From IMG/VR virus record IMGVR_UViG_3300043270_000042, positions 1 through 26,913 of that record: 26,913 nt of DNA, one strand, 5' to 3'. Each line of letters opens with the position of its first letter. Positions within the stretch are counted from its first letter, which is position 1. The position numbers were made by a program, and so were the translations under genes. The DNA is from a virus. Lineage: Duplodnaviria; Caudoviricetes. The notes under the pieces were generated by a model, which was not told where the DNA came from, searched no databases, and saw only the letters and a list, made by a program, of their open reading frames with translations. Below, piece after piece: positions 1 to 26,913 of this stretch.

Positions 1-160
1 ACAGCGGTGCGGCCACGGCCAGCGGCTACAGCGGTGCGGCCACGGCCAGCGGCGACAGAGGTGCGGCCACGGCCAGCGGCGACAGCGGTGCGGCCACGGC
101 CAGCGGCTACAGCGGTGCGGCCACGGCCAGCGGCTACAGCGGTGCGGCCACGGCCAGCGG
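1..160 (+). repeat. 27-bp coding tandem repeat, about 6 copies (ACAGCGGTGCGGCCACGGCCAGCGGC[T/G])
   Basis: Units start at 1, 28, 55, 82, 109 and 136. Confidence 0.97.
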
Positions 161-356
161 ACCAAACAGCACCGCCTGCGCGCCGGGCCGCTACGGCATG
201 GCGCGAGGCAAAGAAGGCTGCGCGCTGTTCCTGACGCACCGCGACGACGAGTGGCGCATCACGCACGCACGAGCCGTCATCGTCGGTCAAGACGGCATCA
301 AGCCGGACGTGTTCTACAGCCTGTCGCAGACAGGCGAAGTTGTGGAGGCTGCATGA
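1..356 (+). CDS. 5'-truncated phage repeat protein with (Y/D)SGAATASG nonapeptide repeats (DUF7666-like); not in the ORF track
   Basis: Frame starting at base 3 reads SGAATASG-YSGAATASG-DRGAATASG...PNSTACAPGRYGMARGKEGCALFL...GQDGIKPDVFYSLSQTGEVVEAA, stop TGA 354-356 overlapping the next ATG at 353. The GIKPDVFYSL tail is typical of this phage family. Confidence 0.8.
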   Translation, partial: SGAATASGYSGAATASGDRGAATASGDSGAATASGYSGAATASGYSGAATASGPNSTACAPGRYGMARGKEGCALFLTHRDDEWRITHARAVIVGQDGIKPDVFYSLSQTGEVVEAA

Positions 357-637
357 CGATCATCTACGCCGAGTCGCGCTTCGCCGAAGCGCGCTCGACC
401 GACGCGCCCGAGCAGCTCGACGCCGACGGCTGGCCCACCACGCGCGTCTTCGCACGCTCGATGCACGGCGCGGCCGGGGCCTTCGCTCAGGACGCCGAGT
501 ACGCGAGCCCGATCACCTACGTTGGCCCGAGCCGTGCGGAGCGCTTGACCGACCTGCTGTGGTGGGCGGTGGGCGTGGGCGTGCTCGGCGCGCTCGTGCT
601 CGCGGTGCTGCAACTGCCGGAGGTATGGCAGCAGTGA
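353..637 (+). CDS. Hypothetical phage protein with C-terminal transmembrane helix
   Basis: ATGA overlap with upstream stop; MTIIYAESRF...LLWWAVGVGVLGALVLAVLQL. Confidence 0.7.
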   Translation: MTIIYAESRFAEARSTDAPEQLDADGWPTTRVFARSMHGAAGAFAQDAEYASPITYVGPSRAERLTDLLWWAVGVGVLGALVLAVLQLPEVWQQ

Positions 638-954
638 GTCGCGACCCACAGCATCAACACAACTGGCCCGGCACGCGCCCCGACCTGCGCCTCGTGCCCA
701 AGGGCGAAGCCGAGCGCGAGGAAGAACTCGTGACGAACCGCTCGCTGTCCGACTGGCATGCGGCGCCGATCTACACGCGCGCCAGCGACCGTGCAGCGCC
801 GTCGGGGCCGCGCCTAGCTCCGCTGCGCTCGCGCCCCGTGCCGGTGGGCGGCGGGGTGATGCGCAAGCTGCGGCTGGTGCTGCGGGACACGTGGCGCTTC
901 ATCGCTGGGCCAAGTGCGTTGATGCACCAGACGCGTCGAAGGGTCCGGCGATGA
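634..954 (+). CDS. Hypothetical phage protein
   Basis: GTGA overlap at 634-637 and ATGA overlap at 951-954; MSRDPQHQHNWPGTRPDLRLV. Confidence 0.6.
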   Translation: MSRDPQHQHNWPGTRPDLRLVPKGEAEREEELVTNRSLSDWHAAPIYTRASDRAAPSGPRLAPLRSRPVPVGGGVMRKLRLVLRDTWRFIAGPSALMHQTRRRVRR

Positions 955-1157
955 GTCGCGCGCGCGCCGCCTTCGACGCGGCATTCAACGTGCCGCGCGA
1001 TCCGCGCAGCTCTGCGTACCGCGCCCCCCGCCCCACGCGCCATCGCCTGAGCCGCCACCGCCTCGCTCGCATGCTGAGCGAGGCAACCGTTGCGCTGATC
1101 CCGCTGCTTGCGCTGGCGTTGATCGGCTGGGCCAAGTCGCAGGGGTGGATGCCGTGA
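951..1157 (+). CDS. Hypothetical phage protein with C-terminal hydrophobic segment
   Basis: 4-bp overlaps at both ends; MSRARAAFDAAFNVPRDPRS...VALIPLLALALIGW. Confidence 0.6.
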   Translation: MSRARAAFDAAFNVPRDPRSSAYRAPRPTRHRLSRHRLARMLSEATVALIPLLALALIGWAKSQGWMP

Positions 1158-1378
1158 ACGAAGACCGCTTGAACGTGGAAACCGCGATGACGATGGCGCG
1201 CGTCAACTGGTTGTCCGAGCCCATGCAGCAGGACATGCTCAACGTGCTGCGCCCGATCGGTGTTTCGCATGACATAGTGCGCCGTTTGGTGGGTCACGCG
1301 TTTGCCGCCGGCTACCACCGCGGCGCCATCGACGCGCTGACGATGGTGGACGAAGCGGCGAAGCGGAGTCAGTTATGA
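1154..1378 (+). CDS. Hypothetical phage protein
   Basis: GTGA and ATGA overlaps at both ends; MNEDRLNVETAM. Confidence 0.7.
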   Translation: MNEDRLNVETAMTMARVNWLSEPMQQDMLNVLRPIGVSHDIVRRLVGHAFAAGYHRGAIDALTMVDEAAKRSQL

Positions 1379-2250
1379 ACGCCGTTCTCAAGCCCGCGGC
1401 CGACGAATACGTGATCGACGACATGCCGATCAACGAGTACCACGCGCATCCCGCGCTGTCGAACACTGGTCTGCGCGACTTCGCGCGCTCGCCCCTGCAC
1501 TACCACGCATTGCACCTGGACGAGCAGCGCCCACGCCGCGAGCCGACCAGCTCGCAACTCATGGGCAACCTCGCGCACTGTCTCATCCTCGAACCCGACG
1601 AGTTCCACAAGCGCTACGCGGTCGGGCCGGTCAGCGATCGGCGCCTCAAGGCGTGGAAGGAGTGGGAGGAAGCGCAGCCCAAGGGCCTGACACTCATCAA
1701 GCCCGACGAGTACGACATCGCGCAAGCGCAGGCGCTGTCGGTGCGCTCGATCACCGACGTGGCCGCGATCCTTGCCAAAGGCAAGGCCGAGCGCTCGGCC
1801 TTCTGGCGCGACCCGACCACCGGCGTGCTGTGCCGCTGCCGGCCAGACTGGACGCACGTCTGCGGCACGAGCGATCATCCGGCGGCCGTGCTGCTGGACG
1901 TGAAGACCTGCGGCGACGCATCGCCATCTGGCTTCGTGCGCCAAATCGCGCGCATGGAGTACCAGTACCAGGACGCGTGGTACACAGAAGGCTACGCGCG
2001 CGCGGCCGGCGTCGAGGTCATGGGCTTCGTGTTCGTGGCCGTCGAAGACGCGTGGCCTTTCGCCGCGTGCGCCGTGATGCTGACCGACGAAGAACGTGCC
2101 GCTGCGGCCGTCGAGAACCGCGCACTGCTGGCGCGCTTCGCCGAGTGTCAACGCACCGACACCTGGCCGGGCTACAGCGCCGGCATCGAGATCGTGCAAC
2201 TGCCGCGCTGGGCATCAGCGCAAAACCAACCTGAGAGCGACAAGCAATGA
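1375..2250 (+). CDS. RecE/exonuclease VIII-like PD-(D/E)XK nuclease (DUF3799 type)
   Basis: YHAHPALSNTGL, GNLAHCLILEP, CRCRPDW, LLDVKT, YQYQDAWY, FVFVAVE motifs; directly upstream of recT. Confidence 0.92.
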   Translation: MNAVLKPAADEYVIDDMPINEYHAHPALSNTGLRDFARSPLHYHALHLDEQRPRREPTSSQLMGNLAHCLILEPDEFHKRYAVGPVSDRRLKAWKEWEEAQPKGLTLIKPDEYDIAQAQALSVRSITDVAAILAKGKAERSAFWRDPTTGVLCRCRPDWTHVCGTSDHPAAVLLDVKTCGDASPSGFVRQIARMEYQYQDAWYTEGYARAAGVEVMGFVFVAVEDAWPFAACAVMLTDEERAAAAVENRALLARFAECQRTDTWPGYSAGIEIVQLPRWASAQNQPESDKQ

Positions 2251-3269
2251 CCACCACCAGCCTGGACAAGATCACCGCGGGCGACAAGCCGGCATCGGCC
2301 GTGGCCGCCTTCTCGAAGTTCATGGACAAGCTCAAGCCGCAACTCGCGCTTGCGCTGCCCAAGCACATGAACGCCGACCGCATGACGCGTCTGGCCTTGA
2401 CCGCGTTTTCGTCGAACCGCGACTTGCAAGAATGCAGCTCGCAGAGCATCGCCGGCTCGATCATGACGGCCGCGCAACTCGGCCTGGAACCCGGCATCAA
2501 CGGCCAGGGCTACCTGATCCCGTACAAGGGCACCTGCACCTTCGTACCAGGCTGGAAAGGCTTGGTGGACTTGGTCGCGCGCAGCGGTCGCGCCACCGTC
2601 TGGACCGGCGTGGTCTTCAAGGACGACGGCGACCAGTTCGAGTACGAGTTGGGTGACGCGCCGTTCTGCAAGCACAAGCCGTCCGACGAGCCGTACCCCG
2701 ACGGCGCGCAGTGGACGCATGTGTACGCCATCGGCCGCGTGAAGGACGCGGCGCTGCCCGTCATCGAGGTCTGGAGCCGCGCCAAGGTCAACAAGCACCT
2801 GAAGCAGTACAACAAGGTCGGTGGCCGTCACTACGCGCTGGCCAACGACAACAACTTCGAGATGTACGGCCGCAAGGTCGCGCTCCTGCAGGTGCTCAAG
2901 TACGTGCCGTCAAGCATCGAGCTGCAGAACGCGATCAGCGTGTCCAACGCCACCGACCAGGGCCTGAACGCCGTGATCGACGGCGACTTCGTCACCGTTC
3001 GGCCCGATCCAGAGTCTGTCGATCCCAGCACAGGCGAGATCACGTCCACCGACACAGCGACCGATGCCAAGGGCGCCGTCGCCAAGAAAGGAGCGAAGCC
3101 TGCATTCGACTTCGCAACAGCGATCAAGCGCGCGAAGGAGGCCAAGGATCGCGAAATCCTGCATCTGATGGCCGACGAGTGGCGCGACCTGCCCGATGGC
3201 GACGACAAGGATCAGTTGATTTCGGCCTTCCGCGCGCGTGACGCCGAGCTGGCGCAGGAGGGCAAGTGA
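2247..3269 (+). CDS. recT: RecT-family single-strand annealing recombinase
   Basis: LALALPKHMNADRMTRLALT, SIMTAAQLGLEPG, GQGYLIPY, PGWKGLVDLVARSG, EMYGRKVALLQVLKYVPSSIE. Confidence 0.95.
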   Translation: MTTTSLDKITAGDKPASAVAAFSKFMDKLKPQLALALPKHMNADRMTRLALTAFSSNRDLQECSSQSIAGSIMTAAQLGLEPGINGQGYLIPYKGTCTFVPGWKGLVDLVARSGRATVWTGVVFKDDGDQFEYELGDAPFCKHKPSDEPYPDGAQWTHVYAIGRVKDAALPVIEVWSRAKVNKHLKQYNKVGGRHYALANDNNFEMYGRKVALLQVLKYVPSSIELQNAISVSNATDQGLNAVIDGDFVTVRPDPESVDPSTGEITSTDTATDAKGAVAKKGAKPAFDFATAIKRAKEAKDREILHLMADEWRDLPDGDDKDQLISAFRARDAELAQEGK

Positions 3270-3478
3270 TGACTGCTGCGAACCGCATCTACATCGTCAC
3301 CACGCGCGTTGCAGCGCCCGCCGATGCGCCGCGCCTTGTGCGCGCCGTCAGCGCGGCTCAGGCGCTGCGCCACGTCGCGCAGGTCTACCAGGCCACTGTC
3401 GCCAGCCAGGACGACCTGATCGAGCACGTCGGCAAGGGCGTGAAGGTCGAGGACGCCACCAACACCACCACCGACTGA
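3266..3478 (+). CDS. Small hypothetical phage protein
   Basis: Overlaps the recT stop; RIYIV...RLVRAVSAAQALRHVA...VASQDDLI...GVKVEDA. Start could be 3269. Confidence 0.8.
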   Translation: MMTAANRIYIVTTRVAAPADAPRLVRAVSAAQALRHVAQVYQATVASQDDLIEHVGKGVKVEDATNTTTD

Positions 3479-3487
3479 AGGGCAACC

Positions 3488-4069
3488 ATGTTCGAGATCC
3501 GCTCCACCACCAGCCACACCCTCGTTCACAGCCAGTCGCGCATCGAGATCCACGGCGACAAGAAGGTGCCCGCGCTGGACGTTCGCCTGCGATTGAAGGC
3601 GTCGAACCACGCGCTGGACTTGGTGTGCCCCGGCCTGCGCGAAGCGCTCATGGTCAAGGGCCAGCCCGACGTGAAGCCCGTTGACGCGCAGGGCAAGCTC
3701 AATCTGAACGTGGACGAGCGCGGCAAGCTCGCGTTTCCGTCGATGAAGTACCCGCTCAAATTCGGCGCCGAGCACCAAGGGCACACCCTCGAAGTCGAGC
3801 ACGGCACCAAGGACAAGCTCAGGCTGACGCTGTGCAAGGTACACAACTTTCAGATCACGCCCGTGCCCGGCGGGAGCTGCGAGATCGAGTACACCGTCAG
3901 CAGCAACGCCGACATCGACGAGCACCTGATCGGCGCTTTCGGCGTCAAGGCGCAGACCAACGTGGCGCTCACGCTCAAGGCTGCGGAGGTTCAGCAGGAA
4001 GACCTCATCGACGGCAAGAAGCGCAAGGGCAGGACGCCGGAGCAGGCGTTTGCGCAGACGCAGCCGTGA
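3488..4069 (+). CDS. Hypothetical phage protein
   Basis: GAAGGG upstream of ATG; 193 aa with phage-like codon usage. Confidence 0.8.
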   Translation: MFEIRSTTSHTLVHSQSRIEIHGDKKVPALDVRLRLKASNHALDLVCPGLREALMVKGQPDVKPVDAQGKLNLNVDERGKLAFPSMKYPLKFGAEHQGHTLEVEHGTKDKLRLTLCKVHNFQITPVPGGSCEIEYTVSSNADIDEHLIGAFGVKAQTNVALTLKAAEVQQEDLIDGKKRKGRTPEQAFAQTQP

Positions 4070-4257
4070 AGCCCCTGACCACGCGCCTTCGCGCAGCGGT
4101 AGCCCTGCTGCGCAACGACCGGAGCGGCTTCGCCGACGCCAAGCGCCAGCACCCGGATGGCACGTTCACCACGTACGCGCAGCACGAGTTGGCGAAGTAC
4201 GACGCGGCCATAGCGGCGGTGCAAGAGGCGATCAAGAGCGTGAAGGACGGCGCGTGA
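4066..4257 (+). CDS. Hypothetical phage protein
   Basis: GTGA overlaps at both ends; MKPLTTRLRAAVALLRND. Confidence 0.65.
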   Translation: MKPLTTRLRAAVALLRNDRSGFADAKRQHPDGTFTTYAQHELAKYDAAIAAVQEAIKSVKDGA

Positions 4258-4466
4258 CCGACCGCGCCTACACTCTCTCCGAGCAGATCGCCGAGCTGCG
4301 GCGCGAGCTGGGCCTGCGCCTGCGGGTGTACAGCCGCTGGGTGTCGGACGGCCGCATGACGCAGGCGCAATGCGACGAGCACATCGGCCGCATGCAGGCT
4401 GCGTTGAATACGCTCGAAGCCCTGCGCGATGAAGACGAGGAGCGGCGCGCGCCGCGTTTACTGTGA
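4254..4466 (+). CDS. Hypothetical phage protein
   Basis: GTGA overlaps; MTDRAYTLSEQIAELRRELGLRLRVYSRWV...RMQAALNTL. Confidence 0.75.
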   Translation: MTDRAYTLSEQIAELRRELGLRLRVYSRWVSDGRMTQAQCDEHIGRMQAALNTLEALRDEDEERRAPRLL

Positions 4467-5110
4467 CCAAGACCCCCGACCTTGGCGCCCCGCCCATCGA
4501 CCTGAACGACGCGCGGCAGTGGCTGGCAGCACGCGCTGGGGCTGATGCCGCAGTGGTGGTGTACGACCCGCCCTATGCGGTAGGCACGCCAGTGAGAGGC
4601 AAGGACGACGGGGCGGCAGGCAGCGTGTTCGCGCCGTTTGGGTTCTTGCACGAGACGCTGCGGGCTTCACGCGATGCACTGCGCGATGGAGGCGTGGTGC
4701 TGGTGTTCGCCGACTGGCGGCGCATGGCTGACATGGGCTACCTGTGTTCCACGGTTGGCCTACGGCCTTCGACTTGCGTGGCGTGGGTGCGCAAACGACC
4801 TGGCACTGGCGGGCTGCTGCGCAGCGCGTGGGATCCGATTCTGATTGCTTCGCGCGGCGTGCCGGATGCTGTGGACCGGGCGGCGGTGCGCAACGTGATC
4901 GAAGCGGACTACCCGGCGAAGCGGACTCACCCTTACGGCAAGCCGCCGCAGATTTTCGAGACGCTGTTCCCCCGCGTGTGCGTCGAGGGCGATCTGGTGC
5001 TGGACCCGTTCGCCGGAAGTGGCGTGACGCGCGATGTGGCGGCGCACCTTGGCCTACGCTGGGCAGGGTGCGACATAGACCCTTCGCACGCGGAAACCGC
5101 GTCAGCCTGA
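4463..5110 (+). CDS. DNA N6-adenine/N4-cytosine methyltransferase, beta class
   Basis: Catalytic DPPY near the N-terminus, HPYGKP, SAM-binding VLDPFAGSG, then GCDID. Confidence 0.92.
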   Translation: MTKTPDLGAPPIDLNDARQWLAARAGADAAVVVYDPPYAVGTPVRGKDDGAAGSVFAPFGFLHETLRASRDALRDGGVVLVFADWRRMADMGYLCSTVGLRPSTCVAWVRKRPGTGGLLRSAWDPILIASRGVPDAVDRAAVRNVIEADYPAKRTHPYGKPPQIFETLFPRVCVEGDLVLDPFAGSGVTRDVAAHLGLRWAGCDIDPSHAETASA

Positions 5111-5169
5111 TGGCCGCGATGGTGATAGCGATGATGGTCGGCGAACAAAGGCAAGAAATGGTGCACGCG

Positions 5170-5493
5170 ATGACGCCCCTAAGTTTTGATCCAACCACGG
5201 CGCGCGAAGTTACTGGAGACGCGGAAGCAAGGGCGATAGAAGCCAAGGCCCGCGCCGACGCTGACGAACAGACGTTTTGTCCTCCGGCCACAAACGGCGG
5301 TGAGACGTATTGGGGCCAAGTGCAGGCGGCGATGCGGCTTATCGTTTACCGAGAGCAATACACGAAGCGCATGTCCAGGAACGAGCGCAAGAAGACGCCG
5401 AACGTGGAGTTGAGCCGCAAGGACGACTACGAGTTGTACCGCGCGCTGGAAGAGAGGCTGAGCGACGTGGACGAGCGGAATCCGCAACGATGA
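5170..5493 (+). CDS. Hypothetical protein, probably chimeric (reads through half-site A)
   Basis: MTPLSFDPTTAREV...KKTPNVELSR then KDDYELYRAL; alternative start at 5110; ATGA overlap with next gene. Confidence 0.6.
   Translation: MTPLSFDPTTAREVTGDAEARAIEAKARADADEQTFCPPATNGGETYWGQVQAAMRLIVYREQYTKRMSRNERKKTPNVELSRKDDYELYRALEERLSDVDERNPQR
5397..5418 (-). other. attC-like half-site A (L'-R' arm only)
   Basis: Minus strand GCGGCTCAAC-TCCAC-GTTCGGC; 5401-5418 is an exact 18-bp copy of 7700-7717 in site D; no partner arm seen. Confidence 0.65.
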
Positions 5494-5822
5494 GCGCCCT
5501 TCTTCAGCGCCTGCGCGACAAGCGCGACCTGTGCGCCTCGGAGCACGCGAGCGACATTGCGAACCTGCTGCACGAGGCGGTGCTGCACATCACGGCACTG
5601 CAGCAGCGAGCCGACGACGGCGATCGATGCCGCGATGCCCTGCGCGACCTCGTGGATGCGTACCGCGCGATGCCGGACGGCGAACTCGGGCGCGGGCTCA
5701 GCAACGGGCTGTTCCTGCGTGCCGAGGCGCTCTTGCAGCCCTTGCCGGCTGTTGTGGGGTCCGATTCGCCGAACGGGCCGGTTAACCTGACCACAAGGGC
5801 AGCAAACGAACTTGGAAGCTGA
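5490..5822 (+). CDS. Hypothetical phage protein ending inside attC-like site B
   Basis: MSALLQRLRDKRDLC...DSPNGPVNLTTRAANELGS. Confidence 0.7.
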   Translation: MSALLQRLRDKRDLCASEHASDIANLLHEAVLHITALQQRADDGDRCRDALRDLVDAYRAMPDGELGRGLSNGLFLRAEALLQPLPAVVGSDSPNGPVNLTTRAANELGS

Positions 5823-5863
5823 GGAAATGCAGCCTGCCCTTGTGGGTCAACCGGGTGTTGGGC
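5768..5863 (-). other. attC-like site B (96 bp, L'' box damaged)
   Basis: Minus strand GCCCAAC-ACCCG-GTTGACCCACAAGGGCAG...CTGCCCTTGTGGTCA-GGTTAAC-CGGCCC-GTTCGGC; 10-bp perfect inner stem ACAAGGGCAG/CTGCCCTTGT. Confidence 0.75.
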
Positions 5864-6411
5864 TTCACCGCGAGGCGTTGCCCCGCGTGTTGGACCCGTG
5901 CTGTGGCAGCCGGATGATGTGGTTCGACCCGCAGCACCCGGACGCACTTTTCGGCGACCGGCGCGCGGAGACGCTGACCGTGACCGACAACAGCCGAGGC
6001 AACGCCAGCGGCGTGCGCACGATCCGCATTGAGCCCGACACGCTGCTGGACTTCCGCGCGCTGCCGTACCCGGACGGATCGTTCAAGCTGGTGGCGTTCG
6101 ATCCGCCGCACCTTGTGCATGCCGGCCCGCGCTCGTGGCTGGCGGCGAAGTACGGGCGCCTGAGCGAGAACTGGCGCGACGATTTGCGGCAGGGCTTTGC
6201 GGAGTGTTTCCGCGTACTGGCCAGCGACGGCGTGCTGGTGTTCAAGTGGAACGAGACACAGGTGAAGGTGCGCGAGGTGCTGGCACTGACGCCGCATCAG
6301 CCACTGTTCGGGCACAAGAGCGGAAAGAAGGCCGGCACGCACTGGCTGGTGTTCATGAAGCCGACCGTCGGCGGTAACCGGCTTGCGCCCACCAGAAGCA
6401 ACGATGAATGA
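5827..6411 (+). CDS. Phage class I SAM-dependent methyltransferase with DPPH motif (probable DNA amino-methyltransferase)
   Basis: VLDPCCGSRMMWFD, DFRALPYPDGSFKLVAFDPPHL, GFAECFRVL, GVLVFKWNE, THWLVFMK. Start inside site B (ATG 5827 or TTG 5812), stop inside site C. Confidence 0.88.
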   Translation: MQPALVGQPGVGLHREALPRVLDPCCGSRMMWFDPQHPDALFGDRRAETLTVTDNSRGNASGVRTIRIEPDTLLDFRALPYPDGSFKLVAFDPPHLVHAGPRSWLAAKYGRLSENWRDDLRQGFAECFRVLASDGVLVFKWNETQVKVREVLALTPHQPLFGHKSGKKAGTHWLVFMKPTVGGNRLAPTRSNDE

Positions 6412-6452
6412 CGACCTTGCCGGCGCAAGTCCGGTTGACCAACCAGTTCGGC
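6360..6452 (-). other. attC-like site C (93 bp, R' core GTT changed to GGT)
   Basis: Minus strand GCCGAAC-TGGTT-GGT[C]AACCGG[A]CTTGCGCC...GGCGCAAGCCGGTTACC-GCCGAC-GGTCGGC; 5-nt and 6-nt spacers and both canonical unpaired bases. Confidence 0.85.
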
Positions 6453-6714
6453 CTCAACGCTCTGAGGCGGGTCTGGCAACAGCGACACCGAGCCATGCCC
6501 GAACGGCTGCGGCCCGCTGTGGCCTGTGACCTGGGAGCAGGAAGCACGCGAGGGCTACAAGCTGGCCGAAGACCTGTTTGAGCGCGCAAAGCGCGCCGAG
6601 GATGCGCTGCGCGATCACACCGATGCACGCCTACTACAACGAGATCGATCCCTACGCAGCGCAGTGGCTGCGGAACCTGATTGCGCGCGGCCTGATCGCG
6701 CCTGGCGACGTTGA
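6404..6714 (+). pseudogene. Frameshifted or deleted phage gene remnant
   Basis: ATG 6404 inside site C gives MNDDLAGASPVDQPVRP and stops early. A more protein-like segment (SGNSDTEPCPNGCGPLWPVTWEQEAREGYKLAEDLFERAKRAEDAL) sits in another frame after TGA 6463-6465 with no good start. Confidence 0.55.
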
Positions 6715-7720
6715 CGAACGCAGCATTTTGGAAGTGAGCCGCGATGACTTGCGAGACTACACACAGTGCCACTTCTTCGCCGGCCTCGGCGGTTGGAGCT
6801 ACGCCCTGCGGCTCGCAGGCTGGCCCGATGACCGACCTGTTTGGACAGGCTCTTGCCCCTGCCAGCCGTTCAGCACCGCGGGCAAGCAGCGTGGCAGCGA
6901 AGATGAGCGCCACCTATGGCCTGCGTTCTTCGACCTCATCCGCGAGCGCCGCCCTGCAAGCGTGTTTGGCGAGCAGGTTGCCGGAGCTGCTGGACTCGCG
7001 TGGCTCGATCATGTTTGCGCTGACCTGGAAGGCGCAGGTTACGCCGCTGCGGCGGCGAATCTGTGCGCTGCTGGCGCAGGGGCACCGCACATCAGGCAGC
7101 GGCTCTACTGGGTGGCCCACGCCGAACACGCCGAGCGGCGGACGTTCGATGTCGATCAACAAAATGGATGCGACGGGCCGAACGGTAGACGGCAAGAAGC
7201 ACACGGCGTCGCTCGAACATGCGGTGAAGTTCGCGGGCTGGCCGACGCCGATGGCTGGAACGCCAGCGCAGAACGGCAACAACGCGGCGGGGAACAACGA
7301 CTGCAGCCGCAAGACGGTGGAGCTTGCCTCCTGGGCGACGCCGGCGACGAGGGACTGGAAATCGAACGAAGGTTCCCCGGAGTTTCACGCGGCGCGAGCG
7401 GATCAGGCGAGGGGCAAGCCGCTGAGCGAACAAGCGCATCAACTCGTGGGGTGGGCAGCGCCAGTGATTCGGGACCACAGAAACAGCATGGGAGACGGCA
7501 CGAACCAGCGCGACCTTCCGAGACAGACCGCCTTGCTGCTTGGGCCGACCTCGAATGGCTCGCGTGCAGCGACGGAAAAGCCCGGCCAACTCAACCCGGC
7601 CTTTTCCCGCTGGCTCATGGGATACCCAACAGAATGGGACGACTGCGCGCCTACGGCAACGCGATCGTCCCGCAAGTCGCGGCCGTCTTCGTGATGGCTA
7701 ACGTGGAGTTGAGCCGCTGA
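6623..7720 (+). CDS. DNA (cytosine-5) methyltransferase, alpha polypeptide (motifs I-VIII and X)
   Basis: HFFAGLGGW (I), GSCPCQPFS (IV), FGEQV (VI), PHIRQRLYW (VIII), [14 protein letters not shown] (X); stop inside site D. Confidence 0.92.
6744..7694 (+). CDS. Nested alternative-frame beta polypeptide of the C5 methyltransferase (motif IX, WPTP repeats); true start probably downstream of 6744
   Basis: 316-codon open frame within alpha; four W-(P/A)-(T/A)-P repeats; [18 protein letters not shown] resembles motif IX, which is missing from the alpha frame. Confidence 0.75.
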
Positions 7721-7795
7721 CGGCGGCGCTACAGGAGTATGAAGATGGAACAAACTTCCCCGCCGACCGCAGTCGGCTCGAACGCAGGGTTAGGC
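7696..7795 (-). other. attC-like site D (100 bp, apparently intact)
   Basis: Minus strand GCCTAAC-CCTGC-GTT[C]GAGCCG[A]CTGCGGTCGGCG...CGCCGCCGTCAGCGGCTCAAC-TCCAC-GTTAGCC; perfect RYYYAAC, GTT core and both unpaired bases. Confidence 0.9.
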
Positions 7796-8086
7796 GTAGT
7801 TGGCGCGGTGCAGGCGGCAAAGTTTCAGCGCGTGCCACTGGCCGACTTGACGAACCCGCAGAAGCGCGGACCGCTGATGACCTACCAAGACCACTGGTGG
7901 GCTGTGGACGACGAGGGCAACGCGTTCTTCTACGAGGGCAAGACGTATTCGCCGCAGTGCAACACGAACCGACTGATCGTGGAGCGACACCTTGCGATGG
8001 GGCTGGCAACACGCGCTGGGGCTGATGCCGCAGGCAGTCCGCTAGAACAAAGTGTTCGGCTTCACCTGACCAGAGCGAAAGAATGA
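7745..8086 (+). CDS. Hypothetical protein with chimeric C-terminus
   Basis: AGGAG 7733-7737 then ATG 7745, both inside site D; core YQDHWWAVDDEGNAFFY...SPQCNTN; tail runs through a 33-bp repeat and half-site E. Confidence 0.65.
   Translation: MEQTSPPTAVGSNAGLGVVGAVQAAKFQRVPLADLTNPQKRGPLMTYQDHWWAVDDEGNAFFYEGKTYSPQCNTNRLIVERHLAMGLATRAGADAAGSPLEQSVRLHLTRAKE
8001..8033 (+). repeat. 33-bp direct repeat of 4521-4553 (1 mismatch)
   Basis: GGCTGGCA[A/G]CACGCGCTGGGGCTGATGCCGCAG at both positions. Confidence 0.95.
8026..8060 (-). other. attC-like half-site E (R''-L'' arm only)
   Basis: Minus strand GCCGAAC-ACTTT-GTT[C]TAGCGG[A]CTGCCTGCGGCA, same geometry as sites C and D; partner arm replaced by the 33-bp repeat. 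Confidence 0.7.
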
Positions 8087-8745
8087 TTGCGCTGAGCATC
8101 CGCCAGCCTTGGGCGAGTTTGATCCTGAACGCCGGCAAGGACATTGAGAACCGCGACTGGCCGACCAAGTACCGTGGGCGCATCCTGATTCACGCGGCCA
8201 AGGGTTGTACGCGCATGGAGTTCGATGACGCCATCCAGTTTGCAGAGGGCTGCATTCAACGGCCGATCACTGCCGACTTGGACACCATTCCGCGCGGCGG
8301 CATCGTGGGCAGCGTCGAGATCGTGGACTGTGTAGCCGACAGCCAATCGCCTTGGTTTGTGGGCCGCTACGGCTTCGTGCTGCGCGACCCAAAGCCGCTG
8401 CCGTTCACGCCGTGCAAAGGGCGGCTCGGGTTCTTTGACGTGCCTGCCGAGGCGCTTGCTACGGCGGTCGCCCACGCAGATCAGCTCGGCCTGCCTGTTG
8501 GGCGGCTCACGCGCGGACAGCGGCGCTACCTCGCAAAGTCCGAGTGCGTGTTTTGCGAGTACTCGCTGGCCAAGTCACGTTGCGGGTCGATCTACGGTCC
8601 AAGGTGCAGCGAGGAGCTGATGGCGCAACGCCGCGCCGAGTGCCTGAAAGCCTACAAGCCGCGCTCGCCTATCCCTGACAAGAGCCCGGCATGTACCGCG
8701 TCGGCATCGGATTCACCGCCGCCGGCCCGCAACGCCACGCCGTAA
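8083..8745 (+). CDS. ASCH domain protein with Cys-rich C-terminal extension
   Basis: [54 protein letters not shown]; extension CVFC...C...C. Confidence 0.9.
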
Positions 8746-9157
8746 TCACACCACCGCCGGCCGTCGTGCCCACCAGCGGCGCCGGCGGCGCGGCGTCGTC
8801 GAAGGGCACCAGGCTGATGGCGTTGGCCGTGGCAGTCACCGCGCCGCCCAGCGTGGCTGGGTTGCCAACGATCGTGATCACGCCGTTGGCATCGACGCTG
8901 CCCGACGCCACGTAGCGCGTCGCCGCAAAGCTGCACACGCCCGGCAGTTGCGCGCTGATGTCCGGTGCGCTGGCGGACTGCACCGTCTCCGAGATGGTGG
9001 TGCGGCAGCTCGACGCGGCAAGCATCAGCTCGCTCACCTTGCTGCGTACGGTGTAGTCCTGATACGCCGGCAGTGCAATGGCGGCCAGGATGCCGATGAT
9101 GGCCACGACGATCATCAGCTCGATGAGCGTGAAGCCGGCCTGCTTGATGCGGTTCAT
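8669..9157 (-). CDS. pilA: Type IVa major pilin (prepilin), 162 aa
   Basis: MNRIKQAG|[35 protein letters not shown]; C-terminal D-region WRCG...YMPGSC; GGAG upstream; ATGA overlap with upstream gene. Confidence 0.95.
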
Positions 9158-9363
9158 GGTGCGTTGCTCCGGGCATGGTGTGCCGCCTGAAGTAGCTCTG
9201 CGCAGGCCGCGGCGGTGATTCGGTCTGCAGGTTGTTGAATGCAATGGACGCGCGCTGCGGCCTGCATCCGCGCCAAGTGCGGGCGCGGCGCGTGCACGAG
9301 CGCGGCGAGCAGTGTGAGCACGGCGCACGCGACGATGATCTGAAGGTGGTGCAGGCGCATCAC
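9154..9363 (-). CDS. Small membrane-anchored or secreted protein between endolysin and pilin
   Basis: [25 protein letters not shown]...C..C; overlaps the endolysin stop and the pilin start. Confidence 0.6.
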
Positions 9364-9932
9364 AAGGCCTCTCCTGCCGCGTCCGCCACCGCCCGCACCG
9401 CCTGAGCGTACAGAGCCGGCCAAGTCAGCGGGTGCGGCTTGCCGGGGCGCCACGTCTCAAGGTAGTAGTGCCAGGCGCGGTAGGTCTCGCCCACGGCCGG
9501 CAGCGCCTTGGGGTGCGTCCAGAGCAGCAGCCGTGCCACACCGGCGGCGAGCACGTCGTCGTGCTCGATCTGCTGCCAAATCGGGCCGGGATCGAACGCC
9601 ACGTCCCGGTCGCGGCACAGCAGCCGCAGCAACTCGCTTGACGCGCGATGCAGATACACGCCCCACACGCCGCCACGGCTGCTCTTCGTGCCGCGCTCGA
9701 ATTGCCAATAGCCGCGCGCCGGCCCGTCGCCGAGCTGGCGCCGGTAGAGGAAGCGGCTTTCTTGCAGGCCGATCGCCAGCAGCATCACCCGAGCGGCCGG
9801 CGTGTCCATATGCGCGGGTAGCCGGCCCAGCGCCGGGCCGACCATGCGATTCAGCACATCGGCCAGCGTTGGGGGCAAATCGCCTCCAGGCGCCCCGCTC
9901 AGGTTAACGTTGTGGGGTGGGGTAGGGTTCAT
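9360..9932 (-). CDS. Putative endolysin, lysozyme-like fold
   Basis: [55 protein letters not shown]; adjacent to spanins. Confidence 0.8.
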
Positions 9933-10435
9933 GGTTTCAGCGCCCCGTAGGCCCGCTCGCAGGCCGCGCCGGCGGCACCGCGGGCGTCTGCAAGGGCAGC
10001 AAGCTCTCGACCTCGCGCCTCCAGCCGTCCAGACACGTCGGCAAGCACCAGTCCGGCGGTGCCGGCTGCCGCGCTTGCGCCGGCAGCGGCGGGATCTGTG
10101 CGGGCGCTACCACAACGGGCGGCGGCGGCTGCCACGCGCTGGCGCAGCCGCTCAGCAGCAGCATCGGCAGCAGCGCGCGCGTCGCGCGCCTCGGCAATGC
10201 GTTGGTCGGCGTCATCGGCAATCTCCTGGACGGCCCGCGCGCGGCGGGCGGATTCGGCCTGCGTCTCGGCCTGTGCGAGCTCGGCGGCACGGATCAGCCG
10301 CGCGCGCTCGGCCAGCCACGCGGCCTGCGTCCTAGCTTGGCCGCGCGCCACGCCGATGCTGTAGGCCCACCACAACGCGCCCGCAGCAGCGGCGATCACG
10401 AGAGCAGCGGCGATGAGGCGGGCTTGCAGCATCAC
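9929..10435 (-). CDS. Inner-membrane spanin (Rz-like, DUF2514 type)
   Basis: N-terminal transmembrane helix, Ala-rich coiled coil, C-terminal ADARGAAGAACERAY. Confidence 0.85.
   Translation of the reverse strand: MMLQARLIAAALVIAAAAGALWWAYSIGVARGQARTQAAWLAERARLIRAAELAQAETQAESARRARAVQEIADDADQRIAEARDARAAADAAAERLRQRVAAAAARCGSARTDPAAAGASAAAGTAGLVLADVSGRLEARGRELAALADARGAAGAACERAYGALKP
9937..10215 (-). CDS. Outer-membrane spanin lipoprotein (Rz1-like), nested in Rz
   Basis: Lipobox LLLSGC followed by a Pro-rich body and WCLPTC, in an alternative frame inside Rz. Confidence 0.8.
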   Translation of the reverse strand: MTPTNALPRRATRALLPMLLLSGCASAWQPPPPVVVAPAQIPPLPAQARQPAPPDWCLPTCLDGWRREVESLLPLQTPAVPPARPASGPTGR

Positions 10436-10566
10436 AGGTCGCTGTCGTCCGGTGGCGGCCCAGGCGGCCTCTCGCGGTTAATCTGCACCAGGCACAGCGC
10501 GGCCACGGTGGCGGCAACGCACGCCACAGCCACGCTCATCGCCAGCAGCAGGCAGCTCGCGCTCAT
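10432..10566 (-). CDS. 44-aa single-transmembrane protein
   Basis: MSASCLLLAMSVAVACVAATVAALCLVQINRERPPGPPPDDSDL; 4-bp overlaps at both ends. Confidence 0.6.
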   Translation of the reverse strand: MSASCLLLAMSVAVACVAATVAALCLVQINRERPPGPPPDDSDL

Positions 10567-10814
10567 GCAAACGCCACCATCGCCTGGTCGTGCATGCGCT
10601 GCAGCGCCGACTCGGCGATCGCGCACTCCACGTCCGTCATCTCGCGCCAGTGTTCCGGGTCTTCCTCGGCGAGCACGCGGCTTTTCACGCGCGGCATGAA
10701 CTCGATCTCCACGAAGCGCATGCCAGGAAGCCGCGGGCACGCGGTGAAGTGCAGCACCACGTTGCCGCACGTCGCGCTGCCGGTGCCGTTGCGAAACCAC
10801 AGAAAGCGGTGCAT
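10563..10814 (-). CDS. Hypothetical protein, 83 aa
   Basis: MHRFLWFRNGTGSATCGNVVLHF...WREMTDVEC; overlaps both neighbours. Confidence 0.65.
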   Translation of the reverse strand: MHRFLWFRNGTGSATCGNVVLHFTACPRLPGMRFVEIEFMPRVKSRVLAEEDPEHWREMTDVECAIAESALQRMHDQAMVAFA

Positions 10815-11377
10815 CAGGTGGCGTCCTTGTCGTCGTCGTCGGTTGCGGCAGCCGGCGGCACCGTCGCCGGCTCGTCCATCCATCGCTGCAGGTACTGCTC
10901 GCGCAGCGCGGCGCGCTCGGCGGGCCAGCGATAGCACAGCACATGCCGTTGCTCCACCGGCAGCAGTTGCACCGGCTGCCCCGGCAGCGCGGCGAGCACG
11001 ATCGCGCGGCGCTGATCGTCGGCGCCGGCCATCAGGCCCACCCAGGGCAGGCCGCGGCGGTGCACGACCACCAGCGCACCGATTGCGGGCGAGGCGCTGT
11101 TGATTCCCCATTCGAGCCACGAGCGCAGCAGCCACCAGCGCGCAGGCGGCGCCAGTCCAGCGCTCAGCAGCGCGTGCGTGACCAGCCGCCCGTCGTGCAC
11201 CGTGGCCGCGTCGCCCCACCAGGCGCACAGCGCCGGCAGCCACAGCGCGTAGCGCGGCGCACGCGGCATGTCGTCGTCCGGCACGCGCCCAGTGCGCAGC
11301 GCAAACGCATGCTGCAGCCACACCGGCTGATGCTGCAGCGTCAGCGCCATGCGATTGTCTTCGAAGTGGCCGATCAT
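10814..11377 (-). CDS. TIGR02594-like NlpC/P60 protein lacking catalytic residues
   Basis: PVWLQHA, LLSAGL..P, RSWLEWG, PAIGALVVVHR, VLCYRWP match the family scaffold; the expected PWC and GHVGF motifs are absent. Confidence 0.6.
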   Translation of the reverse strand: MIGHFEDNRMALTLQHQPVWLQHAFALRTGRVPDDDMPRAPRYALWLPALCAWWGDAATVHDGRLVTHALLSAGLAPPARWWLLRSWLEWGINSASPAIGALVVVHRRGLPWVGLMAGADDQRRAIVLAALPGQPVQLLPVEQRHVLCYRWPAERAALREQYLQRWMDEPATVPPAAATDDDDKDAT

Positions 11378-11793
11378 GGATGAGACGGCGGCAGCGCGCC
11401 GAAGTTCGTTTCCATGTGCGGCATCCAATCGCTGTCCGGTACTCCCGCGGCCTTGAGCCTGCGGCGCATGCGCTCCAGGTCACGCTGCGCCATGCGCAAC
11501 TCGCTCTGCGTCTGCACGAGCAGCGTGTAGTGCTGCCGCTCGCCGGCCTCGGCCCGGTCGGCGCGCTCGTCGGCCGCGAGCATCTGCGCGCGCAGCCGGT
11601 CGTTGTCCTTGCGCAAGTCCTCCAGCGCGTTCGCTGCGGCGGCGTTTTGCTTGACCTCCAGCTCGGTGCCACTGTCAGCGCGACGGAATTTGAGCCACCA
11701 CGCGGCGGCGCCGGTGGCGGCCAGGCCCAGGCCCGAGACGACGTAGGCAGCGTTTTCGGCAAGGCGCGACAAGAGGGAGGGCTCGGTGGTCAT
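11374..11793 (-). CDS. Putative holin-like protein (one transmembrane helix plus coiled coil)
   Basis: First gene after the tail genes; AAYVVSGLGLAATGAAAWWL then coiled coil. Function inferred from position only. Confidence 0.5.
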   Translation of the reverse strand: MTTEPSLLSRLAENAAYVVSGLGLAATGAAAWWLKFRRADSGTELEVKQNAAAANALEDLRKDNDRLRAQMLAADERADRAEAGERQHYTLLVQTQSELRMAQRDLERMRRRLKAAGVPDSDWMPHMETNFGALPPSHP

Positions 11794-11799
11794 CGCTTG

Positions 11800-12681
11800 T
11801 TACCAAAAAAGCAAGACGCGACCGTTCGCGCCTGCAGAGCGTTGGGCGCCGCCGTCACCGGCCCCGGCCCTGTTGCTGTCGCCACTGTTTCCTGCCGATG
11901 TGCCGGAACCGCTGAACGTTGATGCGCTGCTTGCGCTGCCCAAGTAAGACGAGCCGCCGCCCCCACCGCTGCCGCCAGTGGATGTGCCGCCGCCGCCACC
12001 CCCACCGTAGTAACCACTGCCGCCGCCGCCGCCCGCCCCATCGGTGCCGCCGCCGTTACCGCCACTGAAGGACGAGCCCGCTGTGGCAGACGTAGCGCCG
12101 TGCTGACCAGCATCGCCTCCGGCGGTGGATGTGCCGCCGCCGCCGTAGCCGCCGCCGCTGCCATTCACACCGTCGCCACCCGTCGTGCCTCCACCGACGC
12201 CGCCAATGCCGCTCGTGTTCGTAGAGCCGCCTCCGCCACCACCGGCGGCGGTTGCCAGCTCGGCGCTGCCTCGACGGATGGCTGAGCGTCCGCCGCCACC
12301 ACCCCCGGACTGGTTGCCGCCGCCGTGCCCAGCGCCGCCGCCACCGTAACCGCCTGCGCTGACACCGCCAACTGATGACACCTGGCCGCCTCCACCGACG
12401 ACGATCGTCAGCGTTTCTCCTGGCGTCACCGACAGCACGCCGGTGACGTAGCCAGCGCCACCTCCGGCTGCGGCGTCCATCAGCGCGATGGGCTGCCGCG
12501 AACCGCCAGCGCCACCTCCGCCCCACATTTGAAACGTAATGGCAGTGATGCCCGCCGGTACGACAAATGCTTGGTCGCTGCCGGTGTATGTGAAAATTTC
12601 GTTGGGCAACACACCGCCAGCAGGACGCATTGCGCCGATGCCACCAGGCAAAAGAAAAAAGCCTTGCTCGCTGCGTCTCAT
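11800..12681 (-). CDS. Glycine-rich domain virion protein or adhesin
   Basis: FTYTGSDQAFVVPAGITAITFQMWGGGGAGG, LSVTPGETLTIVVGGGG, SGYYGGGGGG, GANGRVLLFW. Confidence 0.85.
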   Translation of the reverse strand: MRRSEQGFFLLPGGIGAMRPAGGVLPNEIFTYTGSDQAFVVPAGITAITFQMWGGGGAGGSRQPIALMDAAAGGGAGYVTGVLSVTPGETLTIVVGGGGQVSSVGGVSAGGYGGGGAGHGGGNQSGGGGGGRSAIRRGSAELATAAGGGGGGSTNTSGIGGVGGGTTGGDGVNGSGGGYGGGGTSTAGGDAGQHGATSATAGSSFSGGNGGGTDGAGGGGGSGYYGGGGGGGTSTGGSGGGGGSSYLGSASSASTFSGSGTSAGNSGDSNRAGAGDGGAQRSAGANGRVLLFW

Positions 12682-15635
12682 GCGTCACCCTGTGCGATGC
12701 GGATGCTCTGGATACTGCCTTGGTAAAGCACGCCGCCCGTAAACTCCGCCGAGACGTAGATTGACACCTGCGTAATTGGGTTCGTTGGCGGAAATGCGTT
12801 CAGCACGCCGACCTGTTCTCCGTTCAGCAACGCGACCGCGGTCACTCCATCAGCGTTGAAGCGCAGGCGCAGTGTGTGAGACACGCCTGCAGCGATGTCC
12901 GCGACGACAACCTCACTGCCGGACGTGTCGGTAAACACCGCATTGACCTCGCTACTGTTGCTGCGCGATGTCTCAAGCCGCAACTGCACGAACTGGCCGC
13001 CGTCGTTTCCGTACACGCGAAAAAATTCGCCTTCGGGCAAATTGAGCGCGGGCCGCGTGGCAATCATTTCGATGTAGAACGGCAATCGCGGCGCGACGGA
13101 AAACCCGGTGCCGTAGGCAAACACCTCCTGACCCTGGGCCGAGCCGCCGGTCACCGCCATTGTGCCAATGCCCCACGTAAAGCCAGCGGGCGCGATGTCG
13201 GGGGTATGAAACTGCAGCAGTCCGCTTCCGTTAAAGTCGTCAAACAGCAGCACTTGGGACGCAACGCTGACCGCGCAGTCCGGCAACGTATCCTGCGCGA
13301 TCCACCGCGCATCGGCCGTATGCACGCGGTCGTCTTCCAACACCAGCCGCAGCCCGATCCTGCGTTCCGCGCTGGGCGAGATGGCGCGCACCTTGGCGAG
13401 CGCGCCGACCGCAGACACTTGGCCGAAAACAAAGCGCGTGCGCTCGCGGTCGGCCGCGCTCGTAATGGGCGTGAACCCCGGGTCACTGCCAAGCACCACT
13501 GTGTAGTCGTCCGCGCCGCGCGTCGCAGCAATCGCTTGCGTCAGCCCGCCGGTGGGCTTGACCAGACGCAACGCATGCGATCCGTCGCTCCACGTCAGCG
13601 GCTCCGTCGTGGTGAGCGTGAGCGTGCCAGCGCTCCACGTCACAACGTCGCCAGTCTCGCCAAAGTTGCCCACGTCGTGCTGAAACACCACGAGGTTGTA
13701 GGGCGCGGGCAGTTGTCCGTCGAGTTCCGCGTCGAGCTCAACGTCGACGTTGCGGAAGTACCGATCGGCCAGCGTGTACGCCGCCATGCGGCAGGCGTGG
13801 TTGAAGCCGATCACGCCGTCAAATCGCAGCCGCCCGCGGCGGTTGATGTCCGGCGGTGGGTAGCCCGCAGCGGCACGCTCTATGTCGGTGCGGTACACCT
13901 GGATCACGCCATCCACAATCTGCGCCGTCACCACGTCGTACAGCTGGCGCTGCGGATCCCAATACTCGACGTCCAGTGTGCTCACCGACTCGCTCGACGG
14001 CAGCGTGGGCTTGATGCGCACCGAGCCGCGCACGATGTTGCGCATGCCGTAGGCGGCCACGGGCATCGTCTGCAGGCTGTCGCGAACTACGGTGTAGCGG
14101 CTACCGCGCATCAGTGGGGCCGCGCGGCCCACGCGCGCGATGGTCGTGATGGCGTCCCAAGTGCTGATCTGCTGCGCGAACTTGTAGTCAAAGCTGTCGT
14201 ACCGCGCCTCCCACACCGCCGCCAGGGCGAGCAGCGACGCCAGGTCAATGTTTTCGTCCGCAGTCCCGCGCGAGCGCAGCACCTGCGCGATAGCCCAAGC
14301 TGGACTGCGCGTGATCTCGGGCGCCGACCACGCGCTGCCGCTCCACTTTGGCAGCATGCGGTAGCAGCGAACGCGAAAGCGCAGCGAGCCGTTGATCTGC
14401 CCGGTGGCCCGCAGGCGCACCGCCACCATGGTTAGGTCGGGCACGTTCACTTGCACGCCCACAAGCCGCGCGCGGATGGCAAGCAGGCTGAGCACGTCGA
14501 TGCTCTGTAGGTTGTCTTCGTCGGTCTCGTCCGTGCGAATGGTGCGCACTTGATACCGACCTGCTGGCACAACATAGTCGTGCGGATAGCGCAGAGGCAC
14601 GCTGGTCTCGCGCGTTGTGGTGTGGCTTCCAAGCTCAAACCACGCGCCGACAGGCCTGTCGTCGTCGTCGATCAACTGCGCTTCATGCCGCCAGCGCATG
14701 CGCACCTCGCGCGTCATGCCTTGCGGCTGGATCAGATCGATGCCGATGGCGTCAAGTGTTCTTCCGCGCGGGCACAGCACCCAAGGGCCAGTGAAGTTGC
14801 CAGGCCGCATCTCAACCATTACCGCGTCTTGGTGCGTGATCCAGCGCGGATCGACCAGCGTCTGATCGGTGACGTTTTCCACGCCCGCGCCGGGACCGTC
14901 AAGCGCGGATTGACCGGGGCCAATGCGCACGATCTCGACATCATCGAAGCTCATGATGTCCGTGTCGCCGATTGAAACGCGGCAGATGTGATGCTGCCCG
15001 GCGCCCACGCTCAGCAGCAGGTGCAGCCACTGATCAACGCCGCGAGCTGTGATCACTGTGGGTTCGGTTTGCGTGGCGGTGCCGTGAAAGCTGTACGGCT
15101 GCGCTGCCAGGTCAGGAAAGCTGTCGTCGTACCCAAAGATGTCCGGGATCGGCTGGCCCAGGCGCGCCTGGTTGTTCGCGGCCTGCGCGGTGTAGGTCTG
15201 CCGCCCCGCGTCTGGCGTCTGGATCGGCACGAGGTTGGCTATGAGCGCGTTGGCGCCAAGCGCCAGGCCGGCGCGGAACAGACTGGCGCCAAGCCCGCCG
15301 CCAAGACCGCCGGTCAAAGAGTTGATGGCAATCAGCGCCGCAATCTGCAGCACTGCGCGCAGTGACCCACCGCCGTCGCGTCCACCGCCCTGTGGCAAGC
15401 GCCGCCACCGCACTACCGAGCCGGGAGGCGGCATGTGGTGCCACAGGGCGCGCGGGATGCAACGGTCATCGACCATGCACACCCAGGCCCCTGGCTCTGC
15501 GGGCGCCATTTCGGCCAGCGTCTCGTCGTCTCGCGCGGCACGGCAACGGGCTGGGTCGATGAGCGTGTCGAACGCGTCGGCGCAGACAACGACGGTGGCC
15601 GCGCGCAGGTCACGCTGCACTACACCGCCCTCCAC
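12678..15635 (-). CDS. Tail tip / host-specificity protein J (TipJ family) with fused gpI-like N-terminus
   Basis: RRLPQGG, NQARLGQPIPDIFG, FPDLAAQPY, VRLRATGQING, TRSPAWAIA, IDLASLLAL, IARVGRA; 985 aa; follows the K-like gene. Confidence 0.9.
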   Translation of the reverse strand: MEGGVVQRDLRAATVVVCADAFDTLIDPARCRAARDDETLAEMAPAEPGAWVCMVDDRCIPRALWHHMPPPGSVVRWRRLPQGGGRDGGGSLRAVLQIAALIAINSLTGGLGGGLGASLFRAGLALGANALIANLVPIQTPDAGRQTYTAQAANNQARLGQPIPDIFGYDDSFPDLAAQPYSFHGTATQTEPTVITARGVDQWLHLLLSVGAGQHHICRVSIGDTDIMSFDDVEIVRIGPGQSALDGPGAGVENVTDQTLVDPRWITHQDAVMVEMRPGNFTGPWVLCPRGRTLDAIGIDLIQPQGMTREVRMRWRHEAQLIDDDDRPVGAWFELGSHTTTRETSVPLRYPHDYVVPAGRYQVRTIRTDETDEDNLQSIDVLSLLAIRARLVGVQVNVPDLTMVAVRLRATGQINGSLRFRVRCYRMLPKWSGSAWSAPEITRSPAWAIAQVLRSRGTADENIDLASLLALAAVWEARYDSFDYKFAQQISTWDAITTIARVGRAAPLMRGSRYTVVRDSLQTMPVAAYGMRNIVRGSVRIKPTLPSSESVSTLDVEYWDPQRQLYDVVTAQIVDGVIQVYRTDIERAAAGYPPPDINRRGRLRFDGVIGFNHACRMAAYTLADRYFRNVDVELDAELDGQLPAPYNLVVFQHDVGNFGETGDVVTWSAGTLTLTTTEPLTWSDGSHALRLVKPTGGLTQAIAATRGADDYTVVLGSDPGFTPITSAADRERTRFVFGQVSAVGALAKVRAISPSAERRIGLRLVLEDDRVHTADARWIAQDTLPDCAVSVASQVLLFDDFNGSGLLQFHTPDIAPAGFTWGIGTMAVTGGSAQGQEVFAYGTGFSVAPRLPFYIEMIATRPALNLPEGEFFRVYGNDGGQFVQLRLETSRSNSSEVNAVFTDTSGSEVVVADIAAGVSHTLRLRFNADGVTAVALLNGEQVGVLNAFPPTNPITQVSIYVSAEFTGGVLYQGSIQSIRIAQGDA

Positions 15636-16036
15636 AGCTTCAAGTGCCCGTAGCCATTGTTGCCCAGCTCATCGATGGCGTCCACCCGCACGCAGCCCCA
15701 GATGCGATTGCCGTCCTGGCCGCCTACGTTGTGCAGCACGCGGTCGGCACTCACGAGTACGCCAACGTGCGGCCCGATGTCGCTGGTCATCGTGAGCAGG
15801 TCGCCCTCGCGCGGCGCGTCCGTTGTCGGGCGCCAGCGTTTGGTGATGCGCTGCAACGTCTCGCGTTGATCTTCCGGCGTGCCGACGGGCAAAGCCGGCA
15901 TGTCGCGGCCGAACACCTCGCGCTGCACTTGCTGCACGAGATGCCAGCAGTTGAAGTGCGGCGCCCAGGCACGCCCCACCCATCTGGAAGGCCAGCTGTC
16001 CGCGCTGGCGTGCGGAGACAGGTTCATCATCATCAC
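15620..16036 (-). CDS. Tail tip NlpC/P60 protein (gpK-like)
   Basis: WVGRAW..FNCWHLV, GPHVGV, VLHN: Cys-His-His retained. Confidence 0.85.
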   Translation of the reverse strand: MMMMNLSPHASADSWPSRWVGRAWAPHFNCWHLVQQVQREVFGRDMPALPVGTPEDQRETLQRITKRWRPTTDAPREGDLLTMTSDIGPHVGVLVSADRVLHNVGGQDGNRIWGCVRVDAIDELGNNGYGHLKLWRAV

Positions 16037-16581
16037 GGCGCCAGCGTCGGGAAGTACTCTGGCGCGTAGTAGCGCGCCGGAAACTTCTTGTTGGTGAGGC
16101 CGCCGAAGGTGATCTGCGCAGAGACGCTTTCCACCGTAGCCACGGGCGCCTGCAGCTCGGCCACCGTCACCGGCAGCACATGCGGCGCCGACGTGTCGCT
16201 CGGCAGGAACATGCGCTCGACGATCTGCACCGGCTCGTGGCTCTCGCGCGCCTGCATCAGCACGCGCAGCACCTCGCGGCTCACGTTGTCGATCTGCACC
16301 GATGCGGCCTTGGGCGCACCTGAGTCCGTCTGCTCCGGCATCACGTACTCAAACGGGATGCCGATGTAGGTGTGCGTCTGACCGCGCTCGTCCGTTGCCG
16401 TGAGGTTGCGGTAGTCGTTGACGATGCGGATGCTGATGGGATTGCCGTCTGCGTCGGTGAAGCTCGTGTGGCGCAGTTCGAGCGTGCGCAACGCGGGGTC
16501 GCCGGCCTTGGCGCTGGCAAAGGCTTCGGCTATGGCCTCGCTAAGTGAAACCCCGGCGTTTTCGGGCAGGTACGTCGGCAT
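16033..16581 (-). CDS. DUF1833 family minor tail protein (gpL position)
   Basis: AIAEAFASA..LRTLELRH, IRIVND, GIPFEYVMPE, IDNVSRE, FPARYY.PEYFPTL. Confidence 0.85.
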   Translation of the reverse strand: MPTYLPENAGVSLSEAIAEAFASAKAGDPALRTLELRHTSFTDADGNPISIRIVNDYRNLTATDERGQTHTYIGIPFEYVMPEQTDSGAPKAASVQIDNVSREVLRVLMQARESHEPVQIVERMFLPSDTSAPHVLPVTVAELQAPVATVESVSAQITFGGLTNKKFPARYYAPEYFPTLAP

Positions 16582-16582
16582 G

Positions 16583-16963
16583 TCAGACCTCCGGCGCGGC
16601 GCTGCGGCCACGCACTTCCAACTCGGCCGTCACGCGCGCGATGCCACGCCCCAGCGGCGGAACCTGCACGCTGCCGGGACGAAAGCGCATTACCCGCGGG
16701 ATCACGCCGCCGGCGCCCGGCGCGGTTATCTCGAACCAGAGTTGGCCGTCACGCAGCGTGGTGTGAAACCACGGCCACCAGACGGCCATCTCGTCGGGCG
16801 AGTACGTCCAGGTGGCCGGCGACACGTCGGCGATGGCATCACGCGAGCGCCGACGCGCCTGCGGCCTGCCGGGCAGCGACGAGCGCACCGCGCGCTCGCG
16901 CAGCACGGCCGACCATCCGGCCTCCGGCGCGGGCAGCGTGGCGGGGTAGGTGACGGCGGGCAT
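16583..16963 (-). CDS. Distal tail protein, gpM-like (copy 2)
   Basis: YPATLPAP, GRPQARRR, WWPWFHTTLRDGQLWFEI, VTAELEV. Confidence 0.75.
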   Translation of the reverse strand: MPAVTYPATLPAPEAGWSAVLRERAVRSSLPGRPQARRRSRDAIADVSPATWTYSPDEMAVWWPWFHTTLRDGQLWFEITAPGAGGVIPRVMRFRPGSVQVPPLGRGIARVTAELEVRGRSAAPEV

Positions 16964-16967
16964 GGTG

Positions 16968-17435
16968 TTAGCGGTAGTACAGGCGGATCTGGCCCGGCGC
17001 GAAGCTCACCGCCTCGCCGATGGTGAAGCTGCGCGTTATGAGGTTGCCCGCAGAATCGGTGAACGCGCCCCAGCGCAGCAGGTTGCCGCCCGAGGGTGCG
17101 TCGAACTGACCCACGCCCACCAGCCCGCTCCAAGCGGCCGTCAGCGAGGCGGAGAACGACACAGCTACGTTGTTGGTGATGTAGTCGCGCGTGCCGTTGC
17201 TGGCGCCGGTGCTGCCGTCGCTCTGCGTGCCCGACCAATTAGTCATGCTGGCGGCCAGAGCGATGCGCGCATAGCCGGTGTAGCCCGCACCGGCGCTCAG
17301 CTCTGTGCCGCTGGTGTTGCGTGTGGGCAGCACCGCGAACAGGCCGTAGTGCCGCGTGGCCGGGAAGGTGATGGCCTGGCCGCGCTCCATCGCGTCGACG
17401 ACAGCGTTGAGCCAGTATTGAGTGAGGGAGGCCAT
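16968..17435 (-). CDS. Minor tail or fibre-associated protein
   Basis: HYGLFAVLPT..SGTELS..GYARIAL, ITNNVAVSF, FDAPSGGNLL, VSFAPGQI. Confidence 0.75.
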   Translation of the reverse strand: MASLTQYWLNAVVDAMERGQAITFPATRHYGLFAVLPTRNTSGTELSAGAGYTGYARIALAASMTNWSGTQSDGSTGASNGTRDYITNNVAVSFSASLTAAWSGLVGVGQFDAPSGGNLLRWGAFTDSAGNLITRSFTIGEAVSFAPGQIRLYYR

Positions 17436-17453
17436 GGGCGAGGTGTCCTAGAG

Positions 17454-18491
17454 TCAGGTGGCGGTGTCGCCGCCGAGCACATACTCGGCCGCGCTGCCGC
17501 CGCTGTTGGCGATGACGGTGATGAGGCCGACGGCGTACTGCCCCGCGAGCTTGGTGTGGCTCTGGCGCTGGCGGTGCGTGGCTCCGCTGCCTGCCGTGAC
17601 TGTGACTTGCCCCGCGCCGCCTTGCAGCAGCGTGCAAGACCAGCCTACGGGCAGGCTGTTCGGCACCGTCAGCGTGATCGCGCTCGCGTTGGTGAGCTGC
17701 ACCACTTTGCCTGCGTCGCTTGCGTCGAGCGTGTACGTGGTGCCGATCTGCGCGTTGCGGTGCGCGCGGTAGCCGGCAATCTCGTTGTCGTCGGTCACGG
17801 TGACGCCGCTGGCTTGCGCTGTGCTGCCGCCCGTGCCATCGGCGCGCAGCAGCGCGTTGTCGGTGCTGCCAGTGCTGCCGCCGATGCCTGCGCCCGTGGC
17901 GCTTAGCTGCAGGAAAACGACCTGCACCTCGTCGGCGTCTTCAAACGTGCCGGTGCCGGCTTGGTGCGTGACGGCGAACGTCCACCAGCCTGTGTTGTCG
18001 GTGGGCGTGGCCGTCCACTTGTACACGTGCCACTCGGTTTTGTCGGCTAGGCTGGTGACCTTGACCAGCCCGCTTGTGCCGAGCGAGGCGAGCAGCGTGC
18101 TGAGGTCCACGCTGTCGACGGTGCTGTCGTCGATGTACAGCGCCGTCACGCTGGCAAGCGTGACGTTGTTGAACTTAAGCAAGCCCGCGCCGGGGTCGCT
18201 GGCGGCGTTGCTGTCTAGGTCGATGGCGTAGCGAAAGCCGCTCAGGCCTAAAGCGCTCAAGCGCGCGCCCAACTCCTGCAGCGCGGCCTCTACCTCGGTG
18301 GCGGAGAAGTAGCTGCCCGCGTCGGCGATGTCGATGTCGCTGGCGGTGATGTTGCTGAGCACCCAAGCCAACCTTTCGCTTTGTGCGATCTTGCGCGGCG
18401 CTCCATCGACCTCGATGTAAGACAGGTCGTCGGCGTCAAGATCTCCAGCGACGGCGGCAGCGAGTGCGGCAAGGGTTGAATCAGTAGCCAT
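17454..18491 (-). CDS. Putative tail fibre protein
   Basis: ATEVEAALQEL, SDPGAGLLKFNN, STDNALLRADGTGG, C-terminal TTYTLDASDAGKVV..AITLTVP..QGGAGQVTV..LAGQYA module. Confidence 0.75.
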   Translation of the reverse strand: MATDSTLAALAAAVAGDLDADDLSYIEVDGAPRKIAQSERLAWVLSNITASDIDIADAGSYFSATEVEAALQELGARLSALGLSGFRYAIDLDSNAASDPGAGLLKFNNVTLASVTALYIDDSTVDSVDLSTLLASLGTSGLVKVTSLADKTEWHVYKWTATPTDNTGWWTFAVTHQAGTGTFEDADEVQVVFLQLSATGAGIGGSTGSTDNALLRADGTGGSTAQASGVTVTDDNEIAGYRAHRNAQIGTTYTLDASDAGKVVQLTNASAITLTVPNSLPVGWSCTLLQGGAGQVTVTAGSGATHRQRQSHTKLAGQYAVGLITVIANSGGSAAEYVLGGDTAT

Positions 18492-18500
18492 AGTGATTCT

Positions 18501-19166
18501 TCAGTCGGGCAGTTGCAGACGCCCGCCGTCCGGAAGCAGCAAGTAAGACGCGCCGTCAGGCAGCAGCAGGAACCCAAGCTTCAACAAGCCGCGGATCTCG
18601 CTGTCGCCCTCAAAGCGCGCGCGCAACGTCGGATCGGAGCGCACCTGGATCTCGCTGTCGCCATCGAAGCGTGCAAGCAGCGCGGCCGTGTCAGGACGCG
18701 CGGTGACCAAGCTGTCGACCACGAAGCGCGCCGACAGTGTGGGCGTGACGCGCACCGGCGCGCCGGTGTTGGGGTCGAAGAAGGGGTACGGGCCGTCGAG
18801 GAGGATGAGCTCGGCGGTGACGAGGTAGCGCGCGCTGCGCGCCTCCCAGCGGAAGGGGCCGACGAACTGCGCTTCCCACCACTGCGGGCCCGCGCCTTCG
18901 AGGCTGTGCATCGGCACATCGAAGCGCAGTGCGCCGGCCTGCAGGTCGTCGTCGAACCACTCGCACAGGCGGTTAAACTGCGCTTGCGTCAGCGGCTTGG
19001 TGGACACCTGCGCCAGCCACGGCGTAAAAGTGCGGATCTCGCGGTGCCGGTCCTCGCCCTGCTCAAACGGCGTGGCCTCCACCCGCTCGCCGGCGCGCAG
19101 CGTGTGGTCGGCCAGCGTCCACATCGGCAGCTCGGCAGGCCAGGCGTGCGCGTTGGGGTACGGCAT
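18501..19166 (-). CDS. Distal tail protein, gpM-like (copy 1) with repeat-containing C-terminal extension
   Basis: WPAELP, FEQGEDRHRE, WFDDDLQAGALRFDVP, EAQFVGP, VTAELIL; tail with ARFxGDSEI and LLLPDG repeats; directly after tape measure. Confidence 0.7.
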   Translation of the reverse strand: MPYPNAHAWPAELPMWTLADHTLRAGERVEATPFEQGEDRHREIRTFTPWLAQVSTKPLTQAQFNRLCEWFDDDLQAGALRFDVPMHSLEGAGPQWWEAQFVGPFRWEARSARYLVTAELILLDGPYPFFDPNTGAPVRVTPTLSARFVVDSLVTARPDTAALLARFDGDSEIQVRSDPTLRARFEGDSEIRGLLKLGFLLLPDGASYLLLPDGGRLQLPD

Positions 19167-19169
19167 GGC

Positions 19170-22100
19170 TCAGCGGATCAGCGCGGCCCCGCTGTTCAGG
19201 CCGTAACGGCCATTGATGTTGCGCGCCAGCCCCGTGTCGTTGTCGATCTCCCGGCCCAGCCGCTCACGCACCTGCTCGAACACGACGTCAAGCTCCAGTC
19301 CGCCGCCAGGACGTCGTCGCGCCTGCTTCACGTGGGCTTGCGCGGGCGCATTGATGAGGTTCAGATGCACCTCCAGCGGCGCAGGAGTGGCACCCTCTGC
19401 GGCCTGGCCAGCGCCCACTGCTGCGCTGCCGCCTGCCGCGGCGCCCGCCGGCAGCGCCCGCTGCGCGCCCTGCACCGGCCGCAGATCGCTGTCGGCCTGC
19501 CGCACCGCGCCCGCCGACGCAACGCCCTGCGCGGCAGGCTGCCCCGGCGCAGCGCGCTCTGCTGCCGCGGTGATCGCCGAGACCATCTCGGCCACCCTGC
19601 TTGATGCCCACGTGTCCACCGTCCCGGCGATCGGCGCCGAGGCGCGTTCAACGACCGTGCGCACGCCGAGCGAGCCGTCGCTGGCGCGCACCAGCGGAAC
19701 CACGGCCTCGGGACCCGCCTCGCCCATCAGCCCCTGCTCCAAGCGCCCACCGCTAGCAAACCGAAACGGCGTGGGCCGCGTGACAAGCTGATTGGTGAAG
19801 GCGCCGCCCTTGGCGAAGGCGGTGACGGCGCGCCGCTGAAGCGCGGTGCCAGGATTGAAGGCGGACGCGCCCGGCCCGAACGCGCCGCCCCTGGCAAAGC
19901 CGAAAAACGAGCCGATGGGGCTGAAAAGGTTGCCGCCGCTCAGGCCGGAGAACACGTCGCCCAGCACGTCGCCGAGGTTGCCGAACAGTTCTTGCACGCC
20001 CGGCGGCAGCTGCGACAGCGCCCGCGCAGCCCTGTCGGTGACCGAGCGCATCACGTCCACCGCCGGCGTGGTGCTGCCCACGCGGTTGCCAAACTCGCCG
20101 GCCGCGCGCGCCGCGGCCTCAATTGACTCGATGGCGCCACCCTCAATGCGGCGCAGCGCGTCGCGTTCGGCGCTGGGCTGCGCCGGTGCGCCGGCATCGG
20201 ACGTGTCGAAGGCGAAAACGCCTAGCGGGTTGGACGCGCCGGAAGGCGAGAGGCCCGGCACCGGCGCGCCACGGCTGCCGGCCAGCCGCTGCAGCGCCGC
20301 GGTGGCTTGGTCGGCAGCCGTAGCCATCGACGAGACCGACGTGGACGCGCCGGCAGCGGCTTGGGGGAGAGCGCCCAAGCCACCGCCGGCGGCGCTGCCC
20401 ACGCCGAGCTGGCGCGCCACGCCGGGCACTGCCTGCTCGGCTAGGCCACGCAGCGACTGCCGAAGCGGCGCGGTGATAGTCTGCTCGATCAGAAAGCGCC
20501 TGAGATCGTCGATCACCGCATTGCCAATGTCGCTCAGCGAGCGAAAATCGGCGATCGCGCTGCCGATCGTGTCGGCCGTGCTGTCGGCCAGGCCGCGCAG
20601 GCCTTCGCGCAGGCGGTCGATGGCGGGATCGACCGAGCGCAGTGCGCGCTCGTAGGCTAGGCCTAGCTCGTTGGCCTGCTGGATAGCCGCGGGGTCACCG
20701 CTGACTTGTGCTAGGCGCTGCGCCGCGTCTGTCATCTCGCCGAGCTGCTCGACCATGCGCGCGCGGATCTCGTACACACCGCGGTCAATCTCTTGCAGCG
20801 ATGCGCCGCGCGCCTCGGAGGCAAGCACAAATCGCTCTTCGTCGGTGGCGGCGCGGGCGCTCACCAGCGACGCGCGTTGCTGCACCTCGCGAAGGTCGTC
20901 CTGCGCTTGCAGCAGTTCGCGGTAGCGCTGCACGCGCCGCGCAATCTCGGCCGGGTCTTCTGCCGCTTGGCTGAGCAGCAGCGTAGCCTGACGCACCTGC
21001 TCCTCGCGGCGCACGCGGGCCAGCTCGCGCTCGTCGCCGGTGAGCGCGACGATGCTGGCCTTGAATTCCGCCACCGCGCGCACTTGCTGTGCGTAGGCCT
21101 CAGCGCTTGCGCGCGCATCGAGCTGCCTGCGCGCAGCGGCCGCCTCCTCAAGCCGCGCCTGTTCGCCGAGCAGCGCGGTGATCTGCTTGCCGGCCTGCGC
21201 GGCCTGCACCTTGTCGCCGGCCTTGGCCGATTCGTCCTGAAATCGCGCCAGCAGCGAGAGCTGCTCGGCGTACCTCTCAGCGCTGCGCTGCGTGGCCTCG
21301 GCCTGAACGCGATCGCGCTGCGCGTAGTAGTCGGCCAGCGAGATCTCGCCCGCCTGATACCGCCCTTCGAGCAACTGCTGGTGCTGCGACAGCGCATCAC
21401 GCTCTCGCGTGTTTGCGTCCTGCAGTTCGCGCAGCGCCTCGTCGAGCTCGGCTTTGCGCAGCGCACGTGCTTCGCTGGCGCCTCTGCGGTCGGGGCGCTC
21501 GGCGAATTGTTTGCGCAGGCCGGCCTCGACGCGCGCCACCTCTTTCGGCTGCACCTCCGGCGCGTTCGGCGTGGCCGTGCGCACGCGTTCAACCTCAAGG
21601 CGGTACTCGCGCAACGCGCGGTTGAGCTTTTCCTGCTGTGTCTCGACCGACCGCGTCGTGGCCTGGATGCGGTCGAGCGCTGCGATGGCCTCCTGATTGG
21701 CTCGGCTGCGCTCGGCGTCGCTCTTGGCCTTCTCGTCGCCCGCCTTCTTCTCGGCCTCCAGCGCCGCGAGTTGCGCCGCCGCCTGGGCACGCGCGGCCTC
21801 GCTCAGTCCGCCGAACTCAGCAGAGACGATCGGCGTCTCAAGCTGCGCGCGCAGCGCGGCGATGCGATCGTCGACCGTGGTGTCGCGGCCGATGCTCTTG
21901 AGGTTGTTCCACGCGTCGCGCGCCGTGGCGGCGAAGCTCACCCATGCTCGTTCGAGCAAGCCCAGGTTCTGCCGCTGGCCGGCAAACTTTGCGTTGAGTG
22001 CATCGGCCACCAGGCCCACCGCCTCCTGCGAGCGGCCCTGCTCCTGCAGCGCACGCACCTGCGCGTACACCTGGGGCGTGAGGAAGTTGTATTGCCGGTT

Positions 22101-23321
22101 CAAATCGGCCGCAGCGCGTGCCGGATCGTCGGCGATGCGCGACAGGTCATTGACGATCTCGTCGGCAGCCCGGCCGGTGAAGCGCTGAAGCGAGACCACG
22201 GCGGTGGTGATGCGCTCCACGTTCTCCGGCCCGAAGCGGGCAGCGGAAACGACGGCCTGCAGCGCTTCACGCACATCGCCCAGCGGCCTCGCGCTGACGC
22301 CGGCGATCGACCGCGCCAGCTCGTTCATGCGCCCCGCCGTGACGCCAGCGTAATTGCCGGTGAGCACCACGCTGTCGGCAAACTGCCGGCTCTCGCGGTA
22401 GCCCTGCAGCCACGCGGCGGTGAGCGCGGTCACACCGACCGCTAGGCCGCCCACCGCCACGCGCGCCGGCGTGATGAGCGATGCGACGGCAGAGATGGCG
22501 GGACGGATGCCGCCGAACGTGCCCGACAACTGCGAGCCCTGCTGAATCAGCGCCGTGAGAGGGTTTTGACCACTGGCGAGCTGCACACCCAGGTCGTTCA
22601 GCTGGAAGCTGACCTGCTGCAACTCCAACGCCGTGAGCCGGCCCGTCTTGTTAAAGCTCTGCAGCCGCCGGTCGGACTCGGCCAGCCGCGCGATCATCGG
22701 CGCGGCCTGCGCTGTGACGCCCAGTTGCGCCGCCTGCAATTCGAGCAGCGCCGCGCGCGCACCCTTGCCGCTGCGCGCAGCATCGTCGGCAATGACGATC
22801 TTGTTCAGCGATGCCAGAAACGCCTGCTGCGCACGGTACTGCTGGCGCTCCCGCTGCAGCCCCGCCTCGCGGATGTTGCCCAACGCCGCTTGGTGGGCGC
22901 GCTCGCGGTCCTGGGCGGCGAGGTGCAGGCCCGTCAACGCGGCTAGGCGCTGCTCGGGCGGAATGCCGCCAAGCTCGGTGGCTTCGCCCGCATTGGCGCG
23001 CGCACGCGCGGCCGCCTGCGCCGCGCGCTGCTGCAGTTCAGCCGCGCGCTGGCTGGCCGCCGCTGACCGCTCCTGCTCGGCGCCGAAACGCTGGCTCGCC
23101 TGCGCCGCCTGGATCAGGTGATCAGCCAGCGCATCGGCGCTGCGGCCCTGCGCGCCGGCGGCCTGGGTGAAGGCCGTGCCCACGCCGCTGGCGCGGGCCA
23201 TCTGCTGCGCGAGCGTGCCGTAGGCGCGCTCGTTGCGTTGCAGCGCGGCCTCGGTGATGCGCAGCGTGACCAGCAGGCCTTGGTCGGAGCCCTGAAGCTC
23301 GACGCGGTACGGGCGGGTCAT
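19170..23321 (-). CDS. Tail length tape measure protein (lambda family)
   Basis: 1383 aa, Ala/Gln-rich; QLNDLGVQLASGQNPLTALIQQGSQL, LNRQYNFLT, FAKGGAF, GLMGEAGPEAVVPL. Confidence 0.95.
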   Translation of the reverse strand: MTRPYRVELQGSDQGLLVTLRITEAALQRNERAYGTLAQQMARASGVGTAFTQAAGAQGRSADALADHLIQAAQASQRFGAEQERSAAASQRAAELQQRAAQAAARARANAGEATELGGIPPEQRLAALTGLHLAAQDRERAHQAALGNIREAGLQRERQQYRAQQAFLASLNKIVIADDAARSGKGARAALLELQAAQLGVTAQAAPMIARLAESDRRLQSFNKTGRLTALELQQVSFQLNDLGVQLASGQNPLTALIQQGSQLSGTFGGIRPAISAVASLITPARVAVGGLAVGVTALTAAWLQGYRESRQFADSVVLTGNYAGVTAGRMNELARSIAGVSARPLGDVREALQAVVSAARFGPENVERITTAVVSLQRFTGRAADEIVNDLSRIADDPARAAADLNRQYNFLTPQVYAQVRALQEQGRSQEAVGLVADALNAKFAGQRQNLGLLERAWVSFAATARDAWNNLKSIGRDTTVDDRIAALRAQLETPIVSAEFGGLSEAARAQAAAQLAALEAEKKAGDEKAKSDAERSRANQEAIAALDRIQATTRSVETQQEKLNRALREYRLEVERVRTATPNAPEVQPKEVARVEAGLRKQFAERPDRRGASEARALRKAELDEALRELQDANTRERDALSQHQQLLEGRYQAGEISLADYYAQRDRVQAEATQRSAERYAEQLSLLARFQDESAKAGDKVQAAQAGKQITALLGEQARLEEAAAARRQLDARASAEAYAQQVRAVAEFKASIVALTGDERELARVRREEQVRQATLLLSQAAEDPAEIARRVQRYRELLQAQDDLREVQQRASLVSARAATDEERFVLASEARGASLQEIDRGVYEIRARMVEQLGEMTDAAQRLAQVSGDPAAIQQANELGLAYERALRSVDPAIDRLREGLRGLADSTADTIGSAIADFRSLSDIGNAVIDDLRRFLIEQTITAPLRQSLRGLAEQAVPGVARQLGVGSAAGGGLGALPQAAAGASTSVSSMATAADQATAALQRLAGSRGAPVPGLSPSGASNPLGVFAFDTSDAGAPAQPSAERDALRRIEGGAIESIEAAARAAGEFGNRVGSTTPAVDVMRSVTDRAARALSQLPPGVQELFGNLGDVLGDVFSGLSGGNLFSPIGSFFGFARGGAFGPGASAFNPGTALQRRAVTAFAKGGAFTNQLVTRPTPFRFASGGRLEQGLMGEAGPEAVVPLVRASDGSLGVRTVVERASAPIAGTVDTWASSRVAEMVSAITAAAERAAPGQPAAQGVASAGAVRQADSDLRPVQGAQRALPAGAAAGGSAAVGAGQAAEGATPAPLEVHLNLINAPAQAHVKQARRRPGGGLELDVVFEQVRERLGREIDNDTGLARNINGRYGLNSGAALIR

Positions 23322-23331
23322 GTCGTTGCCT

Positions 23332-23766
23332 TCATGTCTTGGGGTTGACGTGATGCAGCGCGCGCTGCTCCAAATAACGCACCTGACGCATCAGCACGTG
23401 GTGCGGCTGCACGTGCGGCAAGCCGGCGAGCTCGTCGAGCACGGGCGGCAGCGCCTCGTAGCGCAGGCCCCAGTAACGCAGCTGACCGTTGCCCATCTCG
23501 GTTACGCGCCACTGCGTGGACATCGCGACGAAAAGCTGCGCGGCGTGCCAGTTCTCGGGCCACACGGCCACGGTAAGCACCGGGCCGGCGGCGGGCTGCA
23601 CCTGCGCGATGCGCCGCCGCAGCCGCTCGAGCACCGGCTCGGGCGCCTGCAGCTGGAGTGCATTGGCCAGCTCGTCCTGGAGCGCGGTCAGCTGTTCGGC
23701 GCGGTGGCGCTGGCCTTCGTCGTCGCCGACGCCGGCCCACGCTCGCGCAACCGCTTCAAGTTTCCC
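23332..23766 (-). CDS. Tail assembly chaperone T domain (DUF1799-like), made as a G-T fusion by -1 frameshift
   Basis: Open from the slippery site: KLEAVARAWAG...VWPENWHAAQLFVAMSTQWR...GLRYEAL...VRYLEQRAL. Confidence 0.85.
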   Translation of the reverse strand, partial: GKLEAVARAWAGVGDDEGQRHRAEQLTALQDELANALQLQAPEPVLERLRRRIAQVQPAAGPVLTVAVWPENWHAAQLFVAMSTQWRVTEMGNGQLRYWGLRYEALPPVLDELAGLPHVQPHHVLMRQVRYLEQRALHHVNPKT

Positions 23767-24104
23767 AGGTGCGCTTGGTCGCGCGAGGCAAACCAGTTGC
23801 CGACGATGGCTGACGCCACGCCAGGCACGCTCAGCAGCGCCGCGCAGGTCTCCTCGCCCCAGGCCGCCTCGACGCCGTGCTCGTCGACCACGCCGGCCAG
23901 GCCGCGCATGACGCGACGGGCCACCTCGCGATCGCCAAGCGACTGCTCGCGGATCTCTTTCTGGAACGCGTCGAACTCGTCTTCGAGCATGCGCAGGAAA
24001 AGCACCCTAATCGAGTGCGCCGCGATCTCGCCGTCGGCCTTGGGCACGAGCAGCTCCACGTCCCACCAGTAAGTGGGCGTGGCGTCCAGCTTCAAGTTAA
24101 ACAT
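23688..24104 (-). CDS. Tail assembly chaperone (gpG-like)
   Basis: MFNLKLDATPTYWWDVEL...HLGNL; lies between tail tube and tape measure. Confidence 0.85.
   Translation of the reverse strand: MFNLKLDATPTYWWDVELLVPKADGEIAAHSIRVLFLRMLEDEFDAFQKEIREQSLGDREVARRVMRGLAGVVDEHGVEAAWGEETCAALLSVPGVASAIVGNWFASRDQAHLGNLKRLRERGPASATTKASATAPNS
23760..23766 (-). promoter_or_regulatory. Programmed -1 ribosomal frameshift heptamer G GGA AAC
   Basis: CTG GGA AAC TTG in the gpG frame has X XXY YYZ phase; the -1 frame is open through the DUF1799-like ORF. Confidence 0.85.
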
Positions 24105-24118
24105 GCGCGTGCGGCCCG

Positions 24119-25096
24119 TCAGAAGCTCACGACGAGGCGAAACTCGTCGTTGCCGCTGCCGGCTGGCGGCGGCACGAGACGCAGGTCGTACTCGAGCAGG
24201 CGGCGCTTGTTGAGCTCGCCGTTGGTGGGGTTGGCGAACTGCACGCTGGGCGCAAAAATCAGCACCTTGCTGCCAACGACTGTGCCGTGACTCAAACCCA
24301 CAGACGATAGCGTCGTGGCCAGCACCGCATCCATCCGCGTGACCTGCTGCGCAGGCGTGAGGTCAAGCATCAGCTTGCCGCTGCCGGCGCGGTCGACGAT
24401 GTCCACCGTCTCGCCGCCGATCATCGGCGTGAACACGACCTCGTTGCCGATGTCGATGTCCAGGCCGAGGCTGGGCACGGCCGTGCCGCCGGTGATGACG
24501 GGCGCACCCGTGCCGGGCAGCGTGCCGCCGAGCACGAGGTCGAGCGTGTTCGCGTCGGTGGGAACCTCGGGCGTTTCGAACGCCGAGTAGTCCACCGTGG
24601 GCAGCGCCACCGCGGTGAGCGCGGTGTACAGGCCGCGGAAGGTGAACTGCAGCACCGGCTTCTCGCCCGCCTTGCAGACGACCTGAAAGGTGCCGCGCGC
24701 ACCGAGGACGCGGTTGCGCACGCCGCTGTCAAAAAAGTAGATCGTGACAGATTCCTGCGGGTCGGTTACGGGCAGGTAGTCCACGCGCGTGCTGGCCTCG
24801 ACGGTCTCGGACATGGCGCACGCGCGCACGAGCGGGCCCCAGGCGGGCGCCACGCCGGCAGAACCGGAGCCGACGAGCTCAGTCTCAAAGGTCACTTCGC
24901 AGTAGCGCGTGCCGACCAGCTCCTCGCTGTTGCCCAGGAAGGGGCGCAGCAGGTCGCGGTTGACGTTGTTGGGCCGGAAGTTCCAGACCGGCTTGGACAC
25001 CAGCATAGAGTTGGCGGCGCCGGTGGGCACCGAGTCGACGCCGTAGGTGGCTTCGGTCTTGGCCAGCAGCGCGGCCGCGCGAGTGGAACGTGGCAT
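24119..25096 (-). CDS. Major tail tube protein
   Basis: LLAKTEATYGVD, ELVGSGSAGVAPAWGPLVRAC, SVTIYFFDSG, LGARGT, GNDEFRL; AAGGAA upstream of ATG 25096. Confidence 0.88.
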   Translation of the reverse strand: MPRSTRAAALLAKTEATYGVDSVPTGAANSMLVSKPVWNFRPNNVNRDLLRPFLGNSEELVGTRYCEVTFETELVGSGSAGVAPAWGPLVRACAMSETVEASTRVDYLPVTDPQESVTIYFFDSGVRNRVLGARGTFQVVCKAGEKPVLQFTFRGLYTALTAVALPTVDYSAFETPEVPTDANTLDLVLGGTLPGTGAPVITGGTAVPSLGLDIDIGNEVVFTPMIGGETVDIVDRAGSGKLMLDLTPAQQVTRMDAVLATTLSSVGLSHGTVVGSKVLIFAPSVQFANPTNGELNKRRLLEYDLRLVPPPAGSGNDEFRLVVSF

Positions 25097-25127
25097 GGTC
25101 GAGTTTCCTTTGGGTGGTGGGAGTGGT

Positions 25128-25616
25128 TCAGTTGAAGGGGACCAGCTGGTCACCCCGGGTTCGATGGTTGACAATAAACTGCAGCGTGGTCGAGCACACC
25201 GTGTCGGTGCCCTCCTCCGCGTCGCTGAAGTCCACGGACAGGCCGGCGTCGGCGCCTGGCGCGCCGCTGCCGATGAGCAGGGCCATGACGCCCAGGTTCA
25301 TGGCCGCGCCGACGCCTTCTGCCGCCAGGATCTCAAACACCTCGCCGAGCAGCAGGTCGGCCGCGGCGTCGGCTTGGTCAACCGTCTTCTCGCGCGCCTG
25401 GATTTCGATGGCATAGACCGTCGTCCAGTCGCGCGGGCCGCCGGCAACGTCCGAGACCGTGCACACCGCACGGGGCACCTTGGTGACGCGGATCGCGCGG
25501 CCGTGCTCCCGCGGCGTGGGCGCCGCCGTTTCGTACTTGCACCAGCCGCCAGAAAGCGATGGCGCAGCCGCCACCAGGCTGGTGAGGGCCAGCCCGATGT
25601 CACGAAAGACGGTCAT
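25128..25616 (-). CDS. Putative tail terminator (gpU position)
   Basis: Synteny; DWTTVYAIEIQAR..ADLLLGEVFEIL. Confidence 0.65.
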   Translation of the reverse strand: MTVFRDIGLALTSLVAAAPSLSGGWCKYETAAPTPREHGRAIRVTKVPRAVCTVSDVAGGPRDWTTVYAIEIQAREKTVDQADAAADLLLGEVFEILAAEGVGAAMNLGVMALLIGSGAPGADAGLSVDFSDAEEGTDTVCSTTLQFIVNHRTRGDQLVPFN

Positions 25617-25620
25617 GGCG

Positions 25621-25938
25621 TCAGTCCGGATGGGCCGCGAGGATCAACGTTGCCATGCCGGTTCCGTCGAGCACCGTCTCCACCACTCGCATGCGCTGCG
25701 CGCGGCCGGGGCACGGCGGCAGTTCGAGGACGGGATCGGCGTCCGGCGACGTTATGCGCGGAGGGATGCTCGCGGCCTGGATGAGCACGCGCGGCTTGTC
25801 GATCGACAAGCCGACGCCGCCCATTGACAAAGCGGTGCTGCCCGGCGCGCCGTACAGCACGCGCACCGGGCAGCCGTCGAGCGCGGCGTCCTCGCCTTCG
25901 TCGTCAAAGTAGACGCCGAGGTCGTCGAGCGGCGACAT
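25621..25938 (-). CDS. Head-tail joining protein (gpFII-like)
   Basis: DDLGVYFDD.GEDA.LDG..V.V, DGTGMATLIL. Confidence 0.8.
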   Translation of the reverse strand: MSPLDDLGVYFDDEGEDAALDGCPVRVLYGAPGSTALSMGGVGLSIDKPRVLIQAASIPPRITSPDADPVLELPPCPGRAQRMRVVETVLDGTGMATLILAAHPD

Positions 25939-25947
25939 GGCAGCAGA

Positions 25948-26145
25948 TCAGGCCTTCGGGACGGCCGGCGCCGCCGCCGCCGCTGGCGCGGCGGGCTTGG
26001 CGTCGTCGGCTGCCTTGGCGAGGCCGGCGCGGATGAGGTTCTTGGCTTCGCCGGCGTCGGCGTCGAAGGTGCCGCCCTGGGACACGTTGACAGGCTTGCC
26101 GTCGTCGCTGGGGCGCAACAGGGGCTTGAGGGCGATGAGCTTCAT
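25948..26145 (-). CDS. Small capsid-adjacent protein (gpFI position), paralog 2
   Basis: GGAGG upstream; MKLIAL...GGTFDADAGEAKNLIRAGLA. Confidence 0.7.
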   Translation of the reverse strand: MKLIALKPLLRPSDDGKPVNVSQGGTFDADAGEAKNLIRAGLAKAADDAKPAAPAAAAAPAVPKA

Positions 26146-26369
26146 GGTGTAGTACCTCCTTTAGTCGCGGACTGGGCGACGGCGCCCTGGCCGGCCGCGT
26201 TTGTGTCGGTCTTCGCCGCGGCTTTCTTGTCCGGCCAGTTAGCGTGGCCGCCGGCAACTAAGCGCTCGGCCTCGGCTCTGTCGGGGATGTCGAACTCTTC
26301 GCCGGGCGGGACACGCACCTCCGCGCCCGGCTTGCCGGCGACGATAGTGCACAGGGCAATTAGCTTCAT
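26142..26369 (-). CDS. Small capsid-adjacent protein (gpFI position), paralog 1
   Basis: AGGAG upstream; MKLIAL...PGEEFDIPDRAEAERLVAGGHA. Confidence 0.7.
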   Translation of the reverse strand: MKLIALCTIVAGKPGAEVRVPPGEEFDIPDRAEAERLVAGGHANWPDKKAAAKTDTNAAGQGAVAQSATKGGTTP

Positions 26370-26383
26370 GAGTGCTCCTAACG

Positions 26384-26913
26384 TCAGTTGACGGTGGCGC
26401 GGAACGTCGCGTTCACGCGGTACGGCACGAGCAGCGGCGCGGACTGCATCAGCAAGAAGCGAACGGACGGATCCTGCTCGAGCCAGCTTTTTGGGTAGTA
26501 CGCCATTGCCTGCAGCGCGTCGTGGTCCTGAATGGCGCCGAAGTGGCGCACGCCCTCCACCAGCTCAGGTGCGGGCAGGCCGAGCACGGTGTAGGCCGGC
26601 AGCAGCGCGGTCTCGGTGCCGCTGGCCGGATCGACCGCCCAGCCGCTGTAGGTGTAGATGGCAAACTGGTCGACCATGCCCTGAAAAACCAGGCCCTCCA
26701 TTTGGTGCGCGTTTTGCTGCATCGTGCTGTTGCCGCGGAAGCGGTCAAGGCGCGTCTTCACGTCGGTATCGGCGCGGAAAAACTTCCACGTGTCCACCGT
26801 CATGACGACCTCGGTCAACCCCACGCCGGTGAGCTTGACCATGTTGTCGGACCAGTCCTGCAGGCTGTCCAGCGGCTTGATGCCAACCTGGCCCCAGCGG
26901 TTTCCGCCGGTGA
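26384..26913 (-). CDS. Major capsid protein, lambda gpE family (5' end beyond window)
   Basis: Frame stays open to the edge: TGGNRWGQVGIKPLDSLQDW...GVRHFGAIQD..YYPKSWLEQDPSVRFLLMQSAPLLVP.RVNA. Confidence 0.92.
   Translation of the reverse strand, partial: TGGNRWGQVGIKPLDSLQDWSDNMVKLTGVGLTEVVMTVDTWKFFRADTDVKTRLDRFRGNSTMQQNAHQMEGLVFQGMVDQFAIYTYSGWAVDPASGTETALLPAYTVLGLPAPELVEGVRHFGAIQDHDALQAMAYYPKSWLEQDPSVRFLLMQSAPLLVPYRVNATFRATVN

Follow-up and report, generated by a model that had tools for sequence, protein, structure and literature searches.

The locus examined here raises the question of why the small accessory genes in the early operon of a tailed phage are punctuated by elements that resemble the attC sites of integrons, and what has moved these genes and elements. 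The DNA analyzed (IMG/VR record IMGVR_UViG_3300043270_000042, positions 1 to 26,913) is 26,913 nucleotides in length, and this whole stretch is referred to below as the window. A preliminary description had reported five such elements (A to E); all five were confirmed at the positions given there, and a sixth remnant (F), which was absent from its list, has been added. The explanation that we consider probable is that these elements form a reversed attC array, which was built by a phage-encoded IntI in an ancestor and is now decaying and integrase-less. The array is read as decaying because neither an integrase nor an attI was found in this phage and only one of its six sites is intact.

For this work, an attC site was defined by an R'' box (RYYYAAC), a 5-nt spacer, L'', a variable stem, L', a 5–6-nt spacer and an R' box (GTTRRRY), with a total length of about 55–140 nt. 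All six elements lie on the minus strand. Site D (7696..7795) is the intact one: it has the complete attC anatomy, its canonical pairs form on both strands with probabilities of 0.83–1.0, the predicted IntI cut falls between 7701 and 7702, and the site is found with 93% identity in two related loci (L002 and L003). Site C (6360..6452), to which full anatomy had likewise been ascribed, retains the layout of a full attC and shows 92–95% identity to intact sites of L006, L113, and L231, but its R' core reads GGT in place of GTT, a flaw that had been overlooked, and on folding the R-box pairs of its bottom strand were near absent (probabilities 0.00–0.07). Site B (5768..5863) is a full-length attC from whose L'' arm 6 nt have been deleted in frame, and the extra bases of attC have been lost. 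A 627-nt contig of a relative, known from one study, covers 5768–6362 and has 6 additional letters after 5848, in the L'' arm; with B and a methyltransferase on it, this contig could be a circle.

The other three elements are halves. Site A (5397..5418) consists of an R' box, a 5-nt spacer and an L' box, i.e. the left half of an attC, of which 18 nt match the left end of site D exactly, and the corresponding right half is either absent or eroded past recognition. An eroded right arm near 5445–5464, suggested by eye, was backed by no score, and a 15-mer scan for sequences related to A, which yielded 87 loci that were mostly due to chance, revealed no full version of A (two loci passed a loose filter and neither was an attC). 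Site E (8030..8060) is a short attC comprising the hairpin tip and right half (L'', spacer, and R'') and missing its left arm; identity to the related locus L281 begins at 8054, which is the G of its R''. Site F (8477..8503) is likely the right half of an eroded attC, and at its position L281 has a stop codon and an intact attC. Contigs of the probable source run are identical to the window over 4000–9110 with zero differences (a second assembly, whose reads are not independent), and they gave no support to the idea that the junction at E is an assembly error. No alternative joints at the sites were present in these contigs, which drop rare variants.

The identity of these elements was examined using a covariance model (R1) that was built only from 59 attC-like sites adjoining bacterial intI genes. 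A search of both strands, of the kind that the preliminary description had proposed, gave 52.8 bits for D (E 4.6e-10) and 29.4 bits for C (E 8.8e-5), each on the minus strand, with the E-values being rough. The third-ranked match in the window scored 12.5 bits, and B, at 8.3 bits on the wrong strand, was at noise level; as a positive control, three attC sites of phage TJE1 scored 31–44 bits. In a profile search, where the threshold was the 95th percentile of the best match in 30 shuffled windows (about 15), sites A (22.1, with a shuffle value of 15.0) and E (21.3 and 15.3) were above this line, and F alone (12.0) was under it. A structural scanner detected 48 sites in 846,564 real bases as against none in 402,584 shuffled bases. 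The extrahelical bases that mark the bottom strand (an extra C and an extra A on the R''–L'' arm) are present in both D and C, and across 214 sites the C is kept in 172 and the A in 197, counts that the scanner score partly favors. The distance between C and D is 1.24 kb, both exceed 20 bits with R1 and no integron integrase is nearby, which makes this pair a CALIN (at least two attC sites within 3 kb; PMC9892861). By anatomy and model score, the window elements are integron attC sites or remnants of them. That they might be plain RNA hairpins, such as terminators or translation-control stems resembling attC by chance, is scarcely credible: they do occur where genes meet, on the strand of the mRNA, and have start codons within them, but the E-value of D, the strict strand polarity and the association with IntI speak against it, a search of Rfam with this stretch gave no relevant match, and no terminator-like site was found at A–F. 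A secondary role of the hairpins in translation control may nonetheless exist.

The genes of the array show a distinctive layout. Every gene between the sites is on the plus strand, which is the attC bottom strand, as had been noted earlier, and the arrangement of a canonical cassette, in which the ORF is on the top strand and ends before R'', is not matched. An ORF of no known family (5110..5493, with its start at 5110 or 5170) reads through site A, and the ORF that follows (5490..5822) has its stop inside the loop of B. Site B encloses the GAGG and ATG (5827) of a phrog_954 DNA methyltransferase (5827..6411), which finishes in C. An open frame with a CPNGC motif (6466..6714), of which relatives' contigs cover 6475–6616, is in frame with neither of the ATGs in C, and its first in-frame start is at 6526; it is likely a decoupled or broken gene. 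Next is a C5-cytosine DNA methyltransferase (6623..7720; PF00145, phrog_363), within which a second frame is nested (6744–7694; phrog_1008). The loop of D contains the stop of this gene, CAGGAG, and then the ATG (7739) of a small gene (7739..8086; weak phrog_13902), whose 3' end has been replaced by the right half of E. Lastly, an ASCH-domain gene is fused in frame to a second ORF via remnant F (8083..8745). The same early operon encodes exonuclease VIII and a RecT-like annealing protein (1375..3269, plus strand). A crude scan of 4000–9500 revealed no sigma-70-like site.

No engine for this array was detected. The window gave no match to PF00589, TIGR02249, PF00239, or PF00717 and a near-identical sibling record none to PF00589, PF00239, or PF00717; hence, the integrase that had been suggested to lie outside the window was not found in the approximately 42 kb that these records span, the sibling having been checked as the same phage over 3,800 bases only. 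No attI match was present in the window. CheckV estimates the window to be 38% complete, i.e. more DNA is missing than the gene order suggests, and the unseen part of the genome (by gene order, inside the head genes) could hold an integrase. With one intact site of six and no attI, the earlier proposal of a working cassette-shuffling platform was not supported as it stood. Two near-complete records, G009 and G013, also contain sites without tyrosine recombinases, so that arrays lacking IntI may not be dead and may instead be acted upon in trans. An array still active through the IntI of a host or of a co-infecting phage would fit with these records, with the presence of IntI in Burkholderiales genomes and with the intact state of D, which outscores the TJE1 sites, including two that were recombined by IntI1 (PMC9892861). 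However, excision requires two competent sites and the neighbors of D are C, with its core mutation, and E, which is a half; further, there is no attI. At most, new cassettes could insert at D. We consider this activity in trans unlikely.

The piece that was missing from the preliminary description is provided by related phages, in which such arrays end in an attI-like site and an IntI encoded by the phage itself. The IntI of G010 scores 412.7 bits with TIGR02249 (cut-off 265), and the residues R-K-H-R-H-Y are invariant and the IntI insertion present across 14 relatives. In many relatives, an array of this type is followed closely, on its downstream side, by the integron integrase and attI-like site. 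A motif is conserved ahead of intI in 35 of the 52 loci inspected, where unrelated genes are joined at AA|C, and this motif is putatively the attI-like site. Of 81 sites in relatives, 78 are both upstream of intI and opposite to it, and 80 are on the strand opposite intI; similarly, all 48 sites in 13 of 83 loci are opposite to the strand of the query gene or motif. By a codon model, the ORF between sites was inverted in 49/53 and 41/47 intervals of viral IntI loci, some of whose arrays are near-copies, and only 10 of 100 viral intervals were canonical. PHROG matches were obtained for 25 of 72 ORFs on the gene strand versus none of 72 on the opposite strand. Bacterial arrays, as judged by ORF coverage, are canonical in 45 of 49 intervals. 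The codon model, which was trained on window genes, miscalls these arrays (only 17/49 canonical) and fails on low-GC bacterial cassettes, and it was therefore not used as a bacterial control. Because no more than 54 of 90 phage intervals favored the gene strand when ORF coverage was used by itself, and the codon model miscalls bacteria, the call of orientation rests upon the codon model together with the PHROG matches.

The window also shares cassettes with these relatives. In L002 and L278, where intI is truncated, D and its gene (7739..8086) form the first cassette at the attI-like site that precedes it; in L279 this gene sits between two other attC sites, and site C is common to the IntI-bearing loci L113 and L231. 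An in-frame ATG with a Shine–Dalgarno-like motif is present in 42 of 122 long phage sites versus none of 32 long bacterial sites. Among GenBank phages, the similarity was limited to the methyltransferase and no close relative was found; nine records contain an IntI-like protein, each with less than 60% identity to the phage IntI. These comparisons bear on whether the array is an ordinary CALIN, with the phage having captured part of a chromosomal integron from its host. Such capture has been published for Vibrio and Shewanella phages (PMC9892861) and the sites here do match a bacterial model. Against it, the two arrays from Qi et al. (2023) that we scored, viz. those of TJE1 and M16-3, are both canonical (R1 detected no site in P12002L). 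Further, the cargo is phage-type, the phrog_954 methyltransferase being carried in a cassette in 10 of 80 related viral loci and occurring without sites in the other 70, and 30 of 33 viral IntIs form a group separate from 22 genome IntIs (support 90/91, not starred; the sequences were selected for similarity to a single phage IntI). We regard capture as very improbable. The suggested exchange with host integrons is similarly unsupported, in view of the phage-type cargo and the finding that no phage site is at least 80% identical to any of 83 bacterial sites, which is a small sample.

The junctions provide information on how genes and hairpins were exchanged. The earlier expectation that gene content in relatives would change at AA|C was borne out, as this IntI cut at R' was included in 36 of 47 pairs; the remaining 11 missed it, some via indels in an ungapped comparison. 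At the R'' end, genes and hairpins have also been re-paired with looser junctions, and since the top-strand cut is within only 15 of 37 intervals, top-strand IntI cutting is ruled out as the source of all of them. In eight of 14 gene families, the hairpin that stands in front of the gene varies. The converse, the same hairpin with different genes, is not specific for phages, as seven of nine near-identical bacterial pairs do likewise (7 doubtful matches among the 83 bacterial ones were removed first). The diffuse R'' junctions, the microhomology-driven appearance of the E junction and the presence of exonuclease VIII and RecT in the same operon are points in favor of linker repeats moved by these phage proteins alone, with an inherited attC form and IntI not the mover. 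This is improbable in our judgment: a given gene end is linked at R' to unrelated sites, with joints no more than a few bases from AA|C, many relatives have at the array end an attI-like site and an IntI that is catalytically intact by its residues, and the extra bases of attC have been kept. The exonuclease VIII/RecT-like pair is nevertheless a candidate agent of the looser R''-end exchanges.

The reversed array attributed to an ancestral IntI may have functioned as follows. The anatomy, orientation, IntI and attI-like site of relatives, shared cassettes, junction positions and damage are observed directly, and from them we infer the recombination itself, transcription and the order of losses. 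On the gene strand, the cassette unit would consist of a hairpin followed by a gene (C-L'-loop-L''-R''-gene-RYYYAA), and as this is the bottom strand, it would be the one that IntI folds and cuts, as in any integron. Cutting at AA|C in R' would excise the unit, which would be inserted at an attI that separates the array from intI and precedes xis and int. Transcription of the phage early operon would continue across the array in the direction of intI, making a cassette promoter unnecessary, and selection would therefore favor genes facing that way. Long hairpins would supply the ribosome-binding site and start codon for the gene behind and the stop for the gene in front, and a second, looser process would re-pair genes with hairpins near R''. 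Once the attI-intI-xis-int block was lost, sites would be retained chiefly for their role in coding and in starting translation, in keeping with damage that preserves the reading frame at B, E, and F. Alternatively, this lineage perhaps never had intI and could have acquired the array in one piece or one cassette at a time.

A bolder proposal, which is possible and which we advance tentatively, is that Burkholderiales-like temperate phages run their own integron with a separate, mirror-image cassette pool. In it, attC hairpins would be portable translation-start modules that are repeatedly attached at the R'' end to ordinary phage genes, by top-strand IntI cuts or RecT annealing; the arrays would show cassettes being made, and the window would be an end stage after loss of repressor, integrase and IntI. 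How cassettes are made is a long-open question of integron biology, and as the same gene occurs behind different hairpins (8/14 families) or none (70/80 loci), this pool is a tractable system for studying cassette origin. The value of the window, as a decayed member, lies in its record of shared cassettes and array erosion.

In T4-type phages, swappable early genes are bordered by short repeats (early stem-loop cassettes) that carry expression signals, and these linker or boundary repeats are thought to recombine by homology. The elements of the window and its relatives differ in that they are built like attC sites, share little identity with one another and are linked to a site-specific recombinase. 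Phage attC clusters themselves are already published: CALINs were described in the virulent phages TJE1, PH101, and P12002L (Qi et al., 2023; PMC9892861), where five of six phage sites tested were IntI1 substrates. Like the window, these are clustered attC sites without intI in a phage, with DNA methyltransferase cargo. In TJE1, however, the sites and annotated genes are on one strand, whereas all window genes are on the bottom strand, and the window is further distinguished by starts inside hairpins and an ancestry in phages with their own IntI and attI-like site. Cassettes can also be inserted backwards through top-strand recombination (Nivina et al., 2016; PMC5027507), in which, as in the window, the gene faces the integrase end and the R'' cut is involved; there, gene and attC flip together, whereas in the window attC polarity is normal and the gene alone is reversed. 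Integrons with an inverted integrase resemble the phage relatives in that intI is co-directional with the cassette genes, but in them intI is flipped relative to attC, whereas in the phages the intI–attC polarity is regular and the genes are flipped. We found no published description of a phage gene-swapping system with backwards attC arrays. With canonical integrons (class 1 and sedentary chromosomal) the window shares the attC anatomy, and its relatives share an IntI over the family cut-off, diverging top strands of intI and attC, and junctions at the R' cut. Compared with a complete integron, the window has neither intI nor attI. Unlike canonical integrons, the phage ORFs point towards intI and the hairpin precedes the gene and supplies its start, and the early operon at the opposite end of the array, rather than Pc, would drive expression. 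This is a different design, in which the integron chemistry is kept, the cargo is coded on the recombining strand and the start codon lies within the hairpin; it would account for some of the mosaicism seen among the small early genes and methyltransferases of these phages.

Six attC-like elements lie on the minus strand of the window, at 5397–5418 (A), 5768–5863 (B), 6360–6452 (C), 7696–7795 (D), 8030–8060 (E) and 8477–8503 (F). D possesses complete attC anatomy, as the preliminary description had maintained, and the same claim for C stands save that its R' core reads GGT instead of GTT. For scoring, a covariance model with textbook pairing was constructed from an alignment of 59 of 83 scanner sites adjoining bacterial intI genes (long and doubtful sites excluded); bacterial sites alone were used because circularity was to be avoided. 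In the window, this model matched both D (52.8 bits) and C (29.4 bits), everything else scoring at most 12.5 bits, and it recovered all three attC sites of phage TJE1 at 31–44 bits. A and E are half-sites scoring over shuffle level, F scores under that level, and B has lost 6 nt that a contig found in two runs of one study retains. Of the six sites, only D is therefore intact. One 33-nt stretch occurs twice (32/33 identical), in the N6-methyltransferase gene (4521–4553) and in the terminal part of the gene starting at 7739 (8001–8033); the second copy lies right where E lost its left arm by deletion, and a template switch may have left this trace. Separately, a left-half-like minus-strand motif at 9892–9915, at the start of an endolysin-like gene in the late operon, scored 17.6 (shuffle maximum 15.5), and no matching right half was found.

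The genes flanking these sites run opposite to attC polarity, which bears out the earlier claim, and relatives with such sites are organized alike. Among the best 80 of 251 viral loci carrying the methyltransferase located between B and C, attC-like sites were present in 10, and none were detected in 40 shuffled loci. All 48 sites of these 10 loci and of three more obtained by a motif scan were on the strand opposite to the gene or motif. Tyrosine recombinases occurred in two of the 13 site-bearing records, one being an integron integrase (412.7 bits) followed by an excisionase-like gene and then a phage integrase. With this integron integrase as query, two further sets of viral loci (first 48, then 53) were collected; of the 81 sites in the latter, 78 lie upstream of intI and on the strand opposite to it, which is the regular intI–attC polarity. 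By the codon model, ORFs between sites were on the intI strand in 49/53 and 41/47 intervals of the two viral sets (near-duplicate arrays included). As an independent check, PHROG families were matched by 25 of the 72 ORFs on the gene strand and by none of the 72 on the opposite strand (72 of 90 intervals, 18 arrays). Bacterial arrays were canonical, with the gene on the attC top strand, in 45/49 intervals by ORF coverage; the codon model, which is unsuited to them, gave 17/49. A few phage-array intervals (L122, 6571–7179; L242, 6609–8247) score canonical and are possibly captured bacterial cassettes. In an Omnitrophota genome, a bacterial array (L201, 3972–9092) has its attC top strands on the intI strand (inverted-integrase type).

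In the IntI tree, 30 of 33 viral IntIs formed a single group free of genome rows (90/91; rows sampled with bias to one query). A conserved motif beginning RYYYAAC precedes intI in 35 of 52 loci and is joined to unrelated upstream genes at AA|C, the site of the IntI cut; it would be attI. In locus L278 (576–850), an intact attI-like site is followed by an intI cut short at about 90 codons, and in L471 the IntI match is confined to residues 11–91; both are possible intermediates of IntI loss.

Several cassettes are common to the window and these relatives. D with its gene is the first cassette at the attI-like motif in L002/L278, ahead of the shortened intI; in L003, D lacks its window gene and has other genes on both sides, and in L279 its downstream gene is located between two other sites of a 14-site array. 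C also occurs in L006 and in the IntI-bearing L113 and L231. The ASCH gene shows 90% identity to L281 from 8054, exactly the first base of the R'' of E, to 8471, at which point a stop and an intact site stand in L281 and remnant F in the window.

Junctions were compared in 214 non-redundant phage sites, which gave 35 pairs at least 85% identical. The downstream gene was common in 7 pairs, the upstream gene in 1 and neither in 27, and 9 additional pairs had a common downstream gene behind different sites. As identical sites with different genes are also found in bacterial arrays (7/9 pairs), this class is the general mark of cassette making rather than a phage trait. The bottom-strand cut in R' fell within the change-point interval in 36/47 pairs, which are not independent of one another, placing gene-content breakpoints at AA|C as foreseen. 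For the top-strand cut of R'' the figure was only 15/37, R''-side junctions being scattered across tens of bases. According to Bouvier et al. (PMC2727003) and Nivina et al. (PMC5027507), the bottom strand recombines in R' and the top strand in R'', the latter about 1,000–10,000 times less often. The R' junctions are therefore read as probable products of IntI; those at R'' would stem from a second, less precise process, perhaps annealing by RecT plus some top-strand cuts.

The hairpins also carry putative expression signals. The loops of B and D contain the stop of the upstream gene and the start of the next behind a purine-rich motif; in C, both ATGs are out of register with the CPNGC-motif frame behind the site. 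Of the phage sites of at least 80 nt, 69/122 contain an ATG whose frame stays open into the downstream gene, and 42/122 have a Shine-Dalgarno-like motif as well; the corresponding bacterial values are 5/32 and 0/32.

The window is a complete linear virus record of 26,913 bases, with genes for exonuclease VIII, a RecT-like protein, three DNA methyltransferases and ASCH on the plus strand and pilin, lysis, tail and capsid genes on the minus strand; the array is at the distal end of the early operon, at the border with the late genes. The sibling record G014 is 99.95% identical to window 1–3800 and beyond this overlap carries a Cro-like gene, replication genes, RusA, terminases and portal. The two records together span about 42 kb, and the gene order puts the gap between them within the head genes, yet CheckV completeness of the window is 38%. 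The left end breaks inside a 27-nt tandem repeat (1–187) encoding a Gly/Ala/Thr-rich tract of phrog_4433, and the cytosine methyltransferase gene contains, in a different frame, a nested 316-codon ORF (phrog_1008; 6744–7694); each of the two frames has a PHROG family. A minus-strand type IV pilin gene (8669–9160; PF00114, N-methyl motif) occupies the place of intI, xis and int in relatives; we can only guess at a role in superinfection exclusion.

Neither IntI nor any tyrosine recombinase was found in the window, confirming that no integrase is in view, and no attI was found there. The suggestion of an integrase outside the window is not upheld by G014, where no tyrosine recombinase was found; serine resolvase and cI-type peptidase domains were found in neither record. 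The Cro-like gene is separated from the first leftward ORF by just 90 bases (L528 of G014, 5479–6068), where a cI repressor would not fit. The phage resembles a lytic derivative from which repressor, int and intI have been lost.

The attC array of this stretch is real and its cargo is inverted; by definition it is a CALIN (a cluster of attC sites without an integron integrase nearby) rather than a complete integron, its cassettes being non-canonical. It is probably a decayed representative, lacking IntI, of a variant phage integron, and would work, or have worked, like an integron. No published description of the backwards attC layout was found by full-text searches of a library with few subscription papers or bioRxiv supplements. 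Seventeen phage CALINs were reported by Qi et al. (2023; PMC9892861), with IntI1 recombining 5/6 sites; their main text describes neither inverted ORFs nor a phage IntI lineage. The arrays of phages TJE1 and M16-3 are canonical by both annotation and model, whereas that of the window bears inverted cargo.
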